Part shown: one piece after another, positions 1-64,000 of the stretch | Layout of the letters: each line of letters opens with the position of its first letter | Position numbering within the stretch: the first letter of the stretch is position 1 | Assembly: GCA_951406725.2 (NCBI GenBank) | Contig: OX597821.1 | Span: 49,476,001-49,540,000, forward strand | Direction: 5' to 3' | DNA length: 64,000 nucleotides | Source: Octopus vulgaris | Lineage: Eukaryota | Translations under genes and position numbers: made by a program | The notes under the pieces: generated by a model | Database searches by the model: none | Told to the model about the DNA's origin: nothing | Seen by the model: the letters and a program-made list of their open reading frames with translations, nothing else

Positions 1-268
1 GTAGTGAGCTGGCAGTCATTAGCATATTTAAGAAGGTGATAGCATTTCTTCCAGCTCTTTACATTCTGAGGGTTAATGTTTACAAGTACACCGGCACAAA
101 AAATTGACCTTTTTTTTTTTTAAAAAAAAAATTTTCAGTGGATTCCTATGTTTTTGATGATGGAGATTCTGAATATGCCAAAAACCATTTTTTCAAAATT
201 TTGAATTCCCCCCTCCCCACCTTAAATTTAAAAATTTTAATTTTTCGAATTTTTTTTTCTATTGACAT

Positions 269-1130
269 GGAAACATGGAAATTAAGAATATGGAAGAAAA
301 AAAAATTCATTTCAAATTTTCTGTGAGGAAACTCCAAAATTGATTCATACGCCCCTCACCACTTCATCCCGCTGTCTAAAAGTGAAAATGAACAGCTTGT
401 GTGAGTGTGTGTCAATGAACAGAGAAAATATGCTAGAAATAACAGCCAAATCTCACATAAACGGACCCCTCCACCCCTTTAGATAGAAAATTGTTTTTAT
501 GGAATCCCACGTTTTTGGTTATGGAGATTCCAATTCTGAAAAATATTGTTTGTAAAATTTCAATTTTTCAAGAAAAAAAGGAATTATCTCCAACCCCTTC
601 TCTTGCACAAACTATCTTGAAGCCTATTGGTCCTGAATCAAAAGACAGTTGAAGCATATCACTGGATCATCGGGCAATACGAAATGGTCTTGTGTCGATG
701 AATCTATGTATCAAGAAATGTATGGATTTAGGGCGAAGAAAAATTTTCAGAATTTCTATACATTTCTCAAACACATTGCCGAAGTTTATCCCCACTAAAT
801 TCCAACAGTTGTAAAAAAAATTAACACTTTCATTTCACTTTGTCATATAACTGCGGGATATTACTCTGAAAGAAATCTTTGCAGAAAGGTGAGTAGATAG
901 ATTACATATTTCTTTCATTATGTTATCACAGTTTTGTGAGATTTGGCTGTTATTTCTAGCATATTTTCTGTGTTCATTAGCACGTGCACAAAAACACACA
1001 AGCCGTTCATTTTCACTTTTAGACAGCGGGATGGACTGGTGAGGAGTGTATGAATCAATTTTGGAGTTTCCTCACAGAAAATTTGAAATGAATTCTTTTT
1101 TTCCCCCATATTCTTAATCTCCATATTTCC
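269..1130. mobile_element. MITE/non-autonomous DNA element with ~200-bp inverted arms (269-462 / 931-1130)
   Basis: Arms are near reverse complements (e.g. ttttctgtgaggaaactccaaaattgattcatac vs gtatgaatcaattttggagtttcctcacagaaaa); no ORF. Confidence 0.65.
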
Positions 1131-1179
1131 CCAAAGTTGGAAAGAGGTGACTAGTAAGTGATTGATTATTATTATGGTG

Positions 1180-1700
1180 GTGAGCTGGCAGCATTCTATT
1201 TTGAGATCAAATCCCTCCAAGGTAGACTTTACCATTCGTCCTTTTAGGGCTGATGAAATAAGTACCAGTTGCACACCGGGGTCAAAATAATTGACTACCA
1301 CCCACCCCAAAATTTTAGGCGTTGTGCCTACAGTAGAAAGGCCCCCCCCCCCCCCACTTTCTACTGTAGGTACAAAGCCTGAAATTTTTGGAGCTGGGAC
1401 TAGTTTAATTAAATTGACCCCCCCCCACCAATGCTCAATCAATAAAATAAGTACCAGTTAAGCACTAGGGCCAATATAATCGGCATCCCCAGCCCTCAAA
1501 ACAGCTGGTTTTGTGCCAAAATAAATTATTAAGGCAGCAAGCTGACAGAATTGTAAGCACACTGGGCAAAATGCTTAGTGGCATTTCATCTATTTTTGTT
1601 TTCTGAGTTCAAATTCCACCAAGGTTGACTTTGCCTTTCATCTTTTCAGGGTTGTTAAAATACCAGTTGAACACTTCCTGTTCCTCCAAAATTGCTCGAT
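1180..1700. repeat. Cluster of decayed tRNA-SINE fragments, including a tail-to-tail pair around a poly-C tract (1286-1340 / 1357-1420)
   Basis: gagctggcag...ctgagttcaaattcc...gactttgcctttcatc...aaataagtaccagtt motifs recur throughout the window. Confidence 0.6.
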
Positions 1701-1763
1701 TTGAAATTAATAATTATTATTTTGTAACACAGTATGGATATAAAATGCTGATTTTTTTTGTTT

Positions 1764-2543
1764 TAATAATAATAATAATAATAATAATTGTGTACAGTGC
1801 TCAGGTGCACTACAACTCATCTAAAGTGTATATATAATCAGGTGAAGTTTCGGCGGATTTCGGAAAGCATGAGGGCCTTAAAAGATGCAGTGTCATGGCA
1901 GTCAACAACTGACGCAGGCAGTTTATTCCATGCTTCAGCAACTCTGAGTGTGAAAAAATGTTTCCGAAAGTCATGGGAGCTGTATTGTTTTCTGACTTTG
2001 TAGGCATGTCCACGTGTGTTAGACACATGGAGATCAAAAAGGTGTTCAGTGTTGTTGTTGGTGAGGTGGTTGATAACTTTGTGGGTGTTTACCAAGTCCG
2101 TCGCCAAACGCCGGAGCTTCAGTGAATCCATGCCCAGGGAAACAAGGCGCTCAGAATATGGTAGGTGTCTGATGGAGGGTATGCGTTTGGTTGCACGTCT
2201 CTGGACAGATTCCAGGAGGTCAATGTTCTGTGCAAGATAGGGGTTCCAAACTGATGATGCGAATTCCAAGTGTGGTCGTACCATAGCTGTATACAGTTTT
2301 AAATAGATGGCTGGAGAGCGACTAACAAAAGACCTGCTGAGTGATGCCAAGACACCCTCGGCCTTCCTGACAATCTTAGAGATATGCTTTGACCAACGCA
2401 AATCACTGCTGACAGTGATGCCTAGGTCACGCTCGCAAGAGGATTTCTTGATATCAGTGTTGTGGAGGGAGTATGTGAACGCAGGGTTTTTCTCCCAAAA
2501 TGCATGGTGGTACACTTGTCCACAGCCAGTTTCAGTTGCCATG
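1764..2543 (-). mobile_element. 5'-truncated CR1-clade LINE, RT C-terminal region with (TTA)n tail
   Basis: ERDLGITVSSDLRW...LYTAMVRPHLEFASSVWNPY...LESVQRRATK...Y.ERL; upstream WQLKLAVDKCTTMHFG lies in a shifted frame; tail 1764-1787. Confidence 0.9.
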
Positions 2544-2743
2544 GTTTTTTTTTCTTGTCATTTTAACTATGAAAATCTTAGACTGAAAATACTTCTAAGA
2601 ATATGTTCTTTTCTAAGAAGAATAGTTTTTGGAGCACTTGCATGTCTATCTTGTAGTCAATTGTTGCAGGGACTAATCTTGATAATCCAATGAGAATTGG
2701 TACTTCTTTCACTTTTATTGTTGGGTATCTCCACTCTTTTGAT

Positions 2744-3245
2744 ATCATCATCATCATCATCGTTTAATGTCCACTCTCCATGCTGGCATGGATTAGCTGG
2801 TTTGACTGGAGCTGATGAGCCAGAGAGCTGCACCAGGTTCCAGTTTGATTTGGCATGGTTTCTACAGCTGAATGTCCTTCCTACCACCAACCACTCCAGG
2901 TGTGTAATGGATGCTTTTACGTGCCACTGGCACAGGTGCCATTTATCTGACACTGACCATGACCACTATTACAATTCATGGGTGGATGCCATTTACATGG
3001 CACTGTCAACAACCATGACTACAATGCACAGATGCCATTTAAATGGCACTGACAGTGACCATGATTCACAGGTGCCATTTACATAGTACCAACAGCAATC
3101 ACAATTACAATGCACAGGTGTCATTTACTTAGAAACAGCAGTGAACAACCATGACTGCGATTCACGGGTACCATTTACATGGCACTGGTAATGGCCCCAA
3201 ATACAATTTCACTTGGTCTGACAAGTCTTCTCACACACAGCATAT
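2744..3245 (-). mobile_element. RTE LINE 3' UTR with (GAT)n tail and ~45-bp tandem repeats (2930-3200)
   Basis: Same 3' terminus as the RTE copies at 12600-12779, 19357 and 33391. Confidence 0.75.
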
Positions 3246-3349
3246 CTCTTCTTTTAAATCAACATATTTTGAGATCTTTTCTACTTCCTTGTTTGCAATG
3301 TTTTTCCAATTTCCAATTTATTTTTTCATAATACTTGAATATATTGTAG

Positions 3350-3513
3350 GAAGTTCAAGATGATTTAATAACAGCTTGGCTGGATTGTCTAACATCACAG
3401 CCTCGAGCAACACCACTCATTCCTAAAGATCACAGCATCATCACCAACCTGGAAGAAACATTGTCACGTTATCTCAAAGATGTCCGTGTGTCAGGGATGA
3501 AGGCTGATAAAAG
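3350..3513 (+). CDS. NCLN: Nicalin internal coding exon (EVQDDLITAWLDCLTSQPRATPLIPKDHSIITNLEETLSRYLKDVRVSGMKADK-R)
   Basis: tag|GAA acceptor and AG|gtgact donor; matches the nicalin motif QPRA..L..KD...LE..LSRYLKDV....KADKRDPEF; phase-consistent with the next exon. Confidence 0.93.
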
Positions 3514-4029
3514 GTGACTGCATTAATCTGTTTGTTTCCCTGTAAGATTTGAACCACTGTACTGGTATGTCAATTGTCAGAAGTAAAATACCTGCAGGAA
3601 ATTAGTTTATTTATTTGCTGTAATTTTCTCATCAATCCCTCACATTCAGCTCATAGCATCAGTTAGTGTTAAACTAAAATATGCATAAGAAGAAATACAG
3701 AGATTACATAACTGCTACTGTTACCACCACCACTGCTACCACAACCAGTGTTACTACTGCTGCTACTACTATTGCTACTACAGTAATTTTTAACCCATAT
3801 CTAATTTCATTGATCTGAGGTGATCAGAACATGGTGAAAAGGGTTGAAAGCTGGACTAAATTCTACCTGTGTTTACACTCAATTCCTCTCTTTAACTTTT
3901 CAAGATTGAAAAATTGATTATCAAAATTGATAATCAATTTATTGGAGTTGACTGCCTCAACTAAACTGGTTTGGTTGGCATTAAGTGAAAGGTGGGCAAG
4001 AGAAGTGGGTTTGTCTTTGATAAGTAGCA

Positions 4030-4300
4030 ATATTAAATCGGAATCTTGATAGGTTCCCTTGTTTTATAGGTTTTGGGAGAAAAAAAGGTACAATGTCTAT
4101 AGCCTTCCCAGGCCCACCACATTTGTGTAAGGTTGTTTATGTGGAAAATCATAGACAAGAAGAAATTGCAGAGGTTCAGTATCCTGGGGAAGAAGGACAA
4201 GAAAAAGAGATGAGGGTTTGGAATGGATGTCTGGACGGGTGATCTTGAGTGGAAGTAATTGATAGCTCTCAGGAGCAAAGGCCATTATAGTAGTATTACA
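4030..4300 (-). mobile_element. Old LINE (CR1/L2-like) 3' coding remnant
   Basis: SFFPRILNLCN resembles the SFFPRT..LWN.LP C-terminal motif. Confidence 0.4.
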
Positions 4301-6720
4301 AAGAGTAGAGTGAAAAGAAAGAATGTCAGTAGCAAAGCAGATGGAATGTAAGTCATTGCCAATCAGCTGAATGACCTTTCATATGTTGCATTGGATGTCT
4401 GTGTAGCAACAGTGACAACCCAGACATGGGAACAAAAGCTATAATTATGACCTTCAATGTTTATTTCACAACAGTGACATTGCAGACTTGGTAGCAGTAT
4501 TTCCTGTCAATAGTCTAACAGATGAATATGTCAGCCTGTAATGATGGTGCTTTGTCTAACCCACACTGTCCCTTCCCAGTTGTATTCCAAGCAAAAACTG
4601 GTCTTCTTCAGAACCAGAAAATATTTCAACCTCTACCAACTACAAACCCTCTAAAAAGAAACTCAGGTGAGGATAACAATGGAGCACTACTCCCAAGTTT
4701 GGACAGTTAGTTTGTTAGATCATCCTGTTCAAAGAACATCAGGCTATTAGAACCTTCCAGTCATCTGCCAATTGCCATGTCTCAAGCCTCATCCTAGCTC
4801 TTGTCATCACTCATGAAATTGTTTTTTGCTGGAGTCAGCTAATTCTTTTTGGAACCCTGTGAACATCACTGGAGTTGCTGGCTTGGAAGTTGGGAGGAAT
4901 CCGACCTGATCACATGCCCAAGCCACTTCATCCTCATCCTGGCTACCAACTGACTTAATATGCATGAGATCCCTAATCTTTTTAATTCTTCTTCCAGGTT
5001 TGTGAGACAGTCTCTGTACAAAATGTGATGTCTCTCATGTCGCCATCTGGCAGAGTACTGCTAAGTATACAGACATCAGACATGCTTGTGATTCATATAT
5101 ATATATCAGGTCATTAAGAATGAAATTTCCAATTTTCTTATTTACCAAGTTTGACAGTTGTTAACTCTAATGTTTTATCCTGACAATTCTTTGTTTGACA
5201 GCATTGAAGAGTTACATCACCACTTTTCAAAATGTAATTCATTGTGAGTTTTCTCATATAAATCAATTTTTGTGAACCATGGATATATCTATGTAAGAGG
5301 CGGGCTTTTCAAATTCGAAAAGCCCGCCTCTTATATATATGAGTGAGAATAATTCTATGTACTATGCGGGATACATTTGGTGTTCGTCTGGGATGTTGAT
5401 TTTTTTGTTCATTTTTGTGTGTCTTGATTATGCTTGCACTGATGATTAAAAAGTGCATTTTGTGCACTAATTATGAAATCATATGATCTGCAGCTGAATC
5501 TAGTTTTAAAAGTCTTGCTTCGAGAGTTGCATTCCCTCGCGTTTAGTACAATGTGTTTTATTATGGTAGTTTTTGACTTTAAGAGTCTCTCTTAGCATGA
5601 GGCATTTATGTATAGTAATGCCCTTAATATAAATAAATATATTTAAAGGGAATAAGTAATAAATTTTTCCCTTATGAGGTTTTTGACACTAACTACTTGA
5701 TAAATTCTTATAAAGATTTTATCTTATTTTTAAATTATATGTATATAAAACCAAAGAAAAAGTCCACCTGTTTGATTGTCATGGTATTCACCAACACACA
5801 GAAATGACCTGCAGACATCCTGTCTTTTCTACTGTTGTTGCTACTACAATGGTCTCTGTTGTTTGAAGATGACAGGTCTCCTACCAACTCTACTTAGGTT
5901 GTCCCTACTCTCATCACTCATGTATCCATACCTTAGTGCTATCCACTAAATCCTTATGGTCCATTCTGCCATGTTTTACCACTATCCATCAGTAGGACAG
6001 GGTTCAAAAGAATACCATGTAGATGTCATTGGTCTTAGAGAGCTTGTCGTGGATTCAGTCATTTCCTCTACACTTAACCAATACATATATTGTTTCTTGG
6101 CTTTCCAATTTAGTCATTAAGTTTGTGGATTCAGTTGAAAATTATCTCAACTCACATGTAAGTAGTTGACATTATATAAGCATCTATCAGTATTGGTGAA
6201 GGGTGAAATGGCTTGATCAGTTATTATTTGGGAATCATAGCTCCTACAATTCATGAGCCAACAAGCAAGGGAACCTTTATGAGGTCAGTCAACCTGCTAA
6301 AAATAGCAACCAGATTTCTTTGAAACTAACCTTCTGCTGTAGCACCTGACAGTTTATACCATGTGTCATGTATCCAGTAATTATAGCTACTGAACTGTGT
6401 AATAACTGCTGACATGATGGCTGCACAACAACATCTAATGCAATATAAGGATAAGCAGTGAAACAGCTTTCTAGAATATCACAGAATCTGTGAAACCTTC
6501 TTCAAGCACTACAAGTGTGATGACTTATATCTAAATAAAGTTTCGAATTATCACAGACTCCAGTGGTCTTATACTTCTCCCATCACTGTAGTTCTTTGTA
6601 TGAGACAGGGTGCAAGTTTGGATCATGGCAAGCAGTAACATTTTTGGCCAGTTACAGGTTCACTGTTATAGTAAGAAATGGCTGGTTGGATTGTTGCTAG
6701 TTTTTGTTTTAAACATTACC

Positions 6721-7061
6721 TAAAAAAGACCCCCTTCGGTCATGAATGACCATGGGATTGCACCTAGAAAGTTACCCTCCTAGACACAAGTCCGGGCAAG
6801 GTTGTTTATGGAAGACCAGCAGTCGCCCATGCATACCAGCCTCCCCTCTCCACGCCACCAGTGTTATTCAAGGGAAAGACAAAGGTCGATAGAGCTTGGC
6901 ACCTGTGACGTCGCAACTCATTTCTACAGCTGAGTGAACTGGAGCAACGTGAAATAAAGTGCCTTGCTCAAGAACACAACACGCAGCCCGGTCCGGGATT
7001 CGAGCTCACAACCTCACGATCGTAAGCTCGACACTCTAACCACTGAGCCATGCGCCTTCAC
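6721..7061 (-). mobile_element. Full-length tRNA-derived SINE with 11-bp TSD
   Basis: Pol III A/B-box head (ggctcagtggttagagtg...gctcgaatccc on -); TSD taaacattacc at 6710-6720 and 7062-7072. Confidence 0.9.
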
Positions 7062-7212
7062 TAAACATTACCACCACTAATTAATGCAATATAAGGATAT
7101 ATCGCCTTCACTAAACATTACCACCACTAATCAATTAATGGTTGAATGAAATAAGCTGAGTAATGAAATTCCAGAGCTGACAGTAATAAATTTCAAATGT
7201 TCTCTTTTCCAG

Positions 7213-7266
7213 AGATCCAGAGTTTTTGTTCTATGATGGTGCTGTTTATTCAATGAATGCCTACAA
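7213..7266 (+). CDS. NCLN: Nicalin coding exon (DPEFLFYDGAVYSMNAY)
   Basis: ttctcttttccag acceptor and gtaagt donor; conserved RDPEF.FYD......MNAY. Confidence 0.95.
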
Positions 7267-7298
7267 GTAAGTAATGATATGATTAACTAACTTCATTT

Positions 7299-7605
7299 AG
7301 GCGCAGGAGTGGCTGTGTGGTAAGTAGCTTGTTTACCAACCACATGGTTCCGGGTTCAGTCTCACTGCATGACACCTTGGGCAAGTGTCTTCTACTATAG
7401 CATTGGGGCCGACCAAAGCCTTGTGAGTGGATTTGGTAGACGGAAACTGAAAGAAGCCCGTCATATATAGATATATACAGGGTGTCCCAAAAAAATGTAT
7501 ACACATAGTGGTTCAGCAAAAGAGAACAATAGAATAAGTACTAGGCTTACAAAGAATAACAAATTTACAATTATTTAAGGTGTGTATACATTTTTTTGGG
7601 ACACC

Positions 7606-7660
<55 letters not shown>

Positions 7661-7875
7661 CGTTTGTGTGTCTGTGTTTGTCCCCCTAGCATTGCTTGAC
7701 AACCGATGCTGGTGTGTTTATGTCCCCGTTACTTAGCAGTTCGGCAAAGAGACCGATAGAATAAGTACTGGGCTTACAAAAGAATAAGTTCCGGGGTCGA
7801 GTTGCTCGATTAAAGGCGGTGCTCCAGCATGGCCGCAGTCAAATGACTGAAACAAGTAAAAGAAAGAGTAAGAGT
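7299..7875 (+). mobile_element. Abundant tRNA-SINE with internal (TA)n/(TG)n tract
   Basis: Head ggcgcaggagtggctgtgtggtaag...ggttcagtc; 3' end gctccagcatggccgcagtcaaatgactgaaacaagtaaaaga; many further copies in the window. Confidence 0.85.
7478..7608. mobile_element. 131-bp Tc1/mariner-type MITE nested in the SINE
   Basis: Perfect 28-bp TIRs cagggtgtcccaaaaaaatgtatacaca; TA on both sides. Confidence 0.9.
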
Positions 7876-8407
7876 AGGGAGAAATGATGGCTGAAATTAT
7901 TTCTAGCCATTTTCAGAGGTTATCTATTAACATATCTTTCTCTCTCTGTGCATGTATATATATTTACTCATTTCAGCCATGCGGTTGTGGTCAGACTGGA
8001 GCATGCACACACACACACACACACACATATATAGGTATACACATATGCAAATATATTCATATACACCTATGGATGTGCATGCATGTGTGAGGGTATGAAT
8101 GTGTATGCATGCGTGCATGTTTCTTCACATTTTGTAGATCGATGAACACAGAATATGTTATCCTTTACTAGGAATAGGAAATAAGGGCTTGTGAAAGGCA
8201 AGCATGGAAACATAGACTAAAACAAAAGAATAAAATAAAAGTGTGTGTGTGTGTATTCAGTCACACTTCTCTGTGTTCTGTTCTCTGCCTTTCTCTTGTA
8301 TTTAGATCTTCAGGACATTTTTCATTTCTCCTTTTTGTTACTCCACATTTGTCTGTCTGCTAGCCCATGGCTTTTTTGTTGTATATGTATTATTATTTTT
8401 TGTTGTA

Positions 8408-8788
8408 TTCTTTTATTTATTTCAGTCATTTGACTGTGGCCATGCTGGAGCACCACCTTTAGTCAAATCAACCCTAGGACTTATTCTTTGTAAGCCTAGT
8501 ACTTATTTCGTTGGTCTCTTTTGCCAAACCGCTAAGTTAGAGGGACGTAAACACACCAACATCAGTTGTCAAGCGATGATGGGAGGACAAACATTTACAT
8601 ACACAGACACACACACACACATATACAATGGGCTTCTTTCAGTTTCCATCTACCAAATCCACTCACAAGGCTTTGGTCGGCCCAAGGCTATAGTAGGAGA
8701 CACTTGCCCAAGGTGCCTGCATGGGACTGAACCCGGAACTATGTGGTTGGTAAGCAAGCTACTTACCATACAGCCACTCCTTCACCTA
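8408..8788 (-). mobile_element. tRNA-SINE, same family as 7299-7875
   Basis: Reverse-complement similarity over the head and 3' end. Confidence 0.85.
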
Positions 8789-8804
8789 TAATTGTACATG
8801 TATT

Positions 8805-9205
8805 ATTATTTTGTTGTCTTTGCCTGTCCCTGAGCTCATCTTCTTTTTATTTTGTTTGTTTTTTTGTCCTCATCTGTTCACTAACTGTCTCATCTCGAAT
8901 TACTTTTATTCATTTTCGTGTGTCCATTTCCGTATTTCTTGTTCATCCTTGTTTGTCCATCTCATTTTGTTTCGTCATGTTTTGGTTGCATTCCCAGCAA
9001 GTTCTCTTGCCGGTTGCCTCCAGAGTGGAAGCGATATTATCGATATTGGCAGGAAATTGCATTCAATACCTGGCCGATAACTGATGAGTTGGTGACCTTC
9101 TGTGTTTGTTTTCCGTTTGTCTGTACATTTAGTATGTTTTTCTACTTGACCTTCTATGGCTTTTTTCTGTTTGTTTATTACTATATGTGTTTGACTTCTG
9201 AAAAT
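8805..9205 (+). mobile_element. Non-coding retroelement 3' end (probable PLE-type pseudo-LTR) carrying the permuted hammerhead-like motif
   Basis: T-rich sequence ending in (TA)n; structured motif at 9014-9087; element class inferred from architecture only. Confidence 0.5.
9014..9087 (+). ncRNA. Candidate non-circularly permuted hammerhead ribozyme, copy A
   Basis: GCGAT-A TTATCG N10 GAAATTGC N14 CGATAA CTGATGA; stems covary with copies B and C. Confidence 0.7.
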
Positions 9206-9239
9206 GTGTATATATATATATATTTTTGTTCTCATAACA

Positions 9240-9287
<48 letters not shown>

Positions 9288-9292
<5 letters not shown>

Positions 9293-9462
9293 GAAAAATA
9301 CAAACTGGGACAAGAACGTAAAACATTTAGAAGACGATACAAAAAACACGGACGGGACATTCGAAGCCTTCAATCTTCAGTCAAGAACCGGATCATCCTA
9401 GCAATTTCAGCTGATTAATCTTGAGATCGCTCCGATCCGGCCAGCCCCAGGGAAAAACTAAG
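9288..9462 (-). mobile_element. Non-coding retroelement 3' end, same family as 21215-21850
   Basis: Shares gggacaagaa.g.aaaacat and ccagcccca.ggaaaaactaag with 21229-21380; abuts (TA)n. Confidence 0.65.
9374..9446 (-). ncRNA. Candidate non-circularly permuted hammerhead ribozyme with kink-turn, copy B
   Basis: On -: GGCTGG CCGGATCG GA GCGAT-C TCAAGA ttaa TCAGCT GAAATTGC TAG GA TGATCCGG t TCTTGA CTGAAGA. Confidence 0.75.
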
Positions 9463-9906
9463 AAGTGAATGATAATATTTTGAAAACAAAAGTATTTGAT
9501 AGTTAATAATCAAATAGATATTTATGTGTGTGTATGTGTGAAACTGATAAACTAAATACAATTTACAAGAAAAATTTGCAATTTTATTTTGATTAAAATG
9601 CCAGCATCTTTCAGAGCAAAATCTTTGAAGGCTGTTTGCATGCCTTACTGCTTCTGACTGTTTCTTTCCCCACAAGTGTGACCAAGAGGACGCATGTGTT
9701 TCATTATACATAAGATATTGACCCTTATCAATTCATATTAAAACAAGGTTTTTTTAAATAATTGTCCCTATCCAGTTTGCAAAGTTTGATGCATTTAACA
9801 TCCCTGAATTTATTATTTCCATGTATAACTGAAAACATTTATTAAATTAATTATGACTTTTGTTTTTAAATTTTATGTTAAATTATATCATTTAAACTAT
9901 TTCCAG

Positions 9907-9985
9907 TGTGAAACCAGCCATCTTTGATCTCTTCTTAGCTGTTGGCATTGGAGCATATTTAGCTGTTGTTTATCTTATTGTCCAA
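9907..9985 (+). CDS. NCLN: Nicalin coding exon, transmembrane helix (VKPAIFDLFLAVGIGAYLAVVYLIVQ)
   Basis: tttccag acceptor and gtaagt donor; diagnostic VKPA.FDL.LA.GI.AYL motif. Confidence 0.95.
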
Positions 9986-10117
9986 GTAAGTGACTTCTAT
10001 CCTTCTATTAATCCTAAAATCACAAAATGCAGCAACTTCAAAGTCACATAATCTCCACTACACCATATGGTATTAAATTCTTATAAGGCGATGCCAAAGG
10101 GTGTGTTTTTTAATCTT

Positions 10118-10655
10118 CATCATCATCGTTTAATGTCTATACTCCATGCTGGCATGGGTGGAGCAGTTTGATAGATTAGGATTGTATCAAGTTCAAATGT
10201 TTGTTTTGGCATGGTTTCTGTGACAAGATGCCCTTCCTAATGTCAGTCACTTTACAGAGTGTACTGGATGCTTTTTCATAGGACTTGCACTAGTGAGGTT
10301 GCCAAATAGCTTGCAAGACAAGACCCTTTGATTGGGGAGTGTGTAGTATTGAGAGGGCTGCATATACCTTGTATTGAGAGGTAAGAATATGGTGGGATAG
10401 GAACAGAGGCTGACTTTGCCTTTCATCAGTATAATTGACTAATGCCCCCAGCCACCTGCAAAATTTCAGGTTTTGTGCCTAGAGTAAAAAGAAATTTTAT
10501 TAGTTGCAGTATTAAATAATAACAGATTGGCATTAAGAAGGGTAACCAGCCATAGAAACCAATTGGAGCCTGGTGCAGCTGTCTGACTTGCCAGCTCCTG
10601 TCAAACCATCAAATCCATACTAGCATAGAAAACAGGTGTTAAATGATGGCAATGA
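10118..10655. repeat. Decayed RTE 3' ends in both orientations plus a SINE fragment
   Basis: catcatcgtttaatgtc...ccatgctggcatggg and aagggtaaccagccatagaaacc motifs. Confidence 0.6.
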
Positions 10656-11189
10656 TATTCTCTTTAGTGTTAAATAGTTTTTAGTTCTTTGGTAGTTCTT
10701 GTGTACAAAGAACACACCAACATTTGTTTGAAATCATTTTCCCCTTTCTATTTCGTGCTTATCTTCACAGCCACCTCTGTAAAGGACACTTTGCTCCCCA
10801 GACTTCTCTCTTAAGTATGATGTATGAATGTGCATGTGTACATATGTCTGTGTGTAATGTGTGAACTACGTTAAGTTTGATGGATACAAATAAAAGAGAA
10901 AGTGTAAATATTTATAAAAGTTACACGGTCTTGTTTATGGTTTTTGTTATTTACTAGGAAGCGTGGTTTGATGCATAGAATTGGTAATATTACTGTAATT
11001 CATTGTGTTTTTGTTTTTATTCACTTAGACATCAGTTGGGCTTCTATTGCTGACATGGTACTTTGGATTCTAGCTTGAATTTCAGCCTCTCAAAAGTAGT
11101 ATCCATGTAATAGTTAACCCTATAAATTTGACCCTAAAAAATAGTCTAAAAAGTTTGACTTTTACATGAGTATATACAGTAAATGTGAC

Positions 11190-12779
11190 ATACAATTGTA
11201 AACCCAGTCATCTGAATTTGTGCCATGGAGAAGCACCACTGATGCTATTTTCCTAGAGAGGCTACTGCAAGAGAAATACTTGGCCAAAAATAAACCTGTT
11301 TCTAGCCTTTGTTAACATAGAGAAAGCTTTTGACAGGATCCCCCATTCCCTTACCTGGTGGGCAATGTGGAAGCTAGGGACATAGGAGTGGTTAGTGAGA
11401 GCTGTACAAGCCATGTACAAAGATTCTGTTAGTAAGGTGAGAGTTGCCAATGAGTATAGCAAGGAGTTTAGTTACAAGTAGGAATCTGTTCTTAGCCCCC
11501 TTCTTATTTATCATGGTCCTCCAAGCTATAACTGAGAAATGTTAGACTGGTTGCCCTTGGGAGCTCCCCTATGCTGATGACTTTATTCTTATTGTTGAAT
11601 CACTACCAGAACTAGAGAAGAAATTTCAGATATGGAAGCAAGGTCTGAAATCAAAGGGTCTTGGAGTTAATTTAGCAAAGACCAAAGTATTGATAAGTCG
11701 GAAAACAGACAAATTGTAGATCCCTTCAGGTAGGTGGCCCTACTCAGTATGTAGAAAAGGTGTCAGGAGAAACTCCATAAGGTGTACTCAGTGCAAGCTC
11801 TAGACACATAAGAGGTATAGCAGTATCACTGGACAACTAATGGAGAAAGTAGTATTTACATATGCAGGTACATTAAACACCAGGAATGTACAAAAGATAG
11901 ACACCCTCATATGCCAGGGGGAGCCCTAGAAGTAGTAGACAATTTCCATTGCTTAGGTGACCAATTTAGCAGTGGGGGTGGTGGTTCCAAAAGCATAGCT
12001 GTTAGAATAAGAATAGGCTGGATGAAATTCAGAGAGCTACTACCTCTGTTAGTAACGAAAAGCCTCTCCTCAGTGAAAGGCAGATTGTATGATGCCTGTG
12101 TACAAACAGCTATGCTACATAGCAGTGAGACATGGGCTGACTACTGAGGATATGCAAGGACTTGAAAGAAATGAAGCGTACTTCACTGGATGGGTAATGT
12201 CAGTGTGCATATATGACAGTGTGTAAGTGATTTAAGAGAAAAACTGAATATACATCAGATGTAGTGGACAAGGAAGAAGACTGCACTGGTATGGCCATGT
12301 AATGCATATGAATGAAGACAGTGGCATCAAGAGATACCAATTTCTAGTTGTAGAGGGAGCATATGGAAGGGGTAGAGCCAGGAAGACATGGGACAAAATG
12401 GTGAGAAAGGATCTACATATGTTGGGACTCACTGTGGGGATGGCTGGGGACTGAAACTTCTGGTGGTTTGTTGTGCTTGAAAAGGCATGTCAAGCTAAGT
12501 AAAAGCATGGTTGCCCTTGCATACAAGCTCGTCCTCTGCAGCTGAGCATCCTTTATCTTCTGGGCTTGTAATTACTAGTGCCACATAAAAAGCACCCATG
12601 TCAGTGTTGAGTGAAAACACCCAGTACACTCTGTAAAGTGGTTAGCATTAGGAAGGGTATCCAGCTGTAGAAACCATGCCAAAACAGATATGGAGCCTGA
12701 ATAGCCCTTCAGCTGGTCATCTCCTGTCAAACCATCCAACCTATGCCAGCATGGAAAACAGATGTTAAATGATGATGAC
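11190..12779 (+). mobile_element. Decayed RTE LINE (RT to 3' end)
   Basis: STTDAIF, EKAFDRIP, GCPWELPYADD, LEVVDNF..LGD, WMKFRELLPLL, GRARKTW in broken frames; (GAT)n tail. Confidence 0.9.
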
Positions 12780-12875
12780 TTCCACTAATTATGTTTGACA
12801 TGTAAATATTCCTGCAAACAAACATTGTCTTCCTGAAACGGATCATACTAATAATTTCCACTGGTCTCCTATATA

Positions 12876-13271
12876 TCTTTATATATAAAAGTCAAGTTGT
12901 GTGTCTGTCTCTTACGATTTAGATTCCTAACTACTCCCACATTTTGCGGTGCAGTTTAACCAAAACCGGGTATCTTATAGTCGTGATTCATATCGAGCCC
13001 GTCTGGGTATTAGCGTGCGTCTACGATGAGTCTACGATTTAAAAAAAAATTTACCATCATTTTTTTTCCATTTTAATGCATTTTTTTCGATATTATATAA
13101 GGGAAGCAACTCTCTAAAAATGTCTATGATGAGTCAACGATTTAAAAAAGTTTACCATCATTTTTTTTCCATTTTTAATGCATTTTTTTGCTATTTTTTG
13201 GCTATAACTCTAAAAATGCTTATATAGTTATTTCCCTTACAAACCCGAGCAACGCCAGGCGATACTGCTAG
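12876..13271 (+). mobile_element. Non-autonomous Helitron
   Basis: 5' TC, subterminal hairpin cccgagcaacgccaggc, 3' CTAG, inserted between A and T; further copies at 17942 and 21976. Confidence 0.88.
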
Positions 13272-13364
13272 TCTCCCATAAAGACTAAATAAAGAGTGAT
13301 GTTCCCCATTTCATTAGACACCTTACATTATCATCATTAACATATTTTCCTTTCTCTTCCCCAG

Positions 13365-13433
13365 AATTTCCATCTTTTGAAGGGTTTTTTGCAGATGTCT
13401 GTCCAAATGTCTGAGAAACTAAAGTCACATTAA
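13365..13433 (+). CDS. NCLN: Nicalin last coding exon (NFHLLKGFLQMSVQMSEKLKSH*)
   Basis: Strong polypyrimidine acceptor ttttcctttctcttccccag; in phase; TAA stop; ends in a KxKxx motif like other nicalins. Confidence 0.9.
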   Translation, partial: NFHLLKGFLQMSVQMSEKLKSH

Positions 13434-13739
13434 ACTTTCATCTTTGCCAGGTAGGCATCATCTGTGCTTTTTCTGCTCCTTTTTACTCCTAAACTAAATG
13501 GGGGGTGGGGGTGGAGATGGAGGTGGATAGCTTTGGCCCTCTCTGAGTTAAGTGACTTCCAGTATAGCTTTGGGTTAAGGAAAATTTTGTGAGTCACATT
13601 TGGTAGAGAAATACTATTCAGAGATTGGTTAAATGGACTATTTTTGTTTAACACTGCCAGGTGGCCCTAGTGTGCCTTAGTAAAGTATTTGGATTTGGTC
13701 TCCTTTCTGAAGATAACTTCTTCACCATCCTAGTAAAAA

Positions 13740-13745
13740 AATAAA
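13740..13745 (+). terminator. Candidate polyadenylation signal for nicalin
   Basis: First AATAAA seen after the stop codon; use not verified. Confidence 0.35.
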
Positions 13746-15384
13746 TTATTTATTACACTCCATGTGTCTACTTGTCTACTATACACCATGTTGACACTTT
13801 TGTACTACACTATGATATGTCCTTTCATACAGGTGTTGTAGACTTCCTTCACCTGTACTTTGGTGGATCATTACATAGAAAGATAATGTTGGTCATCTAT
13901 TTAGATGCCCCAAATAGGTTAGTCATGTTGTTATTGGTTCAGTTTTGCATCTTCCTAGCTACTCTTTGTTTACACAAATAACTTAGTAGATACAGTTTTA
14001 CTCTTCCAACTCATAGGTTTGGACTTAACAAATCTATTACTGGTGTTCTGTTGTGCAGATTGATTGGTACCCATGTCAGTATTATAACACTGCATATTGA
14101 TGTACAGTTATAAGCTGGAACCAGTTGCTGTTTAGCCCCAGGTCAGGCCTGGTCCTGCAGATCTGTGATCAAGCATCATCTCATCTTCCATTTGCACATG
14201 GATTTAGAATGTCATTATGTAATGTTAGACTGTAAAACGGGTGATTTGGCTGCTATATTTAGCAGGTTGATGTATTAAGACTGAAGCTCTTTCATTGGCT
14301 TAGATATTTATTTCAGGTTGATGGATGAGTAGAATTGGTTGAGCATCAGGGTGGTAGATTAGTAGAATTGGCAGAACCTGGACATGGATAATTGATAGGA
14401 TTGGTAGAACATTGGTCATTACCTTGTGGTATTTTGTTTAATCTTTCTGTTCTGGATTCAACTTTGCCTTCAGGGAGTCAATAAAAATAATACCAGATCA
14501 ATGTTGGGGATTAATAAAGTATACCTCCTACTCCTCAAATTTTGTATCATGTAATGTAGTGGTGGGGAAGGTGTAGAGTTTTTTTGTGTGTTGCTATTAT
14601 TTGATCATATATTTCTTTTTGTTTTTTTTCAGAACTGGCTTCCATCAATGGATGTATTACAAAGTGCTGTGTCTCAGCTGTTTGTTTCATTTTCATAAAA
14701 AAAAGAAGAAAAACAAAAAAAAAAAACAAACAACCTAAACCTCTCTTACTACTTCTGTGTTTCACTACCAAAAACACTTACTTTCTCTACTTATTAACAT
14801 TGTTCTCACGACTAACTTTTCCATTCCTTTATCTGTGGCACCACAAAAAACCTCACTATTAGTTCTTTGGAAACAACAAAACTAATTTAACATTATCCGT
14901 TGTTAAATGATAAAAGACATTGACTAAGCATGTTAGACATTTCTTTGTTGTTGTTGTGGCACAATTTGTTTCTTTTTTTTTTTTTTCACTTTTTACACCT
15001 GAACTGACTCTCATTGACACTTGAAAATTAACTTGAATCTCCTTTCAATTTAAATGTTTCTGTTTAATTATGACACTTTTCCATCTCTGCAATAACTGAC
15101 TCTTCCCACCTTGGAAACCAACCCCTTCCACCTCATACTAACAAAGCAACAAAATTCTCTACATTTGTCATGTTGTTGTTGTTTAATTCCAGGCCCTCCC
15201 TAATTCAGCAAACCTGTGATTAAAGATATTCCAGCTGTGACCATCCATACATAGTATATCTTATTTAAGAAAGTATGATATGATTTGAGAGATTTGGTTG
15301 CAGTCTAGCAGGTTGAGTGACCACATAAAAGTTTTCACATTTGTTAAGTGCACATAGTTTTTAACATAAATAATAATAATAATA

Positions 15385-15846
15385 CATGTACATTGTTTTG
15401 TCTTGGTATAAAAGATGGGCTACAGCAAATAATCTGCTCAATACCACAGATTTGCTTGTAGTTTGAGCATTTCCCTTAGTGGCTGACGATATGTGCATCT
15501 CTGATCACGAGCAGAAGTAGTGGGGGAGCATCATAGCCATGTGTTGAGAGGGATTCTTTGGGGTTTGAATAATTCACCTCTGGAAACATGGGTGGTTCTT
15601 TCAACATCCTTAAACAACCCTTATTCAGGGACCTTTTGAGCGGGATGGGCTACTCAACCTGAAGAAAATTCTAACTGGGGCCCCACCTACAAGGTCATGT
15701 GCTGTTTATCTTGATATAAGATCACCATGTCGCGCACATATGGTTGTGATGCATGTGCCTGGTGTACCCTTATCAGACAGGTAGTCATGATGGGTATATT
15801 GGGCTTCGTATATTTTACCCCAGTGTCACTTTGATGGCATGAACTC
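15385..15846. mobile_element. Non-coding interspersed repeat flanked by (AAT)n, second copy at 55023-55505
   Basis: Close match to 55095-55505 (attgttttgtcttggtataaaagatgg...ccttatcagac); (AAT)n-like tracts on both sides. Confidence 0.8.
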
Positions 15847-17414
15847 AATAACAATAATAATAACAATGTGTGAGTAGCTGTTCATGGATACATGTGTTTC
15901 AGTTACCTCCTTTATTTATGTACCTTGTGAATGTGAAGACATTCATCAATTTCTGTAATAACAAAATGCTTGAAACAAACTCCCCACCCCTCTTTCAAAG
16001 GAAAGGAGTTTTGATCCTTCTCTTCTTTCCATCATTAAGTGTCAGGACTTAAGGTGGTTTTCTACTTCCTTTTTAATTTTGGTGTCACACTGTTTTGATA
16101 TCCAATTGTTTGTTCCCCAGCCTCCTTAGAAAATGGAACTGTGTGTGTGTGTGAAACATGTCAGTCATTTATATTTATAGACATAAAGTGGTGGTGGTTG
16201 TGGGGATGATATATAAAAGAGAGAGAGAGAGAGAGGAAGACACATCTAATGTGAGAAAGATGTGAAGTAGACACTCAGAGTTTTCTTTAATTAGCCTATC
16301 TTACTGCTCATTATTTCAGCCTTTTTACACTGGCCTAAGTCATTTGAAAACTGATCATGAATTTGGAGGAGCTGAGTAAAATAACATTTTTTCTCATTTA
16401 TTGCTATATTTAGTTGTTGTTTGAAACACAACAGCCAATGGCTGTTGTGTGGATCGGTATCAATACATTAAAGACTTCAATTCTAGTAACTTTAATCTTC
16501 TTTAGCAAGACAGACCCTACTTAATATTGTATGTATTTTTAAAGAAATCTTTAGAAATATTTTTCTTCTTTCCTTCCTCATTTTCTTTTTTTACCCCCCC
16601 CCCACACACACTGTAATTAAATTTTTACGTTATTCAATGGAACTCTGCCTGTCGACACCATATAACCCCTAATAACTTTTTTATCTTTTGGAATTTAAAA
16701 AAATCTTTTGCAAAGTTGTGTACTACACATGGGAATTCGTACAATTATGCAAAATCAAGAATAGAAAAAATTAGTGCATGATTTAAAGGCTATTTAGCTG
16801 TTATTTTTAGCACATGTCATGACCACTTCATATCCTTCTCGTTTGTTTGTCATTCTGATGTATTGATGTTTTCAATATCTTCCTCCCTATAAACACATTT
16901 AATGGTCTTATTGCTAAGATTTAAGTCTAAAGGGGCATCCTATGGGACGACCTAGATGAGATGAGTTTAAGCCAAAAATTCAGACTCTGTATTTTAGTCT
17001 GTGATAAAAGAAAAATGTTAAAAATTGAAAAAAAGAATTTTTTTTTTAATTTTGAAATATTAAAGAAATTTTTTTTTTTTCATAGTCATGTGAAATCCCA
17101 TGTGTAGAAATTCCCCAAAATTTTCTGCAAATTCCAAAAGATGGAAAAGTTATGAAGAGTTATATGGCATGCCTAAAGCAGAGTTCTGCCCCCCCCCCCC
17201 ACCACCACCACCACCTACCCCCATTCTGTGGTTTCCTACAGTTTTACTTCTGTCTTTCAACCCTTTTCCTTTATCATTGACCTCCATAAGATATTACATT
17301 TTTCTATCATTTACTATCTTTCTCTATACTTCAGCCACTCACAAAGTAGTTTGATTATATGTGTATATACATATGTCTCTCTCTCTATATATATATGTAT
17401 ATATCTCTTACTCT

Positions 17415-17620
17415 TTTATTTTTTTTTTTTTAGCCATTTGACTGCAATCAAGCAGGAGCACCACCATTAGTCAAACAAATCGGCCCCCAGGGTTTATTCT
17501 TTGTAAGCCTACTACTTATTCAATCAGTCTCTTTTGCCGTACCGCTATATTACGGGCATGTAAACACAACACATTGGTTGTCAAGCAGGGGTGGGGGTCA
17601 AACGCAGACAAACATACGCA
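17415..17620 (-). mobile_element. SINE 3' half (family of 7299-7875)
   Basis: catttgactgc...ggagcaccacc...ttattcttgtaagcct. Confidence 0.7.
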
Positions 17621-17908
17621 CACATGTGCATATGTGTATAAAATTATTTTCACACACATGTATATTAGCATATATCTATCTATATATATATATATATACC
17701 GGAGTAAACACATAAATGTGAAACAAGGTGGAAAAAAAGAGTACTCAAATACCAGTGGTAGAGTAATATGCTTTATTTAAAGCAGCAGAAAATTCAATTT
17801 TCTGCTGCTTTAAATAAAGTATATATATATATATATATATATGTATATGTATATATATATGTATATGTATATATACATGTGTGTGTGTGTATATATATAT
17901 ATATATGG

Positions 17909-17941
<33 letters not shown>

Positions 17942-17942
<1 letters not shown>

Positions 17943-18327
17943 TAGCAGTATCGCCCGGCGTTGCTCGGGTTTGTAAGGGAAATAACTATATAAGCATTTT
18001 TAGAGAGTTATAGCCAAAAAATAGCAAAAAAATGCATTAAAAATTAAGGTAAATTTTTTTTTTTAATCGTTGACACATCGTAGATATTTTTAGAGAGTTA
18101 CTTCCCTTATATAAAAGCGAAAAAAATGCATTAAAATGGAAAAATATGATGGTAAATATTTTTAAAATCGTAGACTCATCGTAGACGCGCGCTAATACCC
18201 AGAAGGGCTCGATATGAATCACGACTATAAGATACCTGCTTTTAATTAAACTGCACCGCAAAATGTGGGAGTAGTTACGAATCTAAATCGTAGGAGACAG
18301 ACACACAACTTCACTCTTATATAAAGA
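17942..18327 (-). mobile_element. Non-autonomous Helitron
   Basis: Reverse complement of 12876-13271; CTAG end, hairpin gcccggcgttgctcggg, TC start. Confidence 0.9.
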
Positions 18328-18889
18328 TGCTTTTTTTTTTCAGTCATAGAGTTAGATTTATGAAGGTCTTCAGTAGAAAATCCTTCGAATTCTGACTTGC
18401 TGCTTGATATAATGAAATTCGTATCCATTTTTTGTCAGAATTACAAATTTTGAAAACACAATAGGAACAAATTTCGGAAAAAAATCTCCCATAATTCACG
18501 GAATTAAAATTACACTTCGATTTTTGTACAAAACTGTATTTGAAGTGTTTACGAAGTATAATATGTGTTTTCACGAATGTACTAAAGAGATTTACTCTGA
18601 TATTCTCATTTAAATATGAATAGGTAAATTGGGGCGGTTTGGTAACGAAAGGGTTAAACGGATGCATACATTTATTAATAACTATATATAAGTGTCGTCT
18701 GTTTATACATAAACACTGTTTCACACTTTCAGTTTAGTCTTCCTCAAATCACTCTGTCGCTATTTACTCTCTTCCAAGAACATTTTCACTCACTCTTATC
18801 TCTTAGCTTGCCATACATTTTACTCGTGTATCTATCAGCGTGATAGACAGAAACAAATATTACATCGCCATTGCCATCGCCATCGCATT

Positions 18890-19193
18890 CTATTGTCTAC
18901 CTGTCAACACACTCACAGTGAATTAGTTTCACTTTATTCGTTGCACACTGTGTGTGTGCGTTTGCGTGTGCTGTAAACCAGACTAAGAAAAGCATTTGAC
19001 ATACACACCAGAATGTGAGTTTTCTGTAAATTTTGCTTAATTGGAGTTTAAATTTTAAAAACTGGACCTGGCATGACCTGATGCATTCTACTCTTAAAAA
19101 TGCTAGGTAAATTGTAATTGAAGAAATCCTATATTGTAGATTTCTATAAGTGACAAAGGGAGGCAGATAAAATCTGCCTTTTATAATAAGAGA
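18890..19193 (-). mobile_element. Probable Helitron-type 5' end (second family)
   Basis: TCTCTTATTATAAAAGGCAG start on -, with hairpin aggcagat/atctgcct. Confidence 0.45.
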
Positions 19194-19356
19194 TATATAT
19201 ATGGGTATATATATGTATATATACATGTGTGTGTATATATATATATATGGGTATATATATATTTGTGTATGCATATATATGTATGTTTATATATGTATAT
19301 GTGAATATATATCTATATGTAAATATGTATGTATATATATATGTGTATGCATATAT

Positions 19357-21200
19357 ATCATCATCATCATTTAACGTCCGTTTTCCATGCTAGAATGGGT
19401 TGGACGGTTCAACCGGGATCTGGTAAGCCATGGCTGCACTAGGCTCCTGTCTGGTTTAGCAGTGTTTCTACAGCTGGATGCCCTTCCTAACACCAACCAC
19501 TCTGTGAGTGTAGTGGGTGTTTTTTACGTGCCACCGGCACAGGGGCCAGAGGAAGCTGGCAAACAGCCACGATCGGTTGGTGCTTTTACATGTCACCAAC
19601 AAGGACACCAGTCAGCCGGCGCTGGCATAACTACAATTTCCATTTGATTTTTATTTTGATGTTGGTGTTGACGTACTTGACTCAATAGGTCTCCTCAAGC
19701 ACAGCAGGTCGCCCTACGATCCAAGGTAAGCACAGTAGGTCGTTCTGCAATCAAAGGTACTTTGTATGGGCTTGGGCTTTGATTTTTATTTTGATGTTGG
19801 TGTTGACGTACTTGACTCAATAGGTCTCCTCAAGAACAGCAAGTCACTCTACAATCCAAGGTTAGCACAGCAGGCCGTTCTGTGAGCCATGAACTCACTT
19901 CATTTGTCTGGTTGTCACAGTCACATCATATCTCAGGGGTCTCGGTCTTTGTCATTTCCCCTGTGAGGCCCTATGTGCTACCGGCATAGGTATCACAACT
20001 ACAATATCCATACAATTTTTATTTTGATGTTGATGAACTTGACACAATAGGTCTCCTCAAGTGCAGCACGCCGTCCTGCAAGCCATGAAATCACTTCATT
20101 TGTCGGGTCTTCGAAGTCACAGCATATCTCCAGAGGTCTCAGTCTTTCATCATAGCTTCTGTGAGGCTCAACGTACGAAGGTCATGCTTGACCAACTCGT
20201 CCCATGTCTTCCTGGGTCTACCTCTACCCCGGATTTCTTCAACAGTTTGGGAGTGGCACTTCTTCCACATCTCTCCTCATCCATCTGTAGTACATGATCA
20301 TACCAATGCAATCGTCTCTCCTGCATGCTGCATCTAATGCCCAACATTTCTCTCAGGGCACTTACACTCTGTCATGCATGGACACTGACATTACACATCC
20401 AGCGGATCATGCCAGCTTCATGTCTTTCGAGCCTATGCATGTCCTCCGCAGTCACAGCCCATGTTTCACTGCCATGAAGCATGGCAGTTTGCACACATGT
20501 CGTACAATCTACCTTTCACTCTGAGCGAGAGACCATTTGTCGCCAGTAGGGGGAGAAGCTTCCTAAACTTTGCCCAGACTATTCTTATTCTAGTGGTAAC
20601 ACTCTCTGAGCATCCATCCCCGCTACTAACTTGGTCATCTAGGTAGCAGAAACTATCAACCACTTCTAGTTTCTCCCCCAGGAGTATAATGGAATCTCTT
20701 TTCTGAGTATCAATGGTGTCTATTGCCCCTGTGCATCTGCCGCACATGAAAGCTATCTTCTCAGTTAATTTTCCTTTGATATTGCTGCGCCTCTTATGTG
20801 TCCATAGCTTACACTGGGTACATCTTATGGAGTTTCTACATACACCTTTTCTACAGATTGAGCAGGGCCACCTTCCTGAAGGGGTTTGTGGTGAGTTTGC
20901 TTTCGTACTTACTAGAACTTTGGTCTTTGCTACATTGACTCTAAGGCCTTTTGATTCTAAACCTATCTTCCACACACGAAATTTCTTCTCTAAGTCTGGT
21001 AGTGATTCTGCTATGAGGGCTAGGTCATCAGCATAGAGGAGCTCCCAGGGACAACCCATCTTAAATTCCTCTGTTATTGCCTGGAGGACTATGATGAATA
21101 GAAGGGGACTGAGGGCTGAGCCTTGGTGGACGCCAACTTCTACCCGGAATTCTTCACTGTACTCATTGCCAATCCTAACCTTGCTAACAGCCTCTCTGTA
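19357..21200 (-). mobile_element. 5'-truncated RTE LINE
   Basis: ORF 20466-21198: GVHQGSALSPLLF, ELLYADDL, Cys-rich insert, WAKFRKLLPLL; duplicated segments in the 3' UTR; (GAT)n tail. Confidence 0.95.
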
Positions 21201-21214
21201 TATAAATATATATA

Positions 21215-21850
21215 TATAATGCAAAAATGGGACAAGAATGCAAAACATCCAGATAATTAGGTGATACAAAAAAGGGACAGCAAAACATCCAGACAGACAA
21301 GTTCCACATTATCTTTGCAATTTCGGCTGGTCATACTCGGGATTGCTCCAATCTGGTCAGCCCCAAGGAAAAACTAAGCTAAGAGCACTAGATTCCTTGG
21401 AAGAAAGCAGCGAATGTATACGAAAACAAGGATGGGAAAAAACAGAGAAATGGTACACAAATGACAAACAGAACATTAACGAGTGTCTTTTGACTAAGGA
21501 CAAATTAAATTAAGCTGGCACGTATGGAAGTAAAATCTTACAGCAGGGACATAAGATTTGACAGGCACAGGGAGGAATATAGATATTGCATGGATGGTAG
21601 TTGAACCAAGAAAGGTCAGACTTGGCTGAACACCGGTCATGTGAGGAGAGGAGAGAGAGCTATAGGCAAAGGGATAGAAGAATTAAGGAGGGGATGAGTA
21701 AAAAACGAAAGGGATAGAATAAAGTGAAAGAGGAGGGACGGTGAGCATGAAGAGAAGGCCAGGAAATGTGAGAGAAGGGGAACGAAAGAATGAAGAGTGG
21801 AATGAGCAAAGTAAGTGTGAAGGGGTTGATAGAAAGAATAATAGTCGTAC
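21215..21850 (-). mobile_element. Non-coding retroelement 3' region (probable PLE-type) with permuted hammerhead copy C
   Basis: Homologous to 9288-9462; purine-rich tract on +; (TA)n on both sides. Confidence 0.65.
21294..21362 (-). ncRNA. Permuted hammerhead-like motif, copy C (core truncated after CTG)
   Basis: On -: GGCTGA CCAGATTG GA GCAAT-C CCGAGT atga CCAGCC GAAATTGC AAA GA TAATGTGG a ACTTGT CTG. Confidence 0.6.
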
Positions 21851-21975
21851 AAAATTTAGATATATATATATATATATATATATACAAGAGACCAAAGTGT
21901 ACATACCCTGCTATGTATATTTGTGTGTGTATATATATATATATGTATGTATATGCATATATATATATATATATA

Positions 21976-22245
21976 CTAGTAGTATCGCTCGGGTTTGTAA
22001 GGGAAATAACTATATAAGCATTTTTAGAGATGTAAAGTATAATAGCCATCTCAATATGGCTAACCACAAAGGGGGTGTGTTACTGTAGCTTTTTACGTTC
22101 TAAGATTTAATAATAAATTTTTAGAGAGTTACTTCCCTTATGTATGCCAAAAATGGGAAAAATTCATGGTAAATTTTTTTTTAAATTGTAGACTCATCGT
22201 AGACGCGCGCTAATACCCAGAAGGGCTCGGTATGAATCACGACTA
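21976..22245 (-). mobile_element. Partial non-autonomous Helitron (3' part)
   Basis: ctagtagtatcgctcgggtttgtaaggg...gtagacgcgcgctaatacccag. Confidence 0.8.
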
Positions 22246-22354
22246 ATGTGTATACATATGTAAGTATATGTATATATATTAATGTGTATACATCTGTAAG
22301 TATATGTATATATATATAAATATGTATGTTTATTATATATATATATATTGTTTG

Positions 22355-22397
<43 letters not shown>

Positions 22398-22583
22398 ATA
22401 ATCCAATACACTGTAAAATAACCATTTTCAATGTGAGAAAAGAAATCACACTAAAGTTGACATTTGAGGTCAATGTGATCCTAGAGCTCACTGGACCCTA
22501 TCAAATGGTTTGCTTCATGCCAGCATAGAAAATGGGACTTAGATGATGATGATCACACACACACACACATGTATGTATGCATA

Positions 22584-22624
<41 letters not shown>

Positions 22625-22699
22625 TAAAATGAAGAAACAAAGCATTTGGCATCACTCAAAAGCATTTGATTTTAGATAGAGAATATAAACTGATACAAT

Positions 22700-22780
22700 C
22701 TCTTACAGCTGCTTCTAGAAAAGCCAAGCATATAGATCATGATATTGAGTTACCATAAGTTTGGTATTGTCATTGGAGAG
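22700..22780 (-). ncRNA. Degenerate type I hammerhead remnant at a probable PLE end
   Basis: On -: ctct CCAATGA ... GAAG CAGCTG TA agag; stem I and palindromic stem III retained, core mutated. Confidence 0.4.
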
Positions 22781-24222
22781 GGTGACATCAGAAAACTATA
22801 AAAATGAAGAAATATCCCCAATTCAGGATATTAGTACTTTCCTGTTTGTCAAAAATGAAGGAAGGATCAGAGTGAAATCGATATGTGTTGTGCAGTTCCA
22901 TAATCAAATAAATAATAAAGTTATATAGGTGTTTATACACCATTTGTCAACAAACGAGATATAATTCCTGTGATAAAACGCAGTGAATATCTTGTTCACT
23001 GGGTTGAACATGCCTCAAGCATATTCGAACTGATAATAACATTAATTAAGTTATAGGTAAGGTCTATTTGCAGTTTCAAATGAGAATGCTTTATGGTAAT
23101 GCATGGCAAGGAATAGTGGAATTTACTAGTTCCAGTTTTGAATAGAGAGTGAATGAGGGTTGAGTAGGAATATTATACTATAGTGTGGAGGAAAGATAGT
23201 CAGGTAGATGTAGTAAAACAGATATGTATTAGTCTGTATAGCGGGTATATGCTAGTCAAAAGAAGTTAGCAGGTGCATAGACAGATAGATAAAACAATGA
23301 GGTATAGCAGGCATCAGATACTGTCATCCTTTTACTGTCTACCAGTACTGGCCATGGTTCTAAGGTGGCAAGAGTGGGAGGGAGGGGATTAGCATGGTAA
23401 TAAAGTGGTTGTAAAGGATAATGAAGATCTTGAATTTTAAGGTGATTACGACTAGAGGCAAAGAGAGATTTAGGGCTTACCTAATTATGATGGTGCCCAT
23501 AATACTAACTAAAATTTTAATATTTGTAGTGCTAATGAATATGTATGCCTGTTGGGAATAAAAGAAATAAAAAATTTTAAATGACAAAAATTATACTTTG
23601 TTTTTACTAAATTCTAGTAGAGTGAAATTATGGGGCTCAAGGATAAAGCAAATATTGTGACAATGGACAATAGATATATTAGTAAATCAGTGAAAAAATC
23701 TGGTGAGCTAAACTAATTATATATATATATAACAACTCCATAACTGGAGAAGAGAAACCTTGGTGGTGTTCTGTTAAAAACAATAGTGTTGCAACTGAAT
23801 AGGTATGTGATTAATTATAATCTAGGTGGGATATGTAAATATGAATTAATGGAAAATATGAGAATCTATAAAATAAAAGATAAAAGGATATGATGATAAT
23901 GTAGATATTGTGATTTAATTAAGTGAGCTCATATGATGTCTAAACTATATATCAATGAGAATCAGAGGTAGTTGTTTTACTGCAATTAGACTTGTAAAAT
24001 TTATATTATTTAAGACATTTATGGACATGTTTAGAGAAGGCTTCATGTACTAGAGCCTACGCATGTCCTTTGCAGTCACGGCCCATGTTTCACTGTCGTG
24101 AAGCATGGCAGTTTGCACACATGCATTGTACAATCTACCTTTCATTCTGAGCGAAAGAAAGGTAGAGTGTCTGTGTGTATAAATATATATATTTATTTAA
24201 AGGTCACAATACATGTATTAAA

Positions 24223-25690
24223 GTGCTACTAATAGTTTCATTTGTTGAGAAAACACAAACATATTCTTCAGGTGCAAACCACATATAACGAACTAAATAA
24301 ATTGAATAAAAGAAGAAATGTGAAAAAACTGAAGGCAGCATATAGAAAACAGACAGTAACCAACAAAAAATAGAAACTAAGATGTAAAAAGATAAAAGAG
24401 CTATCCTCCTTAGACCTTAAATGATAAGGCTGGAAAGGTATCAAGTCAGTCAAGAATAGGCAGAATTTTCTAGTTCTTCAAAATATATTTATACATATGC
24501 ATGCAACTCCTGAAAAATTTCTGACCTGGAGTTCAACAGAGAGGAATCTTAGATCTGAACAAGATCTGCTCTCTTTCAGCCTAACAAAGTCTACATTTAT
24601 TCGATCCATTCACGTAAGGTATGGCTTTCTCAATTACTTTCCATTTAATCACATGCGGTGTCTCATTATCTTTCAAAGTCCAAACATAGCTAGCCAACTT
24701 TGTAGCTTTACTTTTGTCCTTATGCCGGAAGGAGGCTATGTGATTGGCATTGCAATTTTTTAATTCACCTTCATATAATCCAATATAAGTCTTCTTATCA
24801 GTTGTAGTATTATTTAGGGTTGCAGTAACTTCTGCCTTATATATGATAGATTTAGTTGTACATTGTTGGTCAAATGGACAAGATCCTGGGTTGTGACAGT
24901 TGCAACTGGATTCAGGTTCTTGGTATTGACCACGTGTAATTATACTCATCATATTGGAGCAGCAGCTATGTGATAATTTCATAGAACGCCTATTAAATAT
25001 TTTCCTGTATCTGTGAGTAGCTGGAAAGTGTTTGTCCAGTAGTGACAGGAATCTTTTACCAATGTTAGTTTTTATATTAAGGGAAAAGGGAGGAGTGAAC
25101 CAAATAATTTTCCTTGGTCTATTTTTAGATTTCTATTTTATCCTGATTAATACTAGAATGGTTATGTACTACTTTATCTTTGATGCCACTAGATCTATTT
25201 TTAATATTTTGATTGGATGGAAGCACTCCGTCGGTTACGACGACGAGGATTCCGGTTGATCCGAATCAACGGAACAGCCTGCTCGTGAAATTAACGTGTA
25301 AGTGGCTGAGCACTCCACAGACACGTGTACCCTTAACGCAGTTCTCAGGGATATTCAGCGTGACACAGAGAGTGACAAGGCCAGCCCCTTGAAATACAGG
25401 TACAACAGAAACAGGAAGTAAGAGTGAGAGAAAGTTGTGGTGAAAGAGTACAGCAGGGATCACCACCATCCCCTGCTGGAACCTCGTGGAGCTTTTAGGT
25501 GTTTTCGCTCAATAAACACTCACAACGCCCGGTCTGGGAATCGAAACCGCGAGTCCGCTGCCCTAACCACTGATTATTATTAGAGTGATTACATGTTAAT
25601 TTATCTTTGAAGCCACTATTAGCTAAGGCAGCTTTCTTGAAAATTTCTTTGGAAGAAGAAAGGATGCTATGTAGTAATGATAATAATTCC
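24223..25690 (-). mobile_element. Penelope-like element 3' part (RT end, linker, GIY-YIG endonuclease, hammerhead), interrupted by a SINE
   Basis: IIWFTPPFSLNIKTNIGKRFL...CNC....CPFDQQC...IIYKA...TYIG...CRLC; CTGAAGA...GAAACTATTAGTA at 24223-24275. Confidence 0.88.
25215..25572 (-). mobile_element. tRNA-SINE (family of 28444-28787)
   Basis: cagtggttagggcagcggactcgc...ttcgattcccagaccgggcgttg on -; 3' end gacggagtgcttccatcc. Confidence 0.9.
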
Positions 25691-26519
25691 AAAACAAAAT
25701 GTAAAAAGGTAAACTAATTCCAATTGTCCATGATGTAAACGAATATGATTGTACTAACAAGCGCCCTGAAGTAAAAAGAGTAACTCCATAAAATGAGTCA
25801 ATGTATTAAAAAAATGTCACCTGATAGTCAACTAAGTGCCACATGATTAGATGAAAAGGTGTAAGCTACATGATAATGTGTGAGTCAGGAAATGTCACAT
25901 TATAGAATTGTGTTACAATTGGATGAATAAAAATAGACATTGAATAACGTTTTGTGTCAAGACAACTAGGGTTGTCTTATCTCCCCTTTTATTAAAAGAT
26001 GAATAGTTGGTATATTAATAAGTTTATTTTGATGGTTTATACAGTGTATTTGGCCTAGATTTACACTATCAAAGAGTTCCAAATGCTGGCAGTTCGAGGA
26101 AAAAGATATGACCATAGAAAGACTTCCTTATACGTAGAAGCACAACAGCATTTGGATAAAAACACTGAGTTTAGAGACAAATGATCTGGAACAAAGAGAA
26201 AGAGTTCATCAGAGCACTTCCTGTAGTAATAACGATAGAAATGACTAAGACTGTCAACACCACCTTAATGTAATGAGTTGCAGGGTAGAAGCAAGTGAGG
26301 GACCAATTAAATTAGAGAATCACTTCTGAAGCTGGATCCCTATCTTCCTCCCATTTGCATGAATTTGATCTTGTTAGTTTTGAAAGTTACTAGCAACTTT
26401 TCACCCTATATCTTAACAGCCTGCAGAGTCACCTCAAGACTAGTAGCAAATTCCAACTGTTTCAAGGAAGAGGGATTGCCTGAAAAAACAGAATAAATGT
26501 GTGTGTATTTGCATATATA

Positions 26520-27735
26520 TTGGGTTTTATTTTTCAAAATTAAGATAAAGTTCTTTTTTAATCTAAAATATACTCATTCATTTTCTACAATGTTCTTCCA
26601 TCTGTCTGGTAGACTTGCAAGGCCCCTCTTTGAAAATTCACTTGTCTATGATGAAAAATACTCTTCTAGTACTATTCTGACCTTGTCTACAGAATTCATA
26701 TTTCTTTCTGTCCAAATGATTTTGAAGACTACAGAATAAATGATAATCAGATGGGGCAATGTCTGGTGAATATGGTAGGTGGGGCATTGTTTCCCATTCC
26801 AACTGCTCCAGTCTTTGGAATGTCATCTTTGCTGTATGCAGCCAAGCATTATCTTGATGGAAGAACACCTTTCGTCTTGAAACCAAAGATGGTTGATTTT
26901 CTTGTAGTGCTGACTTAAGCCACCCAAGCCGCTTGCAGTAGATCTCCTTTGTAATTGTTTGGTTTGGGTTTAAAGGTTGAAAGTGGACTAAACCTTTCAT
27001 ATCCCACCAGACAGATAACAACACCTTAAATGGGTGAAGACCTTCTTTAGCCTGGGGTGCCGGTGTTTCTTCTTTCCCTATCCTCTGTCTTTGGAGCTTG
27101 ACGTTTTTATAGAGAACCCATTTCTCATTATTAGTCACTATTCAGTCCCCCAAAAATTCATTCATGAGACGTGACAGCAAAGAAGAGCACACATTCACTC
27201 TCTGTGTATGATTAGACTCGGAAAGTTTGTGAGGAACCCATTAACTCAATTTACTGACTTTTCTGATGGTATGCAGGTGTCGATGAATGGTTGAATGACC
27301 AAATCCAAGCTTCTCTGCTAGTTCCTCAATAGTTACAATGGAATTTTGTTCCACCAGGGTTTGCAGATCTTCCAGGATGAGGCTCATCTCCTAGGCTGTA
27401 GTTTCCATCTTGGAATTTCTGAAACCTCTGTTGATACTAGCTTATGTTTATTGTCTGATCCCCATATACTGCATTAATATTCCTTGCACCTTCCGTTGCG
27501 TTGTTGCCTGTATTGGACTCATAAAGCAAAATATGCTTCTTTGTCACTTCCATTATAGCTTTGAAAAATAACTGTTAAAATCGAACTGCACTCTTCAAAA
27601 CTTGCACTAAGAATAAGTACAAGGTAAAATTACTACCTGCTTTTATAGCAAGTTGATGCAGGTAGTTTATCCTGTCCCCCTCCAACTTTTAGTTCATGCA
27701 ATTGAAAAAACTGCATTATTTATGGGATGACCCAA
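26520..27735 (-). mobile_element. Mariner (DD34D) transposon, decayed transposase
   Basis: KVLLSVWWD, HQDNA..H, PYSPDIAPSDYHLF; TIR ttgggtcatcccataaataatgc at the right end, left TIR partly deleted; TA flanks. Confidence 0.92.
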
Positions 27736-27746
27736 TATATGTATAT

Positions 27747-28240
27747 AGTGCTGGATTTAAAGCTTGTGGGGGCCCAGAGTACTTCAAGTTCAGTGATCCC
27801 CACCCCCTTATACACAGAAATTAAAACCCATGAAAAATTACTAAATGTGCCTATTGCATGTAATTGAAATTGACTAGTCGGCACATAGAAAGTTTAAATG
27901 CATCCGTCAATGCAAAATTTTGTCATCTAAACTATGTACAGCAAGATTTACCAACTTAACACAATACACTACCACAATACATACAAAAAAACTTTCTTTC
28001 TACACTTGGTATCTAAAAAATATCCTCTTTAGAACACTGCTTTCTACATCCAAATGGTTAAAAACACTTAATCTTTCATATATCATAGTAGCAGTCAGAT
28101 AATTTTTTATCAGTCCCAATTTATTGAATTCCTCTCTTCTGAACAGCTAGTGACCATCAAGCTCAGATATATTCTATGAACTACATTAACAGTTGGAAAG
28201 ATTTCGGCAAGCCTTTCGTCACACTGATTCTCCCCAATGT
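27747..28240 (-). mobile_element. hAT transposon 3' remnant (dimerisation domain)
   Basis: IYLSLMVTSCSEER..KLGLIKNYLTATM..ERL in broken frames; terminal agtgctggattta..gggggccc. Confidence 0.7.
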
Positions 28241-28399
28241 TAAGGGTTCACGTGTGTATTAACTATGTTAAGAGTACACATGTCTGTTAACTATGTTAAG
28301 GGTACACCTCCATGTTAATTTCATGACCAGGCTGTTCTGCTGATCAGATCAACTGGAACCCTTGTTGTCATAAGTGACAGAGCACCCGTTAGATACAAA

Positions 28400-30150
28400 A
28401 AAATGGGATCGTGTGGTGCGATGCGAGCAGTATAGTGTTGAGAGGAGGTGCAATGGCCCAGTGGTTAGGGCAGCAGACTCGCAGTCATAGGATCGCGGTT
28501 TCGATTCCCAGACCGGGCGTTGTGAGTGTTTATTGAGCGAAAACACCTAAAGTTCCACGAGGCTCCGGCAGGGGATGGTGGTGATCCCTGCTGTACTCTT
28601 TCACCACAACTTTCTCTCACTCTTACTTTCTGTTTCTGTTGTACCTGTATTTCAAAGGGCCGGCCTTGTCACTCTCTGTGTCACGCTGAATATCCCCAAG
28701 AACCACGTTAATTTCACGAGCAGGCTGTTCCGTTGATTCGAATCAACTGGAACCCTCATCGTCGTAACTGACGGAGTGCTTCCATCCATAGTGTTGAGAA
28801 TCATTCTGGAAATAGGTGTTGAGGTGGAAGACATAGTGAGGCTTAGGAAGAAGAACGACTACATATCAATGTAGCTGAACTGGATGCTGTATTAAAGGGC
28901 ATGACCCTAGTGCTGAGATGGTGACTACAAGCTGTTGAGGTTTGGGCTGATTCTACCATAGTGCAGTGGTGGGTATCATTAATTATCAACCAGAAAAGAA
29001 TTTACATGAAAGGGGCCATGGAAATAGTGATTAAGCATCACCTGGGTATCCTGAGGGCGCTAACTGCTGAGTTCATCCTGGTGTTGCATGTGGTTTTTGT
29101 GCCCCCAGAAAGGAATAAGGTAGATGTTCTAACCAGAGTAAAAAAAACAATTAGTTGGTAACAGCAGGGTACGTTCTGAGTGGAGTAACTGTAGTTTGTC
29201 GGCTGCAGAGCACAGAACTGAAGAGGCTGCACAACATGGGGGACGACAGGGCATTGTTATTGGCCAGGATGGTCAACCCTGATGTCGCCAAGGAGAGTGT
29301 TTGGAAGGTAGTGGGGAATTGCAACAGGTGCCAATCCATCAACCCTGCACTGAGTGCACATGAAACAGGGAAGATTCATGTGGAGGAAGACTGGAAAAGG
29401 TTAGCCATTGATGTGATACACTATCAGTGAAAGGTATACCTCTTGATGATCAACTTGGGGCCAGGGCAGATAACTATATGGAGAGAAATCAGGGTGGAGA
29501 CTGCTGCTGAAATCACAGAAGTGCTAAATGCAGTGTTCTTGGAAAAGGGTCCTGTAGATGAGCGACTGATTGGCAATAGCACAGTTTTTTACTCAGAGCA
29601 ACTGAGGGAGATGCTTGGAAGGTGGAACATAAGACACTTCTCCAGAGTAGCATACAAGCATCATGGGATTGTGGAACAGCACCATCATACAATCAAAGCT
29701 ATGGCTTAGAAGGGATGAATCTCCCCCATGGAGTCAGTCTTCTGGTACATGTAACCAAACTGAAGAGTCTGTCCTGCAAAGGGCTACACTCCAGTACAAA
29801 TGGAGACAACTGGGCATGGTGCCGCAGCAGCCAGAGGTGGAAGGGGTTGCATCTGTACAGGCTGGAGACAAAATGTGGGTGAAGCCCCCAAATGCTTGGT
29901 GCACAATGCAGTGAGAAAAAGGAAGGATGACCATGATCAGTACTCCGAATAATGTATCAATGGATGGAATGCCATATCACGTCTTGGATATTTTAAGGGT
30001 GATTAGCTCTTCCAAAGATGAAGGAAAGGGAGAAGCCAGCCCAGTGACCCTACAGAGATCTCAAAGGAATGTCACACCACCCACCGCCCCACACACCAAA
30101 TAGATGGATGATTACAAAATGGAATAGAGAGGCAATGATCTTTAGATCAG
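28400..30150 (+). mobile_element. Gypsy-like LTR retrotransposon pol remnant (RNase H, integrase)
   Basis: DASS, INVAELDAVLKG, N..D.LTRV, H.MG...C..CQ, WKRLAIDV.HY; many stops; LTRs not resolved. Confidence 0.85.
28444..28787 (+). mobile_element. tRNA-SINE inserted in the Gypsy pol remnant, 12-bp TSD
   Basis: TSD atagtgttgaga at 28432-28443 and 28788-28799; A/B-box head. Confidence 0.92.
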
Positions 30151-30429
30151 GGTGTGTGGGTGTGGAGGAAGGATGAGTGATTGAAAGGGAGAGGGAGTGA
30201 GATGACATCACATCAGGATGCAACAGGTTGAAGACAGCCTCTTTCATATGGAGCCTGCAGCAAGGGCAAATCATATGCTGGGAGCAGTCATATGGGGAGT
30301 AAAACCATTCATGACCTTTTGTTGGTCTTTTCTGACAACCTATTGCAGTAGAGTTGTGTGACTTCTTTGGGTGTATATCCTTGATCAAGGAATATAAAGC
30401 TCTTTTCCAACTGTCATAATGTTATTGGC

Positions 30430-30900
30430 TTCATGTATGCAGACACTATCATCTTGTTTTCATTTTAGAGGTGACCTGCATTACTACTGATGTGGAAATT
30501 TCCAGTAAGGAATAACAACATGAATGATTTAACATTCATAACTCAAATGAGCATGGGCACAGCAAACATATTGTGGGTTGTCAATTTATTGTATGTAGAA
30601 AGAGAAACATATTTTCTTTATTCTGGTTTTATATAATCTGTTTATAAATTCCATTTTAGTCTTTTCATAGAAAATATTTTCATCCACCCCTATATACCTG
30701 CAGTATTTCTCCTCCAATATCAGAGAAATAGCCAGACCATTTTTAGTAATGTTACTAGATGGATTTATAGTTCTCCTTTGTTTTACAAACCTACAAGTCT
30801 CCTCTTTAAACATTCATACTCGTATTTTCAGGTGGTCCACAAAGAAGTTTGATGTTAGGTTAGCATCTCTGTTTTCCTGTGAGCCAACCTCTAAATTTTC
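30430..30900 (-). mobile_element. Decayed Dong/R4-like RT fragment
   Basis: YCRYIGVDEN...YKTRIKKI...HNMFAVP...TGNFH. Confidence 0.55.
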
Positions 30901-30934
30901 TACAACAAAAGGGAGAAAACATTCATTGAAAGTA

Positions 30935-31750
30935 TGAGGTAGTATCAAAAAGTTCCTGGACTAGTTCTGTAGCACACCAACAGATGGCAGTACCTCGTTG
31001 CATGCACAGAGAGATAGCAGTGACCTTCATGAGGCCATATGCTGAGTGCCATCACTGTGTTTACTTTGCAAGTTGTGAAATTTGTGTTTTATGACCATAC
31101 GTATGCTGTAGTCAGTGATTTTGTCAAGGACAGTAATAGAGAACCAACGTGAAATTTTGCATTAAACTCAGGAAGTCTGCTACAGAAACATTGAGCATGC
31201 TTTGGCAAGCTTGTGGCAATGGGTCATACATAATGTTTGATTGGCACAGGCACTTCAAAAGCAGAAGAACGTCCCTGGAAGATAATGAGCTATTTGGAAG
31301 ACACTCCCAGGGCCAGACTGTCATTCAAGAGTTCTACTGTGATGTTTTTTTAAGTATTTGAGGGAGGATATTTGTTGAAAGTGACTGGATCTGTGGAGCA
31401 TGAAGAATTAGATTCTTCACAATGACAATGCACTGTCACCAAGCTCAAAAACGATGTATTGCTTCTGAACTCACTTGATTTAGCACCTACAGTTTTCTAT
31501 CTCTTCCCAAAGATGAAAATGCAGCTCTAAGGTCACCATTTTAACACCATTGTCAAGATCCAGGGCGAGCTGCAGATCTTCGACTTGCTTACAGAAAACG
31601 ACTTCCGGGCTGGATTCCAAAAGTGGCAGAAACATTGGGACTGGTATATTGCTGTGCAAGGTGACTATTTCAAAAGAGATGTTAAAACTTAGGTAAATGA
31701 GTTATTTTTTTATTAAACATAGCTAGTCTAGGAACCGTTTGATACAGTAG
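30935..31750 (+). mobile_element. Internally deleted mariner element
   Basis: KFCIKLRKSATETL, WHRHFK..RTSLED, LHNDNA, DLAP.VFYLFPKMK; imperfect TIRs gtatcaaaaagttcctggactag / ctagtctaggaaccgtttgatac. Confidence 0.88.
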
Positions 31751-32539
31751 TATAAACCTCATTACAGACACATTGAATTATACCCCTTTGCTACTGTATT
31801 CTGTCACTGATAACAAAACCACATTCTGTATTTAACTACATGAAAGTGGCTTAGGATAAAGCCATTTTCATGTATGCAGTGGAAAATGTTAATTAAATAT
31901 CTATATAGAGAAATACTGGTCTATATATAATTCAATGTCCATATTTACAAATAGTAAATATTTTCTTCTTATTCAAATTATTTTCAAAATCAGAAGAACA
32001 TATTTGATGTGATTATTGGCAACCCATCATTACATTTTATGTTGATAGGAAAAATTTCATGCTCACTCAACCTGTTTTCCTTTTCCACTAAGATGTTCCC
32101 TTTAAGCCTTATAAGCTGATCTAAACAACAATGGTTTCTTTAAAAAAAAACTCAGATTATCTCATTCCAAAAATATTTATTATGCTTGTTCTTCAAATGT
32201 GTGTTCATTATTATGCTTTAAATAACCTTAACTATGAAATTATATTAAATGCAAAACTCTTACAGAAATCTTATGAAAAGTGTGATCAAACTCATGGCCT
32301 TCATTTTTCTGATATGTTACTTTGTCAAATTTACACTGCCTTTATCACCAACACAATAATGTTTGCTGACACTGAAAACCTTATGTTTTGAGACTGGGCA
32401 AGAGTCACTTAACTCCAGTATTTCACTGATTTTATCAACTCCATAAAGAGTTGCATATATCACTGGATCAGACATGGCACAATCACTATCAATATGATGT
32501 TATTTCATCATATCTGATGGAGATCCAACACATTTTGGA

Positions 32540-34670
32540 CGAGGGTATAACAAATAAGATCAACCCTAGCAATTGATTGGTATTTCTTTTCTCAACCTCC
32601 CAGAAGGAAGTTGAGTAGAGCAGGATTAAACCTGAGAATACAACAGAAGTAACATAATACCACAAGGTATGTTCTATGGGTTCTGCTATCTGCCACCCTT
32701 CTCTTCTTAATAATAATTCTTTCTAGTTTTGACACACTGTCAGGGAGATTTATTGATTACATTGACCTCAAAGTGAATTTGAACTCAGACCATAAAGAGA
32801 TGAAAGAAATGCCTTGTGGCATTTTGTCTGATACTCTAATGATTCTGCCAATCCACTTCCCTAACTATAATAATAATAGTTTCTAATAGAGGTATAAGGC
32901 CAGAAATTTTAGGGAGAGGGTTGGTGAATTACATGAAGTCCAGTACGTGACAGGTACCTTATTTCTAGTTTGGTCATACATTTTATAAGATCTGCAAAAC
33001 ATTGGTTCTTTTTAATAAAGATTTCCCTCTTTGATTTTATTTCATAGTTAAGGTTGTTTAAAGAATAACACTGAACACATGTCTGAAGAACAAACATAAA
33101 CATTTTAGAAACATTAAAACAAAAAGATACTGCATTTTATACAATCATAAAGGGAGATTATTTGAGGAAAAGGAGAATGGGTTAGCTGGCAGAAAAGCCT
33201 TTCCTATCAGTGTAAAATGGAGGAGGAAAACATTAATTGTAATAATAATAATTATCATTTCAAATTTTAGCAAAAGATCAGAAATTCTGAGGGGAGGAGG
33301 TTAATTGATTACATCAACATCCATACTTGACTGATTCTATATGTTATCAACCCTGAAAGAATGAAAGGCAAATATTACTCTAATGGGAATTCATCATCAT
33401 CATCATCATCATCGTTTAACATCTGCTTTCCATGCTAGCATGGGCTGGACGGTTCAACTGGGGTCTGTGAAGCCAGAAGGCTGCGTCAGGCCCAGTCTGA
33501 TCTGGGAGTGTTTCTACGGCTGGATGCCCTTCCTAACGTCAACCACTCCGTGAGTGTAGTGGGTGCTTTTTATGTTCCACCGACACAGGTGCCAGACGAG
33601 ACTGGCGAACGGCCATGCTTGGATGGTGTTTTTTTTATGTGCCACCGACACAGGTGCCAGACAAGGCTGGCGAACGGCCACGCTCGGATGGTGTTTTTTT
33701 ATGTGCCACCGACACAGGTGCCAGACGAGGCTGGCGAACGGCCACGATTGGATGATGTTTGTTACGTGCCCACAGCATGGAGGCCAGTCGATGCGGTACT
33801 GGCTACGGCCACATTCGGATGGTTTTCTTATGTGTCACTGGCACTGGTACCACAAAAATACAAATTCCATTGATGTTCATCGATTTTGATTTGATTTGAT
33901 TTGATTTTGATTTTCACTTGCCTCAACAGGTCTTCACAAGTGTCCCAAGAAGGAAGGTATGCACAGGTGGACTGACTACGTCCCAGGTAGGGGCCATGGG
34001 TTATGGCCTCACGTGTCCTGCCAGGTCTTCTCATGCACAGCATACTTACAAAGGTCTCAGTCTCTGGTCATTTCCTCGGTGAGACCTAAAGCGCGAAGGT
34101 CGTTCTTCACCACCTCGTCCCAGGTTTTCCTGGGTCTACCAACTCAGAATATAAAGAGTGAGAAGAAATGTCATTAAGTGTTTTGTCTGATATGCTAACA
34201 ATTCTGTCATTTTGCTGCCTTAATAATAATCCTTTCTAATTTTGGTACAAGACCAGCAATTTTGAGGGTTGGGGAAGTCAATTACATTGACCCCAGTGTT
34301 CCGATAGTACTTGTTTTAGTGACTGGGAAAGAATGAAAGGCAAAGTCGACTTGGCAGAATTTGAACTCAGAATGTAAAGATAGACAAAATGCCACTAAGC
34401 ATTTCACCTGGTGTGTCAAAGATTATGCAAACTTGCCACCTTAATGAAAATCATAATCCCTTCTGATATAGGTACAAGGCATGAAATTTTGATGGGGTGG
34501 GCTAATCAATTACATCATGCACAAGAGTTCAACTGGTACTTATTTTATCAACTCTGAAAAATGAAAGGCAAAGTTGATCTTGGCAGAATTTGAACTTAAT
34601 ATGTAAAGATGGATGAAATGCTGCTAAATGTTCAGTCCAGCAAGTTAATGTCAGCTAACTGCAATAGTAA
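32540..34670 (-). repeat. Head-to-tail array of decayed ~200-bp SINE copies
   Basis: Repeated aataatcctttct..ggtacaagg..gattacat..gatgaaaggcaaagt..gaatttgaactcag units. Confidence 0.7.
33391..34140 (-). mobile_element. RTE LINE 3' end inserted into a SINE
   Basis: GRPRKTWDEVVKNDL, three ~58-bp tandem units, (TTTGA)n, (GAT)n tail. Confidence 0.9.
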
Positions 34671-34961
34671 TAATAATAATCATAAAAATAGTAATAATAA
34701 TAACAGTAATTCACTGAAGCAATAGATTGAGGTCCATTTATTCAGAAGCAGGAAGTAAAAAAAATATGAAAAAGGAAAGAAAAAGGGCTGACAAAGTGCC
34801 TTATTTAGAGTCACAAGAATTCCCCCAATCGAATATTTCCACAGAAAGCCAACACTGCAACCTGCCAAGCCATAGCCATTTTCCGAAACACATATGCAGC
34901 ATTTTAAGAAATAAAACACACCCTTTCCATCTTTCATTTTTGCTTACTTTTTCCACATTCG

Positions 34962-34995
<34 letters not shown>

Positions 34996-35012
34996 GTCTG
35001 TGTGTGTGTGCA

Positions 35013-35049
<37 letters not shown>

Positions 35050-35259
35050 GTGATATAACAATTTCTCTATTTTTTGTATTATAAGCTCAATCTATCCATA
35101 TTCTTATTTTCCATAGACAAGCATCACAGTTCCTGTACTTTGACTTTAATTACCTTCTCAATCTCTGTGATAAATGGCAGTTATAATCTGATGATATTTT
35201 GCTATATATCATTACTGTGCATCTAATTTCTCATACATATACACACAAGCACACATATG

Positions 35260-35303
<44 letters not shown>

Positions 35304-35591
35304 GGATATAAATATGCATATTGCAGTTCACTCTGTTAGATTGAACGGTACTGCCCAGTGGTCACAATAATGGGGATGGGAATACATATTTGTTATGCTT
35401 GTTTGCGAATTTTTATATATTAGTCTCATTATTCTTGGTTGTCCTATGTTCTGATAAAGTGGAATGTGCTTGTATATTCATGGTTTATCGAAATTACTTA
35501 CATTGATATTGGTTGTTTTCCTTCATAGATAATCTTATTAAACTTAGATAACACTTAGATATTCTTATCTAGTATAAGGGAATACTGTGTG

Positions 35592-36650
<1,059 letters not shown>

Positions 36651-36694
36651 AATAAATGTATATATACTCTATTAAAAAGCAGCAAAATGTCACA

Positions 36695-36740
36695 AAAACT
36701 GTTACTCCGAGTTTCACATTCTCTTTTGTCAGACAGTTTT
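36695..36740 (-). ncRNA. Minimal type I hammerhead, core mutated
   Basis: On -: aaaactgt CTGACAA aagagaatgt GAAACTC G GAGT A acagtttt; more decayed inverted copy at 37315-37360. Confidence 0.65.
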
Positions 36741-37396
36741 GCATAGAATAAAACAAAAAAAAGGATTATAAGCAAACATATGCAATTGGTTTAATGGCTA
36801 CACATTTGAAAATACTTTTGTTTCGTTGGTCTTTTTAACTAATGGTCTGTACAATATCTAGTTGCTTGCAATGAAAATTTGGTATAAAATCATCTTATAA
36901 AATTGAAGAAAACCTATGTGTGTAGCTATGTACATGTGTCTGTATGTTTTAGTGTATACATGTATATTGTAGATGTCTTGGTATGTGCATATACAGCTAA
37001 ATGTATATATAATCCAACATAAAGATGTTTTTAAATGGACATAATTCATAATGTATTAATTGATTAATATTTTACAAATAATTATTTACACTGGGTATTT
37101 TGACTCTCTCCTTGTTTATAAACTATTATTAATTTAAGGGTTTTCTTTGATTTTATAAGATGATTTTATACTGAATTTTGTTCATTGCATGCAACTGGTT
37201 ATTGTAAAGACTGTTAGATGAAAGAACCAATGAAACAAAACCATTTTAAAATATGTATCTATTAAACTGATTGTATATGTTTGCTCATAACCTCATTTTT
37301 GTTCCGTTCTAAACAAAATTGTCCAATGAACGGAAACATGAAACTCTGAATAACAGTTTTTGTGATAATTTTGCTGTTTTTTAATAAAGCCACAAT

Positions 37397-37635
37397 GCTT
37401 CCTGTAAGCATTGACACATTTCCTGTGTCCTTATGTTTACAAGAGGGAGATAAGCACCCCCACCCAGCTAAGCCAGCATCCAGAGACTAGTTTCTGAGTC
37501 ATTGCTCATCTTCAGACTGAAGACTAGCAATTACTCAGAAACTAGTCTCTGGATGCTGGCTTAGCTGGGTGGGTATGCTTATCTTCCCCTTGCAAACATA
37601 GGAACACAGGAAATGTATCAAGGCTGATAGGAAGC
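37397..37635. repeat. Palindrome of two back-to-back hammerhead-bearing (PLE-type) ends
   Basis: Centre tcttcag-a-ctgaaga at 37516; CTGAAGA..GAAACTAGTC on both strands. Confidence 0.85.
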
Positions 37636-37991
37636 GGTGCTGCTTCCTAGGGCTAAATAGCAGTAGTATTATTCCCTTCATGGGACTGTCATATTAGGTT
37701 GACAGCATACAACTACTTTATCATATCACTACTGCATAAATCTCTCTGAGAGATTTAGAAATGTACTATTTCTAATTGTATATATATATATATATATATA
37801 TATAAATGTATATACATATATATGTATATATATATTTGAGTAATTGAATGAATTATCTTATTAAGGATAATTCGAAAGATAACCGATACCTGGATAGCAA
37901 ATTCACATCAGAAAGAACACAGTTGAAGCTACGTCGCTAGGGCATAGACTACGTGTCTTCGTGCGGAAATTTGTATGTTTATTTTAAAATT

Positions 37992-38296
37992 ATAAGTATA
38001 TGAAAGAATGGAGTTGAACGACTAGTTAACAAATATCCTTTATTCTCGACATATGTTTCGAAGGCTGCATATTGCTAATTCCGAAGGAATAAGGAGTACA
38101 TTATGCAGATTTCTCTTCAGAAAAATCAAGGAAACTTATGTCGACATCAAAATGCACAAATTATTTCCTGAAGAGAAATCTGCATAATGTACTCCTTATT
38201 CCTTCGGAATTAGCAATATGCAGCCTTCGAAACATATGTCGAGAATAAAGGATATTTGTTAACTAGTCGTTCAACTCCATTCTTTCATATACTTAT
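37992..38296. repeat. Perfect 129-bp inverted repeat, each arm with a hammerhead core
   Basis: Arms 37992-38120 / 38168-38296; CTGAAGA-G...C-GAAACATATGTC. Confidence 0.92.
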
Positions 38297-38297
38297 G

Positions 38298-38328
<31 letters not shown>

Positions 38329-38774
38329 ATTTGTATGCATGCATGTATAGATATGTATATATTTATGAGAAAGAGGTTGATGTGTAACTTTGTATGCATA
38401 TTAGGTAGAGATTTATACTTGTGTCTGTAAAAAATCTATCATAAATTTCATATTAGTTTTGCTATTACTATTTGTCGCAGATGCAGTAAAGTTTGTTTTA
38501 CATATTTTTTAATATCTTAATTCTCGAAATTAAAAAAAAAATTTATATAGTTTACATTTTCCATTCTTTCTTAAAATTTATGTTGTGTGTATTTGACTTT
38601 ACCTTACAGTTTTCTTACAAGTCATGTTGTATATTTGTTTAATTCCACCCTTTCTTAGAAGCTCAGCCTGAATTTTCTTTTTTTCATTTTGTTTTCTTTT
38701 TTGCAAAAGAAACAAATTAAAAAAAACATTTAAAAAAAAGAATCCAAAGACATTTGCTATTATTACACTAGACA

Positions 38775-39161
38775 TTAATTTGGTTCCCAAGTTATTGGAT
38801 TCCGATAAGTTGGGGGTGGGGCACTACGACAACGCCGACCTGGCCAAGTACCAGTTCGGTTTTTCTTGTCTCTGTTCAGTCTTACATGAGTCGCCCCCTC
38901 AGATACCCATTCAGGGTGTATTACAAAATAATCCCGTCGGGGTGAACATGGTTGTGAGAAAAGTCCTCCTTCATAAATATAATTTGATGATTCCGGACGG
39001 GGTAACTTTTTTTCATTGAACCGGTCACAGTTACGTCGAGATGAACGTCCAGCACGGCCTAAAGAATTTGAACCAGGTGAGCCATACCATCCATAGGTTG
39101 TCTGACAGTTCCGCCTGTAATATGCAGTATCTTGAGTATCATCTTTCTTCTTAGCAGCCAT
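38775..39161 (-). CDS. Uncharacterised 128-aa basic protein, single coding exon
   Basis: Uninterrupted non-repetitive ORF, GC-richer than flanks; strong acceptor tttcttttatatctttcag at 39200-39218, 38 nt upstream of the ATG; in-frame stops upstream of the ATG. Confidence 0.75.
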   Translation of the reverse strand: MAAKKKDDTQDTAYYRRNCQTTYGWYGSPGSNSLGRAGRSSRRNCDRFNEKKLPRPESSNYIYEGGLFSQPCSPRRDYFVIHPEWVSEGATHVRLNRDKKNRTGTWPGRRCRSAPPPTYRNPITWEPN

Positions 39162-39989
39162 GTGGAATGTTGACAGTTCAGATAATCATTGGTTTTAATC
39201 TGAAAGATATAAAAGAAATTTGAGATATTCTAAAATTATGAAAAACTGAGAATTTCTATTTATGTGGACCATAATGATATTGAAATTTGGTAAATTGAAT
39301 TGATTATATTTATATTGATGACAGATTGGGAAACTCGAGTCTAGAAATTTCAATCTGTGTGTCATTTGTTATCTTCAAACTGTCCATATACAGTGTTAGA
39401 CTGAAAATGTCTTTGATCATTGCTGAGAATCAAATTTTTATTGTAGAACAAGTAGAAAGATATATTATTTCAACATCCTTTTAAGAGCAGAAAAATTTGT
39501 CAGCAAATTTTTCTGTTCTTAAAGGATTTTATCCTTTGTATATACTGTTCAGTATTTATGTATTGAAAAATTATATCTTTCTACTTGTTCTACAATACAT
39601 TTCAATGCTTCAAAAACAAACTTATGTTTCTTTACATATGACAAATTTTTATTGTTTAACCAGTATTTCCACTTCAATTTTTGACATCATTTTTATTCAG
39701 GATTACTTTAGCCAGTAAATTCATCAATTTCTATGATGGTAAAAGAATTTGAATGTGATATTAATTAATCAAGCAGATTAATTGTCAAAACAGAAAGTTT
39801 CTCAGCTGTCACTCTTTCTAGTTACTCTCTCCCAATTGCTCATTACTTCTTCTTCCTCACCATTACTCATCTTCATTGTCATCCAGCATTCTCTCTGATT
39901 TCCAATAAACCCTCTACAATCACCCTGTCTTCCTCCTACCAATCTCTCTAACCCCATCACACCACTCCAGCTGCATTTATTCAAATGGA

Positions 39990-40680
39990 GGCTGCAAAGA
40001 GCTATAGAAAGGCATCTAAACAACAGGTTTATCTAGCAAGGGTAGAAGCAAAAGGGAAGAGGTTTACTAATGTCTTGCAACATGATGATCATAGATGAGA
40101 AGTATTCCAGGTTGCTAAGACAGTGTATCAGAGAGTATTGAGAGGTTGTGGATGAGAAGTGTGTACAGACAGATAATGGTATGCTTGCCCTTAGCAACTC
40201 TGAAAAGAATGAGGTATATAAGCGAATGGTTAATAAATATGGAGAATGAATGGGACTAAGGTAGTCTTCCCAATGTGAAGCCAACAGAGGGACCAGCCAG
40301 CCTAGTTGCCAGCAGTATGATGGATAAGGCAATCAAAGATATGAAGACAGGGAAAGACCATGTCCATCAAGAATTACCATTGAGATGCTTAATATACTGC
40401 TGGAGTAGGACATGGTCTAGTAACCCATATAGTTAATCAGGTTATTCAAGAAGGCGTCATCCCTAACTATATAGAATATGTTCTATCCATAAAGGAGGAA
40501 GTAGAGCAGAACAGATGCTAACAATTATAGACCTGTTTCTCTAGCCTCACATGTTTGCAAAGTTATGAAACAAATTGTCAGGAGGAAGCTGGTCATGCTC
40601 CTAGAAGATAATGACTTGCTCCCTGACACCCAGTGTACCTTCTGCTCAGGAAAAGGCTGCCTTACACAGCTTCTGTTGCA
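39990..40680 (+). mobile_element. Decayed LINE fragments (RTE-like, then CR1-like RT start)
   Basis: NYRPVSLASHVCKVMKQIVR...LL.D.Q..F.SGK.CLTQLL at ~40520-40680. Confidence 0.7.
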
Positions 40681-42597
40681 GAAGTACATTTTTGGTTAAA
40701 TATTTCTGCAGGAGATGCATTTGTTGAGTCTGGCCAAGCTGGCACATCGCCCTGAAGGGTTTTAGCTGAATGGATTTACAGCAGTCATTTTTATACAGGT
40801 CTGGTACTTACTCTATTGGTTTCTTTTGTTGAACTGCTAATTTATGGGAGAAGATATAAACAAACTAACACCAGTTGTCAAGCAGTGGTGGGGGACAAAT
40901 ACAACACATAGACACACAACAGGCTTCTATCAACTAATTTCATTCACATGGTATTGGTCATCCTGATGCTGTAGTAGGAGACACTTGTTCAAGGTGCCTT
41001 TCATATATATATGTGTGTGTGTGTGTGTACACACACATACACACAAGCCACTTATTTTTGTTGTTACATGTATAAAATGCAATGTGTCCAATATACAATA
41101 GGGCTGAAGGTGAGTAGAGTCTGGTGTAATAGTGTTGGTCTTTTCTCCTATTGACTTGTTTTGTCCAGTTTACCAACACACACATATGAATCAGAGAAGG
41201 GAGAGATAAGAGAGCTAGGAAATGTAGAACTCTGAGAGAGAGAGAGAGGGGTGGAGGAAGAGATGTGTCATGAAGAAAATGTGAAATACCTTATGACAAA
41301 AGTTTTCTTCTCTGAGGAATGTCCCAGATGTTGTGCAGTTATGATGTTTTCCTGTGGTGACTGCTTGGAGAAGAAATGAACTGTTTCGGCTAGAATGGAG
41401 CTGTTTGGATACAGCAGATCTTACACTAACTGTTGGCTGAAAGGATAGACAGATAGATAAATAGATAGACAGACAGACAGATAGATAGATAAATAGATAA
41501 ATAGATAGATAGATACTTATAGACAGACAGTTGTGTGCGTGTTAGTCTAACCTGTTGCCAAAATGAGCAGGTCATCACACGTTCCTTATATATTTTCTCT
41601 GAACCAAATTTTTAATTTTTAATTTTCAATTCACCTGAAGTAAATTTTTTTTTTACAATGTAATAGGTATATTCATCAATAAAAAAAAACATGTCTGAAA
41701 CAGCTGTAGTGAACTTCAACACATTTGTGTTCTTTCTTTATGTAAACACCACACCTGGAATCTTCCCTACATTGGATCTAGAATTTACAGTGGATTGTGA
41801 CACTGCTTGCCAGCATGAATACTCTTTTACTTGTTTCAGTCATTTGACTGTGGCCATGCTGGAGCACTGCCTTTAGTACTTATTCTATCGGTCTCTTTTG
41901 CTGAAGCGCTAAGATACAAGGACGTAAACACGCCAGCATTGATTTGTTCATGTGAATAAGTAGAATAAGTAGAACAAATAGAATGCACAAAGTTTGTAAT
42001 ACAGTACCAGACCAATTATCTGGCAAGCTTGGGACCAGAAATGGCCTAGATTTCTGGATTTTAGGGTTTTCTGAAGACAACCTACATATGCATTTAGAAT
42101 AAACTACATATGTGTTTAAAATAAGCTATAATGAGTAAAGAACTCTTTTGTATTTAATAGATTCAAATTAATATACTTCTAAAGCTGGATCTGTCTGATA
42201 ATTATTAATCCACTGAGAGTATAATGTTTATAGGATGAAAATTAAATGGAGAAAAAATTTTAACAGATACAAATTAATACATTTCTATACTTAATCTTTG
42301 ACATTCCATTTACAAAAGGACAGAACAAAATTATTTTTAACAAACCGTCTGCAAATTAGCCAATAATGTGGCCATGTGGTGAACTATAGCTAGCCCTCAA
42401 ATTGAAAAAATAGCCAATTTCAAAGGTAGCCAGCTTTTAGGTAATTCTGGATTTCTGGAAGTGAGCTAAGAGGTCTGGTTCTGTAATTGCATGCATATAG
42501 TAAGTGTTTAGATGAATTCAGAAATAAATAGTAAAATATAAGTAGATGAAGGAGAAAGGGAGTGATTTAATGATTGAGTGAATGGAAAGATAACTGT

Positions 42598-44150
42598 CAG
42601 TGGTGGGCATAGCTAACCAAAAAGTTAGCTTCACTAACCGCTAATCCACTAACTAAAAAATAAACTTTACTAATGCAAACCACTAAACAGGTAAAAAAAT
42701 ATTACCAGAAACTAACACTAACTGATAACCAGTAACTTTTATTATATGAATTTAGCTTCAGTTTTATTTTATTTTTTTGGCTCTAAAACTTAAAAACAGA
42801 CCTAGAGAGCTGAAATTTTCATGTTATAGTTTAGACATAGAGCTTTCCAAAAAGGCCCAGCAAGCCAAGATCAGGTGATGATCAAGCTGTACACAAATAA
42901 TTAAATGAACAAGTGAAATTAAACATTTGTTTTTCAGTGAACATACACTTTATTTACAGTACAAAAAGTATTAAATGAATCAAAAGATTTAGTATGGCAT
43001 AGGTATCATGCCAAGATCAGATGATGATCAAAGTGTACTACTCTGACTGGGCCTTCTCCATCATCACGACATGATGCTAGTTGTCCTTCATAAACATCAG
43101 CCTCTCAAAGTTACCATATGACAAGGTGGCTCTCTTGGCCCTCAACATATCATTGCTTATAGAAAATAGACGCTCAACTGCAGCACTGGCTGGGATATGG
43201 TAGTCAATAAAGACATGCTTGCCTAAAAAGGCGACTTCAGTCAGGACTGCCTTTAAGACGGCCTCCAGGTTATATGCCTTGATCTGTGGGCCCTGCTCTC
43301 CTGGAACCAAGTGATGTTACTGAAGAAATCATCTTCTTCATCTTCATTGCTGATGGTACTGCTGCACTCCTCATTGGTCTCCATTAGGTGCTGTCTCTAA
43401 GACGGCCACCATGGCATTTGTCACTGCTAACCTAGCTATTATTATACTGCTCCAGCCAGAACAGGCAAAATTTGGGGTGGAGGGTAGTGGCCAGCTGGCA
43501 CACCAGGTCTTCTAGGAGGATCCCAAACCTTTTCATGATGCTGACAGTATTGCATCAGCCAGAGGACTGCAGTGCAGATGTTTGAACTTGGCCTCCTTCA
43601 TCTTTATTATGGTAGCCACTACAGTTGGCAGAAGGCTCCTGAGAAAAGCCTTGTCTTCTTCCTGGATTTTACCACTTGTTCCTTGAGGGTGGTCTCCTTG
43701 GACTGGTACATGATGCATCAGAAGTACAGAATTTTGGTGTTCCTCTTACCCCTTGACATAAGGACAAAGTAGTCCTCCAGGCGGGGCCACGGTTCCTGAG
43801 ATTCTTGGCTCTCAATCTGAGCAACCTCCATCTCACCCACAGCCATTGGAGACTCCTCAACAAGCCCTTCATCCTCAGGCTGAACAAAAACGTCTTCACC
43901 TTCCATAATGATAAGCAATAATTTGATTAACCAATAACGTACACTGATGTTGTTGACAGTGTAAGACTGTCTGTAATTTGACAACGTTGTAAGTGAACAC
44001 AACTCAAACTGCAGAATTACACAATAATGCTCAGCTAGCTACTGCTACATTGACCAGTTACGTCTTGTCATGCATACATGCAGTCAGCCAATAGCATGCC
44101 TGACAGACTCTTCGAGACACATCTACAACAGACAAGACAGGTTGACCTGG
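42598..44150 (-). mobile_element. hAT transposon remnant
   Basis: PASAAVERLFS...LRAKRATLSYGNFERLMF dimerisation motif; terminal cagtggtgggca..gctaac; right boundary approximate. Confidence 0.8.
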
Positions 44151-44859
44151 TATACACAGTAGTATGCTTTGAATGTGCTCCTGAAAGTCATTGTTAAGCT
44201 ACCAGTCTGTTTCCCCAATATGAAAAGCATCACAAAGTTTGCATATGGTATACTATATAAGTTTGGATGATGTGCAACAGATGTTCTGGGTAATGTGATA
44301 TTGTAACTGAGGCCCAGTAATGGTTGTAGTGTTGCTAATGTAGGGGTAGGTGTTGTCTTGTCAGTGAGTGCCTGATTGTAAGGGGCTGGCTGCTGTGGAG
44401 CTTCTTACTAAGAGGTTTCAAAAGTTTCAAGAAGAGGTGATACAGAAAAGATTGGTGCATTTGTGTGTGTGTGTTTAGGGGTTCTAAGAATAGAATTTGG
44501 AAGTTGCGAATGAGTTTATCTTTCTATGAAAGGATAGAGTGGTGGACAGTGAGAAAGTGGAACAAGGTCTGTAGGTATGCATAAAGAGAGTAACAGAGTG
44601 GTAGCATGGTCAATGGCTTGGGCCTAGCAAAGTGCAAGGTCCATAACTGATCAAGGGTGTTCTCAATACAAGGAGAATTGTTGCATTCTTTTGCATTCGG
44701 ATTTGAAATAGAAATCAATGCTGCAGAGTTGATGAAGGTGAAGGAATTGAGCAAGAATGATATGGCAGATTTTGGGGGCCAGAAGAGTAAGAGGAATAGG
44801 AGTAGGAATCAGTAGGAATTGTAATTGACAGAAGTACATAGGTGGATATTCATCCTCTT

Positions 44860-45960
44860 CCCCATTACTATTTAACATCTATTTTCCATGCTGGCATGAG
44901 TTAGACAGTTTGACAGCAGGCTTCACTTGTCTGTTTTGGTATGGCTTCTACAGCTGGATACCTTTCTTAATGCCAACTACTTTACAGAGTGTACTGGATG
45001 CTTTTTACATGACATCAGTACAGGTGCTTTATATGTGGAACTGCCATGGGTACTTAATACACGACACCAGCATGAGTGCTTTATGCATGACCCCAGCCTG
45101 GTTGCTTTCTATGTGGCACTGGAATGAGTGCATTTTATGTGGCATTGGCATGAGTGCTTTTTATGTCGCACCAGCACCCAAAAGCTTGCAAGATAAGGAC
45201 CACTTGGCTGGGAGAGAGATCAATGATGTCTGTTTTCCTACTTACTAGGACTTTGGTCTTTGCTAAATTAACTCACTGGTCTAGCAATTTGATACCTCTG
45301 TAATTATTTCTGTCTAAGATGTCACTTTTACCTTTGTACAGTTGACTATAATGCTGCTACACTAGTCATTGATATGACTTCCTTATGAACAATTTAATTA
45401 ACTAAATGGGTGACTAGGCCATATACCACTCTCAGTGGTGGTTCCCAATGGGCTAGGAGCTTTCACTGTTTTCGCATCCTTCATAGCTTTATCTACCAGG
45501 CTACTGTTGATTTGAACAGATGGTCTCTTTGTTGGGTCTACATAGGCAGATTCTCCTTCTCTCATGCATTCTCTACATTTAGCAACCTTTCAGAGTGACA
45601 CTTCCAAGCCTCTTTCTTTGCAGAATTGCTAAGAACAAGTTGCTGTCATCCATGCAAACACAATTCTCTCCTACATCATGATTTTCTCTGACACACTGTC
45701 GTGCAACTGGAACACCTCATGCCTCTGGTCTTAATGCAGCAGAACATTGACGAACTTCTTCTTTCAGCTTCTACCCTAGCTAAATACACCTGTCACTTAG
45801 CTTTTCTTCTATCTACCTGATTTAGTTCTCTGCTGTCCTCACTCTTCCAGTCCTTCCAGACCTGTTTCTTAGCTCTTATGGCTACACTTTTCTACCATTA
45901 AGTCACCTTAGGTCTGGTTAGGACTTTGCATCAGTCACAAATTTGGTTTTTGGTTCTCAG
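44860..45960 (-). mobile_element. Decayed RTE fragments (3' UTR repeats and coding pieces)
   Basis: tttaacatctattttccatgctggcatg...; ggactttggtctttgctaaattaactc matches RTE RT. Confidence 0.6.
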
Positions 45961-47099
45961 TAAGTTGTCGCATAGGAATTTCTCATTGTCCTTTATGATA
46001 TATATCTGTAACTCCTCTTCCTTCTCTCTCACACACACACACACAATGGGCTTCTTGCAATTTTTATTTACTAAATCCATTCACGAGGCTTTTGTCATCC
46101 CAATGCCATTGCAGAAGACACTCGCTAAGGTGCAATGCACTGCAATTGAACATGAAGCCAAATAGTTGAGAACCAAGGTTCTTAACCACACTGCTATGCC
46201 TGCATGTGTGTGTGTGTGTGTGTGAGTAAGGATTATATGCATATAATCCTTACTGAAATGTTCATGCCGTAACTACTGATGTCAAAATGGGAGTATTAGA
46301 GATACATTTATATCTTAGATCTTTTTTGGCCAAATTCAACAAAGACTCCTGGAAAACTCCTCATTGAATTTCAAACAGGCAATCAATGAAGCTTGTTCTC
46401 TGGGAGTTATTCAGAGAAATGCAGAGTCTAGCTAGTGATTTTTCTCTTTCCCTCACTCCTTACTTACCTCCTCCCCATCAATGTCCTATTTGTAACTTCC
46501 ATGAGCAACAACATTGTCCAGCTCTCCCAGCAATGTTCATAATGTTATCGCCATGACCAAATCAAGCTATAAACAAAGATCCTATTTATGTTCTACTTTT
46601 TATATTGTCCATTCCTTTTCCTAAAACAAGGATCTACTATCAGAGTGTGTTTGTGTATGTGCGGCTATATAATTTTAATCAGTTTCATTGATGTTTGCAA
46701 GATCAAACTCTGATTTCAAGGAAGTGGGAGTAGGACATGAAATTTTTTTCCCATGAGAGTTCCAAACCTCAGTAATGAACTCATTTGCATACAACCAGAG
46801 TTCACCTTGATTTTGTTGTCAAGTTAACAAACACACTCTACCAAGTAAACTCAAGATGAAGAATGGTATCGTAAGTCAACCAATCACCAAGTTATGCCTG
46901 ATTTTAGAAAGAGACAAGTAATTAGATAGATTTGCATCTATACCTATTATCGGATTTTGTGAGGGCCCCATATGGTAAAGACGTGGATGGGAAAAATGTA
47001 GGTAGAGGTTGATGTGCTAGCAACCCTTTCCCCTTACTGTTTTACAAAGTAAACAACAACACAAATAACTATGCAGAGGCAGCCATGGTTGAAACAAGA

Positions 47100-49190
47100 A
47101 CAAGCTAGTTCTCCATGGGCTGTGGCCTCTACAAACATCACTCCTTGATATTTGTCGGTTTTATACCATGTGTTCACCCTGTTTGCTTTGTCACAAGTTC
47201 TTTGTATTTTATTCCATTCTTTGTTTCTATATCTAAGTGATATCATTACATGTTTCTGATATCATTACATATAATGTTATCTAATTTCTTTCTAGCTCCC
47301 CTGTATACTCAAACCCTATCTTTCTGATCATATCCAGAGAACTGCATGCGGTGTATGAAGTTCTGTATATGTTTTTTCATTTCATAGGGTTTGCATAGTG
47401 GGGACACATTGTTCATTATTCAAACTAAGTCTGCTATTAGTATGCTAATTTTCATGTTATGTGACAAAGCTGAGTTCTTGTGAACAACATATTTTGAAGT
47501 TATGGGTTTCATGTAATAAGAGTTGCGGAGCTGCACTCTATTGTTCACAGTCTCTAACCAAAGTTCAGTATCAAGTACAGGGAGTCTATTGTTGGGGTAC
47601 TTAGTGGGGTAATCTATAGTTACCTTGATACTTTGGTGAATGGAGTTAGCTATTTACTGGATGTTCTCCATTTTGTTCCTCTAAGTTTCTACACCACCGT
47701 TACCAGAGTTGATCCTAACTATGATATTAATGTCATCTACATATCTACTGTAGAGTAGAATAGTTGTGGACTGTACTGCAAACATTTGTTTAAATTTTCT
47801 GTCCCACCATGTCATGAAGAGGCCAGCCACATCTCCAGCTACACCAACACCAATGGCTGCACCTTGAACCTGCATGTATAGTTTTTTATTAAACTTTACT
47901 ATGTGGTTTTTCAAGGTGGTTTTTACGCTGGCCCCTATTGCATGTGCAATCATTTCTTTCACCTGATTGTTGTTCTCAGGGTTTTGGATGGGTGCGGTCC
48001 AGCCACTCCAGCCCTCTGTGGTGCTTTTCTTCACCGCTGAAGTGATGGTGGGTGGTCTTCCCCTCAGTGACCTGGTGGGGCAGAATCTACTAAGGTCATG
48101 GTCATCTAAATAGTTACTGTCATAGCATAGTCTGAGGAGGAGGCCCAGTTCCCTAGTGTTCACCTTACGAAATTCCACTTCACTTTCACAGATTGCTTGA
48201 ATGCATTTCTCCACAGCAAAATCTATGTCTACAGATGGGTAGAGTGAAATTACCTCAATACTACCCACTATACAACTTGTGAGGTCGTTGGAGTGGTTGC
48301 AAGTACTGATTTTACTGAGATCTTCTGTACTCACATAGACATCTGGAGACATCTCTATGAGAGGTCACAATACCTGTGAGAGGAAGTAGGACAGTCTATA
48401 GTTGCTGGAGACGTTTGCTCCACAAACTGGTCTGGTTGGGGGTCCCCCGACAGGGTTTACATAAGGTTTGTGGTCTTTGCATAACCCGTATAGTGTAGGA
48501 TCATCACTGTTGGATGCCTGGAAATTGTGTGCCATCCTTTTTGTAGGTTGGAGTATGTTGCACCACATTCCCATGTGTGCATTGAGGAGTTTTTCTACTC
48601 TTTCATGTTCTTGTGGTGTAACTTCTCTCATGATACTGATGTGTTGTTGCATGGTCTGGACATAGTTCTGTGGGCTATCTACTGACAGTCTGCCAGACTT
48701 GTCCGTAGGGAGGCACACTAATTCTCTGTTCCTAATCCGCTGTTTTAGTTTTTGTAGGCCTTTGTCAACAAATGAGCTGAGTTGGTGGGTCCCCTCCTCA
48801 CTATGTTTTTTAGTGGATTTGTTGTATTGGTCTAAGATATGTCGGAGTCTATTTCTCGCTAAGGAGATCTTTCCTTCTGTTTCACTCACAATTTGGGGTG
48901 GGATACATACTCTTTTGTTAAAGGGTAAGTCTGTGGGATAGATTCTCGTCATGTCATAAGATTTGTTGTTAGGGTTATAGAAAACAGAGTGTAGAGTGTT
49001 ATTATCATTGTGGTTGTTGTTATAGTTGCTGGTATTGTTGTTGTTGGTGATGGTGGTGGTGGTAGTGCTTGTGTTGTGCCTATTATTATTGTTATTGGTG
49101 GCGTTGTTAATAGTGGTGTGAATGATGTGGTTGTTATCGTTTTGTTGTTGTTGTTGCTGTCGTCATCGTTAATGTTGTTGTTATTATAAT
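47100..49190 (-). pseudogene. Penelope-like element reverse transcriptase, decayed
   Basis: One frame from 48952 past 47350 with in-frame stops: PTDKSGR, LYGL.KDHK..PTRPV, SLYPS, Q..GAAIG, RYVDD, DYP....RLPVLD, YYMKP; N/T-rich low-complexity upstream tract. Confidence 0.88.
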
Positions 49191-49244
49191 AGTTATTTTT
49201 AAACTTAATAGATTGTTCTAAACTTTCCCTTGAAAATCACATTT

Positions 49245-49340
49245 AAGACTATTTTGGGACGAATTGACCTGGGGATGAACTGATCAACGATGAATTGAAC
49301 AAGGACAAATTAACCAACAACGAAATAACTGGAGATGAAT
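49245..49340. repeat. ~15-bp tandem units (ggacgaattgacc-like), probable MITE subterminal repeats
   Basis: About six degenerate ga.gaa.tga.c units. Confidence 0.55.
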
Positions 49341-49757
49341 TGTCCAAGCACCTTATTATCAAAGCAAGTGTTATTATTGCACGACAATACATGCCCACAT
49401 GTGGCCACCCACACTGTTGATACCATTGAAAAACTGGGTTTTGAGTTGTTGGAACACTGTGCATACAGTCCAGATCTCGCCTCTCCCAACTATCATCCCT
49501 TTGGACTGCTCAAATATCCTTTACAAGATCATTGATTTGTTACAGACAAAGAAGCACAAGAAACAATGCATAAATGAGTGTGCAACCAGTTGGAAACCTT
49601 CTTCTCCAATGGAATGAGCAAGCTTGTGGACCACTGGAAGAAGTGCATGGAAAAGCAAGTAGACTATGTCACAAAATGATGTAATTGTTAAATCCCTGCT
49701 TTTGATTAAAATTACAGAAACAATAATGCATCTCTGTAATTTTTGACTTACCCTCAT
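49340..49757 (+). mobile_element. Mariner 3' fragment
   Basis: LLLHDNTCPH, HCAYSPDLASPNYHPFG; terminal ttttgacttaccctca-TA. Confidence 0.85.
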
Positions 49758-52088
49758 ATGTATGCATGTATACATATAAGCAATCATCTGTATAAAGGGT
49801 TTTAGACTGTTCCAGCAAGTTGATTGAGAATCATCTTTAAAGCTGTTGAAATAGATTGAGCTCTCTGTCGGATTAATGTGTTTGTGTCTATATACACACA
49901 TGTATACATACACAGACACTGTAACAGTAGATAGATTACATACACATATACACACCTAGTAGATAGAAGCACACAGCTATCATGTTATCCAAATCTGGTC
50001 AAACTTAACCAATGGTTTCTATTATATTTTCTAATTCATTTGTTATTTGTTTTTTTTTTAATCCTAAATTTAACATGTATAAAACACTCATATAAATATG
50101 CATTTAAAACATCCATAAAATATATGTAAACCACATGTGAATCATATCGAAAATATGGAAATATTTTAGATTTAATTTAAATTTTAAATATAATCTTATC
50201 TTTAGTCCTGTTATCCACTTTCAATGTTTACATTCAATGATGTCACAAACCTTTTGCCCCATCTGGCGTCACAAGGGGCCAAAAGAGTCAGGCTGCTGTT
50301 TGAAGGTCAGATTTGAACAGAGACCATTAAGAACCAGAGCAAATACCACAATTCAATCTGATATGACACTACAATATTTTCACCAAACCTCTGAAACAAT
50401 AAAAGTCAAATTTGACCTTGGAGTAATCTGAACTCAGAGCATTAAATATCATTATTTTGCTGGCACCTACATACAAGACAACATTTAAATGTATGATGTG
50501 CTGATTTTGACCAGAAATATTGCAGCTGACTGATCAATGACGTTATTGACTGATAACACAGACATTGGTAGCCTGATGCTGAGTGTATGTATGTATGTGT
50601 GTGTGAGTGTGTAAAACAAAGCTGGGTGTTTAAATTCCAGGTGCAGTCCATATGATCTCTGTCATTCCAATTTTATTCTAGTGATAGAATCAATAGAGCA
50701 TCAGACAATATACCTTTCAGTACTTACTTAGTTACATTACTTTACATTCTGAGTTCAAATCTTGCCAAGGTCAACTTTCCCTGGATCTATAAAATAAGTT
50801 CTGGGTCAATTAGTGGAGGAAGCAATTGATATAATTACCTACCTCCCTACCCACCACCACAATTTGTGGTCCGGTCATGCTGATTGCACAGATTGCCATG
50901 ACTCATCCTCTCCCGTCTGTTCTGTTTACCATTGCATGTAATAGGTCTTCTCAGGTGCACTCAGAGTCCTTGCACAGTGGCTTTATGTAGGTTCGATATG
51001 GTGTACTAACATTTGTGTACCCATGTCCTGCTAGACATGATTATTACTAATATTAGACAATAGTAGAGGAATGGCAGAAATATCATGATTTTAGTAATAA
51101 GTTACATCTCTAGGTTCTGACTTCAAAACTTTTCTGGTGTTGGTAAAATGTTACTTCATGTTGATGTTGATTCAGTTCCTCCAATCTTTCCACAGCTTGA
51201 GATGATTGGCAACATGAAGTGCCAGAGAAGTTTTCTCCCACAAGCCATACAGACCTGGCAAAACTAAGAGTGAAATAGTGGTAGTGATGGAGGCAGGGAA
51301 GTATCTCCTCAGTGAGTTTATATCTACATGTGTAGGAGTATACTTGCTGGCTTTGCTTACTCTCACTGGGCCATACCACCAATAAGAGATAGCACTAGAC
51401 CTATTTGTATTGAAGCCCATTTCCATTCTGTATACAATACACCCATCTGTCATCCTCTTTTGCTAACGGTCAATATTCCCCACCTCTCTCTCTCAACTAC
51501 ACACCCCCTTAACTCTACTTCTAACATAATATTCTCAAGTGTCCGAGAAAAGGGATCTCGGACACTCTGTAAAGTAGTTGGTATTAAGGAGGGCATCCAG
51601 TTCTAGATACCAAACTAAAAATGTCGGAGTAAGACATAGTCTTCCATTGATCTTGAAGAGTAGGAACTCTGAATATCAAGTCTTACTTGAAACCATCCAT
51701 GGCAACCCATCCCAGCATGAAAAGTGGACATAAAATAATGATGATGATGATGTCATTATTACCACAATTCAGGACTGTAGATTGGCAGAATCAATAAAAC
51801 ATTAGACAGAATGATTTGTGATGATGAGTGATATGTCCCATTATGACAATGTATTTCGTCATCTCTGCGGGACTGGTCCAAATGGCGTACCTTCACCGAT
51901 TGACCTTACTGACTGTGTCAGTCCACTATTTATTAGTAGTGGACCAGCCCACTTCTCACTTGGGGGAGTCTGCCACAACACCTCCCCACTTAGAGATTTT
52001 TTTTTCAACACAACATTTTAAAAAATTTATTTTCATTACTATTTCTTTATCTTTCACACAGAATTATATTTATTTTTTCCTTCACAGC

Positions 52089-52135
<47 letters not shown>

Positions 52136-52198
52136 CATCCGAATTTCTGAGTACCTCATTTCTTCTGATATAAAATACCTGTACATCATCTCCAAACC

Positions 52199-52258
<60 letters not shown>

Positions 52259-52288
52259 TAAAACGGTAAGATAACAAAAGAAAGAAAG

Positions 52289-52337
<49 letters not shown>

Positions 52338-54388
52338 CATTTCTATGACTTTTCCTTTCATTACACTTTTCTTGGCCGAAAATGGATCGGTTACCTGCAA
52401 ACTTTCATTATCTTTTAAAGTGTTTGCATTAGAACGATTCCTCGATGAAACATTTTCAATAGAAGGACCTTTTCTCAGATTCTCCAATTTCAGAATTTTC
52501 TACATGTTCTTCACTAGCCTCTTCCATCGACATTTCACCCGGAGTTTTTTCAAAGAGGACTTGTTTAGTATCCTCAATCACAAAATGGCTTGCATTTTCT
52601 TTGTTCATTTTAACTTTCTTAGCAACTGATTCGTTTTCAATTTCAACAGATAATATCTGCTTACATTTGAAATCTTCTGGCATGACTCACTTTAAATGTA
52701 TCATTCATTTTTTTTCTTCTAACCAGAATCCTTTTGCCTGGACTTATTGTTATTTTTTTGTTTTACACAGAAGTATTTTTTTTTCCTTACTGACTGCATC
52801 AGTCCTCTAGGAGACCAGCCCACTTCTCACCTAGGGGAGTCCGCCACAACAATTAGTAACATCTCTTTACATTCTAAGCTGAAATTAGGTGAAGTATTGG
52901 GATTGATATAAAATGAAATACCAGTGAAGTACTGGGGTTGACAAAATAAAGTACCAGTGATATACTGGGGGGTTGATATAAGTACCGGTGACTCTAAACT
53001 TGCTGGTCTTCTTCTTCTTCTTCTTATTATTATTATTAAGGTGGTGAGATGGCAGAATCATTAGAATGTTGGACAAAATGCATTTTCCCCAGCTCTTAAC
53101 ATTCTAAGTTCAAATTACCCCAAGTTTAACTTTGCCTTTCATCCTTTGGGGGAGAGGGGTGCCAATAAAGTAGGCACCAATTAAGGGGTCAATGTAATCA
53201 ACAAATACCTTCCTGCTAAAATTGCTGGCCTGGTGCCAAAATTTGAAACAATCATGATTATTATTAATTCTGTTATGACCATCCATTCATTGTTGAGTCA
53301 TTACTTGCCAGATTTCCTTCCATTTATTCCAGTAAAGAAACCATCTCACAACTGATGGCAGCTAAAGATGGAGTAAAATAACAGGCATGAATCTCTTTGG
53401 GTATTTATGGGTTTGGTTCCAGTTTGGTGGAAGCTAGGCGAGTTGGAAAATCTAGGGATGTTACAGCAAATTTTTCATTTATGAGAATGACTCAGAGAGA
53501 TATCAGAACTGTCAGTTCCGCCACACAACAATGAAATTGCCTGACACCTGCCTCACAACTACAACCATCACCACAACCACAATATTGCCACTACTACTCC
53601 ACTACTACTTCAGCACCACCACTCTTACCACCATCCCCTACAGCCTCAACACTACACCCACCTACCACAGAAGAAGCATTTGGATTAGGAACTGAGATTC
53701 TGAAATAATTTAAGACATTTCCAGAGTCTTAGACTGCATTGTCCTCACAAGAATTTTTTCATTACCGCTGTTGTTTATTGTTTTTTATTGTGATCAATAT
53801 CTGCTGTTGTAACTAATGTCTATTTAATAAGAATCAATGATTTATGTTTCAATATATCAACAGCATAACATAGAGCAGCAGATATTAACACTATCACTTT
53901 TTGCCCACTTTCTCCTCCTCGTTACCATTGCATTACTTCACCCCTACCATCACCACCATCACCATCGTGATCAACACTGATACATCACTACTTTTAAACA
54001 ACCTCCATCACAACATGTCTACACCACCACCACTAACAGTACTACTATTTTCTGCACTTTATTTTAAACACATACACACAAAGAGGGATACTGTTAGAAA
54101 GAGTGAAAATCTCAAGTTGACAAATGAAGTGCGTAACCTACAGTGCAAGTTGGATGTAAAATAACAACAATGACAATTATAATGATAATACCTTCAAATT
54201 TTGACACAAGCTAGCAAGTTCAGAGAAGTGGGTAAGTTGATTACATCAAGTCCAGTGCTCAACTGGTGCTTATTTTATCAATCCTGAAAGGATGAAAGGC
54301 AAAGACAACCCTGGTTGAATCTGAACTCAGAATGTAAAGAGGGATGAAATACAACTAAGCATTACGCCTGGCATGCTTTTAAACAATA

Positions 54389-54443
<55 letters not shown>

Positions 54444-54964
54444 GTAATTGCAAACAGGCCAGGCATCATATTGAAACACTTCAGACAAAGAACATGCCTC
54501 CTCATTGATATGACTGTCCCAATCGATATAAACGTATCTGTCAAGACCTACCAAAAACTGAGCAAATATAAAGATCTTGAAATAGAAATCAGCAAAATGT
54601 GGAACCTGAAGACTAAAACAATACCTGTTGTCATAGGTGCCCTGGGAATGATAGCGAAAGGAGCTGATTGCTACCTAATTCAGATACCAGGAAACCCCAA
54701 AATGGCAGAAATTCAAAAGATAGTGCTCATGGAAACTGCTCATATCCTACGCAAAATACTCTCTATGTAATCTCAAGGTTTAAAACAAACTTTTTTTTAA
54801 AAAATTTATTTATTAGACATTCACTAGTACAACACCAAAAAAACCCCCAAATATATGGCACACTAGGCATAACAACAACGTGAACTTCCGACCTGTTGTC
54901 TCTTGAGGTCTCTGGGTGAGACTTGGAGCCAACTTGTACAAACATAAAGCAAAAGTCAAACATA

Positions 54965-54965
<1 letters not shown>
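54444..54965 (+). mobile_element. 5'-truncated Dong/R4 non-LTR element (restriction-like endonuclease) inserted in (TAA)n
   Basis: NRP.II...CLLIDMTVP...K..KYKDL...IPVVIGALG...IQK..L..TAHILRK; (TAA)n at both ends, the known Dong target. Confidence 0.9.
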
Positions 54966-55022
<57 letters not shown>

Positions 55023-55023
<1 letters not shown>

Positions 55024-55505
55024 TCCCTGATGCAGTACCAGGCAGTGGCTCTCATGGCTTCTGATCTTAACTGATTGGAAGTATTGTCATATATATTGTT
55101 TTGTCTTGGTATAAAAGATGGACTACAGCAAATATTCTGCTCAATACGACACATTTGCTTGTCAGTTGTTTGACCGTAACCAGTTGAGCATGTCCCTTAG
55201 TGGCTGATCACAAGCAGAAGTAGTGGGGGAATATCATAGCCGTGTGTTGAAAGGAATTCTTTGGGGTTTGGATAATTCACCTTTGGAAACATGGGTGGTT
55301 CGTTCAACATTCCTAAACAATCCTTATTCAGGGACCTTTTGAGTAGGATGGGCTACTTGACCAGAAGAAAATTCTAACTGGGCCCCACCTGCAAGGTCAT
55401 GCACTGTTTATCTTGTTATTAGATCACCATGTTGCGCACATATGGTTGATGCATGTGCCTGGTGTACCCTTATCAGACGAGTAGTCATGATGAGTATAAT
55501 GGGCT
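55023..55505. mobile_element. (AAT)n-associated non-coding repeat, copy of 15385-15846
   Basis: Direct sequence match. Confidence 0.8.
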
Positions 55506-56388
55506 GATTAAACCTTGTGAGTAGATTTGGCCAATGGAATCTGAAAGAAGCCTGTAGAAAAAGTATACATGGTGTGTATGCATGTGTGTGTGTGTACATG
55601 TATTTCATAGGTGTGTGTGTGTGCTTGTGCATGTGTATCAGCATCCCCTTGTCTTGACATCTTGCGATAGTTGCAAACAAGTGTCACCATCATACAAGTG
55701 GAGTTCTCTTTCCAATCTTCCATGGAAACATGTTTAACTTTGAGGAAATATTAGCTTATTTGGAAAGAGGTGAGGTTTGGTGACAGGATGGGCATCGCAC
55801 CATAGAAAACTTGTCACAACCAAGTCTGTTTGACTAATGCAAGCAGGAAAAAGTAGATTTTAAAATAATGATGATGATAATATATATATATTTATATATG
55901 TGCGCGTATGGTTTTTATGGCAAGCTGTCATCTGCTGGAAAGCAAAAACAGTGCAAACCAGTGGGGACCAAAACGGTATAAAGATTTGTTAAATACCAGT
56001 TTTGGGGAGCTGAATGTACCATATAATGATGTTGAATCTATTGCTCTTGACAGAAATTAATGTTGAAAAAAGATCTTGTCTGAGGTTACAGGTTTTGAAG
56101 GAAACAAGCAAATTATACAAAAAGCAAAAGGTGAACAACAATAAAATAACACCTTCTTAAAAACAGAAATAGTGTCATCTTTCAGTCATTGCTCAACCAT
56201 CACTGCAGTTTCATGTATTCTATATGCATCATTGAAGGCTAGTTACAGCTTTTGCAATTTCTTGTGTTACCATACTTTCCTCATCTGTAACACTTCACAT
56301 ACAAATTCACACATATACACAAACGCACATACACAGACACATATATGTATAGTTTTGCTCTCAGGCTCAATACAAAATACTACCATCT

Positions 56389-56684
56389 TTTCAAGCCTAG
56401 CCAGGCTCATGGGCCTGGTTTCCCGGTTTCTGTGGCATATGTGTTCCCCTCAGCTGGACGGGACGCCAGTCTATCGCAGTATTACCCAAGAAACAGGAAG
56501 AGAGAGTGAGAGAAAGTTGGGGCGAAAGAGTACAACAGGGGTTGCCACCACCCCCTGCCAGAGCCTCGAGGAGCTTTTAGGTGTTTTCGCTCAATAAACA
56601 CACACAACGCCCGGTCTGGGTAATCGAAACCACGATCCTCCGACTGTGAGTCTGTTGCCCTAACCACTGGGCCGTTGCACCTCC
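56389..56684 (-). mobile_element. tRNA-SINE with the 28444-type head but a different 3' tail
   Basis: Head and body match 25215-25572 up to ttcctgtttct, then switch to tgcgatagactggcgtcccgtccagctg...catgagcctggctaggcttgaaa. Confidence 0.85.
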
Positions 56685-56699
56685 CGTATGTAGATATAT

Positions 56700-56732
<33 letters not shown>

Positions 56733-56734
<2 letters not shown>

Positions 56735-57942
56735 TAACGGGAAGCTTTATGAAAATAGACAAAGGACGAAGGCAGGTGGAAAACAAACAAACAATTGTAT
56801 TAGTATGGCGCTCAGGAAATATAAATAAAACAAGTCTTTAACGTTTCGAGCCTACGCTCTTCAACAGAAAGATACACAGAGAGAAAAAAACACAGAAAGA
56901 AGGAGAGAAAAAAATGCGTGCAGTAACTAACGAATCAACATGGCGATCTGATTTCGGCCAGAAGTCAAAGATCAAACATGAGACGTGAGAGCGAAATAAG
57001 GGGAGATAATAGGGTTGATAATAGGGTTGAATGACCACCTATTAGTGCGTAGGAGGGGTCTGGACGTGTGTATGTATAGGGTAGGTGTATGTATTAGTAT
57101 GTATTAGTATGTATAAGGGTGTGTGTGTGTATGAGAGAGTATTAGTGCGTAGGATAGGTCTGGACAGGCGTATGTATGGAGTTGGTGTATGTATTAGTAT
57201 GTATTAGTATGTATTAGTACGTATTAGTATGTATAAGTGTGTGTGTGTGTGTGTATGAGAGAGTATAAGTGCGTATGAGGGGTCTGGACGTGTGTATGTA
57301 TAGGGTTGGTGTATGTATTAGTATGTATTAGTATGTATTAGTACGTATTAGTATGTATTAGTTGGTGTATGTATTAGTATGGCACATCATATATGATGTG
57401 ATGTGTAAAGTCGTGTGGTGTAGTGAGGAGAAGAGGGGGAGGGGCGAAGAGGGGAGAGAGAGGGGAGAAGGAAGGGGAGGAGGAGGGGAGGAAGGAGGAA
57501 AGAGGGGGAGGGGGAGAGAGAAGGGGAGTGAGGGAGCAGAGGGAAGGGGAAGGAGGGAGGGAGAAAGAGGGAAGAAGGGAAGGGGAGTAGGGGTGAAAGG
57601 ATGAAGGACTGAAGAAGTAGGGGTCGGGGGGAAGGATAGGTGAGGAGGGGGGAGGGGGTTAGATGAGGAGGGGGGAGAGTTGAGACCAAATGGCGTATAA
57701 GAGCGAAGAGAGAAGATTAATTCCTGTTCACGGCGCAAACGGGAATCCGGATGGCCTCTGTGTAAGGACAAACCGAACACAGATAGGTGTTGCAAGGAGT
57801 GACCGGTGGAGCGGAAATGGCGTGAGACCGGTGTGTCGTTCGCAAGGTGGATGTCACGAAGGTGTTCCGCGAACCGGTCAGCCAAGCGGCGTCCCGTTTG
57901 ACCGATGTACAAGGAATTGCAGAGAGAGCAAGAGACGCAATA
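56733..57942 (-). mobile_element. 5'-truncated Penelope-like element: GIY-YIG endonuclease, repeat-rich 3' region, hammerhead
   Basis: YCVSCSLCNSLYIGQTGRRLADRFAEH...VSRHF...H...RLRREQELI..L....PFGLN; ends in (TA)n; three ~100-bp tandem units at 57040-57380. Confidence 0.92.
56835..56872 (-). ncRNA. Minimal type I hammerhead with variant core
   Basis: On -: TCTTT CTGTTGA A GAGC GTAG GCTC GAA ACGT T AAAGA. Confidence 0.7.
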
Positions 57943-58217
57943 GGTAGGTAGATAGATATGTATGTAGACAGGTATGTATTTATATGTATTTTGATAGGTA
58001 AGTAGATATATGCCAAGTTACTCTTAGTGTTACTAGTAACATGTAACCCAATACAACCTGTCGCATAGTTGAACCATTGGTGATTAAACTGGCAACCCTA
58101 CAAAGCATTTGGTAAAGAAGGTGGTCTGCATTGGACATTCTGCAGGATGAAAAACAGGATGGATGAACTCAGAGTCAACAGCTATGCAATAGCTGAGAGT
58201 GATAAACTTGTCTTTGT

Positions 58218-58407
58218 TTAGCCCTTTAGCCTTCAGATTACTTAGTCATGCATTATCTCAGAGCTTAAAAATTTTGATGATGTGATAGTAATCTTTTTAG
58301 AATGACATCATAGGGTAGGTATAAGAGGCTGGATCTGGCTGGTTTTAATATAAAATAGGTAGAACATTTGGGCTGGATCTGGCTGGTTTAAATGCTAAAG
58401 GGGTTAG
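58218..58407. mobile_element. Small MITE with piggyBac-like CCC...GGG termini
   Basis: ttagccctttagc ... gctaaaggggttag. Confidence 0.55.
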
Positions 58408-59639
58408 CCATCACTCTAAGAGAAGGAAATTCTGAAATAACACCTGGCTAATGCACAGCTAAAGATCTTGCTCTTGCTTATTTCTGGACTACTTGGCTTT
58501 GTGAGAGTCTTAGCAGTGTTGTGCAAGCTTTTATTGACTTTAAATTACAATATGAGCATTACTGATAGCCATTGTCTTTAAAACATAGGATAAGATAATT
58601 TGCCAGTGATGGTCATACATATCTACAAGTCAACAGCTACTCTATAGGTAAGAAGGTAGGTAAGTAAGTAGGTAGGTAGCTACTCTATAGGTATGTATAT
58701 AGATATGTTTGTAGGTAAATAGATATGTATGATACATCTAAATGGGTAGAAATACACACACACACACACACATGTACAGAAAGGATGAAATGTACAAAAG
58801 CAAACAAGAATCTACTTATTTATAAAAAAAAAATTAAAATATCAAATCCAAAGTTACATGTCTGCATGAACAGAAGCCTCAGAGCAGGTAATAATTATGT
58901 GATTGATGTAATTAGTTTTAATCATTATTATTTCTGACCCTAAGATCTCAATAATCACACCTTACTTTTTCTCCTTATATTGTCACTGTTGACATTTGAC
59001 AGACACCACCTCAGCATAATTACTGCTCTGTCTTATTTCATAATTAGTACAGTATAACAAACACTTTTGACTGTCTTTGCTGCTTTCATAACTTTCAGTT
59101 AGCGAAACTGTACAGATACCAGAATTAGGAACATGTACACACACACACAGAGTCATGCATATACACATACACCTATTTGCATTTCTATTATTTTCAATTT
59201 CCTGTGAAATAAAAAGCTTTTTTGCATTTGTCACAATAACACCCACCCAACCTCAGCCACATCTCTTAGAAATAAATTACATTCTTATCACATCCAACAC
59301 TACCACCTCCACTATCACCACAACTTTGACCACAATCACAAACACCATTACTACCAAATTCATGTACTATTACCACTACCACCACCTCAACCATCACTGC
59401 AGTTTCATATTCAACTGTATTCTATATGCATCATTGAAGGCTAGTTACAGCTTTTGCAATTTCTTGTGTTACCATACTTTCCTCATCTGTAACACTTCAC
59501 ATACCAATTCACACATATACACAAACACACATACACAGACACATATATGTATAGTTTTGCTCTCAGGCTCAATACAAAATACTACCATCTCATCTAAAGC
59601 AACCTCACTCTCTGACTCCATACGAATAAACCAAATAAA

Positions 59640-59960
59640 CTATCACAGAATATATACCCATGTCTTTCCTAACAGCTATACTACATGTATCTTCACAGAA
59701 TATACCTCCTGTGCCTTCATCACAGAATACACTGCTTCTGTTTGCATCATATGGTGCCTTTATCACAGAAAATACCACCTGTGTCTTCATCACATGGTAT
59801 ACAACATGTCTTCATCACAGATTATTCCTCCTCTTTCTTCATCAGAGAATATACCTTCAGTGTCTTCATCACAGAATATATTACCTGTTTCTTCATCAGA
59901 GAATATACTGCCGGTCTACTCATTACAGAATATTAGCCTGTAGCTTCATTATGGAACATA
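59640..59960. repeat. ~27-bp minisatellite (tcttcatcacagaatataccncctgtg)
   Basis: About ten degenerate units visible. Confidence 0.85.
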
Positions 59961-61849
59961 TAACTTCTACAAGATTTTCTAAAGATGGAATGGGTCACCA
60001 ATGCCAGTATGTAGCCTACATATTAGCATGTTATTACTGATTAATACTTAGTCACATAAGTTCATAAGGTGATTAATATGTTTTACATATATATTGACAA
60101 GTGTTTAGTAGAATGGAAGTAGCAGGATTGTTGAGTGAATTAACATTTTGAGTGTTTAACATAGTTGAGTGAATTAACAAATGCATATTTCATGAGTAAC
60201 CAACTTCAATGAAATATATGTCTCAGTATGATTTGAACTCAGAATGGAAAGGTTCCAAACTAAAAATAGCATTTTGTCTGACACTCTAACCACTTCTACT
60301 CGAGATTTGCGTTATGCATTGGTTGGGCACATTAAGTATCTGAGGATAACATCCCATCACCAGAAATGTTATGGAGGTAGAGTCAGGTGGTGAAGGACAT
60401 CCAGTTTCAGCCATCCAAAATTGAGGTGAATCATTTTATGAAGATGCCCTAGCTTTTTCAATCAACTGCACTTGTATACAGTTCAGTTGGCAGCTGCGGG
60501 TAAGGTGGTGGGTGGAGTGGTGCATTTGTTGGTGGAGAGGGACATGTGATCACAACCTAGGTAATTACTAAAACTGTAAATAGCCCTAAGTGTTGGGCAT
60601 GTAGGGAAGGGGCTCAATTTAAGGTGGAAACAGAGAAAGAGAATAGGGGTGTGTAAGTTATTACTTGCAGGAGTGAATGGGGAATGACAGAAACGGGGAG
60701 GGGGTACTAAGTAATGGAATGTAATTTCACATTAGAGTGAAAATATATAAATGGAAAGAAAGTTAAGATTGTGTGTGTGTGGGGGGGGGGGAATAAAGAG
60801 AAGGGAGAAATTGATACAAGATGGGAGAGAAAATACAGACAAGATAGGAAAGGATGGGAGAGGGGGGTATGAATAAAACAAAGGGGAAAAGGTTAGAGGT
60901 AATGATTGTGGTGGTGGTGATGGTGGAGGTAATAGTGAAGGAGGCACTTAAGGTAGTGGTGATGATGGTAGCTGTAGTGGTGGTGGTACAGTATTGCTGT
61001 AGTTGTTGTATAGGAGATGTGGTGGTTGCAGTACTGGTAGTAGTTGTAGTGTTGGAGATAGTGCTGTTGTTGTTTGTGGTGGTGGTGGTGGTGATGCAGT
61101 AATTGCTGGTAGTTGTAGTAGTGGAGATAGAAGTAGTAGAGGTGGTGGTGGTGGTGGTGGTGACAGCAGTTATTGTTGGTAATTGTGGTGATGATAGTGG
61201 TGGAGGTAATGCTCTTGGTGATGATAGCTATGATGATGATGATGGCAGAAAATATAGATTGTAAGACTATGATGGTGTTTATATTACGTTTATCTAGACT
61301 TTGTCATGGGCTAACATAGAACCTTCTTTATGGTTGTACACAATGTATTAGAAATAACAGCCAAATCCAATAGGACACACAGAAAAATGTATTCTTAAAT
61401 ACACTATTGTCTGAAAATGACAGGATGATCATGACTGGCAGGTCACTGACCGTTGGTCTTCTCAGATCTGGCTTGGAGTTAAACAACAACACTTTTACAC
61501 ACACACAGACACATATCTATCTATATATATATACAACGACCTCGAAAACACAAGTGCAAACAAGGGAGTCAGAGAAAGGCAGAATGCCACTTATATCTGA
61601 ACACTACTTGAAATATTCTGCTGCACATAATTGTTTTTCTAATTTTTCTAAATCTTAATTCCACGTAATCTGTCCTTCTGTTGTAACAAAATGTCTTCTC
61701 CGTTTTCGTTCTGTTGATTTTTCGTCTTCTTGTGATGTCCTGTACGTATATATATATATATATATATTATATATATGCATGTATATATACATGTAGATGT
61801 CGGTACGTACATATATGTTTGTATGTATGCATATATTTTATTTATTACA

Positions 61850-61885
<36 letters not shown>

Positions 61886-61887
<2 letters not shown>

Positions 61888-62680
61888 GGCTGCGAGGGTA
61901 AATTTTCGCCATTTTATATTTTTAATTTCATGCATGCACATTGGTTGTTTTTTGATTTTGGCGACTACACAGTACAGTAGAACAGTAGAATCAGTTGGGC
62001 ACTGTCTATGAGAAAACCAGCACCATGATGCAATTCACTCTGCCAGAAACTTGGAAACATGATGTACTGCTTGGCATTCATGCTGGAAGCTCCAATATGA
62101 ACATTTCAGAGTGTTTGGGTGTCAATCTGAGAACAGTGTAATTTGAGGAGATGTACCAAGAGAGATAAAAATCAAACATCCAGTCAACATCAAGGTGTTT
62201 GGAGTGATCACTAGTGATGGTAACGTTATGCTTCCATTCATCTTCCCACACAGCCTCACACTCAACATGGAGGCTTACATCAAGTGCCTAGAGGAGGTAG
62301 TGCTGCCATGGGTCAAGAGGGTGGCTGCTGGAAGACCTTATATCAGGATTCTGCATCATGCCACACATGCAGGAGAATCCAGTCATGGCTGTCAGACAAT
62401 TTCTGCAACCACATCACCCCTAACATGTGGCCACCTAACTCCCCATATTGCAACCTTCTTGATTATTGTGTGAGGCACAGTTGAGAAAGAGTCTCCCTGT
62501 AACACCCTATAACACCAAAGATGAACTGAAGACAAGGATTATGGCAACATTCACCAACTTAAACAAGAAGACTCTCCAGAAGAGTTGCAGGAGATTCCAA
62601 AGTTGTCAGGAGGCTGTGGTTGAAGCCAATGGCGATTTTATTGAATAAATTTATTTTCTAGTATTTCACGATATTTTTCT
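61886..62680 (+). mobile_element. Internally deleted Tc1/mariner element, DD37D (maT)-like
   Basis: KHPV...VFGVITSDG..M.P.IF, QDSA.CH, WPPNSP.CN.LDY; TA-caggctgcg terminus. Confidence 0.85.
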
Positions 62681-63047
62681 GATGTTTTGCAAACATCTTG
62701 CACATGCAAGTGCTACCAGACGAGAGCTCAACATATTGGAAGCCAGCAAGTGTATGTGGTCATCAGGAGAGAATGTGTGCCATTTCAGAGCCTACCTCTC
62801 AACAGCATTAATGCGCACTGGCCTCCCTCACTGATATGAGGCCCCACTTGCTAGATCAACTTGATCAACTGGTTATCAAATAAGGCTCAATAGTCTTCTG
62901 TTTTCATTTTTGCGTAATTTAGACAACAGTTTATTCACTGTACCCTGTATATATATATGTATATATACTTCCTCCTAACACAACAGGTTAAAGATTTCAG
63001 TAAGTGTATGTGAGTAGCTTTTGGGGTATATCTGTGTGTGTTTATTG

Positions 63048-64000
63048 CAGTGGTTCTCAAACTTTTCAAAAAATTTTACAAGCCAGTTCCTTTACAGTTT
63101 GTCAATGATTCACAGTCTCCTATAAAATGCAGGATAATTAACTTGGAAAAAATGACACATTCTTGTACCATAATTTCTGGACTATGAACTGCACTGCCCA
63201 TAGACCCACAACCCTGAAAACTACAACTTGATCCACGTAACACTCCACAGGGATACAATAAATATGCATGAAAATATGGGGAATCAGTTGATCAATTGGT
63301 TACAAAACAAATTAGAAATGAAAACAGTCCAAAAATATCTCAAGCATCCTGTATTAACAATTGTGTAAGACACATTTATGCCCATTTAGCAACCAGAAAC
63401 CATGTGTCATACACCAGAAACTACAGTAGATATATGTACATAACAATGGTTCTTGAGCCTTTGGTATCACCTTCCACATTCTCCATATTTTGGGATGCTA
63501 TTCCTCCCCACTGGCAGATCATTCCTCATATTCATTATCCGAGAGGTGCATTTCAATCAATTTAGCTATTTTCAGGAGAAGAATTGCAATAGCATCCAAA
63601 AATTGTACAGAAGTTTCTACCAATTGGACCACAATTTTAGTAGAACTGTCTTCTGCTCCTTCCCTGAATGTTTGCCATTCCTTTTCCTGAATCCCTGATA
63701 CATAACATGATAACAAAAAAAATTATATAATAAATTATTTATTTACAAATGCAGATCATCCTTTATTTTATTCAGAGCAACGTTCAGTGTGATGGATGCC
63801 CCTGCTTTGCAGTAACCAACTCTTTTATGTTTGGCTGTTTTGGAGAGGGCAACCCTCATTTCTAGTATGACATCCCGTCAATTTTGTTAATTCATTTTGA
63901 TGGCAAGGCGAGTGGAAAATGTGGTCTCACACTCAGAGGTGGTTGGAAATGGCATCAATACTCTAAGAGCTATCTTTGCAACATTAGGATATGACTGTGC
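63048..64000. mobile_element. Probable decayed hAT (Charlie-like) element
   Basis: Terminal cagtggttctcaaactttt only; internal coding not resolved. Confidence 0.35.

What the first reader, a model, noticed from the sequence alone, without database searches (positions are those of the whole stretch)
9014..9446. Hammerhead core in a non-circularly permuted strand order, supported by covariation
Seen: two otherwise dissimilar repeat ends carry the same pattern with identical spacing. Copy A (+, 9031-9087) is GCGAT-A TTATCG N10 GAAATTGC N14 CGATAA CTGATGA. Copy B (-, 9430-9374) is GCGAT-C TCAAGA N10 GAAATTGC N14 TCTTGA CTGAAGA. GCGAT/ATTGC forms stem III with an NUH triplet (AUA or AUC) opposite GAAA. 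Stem I is a perfect 6 bp in both copies, with 4 compensatory pairs (TTATCG/CGATAA vs TCAAGA/TCTTGA). The bases before GAAA pair with an upstream segment that also covaries (TTGCC/GGCAG vs GGCTG/CAGCT), giving a candidate stem II. Established: hammerhead types I, II and III are circular permutations of the order NUH > CUGANGA > GAAA. Here the order is NUH > GAAA > CUGANGA, which no circular permutation gives and standard descriptors would miss. Inference: a pseudoknotted hammerhead topology, with cleavage predicted after 9036 (A) and between 9425 and 9424 (B). I know of no description of it but cannot search the literature.
Basis: partly seen in the sequence, partly recalled or inferred. Interest (0 to 1): 0.95.

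Follow-up and report, generated by a model that had tools for sequence, protein, structure and literature searches.

The report
Rearranged self-cutting RNA in animal retrotransposons
The two repeats are worn copies of a rearranged hammerhead ribozyme that sits at the tail of many animal jumping genes, including a group reported to lack such ribozymes, and it has its catalytic core rejoined through an extra four-way RNA junction.

Summary
The order NUH > GAAA > CUGAnGA is published as type-SGC hammerhead (PMC10085705), but only from metatranscriptomes and with stem II directly after CUGAnGA. Here it is not. In 13 of 13 repeat families of this genome the stem II partner lies upstream, and two extra helices (Pa, P0) close the A9|G10.1 gap as an inferred four-way junction. 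One tight pattern finds 8,715 copies against 5 in the control. One family follows a Naiad-type reverse transcriptase. The same fold is visible in 9 of 53 published Naiad 3' ends from three phyla, although Naiads are reported to lack canonical hammerheads (PMC8557442). Truncated family-B copies start at or just 3' of the predicted cut: 27 of 81 against 3 of 54, and 126 against 16 genome-wide. Family E showed no such edge (4 against 5). Cleavage is inferred, not assayed. Both window copies are damaged. One earlier scan note mentions a permuted hammerhead in another genome's Penelope-like element. Verdict: new variant of a known ribozyme class.

The parts
8792..9205 (+). Family A repeat copy (3' part), ending in (TA)n. 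A further piece of the same family lies at about 8301-8422, separated by another repeat.
   Evidence: 40 scored of 394 candidates; the 39 other copies are 80-86% identical
8990..8994 (+). Copy A: 5' strand of junction helix Pa. Its partner should be 9088-9092, which is damaged here by a 3-nt deletion.
8995..9012 (+). Copy A: hairpin P0, whose 3' strand runs directly into G10.1; one mismatch against the family
9013..9018 (+). Copy A: stem II 5' strand (G10.1, one bulged U), upstream of the cut site
9020..9025 (+). Copy A: 5' strand of the stem I-II interaction helix; partner at 9069-9073
9031..9042 (+). Copy A: block S (stem III strand, AUA triplet, predicted cut after 9036, stem I strand)
9048..9060 (+). 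Copy A: block G (stem II 3' strand with mutated position 11.1, GAAA, stem III strand)
9075..9087 (+). Copy A: stem I strand and CUGAUGA core
9206..9285 (.). (TA)n-rich spacer into which both copies end tail to tail
9286..9462 (-). Family B repeat copy, 5'-truncated inside P0, so it lacks the 5' strands of P0 and Pa; young family with ~830-bp tandem units elsewhere
   Evidence: 40 scored of 2,682 candidates; the 39 other copies are 98-99% identical
9434..9446 (-). Copy B: stem II 5' strand (9446-9442) and I-II helix strand (9440-9434; partner 9394-9388)
9419..9430 (-). Copy B: block S (AUC triplet, predicted cut between 9425 and 9424)
9401..9413 (-). Copy B: block G (position 11.1 is U, family C)
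9358..9386 (-). Copy B: stem I strand, CUGAAGA core (9380-9374) and Pa 3' strand (9371-9358)
62690..62856 (-).
   Evidence: family context

Best explanation
The motif is a self-cleaving hammerhead ribozyme of the second (SGC/CSG/GCS) strand-order class, carried near the 3' end of retrotransposon RNAs. It has six helices. Stems I, II, III and the stem I-II interaction helix are as in type SGC. The strand carrying G10.1 has moved upstream of the cut site. The missing A9-G10.1 bond is bridged by two added helices. The bases after CUGAnGA pair (Pa) with the segment just 5' of a hairpin (P0), and P0 runs straight into G10.1. Pa and P0 can stack on each other and cross the stem II/core stack as a four-way junction. 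SHOWN: pairings, covariation, core conservation, copy numbers, position after retroelement ORFs, and the edge of copy starts at the cut in family B. ESTABLISHED: hammerhead chemistry at NUH; in vitro cleavage by type SGC and CSG. INFERRED: the junction geometry; cleavage in vivo; that the 3' product (about 140 nt to the element end in family B) is reverse-transcribed into the short copies; that one cut per ~830-nt unit releases monomers from tandem transcripts; and that the 5' product, held by four helices, stays bound and can re-ligate, which would explain the many uncut full copies. The two window copies are decayed and probably weak or dead.
For: Six helices parse in 13 of 13 family majority sequences (families with >=3 fetched copies, about 6 independent lineages by eye). 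The upstream stem II has 5 of 5 Watson-Crick pairs in 11 families and 4 of 5 in 2; the A9-adjacent partner has at most 2 of 5 in all 13. Pa scores >=4 in 13 of 13 own pairings against 15 of 96 cross-family swaps. On a 25-copy alignment: 81% of cells paired (shuffle 57%), covariation score 0.66 (shuffle 0.23; slid partners at most 0.22), stem II 93% paired with two-sided changes at 4 of 5 pairs. Core position 7 varies (U, A, G, C) among subfamilies. Pattern counts: 8,715 against 5 and 12,704 against 1,776. Naiad-type RT 1.4 kb upstream on the same strand in L175 (RVT_1 E 1.3e-5). Copy starts: 27 of 81 at -12..0 of the cut against 3 of 54 at +1..+13, Fisher p 1e-4. Genome-wide, (TA)n joined at the cut 126 times against 16 times 2-4 nt upstream, where microhomology is greater. 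An unrelated family from metagenome contigs leans the same way: 12 of 33 against 2 of 21, p 0.054.
Against: No cleavage assay exists. Family E shows no edge at the cut (4 against 5; low counts, GUU triplet). The metagenome replicate misses p<0.05. The edge is broad (-15..0; only 4 of 87 copies start exactly at the cut). C11.1, GAAA and CUGAnGA were required by my patterns, so their invariance is partly by design. Families are related, which inflates covariation counts. The parser searched for the best Pa/P0 register and mis-parsed P0/Pa in family F4. Nested folding gives P0 or Pa low probability in several families (Pa below 0.1 in 5 of 13, P0 below 0.1 in 3 of 13). For one Penelope-like element, hammerhead cleavage needed protein and was dispensable for insertion in vitro (PMC11167929, passages). 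No autonomous parent was linked to families A or B.
Confidence: 0.75

Rival explanations
1. Same core, but active only as a strand-swapped dimer of tandem copies or with the element's protein as chaperone, like minimal Penelope hammerheads; the single-copy fold is a resting state.
For: Family B forms ~830-bp tandem arrays and inverted pairs. Minimal PLE hammerheads work as dimers with low activity (PMC4209133, passages). One PLE hammerhead needed protein (PMC11167929). 44 of 87 sampled B copies run intact through the site.
Against: Stem III is a full, non-palindromic 4-7 bp helix within one copy in 13 of 13 families, so the usual reason for dimerising is absent. A swap between copies would not restore the A9-G10.1 link. 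Families G and H lie at single element ends.
Confidence: 0.14
2. A non-catalytic structured 3' signal (binding or priming site for the reverse transcriptase) that keeps a hammerhead-like core as a relic; the edge of copy starts reflects RT stalling or microhomology with (TA)n.
For: No assay. The A9-G10.1 link was assumed indispensable (PMC10085705). No edge in family E. The stretch just 3' of the cut in family B is AT-rich.
Against: CUGAnGA, GAAA and NUH (H = A, C or U; never G, although the parser excluded G) persist across families whose stems share no sequence, and across Penelope-like and non-LTR hosts. The junction with more microhomology is the rarer one (16 against 126). The metagenome family's copies do not mostly sit in (TA)n yet lean the same way.
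Confidence: 0.08
3. An ordinary type-SGC hammerhead whose stem II forms with the bases right after CUGAnGA; the upstream pairing is incidental.
For: Families D and E have a G-run after A9 that could give 4 pairs with G-U wobbles.
Against: The A9-adjacent stem II pairs in 31% of cells, below all 500 shuffles, and has at most 2 of 5 Watson-Crick pairs in 13 of 13 families. In family H the core is followed by a C-run. The G-run has its own upstream partner (Pa).
Confidence: 0.03

Closest known systems
Type-SGC hammerhead ribozyme (Eckert et al. 2023, PMC10085705; main text parts 1-6 of 8, supplement part 1 and descriptor passages read)
   Same: Order S > G > C; stems I-III forming two pseudoknots; short linker from stem I to stem II; a helix joining stems I and II; same core.
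   Different: In SGC the stem II strand follows CUGAnGA after 0-1 nt (descriptor). Here it lies upstream and helices Pa and P0 are added. [quoted passage not shown]
Type-CSG hammerhead (same paper; two metagenomic sequences)
   Same: Same cyclic strand order, opened at another point. By eye, 6 of 53 published Naiad 3' ends (all nematode) are textbook CSG.
   Different: CSG keeps the A9-G10.1 link and has no Pa/P0 junction.
Hammerheads of Penelope-like element pseudo-LTRs and animal retrozymes (PMC4209133 passages; bioRxiv 10.64898/2026.07.22.740005 abstract and passages)
   Same: Near the 3' end of tandem, inverted or 5'-truncated repeats; tolerate an unpaired base between A9 and stem II.
   Different: Those are type I with a weak palindromic stem III and act as dimers. 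This motif has a complete stem III, non-circular order and six helices.
Naiad Penelope-like elements, 'HHR_core / HHR_half_core' notes (Craig et al. 2021, PMC8557442; passages, metadata sheet and consensus 3' ends read)
   Same: (TA)n targets and tandem or inverted copies. Family F matches, by eye, the 3' ends of the two published octopus Naiad consensus sequences Obim and Ovul.
   Different: The paper found no canonical hammerhead and left the stray core halves unexplained. Families A and B are not yet tied to a Naiad ORF, and families G and H follow a non-LTR-type ORF.

Membership tests
Hammerhead ribozyme class | [quoted passage not shown] | tested here: met
   13 of 13 family majorities; covariation in all three stems; core partly fixed by the search patterns
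Hammerhead ribozyme class | G10.1-C11.1 and A15.1-U16.1 core pairs | tested here: met
   GC in 22 of 25 and UA in 23 of 25 aligned copies; broken or wobbled at 11.1 in both window copies
Hammerhead ribozyme class | Site-specific self-cleavage 3' of NUH | not testable with these tools
   Indirect only: edge of copy starts in family B, not in family E
Hammerhead types I, II, III | Circular order C > G > S | tested here: not met
   Order is S > G > C; no Rfam hammerhead hit
Type-SGC hammerhead | Block order S > G > C | tested here: met
Type-SGC hammerhead | Helix joining stems I and II | tested here: met
   3-9 pairs in 13 of 13 families; 5 of 5 counted pairs with two-sided changes, 66% paired
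Type-SGC hammerhead | Intact block C: stem II strand directly after CUGAnGA | tested here: not met
   descriptor
Naiad Penelope-like elements (family F) | C-terminal PLE-type RT followed by a 3' UTR and (TA)n target | tested here: met
   1 of 30 family-F loci (L175) reaches back to an RT; 3' end matches published Naiad consensus by eye
Naiad Penelope-like elements (family F) | N-terminal GIY-YIG endonuclease and CxC linker | not tested
   No fetched copy was long enough
Naiad or other PLE (window families A and B) | Linked RT/endonuclease ORF | tested here: inconclusive
   No linked ORF in the loci fetched; the B unit is ~830 bp and shows no such ORF; tandem, inverted and (TA)n features fit
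Non-LTR elements with restriction-like endonuclease (families G, H) | RT plus C-terminal PD-(D/E)xK-type domain just upstream of the motif | tested here: inconclusive
   RVT_1 E 3.7e-5 and weak C2H2 hit; ORF end just before the motif in several H loci; no Pfam or PDB hit for the endonuclease piece. The clade name HERO and the motif reading are recalled, not from a call.

The most novel reading that the evidence does not exclude
A fourth way to open the hammerhead: an active ribozyme whose catalytic core is interrupted between A9 and G10.1 and rebuilt by a conserved four-way junction. It is present in tens of thousands of copies here, shared by Penelope-like and non-LTR retrotransposons and by Naiads of ctenophores, cnidarians and cephalopods, and it cuts element RNA in the germ line often enough to leave a genome-wide footprint. 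Naiads would then not lack ribozymes but carry permuted ones that descriptors miss.
Probability: 0.65. Interest if true: 0.88.

Novelty: new variant of a known kind. Interest (0 to 1): 0.8.

Why it matters
It moves non-circularly permuted hammerheads from obscure metatranscriptome RNAs into animal genomes at high copy number. It contradicts the working assumption that CUGAnGA and stem II cannot be separated. It offers an explanation for the reported lack of hammerheads in Naiad elements and for their unexplained core halves. It gives a genomic read-out (copy starts at the cut) for the open question of what hammerheads do in Penelope-like retrotransposition. It is directly testable with a ~130-nt transcript, and a four-way junction next to the active site is a natural handle for engineering switchable ribozymes.

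Tried and rejected
Rfam scan: nothing relevant; 129 hits, mostly microsatellite noise. Plain folding and pair probabilities cannot show the crossing stems I and II. Sequencing runs: no RNA holder listed. The four contig sets laid cannot show ends, strand or level, and no DNA control was laid, so the depth rise 3' of the cut is not used. A Neptune-like GIY-YIG family as parent of the motif: rejected. Of its 30 loci, 9 have a canonical-order core at a fixed place downstream and only 3 hold one of our motifs, at scattered places. Shared upstream DNA of family-A copies on C10: host gene duplicates, not element ORF. Search of L039's upstream part hit a different repeat. A 9-sequence alignment had one wrong coordinate range and was dropped. 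In one search, rows at +21..+33 were indel artefacts and were re-scored with gaps. There 3 internal deletions were kept as non-events and 7 contig-edge rows of the metagenome family were dropped; 4 of 46 equal-length metagenome matches were dropped as chance (<75% identity). Of 204 anchored hits, 151 fell into the 13 families. The 53 others (pairs and singletons, many truncated or chance) were not used; one search shows several of them fail to parse. A single downstream G as G10.1: rejected (5 of 25). Host exon at 9908-9985 not identified. Literature: searches found no description of this fold or of permuted hammerheads in animal retroelements. The library lacks most subscription papers. Weinberg et al. 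2015 (PMC4509812), cited for hammerhead variants with additional helices, was not held and could bear on novelty. Lunse et al. (PMC5785218) was not read, and bioRxiv supplements were closed.

Full report
Observation. The shared pattern occurs exactly twice in the 64-kb window against 0.01 expected. Rfam sees no hammerhead there. The two copies end tail to tail in a (TA)n tract. Copy A belongs to an old repeat family (40 scored of 394 candidates; other copies 80-86% identical). Copy B belongs to a young one (40 of 2,682; other copies 98-99%) that also forms ~830-bp tandem arrays and inverted pairs. A third, decayed copy of another family lies at 62856-62690 on the minus strand.

The strand order is known. 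Eckert et al. 2023 (PMC10085705; parts 1-6 of 8 read) name it type SGC, showed cleavage in vitro, and found it only in metatranscriptomes. They assumed that CUGAnGA and the adjacent stem II strand cannot be separated, and their descriptor demands it.

The motif here breaks that assumption. Looser patterns gave many more families: 8,715 matches against 5 control; 29,826 against 2,652, inflated by overlaps; 12,704 against 1,776. Of 204 distinct anchored hits in fetched loci, 151 fell into 13 families of three or more copies; by eye these are about six independent lineages. In all 13 majority sequences the stem II partner lies upstream of the cut site, with 5 of 5 Watson-Crick pairs in 11 and 4 of 5 in 2. 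The bases after A9 give at most 2 of 5. On a 25-copy alignment chosen to span A-, B-, D- and E-like families, the proposed stems I, II, III and I-II helix pair in 81% of cells, with covariation score 0.66 against 0.23 in shuffles and at most 0.22 for slid partners. The canonical stem II pairs in 31%, below every shuffle. Relatedness inflates such counts, and the core letters were partly fixed by my patterns.

What replaces the A9-G10.1 bond. Directly 5' of G10.1 there is a hairpin (P0). Directly 5' of that hairpin is a strand that pairs with the bases after A9 (Pa). The parser found both in 13 of 13 families, with no spacer at any of the three junction points in 9. Pa scored 4 or more in 13 of 13 own pairings against 15 of 96 cross-family swaps (family F4 was mis-parsed and reads correctly only by eye). 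Nested folding supports Pa and P0 in most families but not all. Pa and P0 share a continuous strand, and stem II shares one with the core (C11.1-G12), so the two stacks would cross as a four-way junction that holds A9 next to G10.1. The geometry is inference. PLE hammerheads are known to tolerate an unpaired base at this position (PMC4209133, passages), and Eckert's second SGC descriptor has a U there.

Hosts. Family F lies about 1.4 kb downstream of an RT fragment on the same strand in 1 of 30 loci (L175; RVT_1 E 1.3e-5). Its 3' end matches by eye the published octopus Naiad consensus ends. Craig et al. 2021 (PMC8557442; passages) state that Naiads lack canonical hammerheads and flag stray core halves. 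I read by eye the last 330-400 nt of 53 of their 54 Naiad consensus sequences. Nine show this fold: Bfor, 3_Chem, Amil, Aacu, Anas, 2_Movir, Obim, Ovul and, less cleanly, Esco. Six nematode ones show textbook type CSG. The rest show other or no visible motifs in that stretch. These readings were not computed. A pattern scan of metagenome contigs returned 42 copies of a family like the coral Naiad end, with the same helices. Families G and H sit just after the stop of a non-LTR-type ORF (the clade name HERO is recalled, not tested), so the fold is not confined to one retroelement order. No parent ORF was found for the window's own families A and B. A Neptune-like family was excluded.

Footprint of cleavage. 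If the RNA is cut, its 3' product should be copied into DNA that starts at or just after the cut. I took 87 B-like copies from the first 100 listed matches, selected only on sequence 3' of stem II. Of these, 27 of 81 at risk start within -12..0 of the cut and 3 of 54 within +1..+13 (Fisher p 1e-4; first pass). Genome-wide, (TA)n joins at the cut 126 times and 2-4 nt upstream 16 times, although the upstream join offers more microhomology. The metagenome family gives 12 of 33 against 2 of 21 (p 0.054). Against this, family E gives 4 against 5, the edge is broad with only 4 of 87 starts exactly at the cut, and 44 of 87 copies run through uncut. RNA data were uninformative.

Mechanism. Most likely the element RNA folds Pa, P0, the I-II helix and stem III as a nested frame and stems I and II as two crossing helices, forms the standard core and cuts after NUH (established hammerhead chemistry). 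The 5' product would stay tied by Pa, stem II, the I-II helix and stem III, favouring slow release and re-ligation. Released 3' products would template the short copies, and one cut per unit would free monomers from tandem transcripts. These steps are inferred. In one PLE, cleavage needed protein and was not required for insertion in vitro (PMC11167929, passages), so a dimer- or protein-dependent mode stays open. The window copies are decayed. Copy A has G at 11.1, a P0 mismatch and a 3-nt loss in Pa. Copy B has U at 11.1 and lacks the 5' strands of P0 and Pa.

Novelty. Works like a hammerhead; fails membership of types I-III and of type SGC as defined. Eight literature searches found no account of this fold or of permuted hammerheads in animal retroelements. 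I also checked passages of PMC13725137, PMC10162972, PMC6765202 and bioRxiv 10.64898/2026.07.22.740005. Weinberg et al. 2015, cited for variants with extra helices, was not held. One earlier scan note (e1-7354453) mentions a permuted hammerhead in another genome's Penelope-like element; I did not check it. Verdict: a new structural variant of a known ribozyme class in a new setting, well supported as a structure and indirectly supported as an enzyme.

Noticed in passing
PMC8557442 supplement File S5, nematode Naiad 3' ends: Six nematode Naiad consensus ends (1-3_Nbra, Hcon, Hpol, Asuum) read by eye as complete type-CSG hammerheads, a form published from only two metagenomic sequences.
   Followed up: partly
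PMC8557442 supplement File S5: Other Naiad ends carry other conserved structures: twister-like motifs (1_Movir and several mussel and clam families; resemblance recalled, untested), possible ordinary SGC forms (Smim, 4_Dst; only partly visible), and a shared unidentified motif in oyster and hemichordate families.
   Followed up: no
window 62690-62856 (-); L201-L210, L236, L237: Families G and H carry the most compact form of the fold just after the end of a non-LTR-type ORF, i.e. a hammerhead at the 3' end of LINE-like elements.
   Followed up: partly
L101-L130 (9 of 30 loci): A Neptune-like GIY-YIG family (17,989 candidates) has a canonical-order hammerhead core at a fixed place about 780 nt after the ORF match.
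   Followed up: partly
L039:295-340, L106, L116, L122, L124: An abundant repeat with a minimal type-I-like hammerhead whose CUGAnGA core carries insertions.
   Followed up: no
L295; L241; L058: Inverted family-B pairs joined head to head within a few bases 3' of the predicted cut.
   Followed up: partly
L007, L014, L022, L029 (C10 about 95-96.5 Mb): Family-A copies sit at the same intron position in duplicated membrane-transporter-like genes, so that insertion predates the gene duplications.
   Followed up: no
window 9907-9986 (+): Exon-like stretch bounded by ag/gt that encodes a hydrophobic 26-residue piece; copy A would be sense and copy B antisense to this host gene. Gene not identified.
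   Followed up: partly
window 33562-33852, 45045-45171, 59711-59933: Short tandem arrays with 26-27 and 64-129 bp units.
   Followed up: no

Follow-up and report, generated by a model that had tools for sequence, protein, structure and literature searches.

A candidate kink-turn hinge in a permuted hammerhead motif carried by octopus mobile repeats

Results

The window analysed here, a stretch of 64,000 nucleotides of Octopus vulgaris (contig OX597821.1, positions 49,476,001 to 49,540,000 of the forward strand), carries copies of a hammerhead-like motif that we refer to as A, B and C (Table 1). Copy B possesses CUGAnGA, GAAA, U16.1-H17 and stems I-III next to the core, arranged around a hairpin of 15 pairs (8 bp, two G.A pairs and 5 bp) whose 20-nt terminal loop contains the predicted cut site, GAAA and one strand each of stems I and II. 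Both tails exit the base of this hairpin and pair with its loop, and the core chain, instead of being continuous, is opened between A9 and G10.1, the latter of which pairs with 11.1 (U in copy B, C in its relatives). Where stem III meets the third helix, at what we call the joint, lies a 2x5 loop, made up of a 3-nt bulge plus GA opposite GA, which sits on the minus strand exactly where a preliminary description of this DNA had placed it. That description had read the loop as a kink-turn (k-turn) consensus with stem III as its C stem, and the orientation agrees with the copy B sequence; the link lengths it gave (1 nt for stem I, 0 nt for stem II, and 4 nt from stem I to stem II) were likewise all found. 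A weakness of this particular copy is that L1 = U can pair with A1n, and the energy model prefers that U-A pair by 0.5 kcal/mol.

Table 1. Hammerhead-like copies in the window and the parts of copy B, in window positions
Feature	Positions	Strand	Basis
Copy B repeat: 5'-truncated 3' end of a non-coding mobile repeat, running into (TA)n	9276-9462	-	98.9% identical to L027 over 187 bases
Whole arm of copy B: NC/third helix, k-turn and stem III, enclosing the 20-nt loop	9388-9440	-	Pairing, folding, covariation
Stem II 5' strand, the 5'-most block; G10.1 at 9446; 0-nt link to third helix at 9441	9441-9446	-	3/6 pairs change on both sides; other families pair likewise with other sequences
NC/third helix 5' strand; 3n = G, 4n = C; counterpart of helix 'I' in type-SGC hammerheads (PMC10085705, excerpts)	9433-9440	-	Covariation
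K-turn non-bulged strand: G2n 9432, A1n 9431	9431-9432	-	Invariant in 12/12 rows of alignment A2
Stem III 5' strand, ending in U16.1; C stem of the k-turn; -1n = G	9426-9430	-	Covariation; pairs with 9405-9401
C17; predicted cut 9425/9424	9425	-	Hammerhead analogy and 5'-end pile-up of copies
Stem I 5' strand	9419-9424	-	4/6 pairs change on both sides
Link between stems I and II, 4 nt	9418-9415	-	Copy B sequence
Stem II 3' strand; 11.1 (9409) = U here, C in nearly all relatives	9409-9414	-	Comparison with relatives
Core GAAA (9408-9405) and stem III 3' strand; -1b = C at 9401	9401-9408	-	Copy B sequence
K-turn bulged strand: L1-L3 9400-9398, G1b 9397, A2b 9396	9396-9400	-	GA invariant in A2, triplets variable
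NC/third helix 3' strand; 3b = U, 4b = G	9388-9395	-	Covariation; 8 bp with 9440-9433
1-nt link (9387) and stem I 3' strand (9386-9381)	9381-9387	-	Covariation
Core CUGAnGA, the 3'-most block; no stem II strand after it	9374-9380	-	Copy B sequence
Copy A: same cage, older family, 3x6 loop at the joint, bulged-strand G mutated	9013-9087	+	Comparison with relatives
Copy C: k-turn intact (21356-21304), CUGAnGA deleted	21297-21362	-	Comparison with relatives

The same arrangement with other bases had been reported for copy C, and its 2x5 GA/GA loop was found as described. Relatives of copy C match the query over bases 1-92 and then resume about 50 bases further on, and with its CUGAnGA half gone this copy is presumably dead as a ribozyme. 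Copy A had been called degenerate; this holds for the copy itself, which has lost the bulged-strand G, but not for its family, most members of which keep GA on both strands within a larger 3x6 loop. Copies A and B stand tail to tail around one (TA)n stretch (window 8793-9462), two families inserted at the same microsatellite. Elsewhere in the window, a short hydrophobic open stretch between AG and GT (9908-9985, plus strand) is probably a host membrane-protein exon, in which case the ribozyme copies would be intronic, and two long near-perfect inverted repeats (about 37430-37600 and 38030-38260) give mirror matches on both strands.

A loose k-turn hairpin (C stem of at least 4 and NC stem of at least 6) occurs once in the window against 0.83 times per shuffle, and such a hairpin by itself is not beyond chance; conservation between families is the stronger evidence. 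With the actual stem lengths of 5 and 8 bp, the window again contains one, against 0.025 in 40 shuffles. An Rfam scan of the window gave 0 matches, the model for canonical hammerhead types I-III included, and the minimum-energy fold of the 73-nt copy B, computed without pseudoknots, was uninformative (z = -0.76). We also considered and set aside a fourth stem bridging the A9/G10.1 gap, for which a duplex beat shuffles at p < 0.05 in only 1 of 18 copies, an alternative stem II drawn from bases 3' of CUGAnGA, whose pairing is not kept across families, and a snoRNA or box C/D identity, which would call for a different order of the boxes and of whose three folding features only one fits.

The between-family evidence comes in part from alignment A2, which comprises 12 variants of the B/C group; these form one related group whose rows are not independent, and 2 of 14 rows were left out of the pair count, a Naiad_O row that had been misaligned in alignment A1 and a row lacking G2n that has no k-turn register. 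Across the four helices of the A2 alignment, 90% of cells are paired and 13 of 25 pairs change on both sides, stem III (98% paired) and the NC helix (88%) with compensatory changes among them. None of 500 shuffles reached the observed covariation, a count that is not a probability because the rows are related, and slid controls were 12-44% paired. Covariation in all four helices supports the closed double three-way-junction cage that had been proposed from the sequence. Within these 12 rows both GA steps are invariant while stems and loops differ. In a larger sample of 84 distinct intact-looking copies, 70 have GA on both strands and together show 17 kinds of loop triplet; this sample covers few families, was chosen in part by similarity or by fixing one GA, and includes about four rows in which an A or D copy was read out of register. 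The conservation of GA and NNN-GA among copies, on which the preliminary description had made its k-turn depend, is therefore found in both sets. The pairings of B/C are formed with other sequences in families A, D, E and Naiad_O, and the GA/GA loop recurs in B/C, A, D and Naiad_O, which have no stem sequence in common. The GA/GA steps are conserved amid a varying loop and varying stems in the B/C group and in Naiad_O, and not in all families.

Whether a k-turn folds in metal ions or relies on protein depends in part on the pairs that flank it. A C:G pair at -1b:-1n and G at 3n favour folding in Mg2+ alone (passages of PMC8191799 and PMC4382518), while 4b:4n = G:C, which is box C/D-like (a passage of PMC5689011), and a Watson-Crick 3b:3n pair impair ion folding (passages of PMC8191799, PMC4382518 and PMC5689011). 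Copy B, with C:G at -1b:-1n, U.G at 3b:3n and G:C at 4b:4n, combines two favourable features with one unfavourable. It has one of the three features of box C/D-type k-turns (G:C at -1b:-1n or U.U at 3b:3n, together with G:C at 4b:4n). Among the 70 copies with GA on both strands, 44 have C:G and 12 have U:A at -1b:-1n, and at 3b:3n U.G occurs in 46 and U.U in 16. The 3b:3n pair is C-G in family A and G-C in family D, and Naiad_O combines U.U at this position with U:A at -1b:-1n; given their Watson-Crick 3b:3n pair, families A and D would need the cage or a protein to fold. The earlier suggestion that cleavage might be protein-dependent finds no support for copies B or C, in which -1b:-1n C:G and 3n = G permit folding in Mg2+ alone. 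Binding of 15.5K to the copy B k-turn is plausible from its sequence; dependence on 15.5K is not indicated.

We next consider how far the k-turn extends among related repeats. We classed by eye the first 100 matches to an unbiased 3'-half pattern. Standard k-turn families account for 49, copies with an enlarged GA/GA loop for 12, copies with an AGUA/GAA loop for 29 and copies without G2n for 4, leaving 6 unassigned. About one third of the sampled copies have no standard protein-binding k-turn site. The AGUA/GAA loop (for example in L124, L130, L133, L136, L143, L157 and L168) resembles the loop E motif; it retains A2b, G2n and A1n and as such could be a complex k-turn. Families D and E have stem II in common, which suggests conversion of one loop type into the other. 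Searching with a pattern for complete AGUA/GAA copies yielded 98 matches against 117 controls, and the 5' half of that group rests on about ten copies. An abundant subfamily of B (L090 and L225, met also as loose ends in runs X2 and X6) has U in place of G2n and can pair as a plain 4-nt bulge, making it a natural k-turn mutant; it can be read either in this way or as a 2n = U variant of the kind known from Kt-23 (a passage of PMC2790904). The joint is an internal loop or a bulge in almost every family, with the 3' (bulged) strand the longer in most, and the arm measures about 13-16 pairs across octopus families. Because this position is occupied by other loops in related repeats, the k-turn is likely to be one solution at the joint and not a requirement.

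The repeat that carries copy B has a full unit of about 830 bp (family B) and occurs in tandem arrays as well as alone, most copies of the motif being solitary. One locus, L031 (G000:C6:85539777-85545540), consists of eight head-to-tail family B units at a spacing of about 830 bp, one of them shorter (about 655 bp), an organisation that is retrozyme-like. In the G000 genome, first-look candidates from a DNA search numbered 2,694 for copy B, 395 for copy A and 902 for copy C. A 3'-half pattern that leaves out the k-turn bases matched 32,903 times in the same genome against 2,735 for a reversed control, and with GA fixed 7-8 bases after GAAA it matched 18,187 times against 296. The family B repeat shows a bias towards insertion at (TA)n, 5' truncation and tandem copies. 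Family B units contain no ORF, and neither a reverse transcriptase (RT) nor an endonuclease was found upstream of B, C or A in any copy examined. An endonuclease fragment in L015 was weighed as a family B partner and treated as part of another element, separated as it is by microsatellites.

If the RNA is cleaved after C17, the cut would set the 5' end of many template RNAs, so that genomic copies should start at or just after C17. By eye, 27 distinct loci with truncated copies flanked by (TA)n were identified among the first 100 listed; 23 of the 27 start at or past the predicted site, 5 of these exactly there, and 0 start in the 10 bases before it. In 58 copies picked on their 3' half only, 20 end within 16 positions after the site, while the next 30 positions hold 9 breaks that we assign by eye to 3 true ends and 6 cases of subfamily divergence, giving 20 of 23 true ends near the site (p = 4e-7). 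Genome-wide, minus-strand junctions with (TA)n number 92 within 2 nt of the site compared to 53 spread over 9 upstream positions. These pile-ups are to be read with two limits, namely that there is no baseline 3' of GAAA and that TA microhomology helps. The subfamily lacking G2n contributes 20 of the 92 junctions at the site, more than its share, indicating that a standard k-turn is unnecessary for the pile-up signature. Many copies are full length. Overall, the pile-up fits reverse transcription running off cleaved RNA and would be an indirect pointer to cleavage in vivo.

Naiads, a group of Penelope-like elements, have been reported to be without canonical hammerheads, and eight of them, Naiad_Ovul included, were flagged 'HHR_half_core' (Craig et al. 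2021, passages of PMC8557442). We found that the Naiad_O family (L173-L192), whose stems look unrelated to those of family B, has the same 2x5 GA loop and a standard k-turn, and that its tail agrees by eye with the published Naiad_Obim and Naiad_Ovul tails in the PMC8557442 supplement. This near identity, judged by eye, points to an octopus-like genome for G000. A Naiad_O cage lies 0.7-2.5 kb 3' of the RT in 11 of 50 RT loci, one of which is the query's own locus, and 9 of the 11 have both GA steps; in these loci the RT is upstream of the cage and no endonuclease follows it. The cage motif was absent from the 7 loci with a C-terminal-endonuclease element that we checked. A young Penelope-like family (L263-L266 and L282) has open frames of 753-782 codons from stop to stop, with an RT and then, by eye, a GIY-YIG-like domain, and no cage nearby. 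In one of its members, L265, a canonical minimal type I hammerhead near position 6176 shares its 6-bp stem II sequence with family B and carries one additional base between A9 and G10.1, where the cage form is opened.

Published Naiad tails were also classed by eye from the portions of that supplement around CUGAnGA matches. Eight have the open-core topology: 2 with a k-turn, 3 with a bulge of 6-7 nt, 1 with another asymmetric loop, 1 with an extra hairpin and 1 with a 1-nt bulge. Five further tails, in the portions around the records of Naiad_Hcon, Naiad-2_Nbra and Naiad-3_Nbra (two are printed just before nematode Naiad headers), appear by eye to be complete type CSG, opened at the joint; this permutation was previously known from only two metagenome sequences. 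As an autonomous partner of family B was not found upstream of the copies examined, we infer, and do not observe, mobilisation of B by Naiads.

Discussion

The layout of copy B poses a problem of geometry. Stems II and III stack in the hammerhead (Eckert et al. 2023, passages of PMC10085705), and given links of 0 and 1 nt the hairpin arm must fold back for the tails to meet its loop. A trigonometric estimate puts the gap at 67 A for a straight arm, about 30 A at a bend of 50 degrees and about 25 A at 40 degrees, compared to a reach of roughly 25-31 A (about 25 A for the 0-nt link). On this rough estimate a straight arm would be excluded for a monomer and a k-turn would only just close the cage. 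The joint between stem III and the third helix is also the one unexplained geometric problem of SGC ribozymes according to the same passages. In SGC forms the joint has a link of 0-44 nt on one strand and the chain ends on the other, and in the excerpted CSG tails the other strand is open. Since SGC and CSG are broken or loose at the joint while both strands are continuous here, a built-in bend would take the place of the break. The proposal that the kink makes the permuted order feasible accordingly holds in part: the estimated gap closes at 40-50 degrees, and the known SGC and CSG forms are broken at the joint. As a general rule it is not supported, given that standard k-turns make up only 49 of the 100 matches and 2 of the 8 open-core Naiad tails in the supplement excerpts, and given the site junctions of the subfamily lacking G2n.

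We consider it reasonably likely, judging from the sequences compared here, that the k-turn is a hinge that closes a non-circularly permuted hammerhead into its self-cleaving shape, and that it is probably folded by Mg2+ and the RNA itself with no need for protein. The tails would reach the loop over links of 0-1 nt only if the hairpin bends back sharply, and the k-turn would supply this bend. Cleavage would then cut monomers from tandem transcripts of Naiad-type Penelope-like elements and of their non-autonomous partners.

A different arrangement would dispense with the bend altogether. If the active ribozyme were a dimer, or formed between tandem units, the tails of one unit would dock on the loop of another, the arm need not fold back and the joint loop would be only flexible or protein-binding. 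Dimeric cleavage is reportedly known for Penelope-associated hammerheads. The tandem arrays at a spacing of about 830 bp are in keeping with such pairing, as are the highly variable joint (AGUA/GAA loop, bare bulge, 1-nt bulge, extra hairpin), the cut-site junctions of the subfamily lacking G2n and the one Naiad tail in the excerpted supplement that has a 1-nt bulge at its joint and would be unable to close as a monomer. Yet most copies are solitary, the joint is nearly always an internal loop or bulge with a mostly longer 3' strand, as folding back needs, arm lengths stay near 13-16 pairs in octopus families, and the published SGC and CSG forms cleave during transcription (passages of PMC10085705); dimeric action thus seems to us unlikely. 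That the GA/GA loop has no function, being inherited within a repeat family and resembling a k-turn by chance, is a reading to which we give very little weight. It would accommodate the frequency of loose k-turn hairpins in shuffled windows, the unremarkable z-score of the 73-nt fold and the families from which the loop is missing, but it is at odds with a GA that stays fixed while the adjoining loop bases and all stems change, and with the recurrence of the loop in families having no stem sequence in common.

The k-turn could instead serve mainly as a landing site for the host protein 15.5K/Snu13, with the ribozyme off until bound or with the protein routing the retroelement RNA, such that cleavage would be gated by the host. 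L7Ae-family proteins bind most k-turns (a passage of PMC8191799), and a helper protein has been raised as a possibility for SGC ribozymes (a passage of PMC10085705). In copy B the bulged strand is box C-like and 4b:4n is G:C; the 3b:3n pairs C-G of family A and G-C of family D do not fold in ions alone, and Naiad_O has U.U with U:A at -1b:-1n. The many full-length copies mean that some transcripts escaped cutting, which a protein gate would also explain. Against these points, the commonest pairs at -1b:-1n and 3b:3n favour folding in Mg2+, tertiary contacts can also fold a k-turn (a passage of PMC3651934), and about one third of sampled copies are without the standard binding site, which leads us to regard a mainly protein-directed role as improbable. 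A bolder version, to which we likewise attach a low probability, is that the motif represents a fourth natural hammerhead wiring that is switched by the host: 15.5K/Snu13 would bind the k-turn, close the cage and decide which Naiad transcripts are cut, with families tuning the hinge between ion and protein folding.

Compared with standard k-turns (Kt-7, the SAM-I riboswitch, box C/D and U4; passages of PMC8191799, PMC4382518 and PMC5689011), the copy B loop has the same C stem, 3-nt bulge, tandem G.A/A.G pairs and NC stem, and its -1b:-1n C:G and 3n = G are those of k-turns that fold in ions. It differs in that its terminal loop is half of a ribozyme core, clasped by both tails, and in that 4b:4n is G:C as in box C/D. 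With type-SGC hammerheads (HRIMA-1 and variants; passages of PMC10085705) copy B has in common the S-G-C block order, the short link between stem I and stem II, a third helix that connects the remaining strands of both stems, and all core nucleotides. Unlike them, block C of copy B is split between A9 and G10.1, a break assumed to be impossible in those passages, the 5' strand of stem II is the 5'-most element, and both strands are continuous through the joint of stem III and the third helix. Moreover, an animal genome contains the copy B motif tens of thousands of times, while the same passages report no SGC hammerhead from the genomes of known organisms. On a circular drawing, type CSG (passages of PMC10085705) and the CSG-ordered nematode Naiad tails (excerpts of the PMC8557442 supplement) give this three-helix cage as well; their opening lies at the joint where copy B has its k-turn bulge, and their block C is intact. 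The words 'kink' and 'k-turn' do not appear in the text and supplement of PMC10085705, and a literature search, with most subscription papers outside its reach and passages of bioRxiv 10.64898/2026.07.22.740005, PMC3088659 and PMC13725137 included, returned no description of the copy B RNA and no hammerhead with a k-turn. Finally, family B resembles Naiads (passages of PMC8557442) and animal non-LTR retrozymes (passages of bioRxiv 10.64898/2026.07.22.740005) in the position of the motif at the 3' end, in its (TA)n targets and in its tandem units, and a sister cage follows a Naiad-type RT; it differs from Naiads in that it is non-coding, and published Naiads are reported in those passages to be without a canonical hammerhead.

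K-turn and hammerhead chemistry were each known separately. Their combination offers a testable answer to a published puzzle, namely how non-circularly permuted hammerheads join stem III to the third helix when the two lie far apart in the crystal structure (passages of PMC10085705), and if cleavage is confirmed, copy B would be a hammerhead that incorporates a k-turn and whose core is opened where a break had been assumed impossible. A k-turn within a ribozyme would also provide a ready handle for L7Ae-controlled RNA switches, and the hinges that occur naturally in the genome (k-turn, enlarged GA loops, loop-E-like loops and a bare bulge) form a series in which to ask what bend suffices. For the Naiads, our findings may explain why these elements seemed to be hammerhead-less: the motif would be present in them, in a wiring that standard searches miss.

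What the first reader, a model, noticed from the sequence alone, without database searches (positions are those of the whole stretch)
21215..21850. Third copy of the permuted motif and a clue to its carrier element
Seen: copy C keeps the 10-nt and 14-nt spacers and has a Watson-Crick stem III (GCAAT/ATTGC). Its stem II is GGCTG/CAGCC, with the canonical G-C next to GAAA, and it shows a third base-pair variant at the distal end of stem I (T-A vs A-T vs G-C). The core is lost after CTG. All three copies lie about 80-120 nt from a T-rich end that abuts (TA)n, the same position as the canonical hammerhead in the PLE at 56733-57942. Inference: the motif replaces the usual pseudo-LTR hammerhead in a microsatellite-inserting PLE lineage. 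Naiad/Chlamys PLEs are reported to lack canonical hammerheads and are candidates, but no coding sequence is attached here.
Basis: partly seen in the sequence, partly recalled or inferred. Interest (0 to 1): 0.7.

Follow-up and report, generated by a model that had tools for sequence, protein, structure and literature searches.

The report
Split-core scrambled hammerhead of Naiad retroelements
This stretch is a broken copy of a short non-coding repeat whose tail carries the parts of a hammerhead RNA in a knotted order, with the catalytic strand itself cut in two; the same arrangement sits behind the coding region of Naiad jumping genes reported to lack hammerheads, and intact versions likely cut their own RNA.

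Summary
The observation mostly holds. On the minus strand, 21215-21914 is one copy of a ~750-nt non-coding repeat family (thousands of candidate places) inserted in (TA)n. Its 3' end has hammerhead blocks in the non-circular order S-G-C, but the 5' strand of stem II lies upstream of block S, so the core is opened between A9 and G10.1 and rejoined through two extra helices. This copy is dead: a 49-nt deletion removes the core. The carrier guess is supported: the same fold follows Naiad RT remnants in this genome and occurs in 13 of 80 metagenomic Naiad-like loci (0 in 1,600 shuffles), three of them opened at another point with the two helices inserted inside the core. Truncated copies of the young sister family start at the predicted cut 116 times against 14 just upstream, as cleavage predicts. 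Not shown: cleavage itself, and a coding partner for this family; the only intact Penelope-like ORFs found are Neptune-type. I found no paper describing this wiring. The scan noted the same motif before on other DNA (12 notes). New variant of a known kind.

The parts
21215..21914 (-). Family C non-coding repeat, one unit: 30-nt tail (21914-21885), (TA)n, pyrimidine-rich body, ribozyme-like motif, T-rich 3' end abutting (TA)n
   Evidence: 4,904 first-look candidates, 40 scored at 78-86% identity; tail ~580-720 nt upstream or 144-188 nt downstream of GAAA in 18 of 30 loci; no protein match
21401..21416 (-). Helix IV, 5' strand; in intact copies it pairs with the bases right after A9 (partner deleted here)
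   Evidence: UUUCUU/AAGAAA in L005, offsets 0,0
21363..21400 (-). Hairpin P0, ending on the base before G10.1
21358..21362 (-). Stem II 5' strand (G10.1 first), displaced upstream of block S
   Evidence: sequence; covariation
21347..21356 (-). Helix V 5' strand and the GGA strand of a kink-turn-like loop
   Evidence: K-turn pattern read by eye
21335..21346 (-). Block S: stem III 3' strand, AUC triplet, predicted cut between 21341 and 21340, stem I 3' strand (U1.1>C here)
21317..21329 (-). Block G: stem II 3' strand, GAAA, stem III 5' strand
21304..21316 (-). 3-nt bulge, GAU and helix V 3' strand (one C>G change)
21297..21302 (-). Remnant of stem I 5' strand and junction of the 49-nt deletion that removed CUGAGGA and the 3' strand of helix IV
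9292..9462 (-). Copy A: 5'-truncated copy of the young sister family; core CUGAAGA at 9380-9374 intact, predicted cut 9425/9424, C11.1>U, 5' arm of P0 and helix IV 5' strand missing
8984..9200 (+). Copy B: distant family, same fold; predicted cut after 9036, core CUGAUGA 9081-9087, C11.1>G in this copy
56733..58017 (-). Comparison only: PLE remnant with C-terminal GIY-YIG piece (57717-58017) and a variant minimal type I hammerhead (56836-56872)
   Evidence: Pfam GIY-YIG E 0.0047, below cut-off

Best explanation
The stretch is a core-deleted copy of a non-coding repeat whose intact relatives carry hammerhead blocks in the order stem II 5' strand, S, G, C, a fold that likely self-cleaves and that likely comes from Naiad Penelope-like retroelements. 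Shown: the order is IV5' - hairpin P0 - II5' - V5' - III3' NUH^ I3' - short linker - II3' GAAA III5' - V3' - I5' CUGANGA - IV3'; stems I, II, III and V change letters and keep pairing across families; A9 is followed by helix IV and G10.1 is preceded by P0, so these two helices stand where the A9-G10.1 bond normally is. Shown: many truncated genomic copies begin at the predicted cut. Inferred: the transcript is cut at NUH once CUGANGA, made last, is transcribed; the 5' product stays paired through II, III, IV and V, which would favour re-ligation; unit-length RNA from head-to-tail arrays would circularise; a PLE protein would nick (TA)n and prime reverse transcription in the T-rich end about 110-150 nt past the cut. 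A cleaved linear template then gives ~130-nt copies that start at the cut; an uncut or ligated template gives full units, the duplicated tail and arrays. In this genome's families stem III and V are joined by a textbook kink-turn pattern that would bend the arm back to stem I (inferred; host L7Ae-family binding is recalled, untested).
For: Covariation over 17 instances: stem I position 1 UA 10, CG 5, GC 1, UG 1; stem II positions 2-5 each with 3-4 Watson-Crick types; cores CUGAUGA 11, CUGAGGA 3, CUGAAGA 2, CUGACGA 1; all triplets NUH. P0 plus IV, not part of the descriptor, met a fixed geometry in 9 of 14 (1.8 expected from shuffles); helix V of 5 or more pairs in 17 of 17. Descriptor: 10 II5'-S-G-C and 2 C-insert-S-G hits on the sense strand of 80 Naiad-like loci, 1 doubtful, 1 antisense, a third C-insert-S-G on relaxing stem III; 0 split hits in 1,600 shuffled loci. 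In C-insert-S-G loci the 23-27 nt between A9 and G10.1 fold as two hairpins (L174, L185; L178 read by eye). RT remnant and motif in cis in G000: 3 of 8 fetched loci, 7 of 30 downstream in sense. Cut-site junction counts, family A: 116 at +1/+2, 14 at -1 to -3, 6 at -11/-12, 68 at +10/+11; 24 of 33 listed junctions in a 17-base window at +1; family C 7 versus 1. One-base insertions between A9 and G10.1 are tolerated in natural hammerheads (PMC3705267, PMC4209133, passages).
Against: No cleavage assay. No coding partner for families A, B or C: two protein searches of G000 returned decayed Naiad copies with a different motif sequence and intact Neptune-type ORFs without similarity to the families. 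67 of 80 Naiad-like loci have no clear hit, 23 of them with 800 nt or more downstream. P0+IV failed the strict test in 5 of 14. Stems I-III and G10.1-C11.1 are imposed by the descriptor, so their pairing is not an independent test. The +1 peak may be inflated: 4 of 12 fetched +1 copies share one subfamily sequence, and junctions at +10/+11 are also frequent. The kink-turn is not general: my script found no standard pattern in most metagenomic loci. Only 5 of 30 family C and 0 of 20 family B copies pass the descriptor. Known insertions at A9-G10.1 are one or two bases, not helices (PMC10085705).
Confidence: 0.72

Rival explanations
1. The ribozyme is real, but families A and C are moved by another PLE, such as the intact Neptune-type family of this genome, and only borrowed or inherited the Naiad-type motif.
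For: Family A copies are 98-99% identical and need a working RT; the Naiad matches in G000 are short or broken (longest open frames 292-415 aa among the top hits) and Craig et al. call cephalopod Naiads long inactive (PMC8557442, passage); dozens of 784-785-aa RT plus C-terminal GIY-YIG frames end in (TA)n.
Against: No DNA similarity between the Neptune-type elements and families A/C; they carry their own type I-like core; family C is about as diverged (78-86%) as the Naiad remnants; only 96-122 of 2,165-3,504 candidates were scored, so an intact Naiad can be missed.
Confidence: 0.25
2. The fold is a hammerhead-derived but non-catalytic signal (for RT or host protein binding); the junction peak comes from reverse transcriptase stalling or from re-amplification of one short master copy.
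For: A break at A9-G10.1 has no tested precedent that I found; 4 of 12 +1 copies share a subfamily.
Against: All catalytic bases and NUH are kept over distant lineages; the step lies exactly at the predicted bond although the site two bases upstream offers better microhomology (116 versus 14); at least three subfamily sequences occur among the 12 copies; by the time RT reaches +1 the partners of stems I and III are already copied, so no helix blocks it there (inference).
Confidence: 0.12
3. It is an ordinary type-SGC hammerhead whose stem II forms with the bases after CUGANGA, or only between two copies, and the upstream strand is incidental.
For: L117 and L118 allow 4 and 3 pairs at offset 2 after A9; metazoan PLE hammerheads often act as dimers (PMC4209133).
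Against: In 12 of 14 instances at most 2 pairs are possible after A9, against 5-6 with the upstream strand; C-insert-S-G loci show the same two helices inside a continuous strand.
Confidence: 0.04
4. The motif is chance, or the 5' UTR of the RTE-like RT remnant that follows it (20466-21200).
For: Copy C abuts that remnant in the same orientation; its own nested fold has z -0.9.
Against: 3' flanks of 30 family copies are unrelated; shuffles give no hits.
Confidence: 0.01

Closest known systems
Type-SGC hammerheads (HRIMA-1 and variants), Eckert et al. 2023, PMC10085705 (read: parts 3-6 of 8 and passages; supplement not read)
   Same: Block order S-G-C, pseudoknotted core, short S-to-G linker (1-5 nt here), a helix that ties stems I and II together (helix V).
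   Different: There block C is continuous and assumed indivisible; here the stem II 5' strand and its V strand are moved to the front and two extra helices (IV, P0) bridge A9 and G10.1. Those RNAs came from metatranscriptomes, none from genomes of known organisms; these are high-copy in an animal genome and tied to a retroelement.
Type-CSG hammerheads, same paper (two sequences, metagenomes)
   Same: L174, L178 and L185 have order C-S-G; six nematode Naiad consensus ends read by eye as plain CSG.
   Different: The three loci carry a two-hairpin insert inside block C; no link of CSG to retroelements was reported in the parts read.
Naiad PLEs, Craig et al. 2021, PMC8557442 (read: passages; supplement metadata rows, part 24, and the last 330-420 nt of 52 consensus records)
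   Same: (TA)n targets, partial tandems, 30-40-bp tail; N-terminal GIY-YIG, CxC, DKA, RT in the related coding loci; Naiad_Ovul is flagged 'HHR_half_core'.
   Different: Described as lacking canonical hammerheads; the permuted fold was not recognised. Families A, B, C are non-coding.
Minimal type I hammerheads of PLE pseudo-LTRs and non-LTR retrozymes (PMC4209133, passages; bioRxiv 10.64898/2026.07.22.740005, part 1 of 5 and passages)
   Same: Position near the element end, non-coding head-to-tail arrays, proposed cleavage-circularisation cycle, one extra base tolerated between positions 9 and 10.1.
   Different: Those are circularly permuted type I with weak stem III that act as dimers; this one has a full stem III in the monomer and a knotted order.

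Membership tests
Hammerhead ribozyme | CUGANGA, GAAA and NUH core bases | tested here: met
   Met in the family majority and 17 instances; not met in copy C itself, which has lost CUGAGGA
Hammerhead ribozyme | Stems I, II, III around the core with A15.1-U16.1 and G10.1-C11.1, supported by covariation | tested here: met
   pairing imposed by the descriptor, specificity from shuffles
Hammerhead ribozyme | Stem II 5' strand follows CUGANGA directly or after 1-2 bases | tested here: not met
   at most 2 pairs possible after A9 in 12 of 14; 23-27-nt insert in C-insert-S-G loci. So it works like a hammerhead but fits none of the six published types
Hammerhead ribozyme | Site-specific self-cleavage 3' of H17 | not testable with these tools
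   indirect only: junction counts
Rfam hammerhead families | Match to a covariance model | tested here: not met
   no hammerhead hit in the window at E 5 or in 16 motif-bearing loci at E 0.05
Type-SGC hammerhead | Order S-G-C, short S-G linker, helix joining stems I and II | tested here: met
Type-SGC hammerhead | Undivided block C | tested here: not met
Naiad PLE (autonomous) | ORF with N-terminal GIY-YIG, CxC, DKA motif and RT in cis | tested here: not met
   Not met for families A, B, C. Met for P0003, P0004, P0008 and as remnants for the Naiad_Ovul-type copies of G000
Naiad PLE (non-autonomous derivative) | (TA)n insertion, head-to-tail copies, 30-40-bp tail at either end | tested here: met
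   these features are shared with other PLE clades
Naiad PLE (non-autonomous derivative) | 3' end shared in sequence with a coding Naiad | tested here: inconclusive
   same fold but different letters; no coding copy with the A/B/C motif among 72 fetched G000 loci
Non-LTR retrozyme | Non-coding tandem units each with a type I hammerhead | tested here: not met
   8 tandem units each with the motif in L115, but the motif is not type I
Kink-turn | 3-nt bulge followed by G-A and A-G pairs between two helices | tested here: inconclusive
   read by eye as met in families A, C and the Ovul type, loosely in B; the script test did not show it in most metagenomic loci; no structural test

The most novel reading that the evidence does not exclude
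Naiad retroelements of ctenophores, cnidarians, arthropods, molluscs and nematodes use a family of knotted hammerheads built on one S-G-C ring that evolution has opened at several points, including inside the catalytic strand, where a two-helix junction replaces the A9-G10.1 bond; the ribozyme cleaves in vivo and holds its products together so that element RNA circularises for reverse transcription.
Probability: 0.6. Interest if true: 0.85.

Novelty: new variant of a known kind. Interest (0 to 1): 0.75.

Why it matters
It would overturn the stated premise that the CUGANGA block cannot be interrupted, put non-circularly permuted ribozymes into animal genomes in thousands of copies, and resolve the reported absence of hammerheads in Naiads, which had been used to argue that PLE hammerheads may be dispensable passengers. 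The series plain CSG, CSG with insert, and opened-in-the-insert gives a testable route for how permutations arise. The pile-up of 5' ends at the predicted cut makes the role of cleavage in PLE transposition directly testable. This particular copy is dead and adds only a further allele.

Tried and rejected
Rfam scans gave only microsatellite-driven miRNA hits in the window and motif loci and one SECIS in 20 loci without the motif. Sequencing runs: no RNA holder listed; contigs laid cannot show RNA ends or strand, so they are not used as evidence. Search for the coding partner with two Naiad proteins found none; the young 785-aa family was checked and is Neptune-type. A four-sequence MAFFT alignment included one row on the wrong strand and was not used. 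The junction listing for the Ovul-type family is ambiguous because its triplet ends in UA, like the target repeat; not counted. My first idea that helix IV pairs the P0 3' arm with the tail was dropped once P0 was seen. The careful RT tree did not finish; only the quick tree was seen, with a long branch for the G000 row. Literature searches without a describing paper; passages of PMC13725137, PMC3088659, PMC11300833 and PMC10162972 named no helix insertion at A9-G10.1. The library lacks most subscription journals; the supplement of PMC10085705 was not read and bioRxiv supplements are closed, so a prior description there is not excluded. Published Naiad consensus sequences were read by eye only, not run through the descriptor.

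Full report
OBSERVATION. The motif is on the minus strand. Reading 5' to 3': GGCUG (21362-58), helix V strand, GGA, GCAAUC with the predicted cut at 21341/21340, CCGAGU, a 5-nt linker, CAGCC GAAA UUGC, AAA GAU, the second V strand, and a remnant of the stem I partner. In the window only copy A aligns to it by blastn (E 1e-14); copy B was found by pattern. Against the majority of 30 family copies, copy C lacks 49 nt that include the core and the 3' strand of helix IV, and has substitutions in stem I and helix V. It cannot form a hammerhead. None of the three window copies is whole: A lacks the 5' arm of P0, B has C11.1 changed.

THE CARRIER. The window lies in a 2.8-Gb genome that holds close matches to the published octopus element Naiad_Ovul (267 exact matches to a 19-mer). 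The stretch belongs to a repeat family with 4,904 first-look candidates, of which 40 were scored at 78-86% identity (candidates are not copy numbers). Flanks are unrelated and mostly (TA)n. A 30-nt tail lies either about 580-720 nt upstream or 144-188 nt downstream of GAAA in 18 of 30 loci, including here at 21914-21885, so the unit is about 750 nt and behaves as a circular permutation. Sister family A (73% alike over the 3' 220 nt) is young (98-99%) and forms an 8-unit head-to-tail array with an 830-nt period and one shorter unit. No family gave a tblastn match to Naiad or Neptune proteins.

THE FOLD. In the terms of Eckert et al. (PMC10085705) the blocks come in the order S-G-C, but the bases after CUGANGA cannot form stem II (at most 2 pairs in 12 of 14 instances); a 5-6-bp partner starting with G10.1 lies upstream of block S. 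Three more helices recur: V, which joins the end of that strand to the bases before stem I (5 or more pairs in 17 of 17); hairpin P0, ending on the base before G10.1; and IV, which pairs the bases right after A9 with those right before P0. P0 and IV were not in my descriptor and met a strict geometry in 9 of 14, against 1.8 expected; the 5 misses show similar but imperfect helices, where one of them (the Ovul-type copy) was not drawn. Nested folding of family A recovers IV, P0, III and V (z -2.05); the dead copy C has z -0.9. In families A, C and the Ovul type, III and V are joined by a 3-nt bulge and tandem G-A pairs, a kink-turn pattern (lead from earlier notes, read by eye; not general).

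LINK TO NAIADS. Craig et al. (PMC8557442) report no canonical hammerhead in Naiads but flag core halves in some, Naiad_Ovul among them. The ends of Naiad_Ovul and Naiad_Obim show this fold in other letters. In G000 that motif lies 1.25-1.47 kb behind RT remnants in 3 of 8 fetched loci and downstream in sense in 7 of 30 loci from a protein search. An RT remnant retrieved 10 proteins; three full-length ones have N-terminal GIY-YIG, CxC, DKA and RT. With their alignment I fetched 80 metagenomic loci. A descriptor open to all block orders found, on the sense strand, 10 loci with II5'-S-G-C (L166 and L169 are near-identical), 2 with C-insert-II5'-S-G and 1 doubtful hit, plus 1 antisense hit; relaxing stem III added L178. 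Shuffles gave no split-core hit in 20 x 80 loci. In the second form the strand is continuous and the insert between A9 and G10.1 folds into two hairpins, IV and P0, so both forms are openings of one ring; both occur within one well-supported RT clade of the quick tree. By eye, of 52 published consensus ends (last 330-420 nt each), 8 show the split form (Bfor with a short stem I, 3_Chem with P0 and IV out of view, Amil, Aacu, Anas, EuTe, Obim, Ovul) and 6 nematode ends a plain type-CSG hammerhead; the rest show neither within view. The motif is not universal: 23 metagenomic loci with 800 nt or more downstream have none.

SIGN OF CLEAVAGE. Following a lead from note e1-8669858, I counted (TA)3 joined to the element at set points in G000. 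Family A: 116 at +1/+2 of the predicted cut, 14 at -1 to -3, 6 at -11/-12 (two CpG sites lower this count), 68 at +10/+11 (one allele only). The +1 and -3 patterns cover nearly the same bases, and -3 offers the longer microhomology. In a gapped search the first 100 rows were 33 loci: 24 join at +1 (one ambiguous) and 9 spread over -3 to -16 (counted by hand). A second gapped search gave 38 loci: 8 at +1, 1 upstream, 29 at +3 to +11 (by hand). Family C: 7 against 1. This step is what a template with its 5' end at the cut would leave. Against: 4 of 12 fetched +1 copies share one subfamily, so some may descend from one short master.

MECHANISM. Shown: arrangement, covariation, position, junction step. 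Inferred: cleavage once the last-made CUGANGA arrives; products held by four helices, favouring ligation; circular or tandem templates copied from a (TA)n nick, as proposed for PLE hammerheads (PMC4209133). A break at A9-G10.1 is plausible because single extra bases occur there in a viroid hammerhead and in PLE minimal hammerheads (PMC3705267, PMC4209133), but helices there have no precedent that I found. Open: who moves family A. The Naiad matches in G000 are decayed, whereas many intact 785-aa frames are Neptune-type with their own type I-like core and no similarity to A or C.

KNOWN VERSUS NEW. It works like a hammerhead and is closest to type SGC, but fails the undivided-block-C criterion, so it is not a member of any of the six published types; Rfam misses it. 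Eight literature searches found no paper linking Naiads to permuted hammerheads; the library is incomplete and the Eckert supplement was not read. My reading was formed, which showed 12 earlier notes of this scan with the same reading in at least 3 genomes, and one on copies A and B of this window; they are not independent support.

VERDICT. Real feature; dead copy of a non-autonomous Penelope-like family carrying a split-core, non-circularly permuted hammerhead. New variant of a known kind; interest 0.75.

Noticed in passing
PMC8557442 supplement, 3' ends of Naiad-1/2/3_Nbra, Hcon, Hpol, Asuum: Complete type-CSG hammerheads with undivided block C, read by eye; Eckert et al. knew two CSG sequences, from metagenomes.
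   Followed up: partly
PMC8557442 supplement, bivalve and hemichordate Naiad ends; L172:2856: A different conserved structured motif just after the stop codon (GGYGGGUG ... CACCUG) where others have the hammerhead; it looks like a twister- or HDV-type ribozyme by eye, but 20 loci without the hammerhead gave no Rfam ribozyme hit.
   Followed up: partly
PMC8557442 supplement, spider and ostracod Naiad ends: CCCC-CUGANGA followed by a helix, with GAAA upstream; possibly a further hammerhead wiring, not resolved.
   Followed up: no
L226-L235 (e.g. G000:C18:50618800-50624500): Young high-copy Neptune-type PLE with an upstream 437-aa frame overlapping the 785-aa RT-endonuclease frame, pseudo-LTR, (TA)n ends and a strongly deviant type I core (GUUGAAAA ... 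GAAA).
   Followed up: partly
L209:341-490 (minus): A fourth non-coding family with the GGCUG/CAGCC stem II and other letters in stems I, III and V.
   Followed up: partly
L144:1987-2048: SECIS element (Rfam 38.8 bits) in a metagenomic Naiad-like 3' UTR, as in the selenoprotein Naiads.
   Followed up: no
P0009: Naiad-like RT fused to a C-terminal ubiquitin-hydrolase-type domain (precomputed PF00443/PF13423); L138 and L147 UTRs may encode a similar region.
   Followed up: no
window 20466-21200 (-): RTE-like RT remnant (Pfam RVT_1 E 1.6e-11) that starts right at the (TA)n end of copy C; unrelated to the family.
   Followed up: yes
window 47681-49162 (-) and 24581-25132 (-): Further open frames that look like PLE RT and GIY-YIG remnants by eye; no Pfam hit at E 0.01.
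   Followed up: no
window 38775-39185 (-): 136-aa open frame of ordinary amino-acid make-up, possibly a host exon.
   Followed up: no
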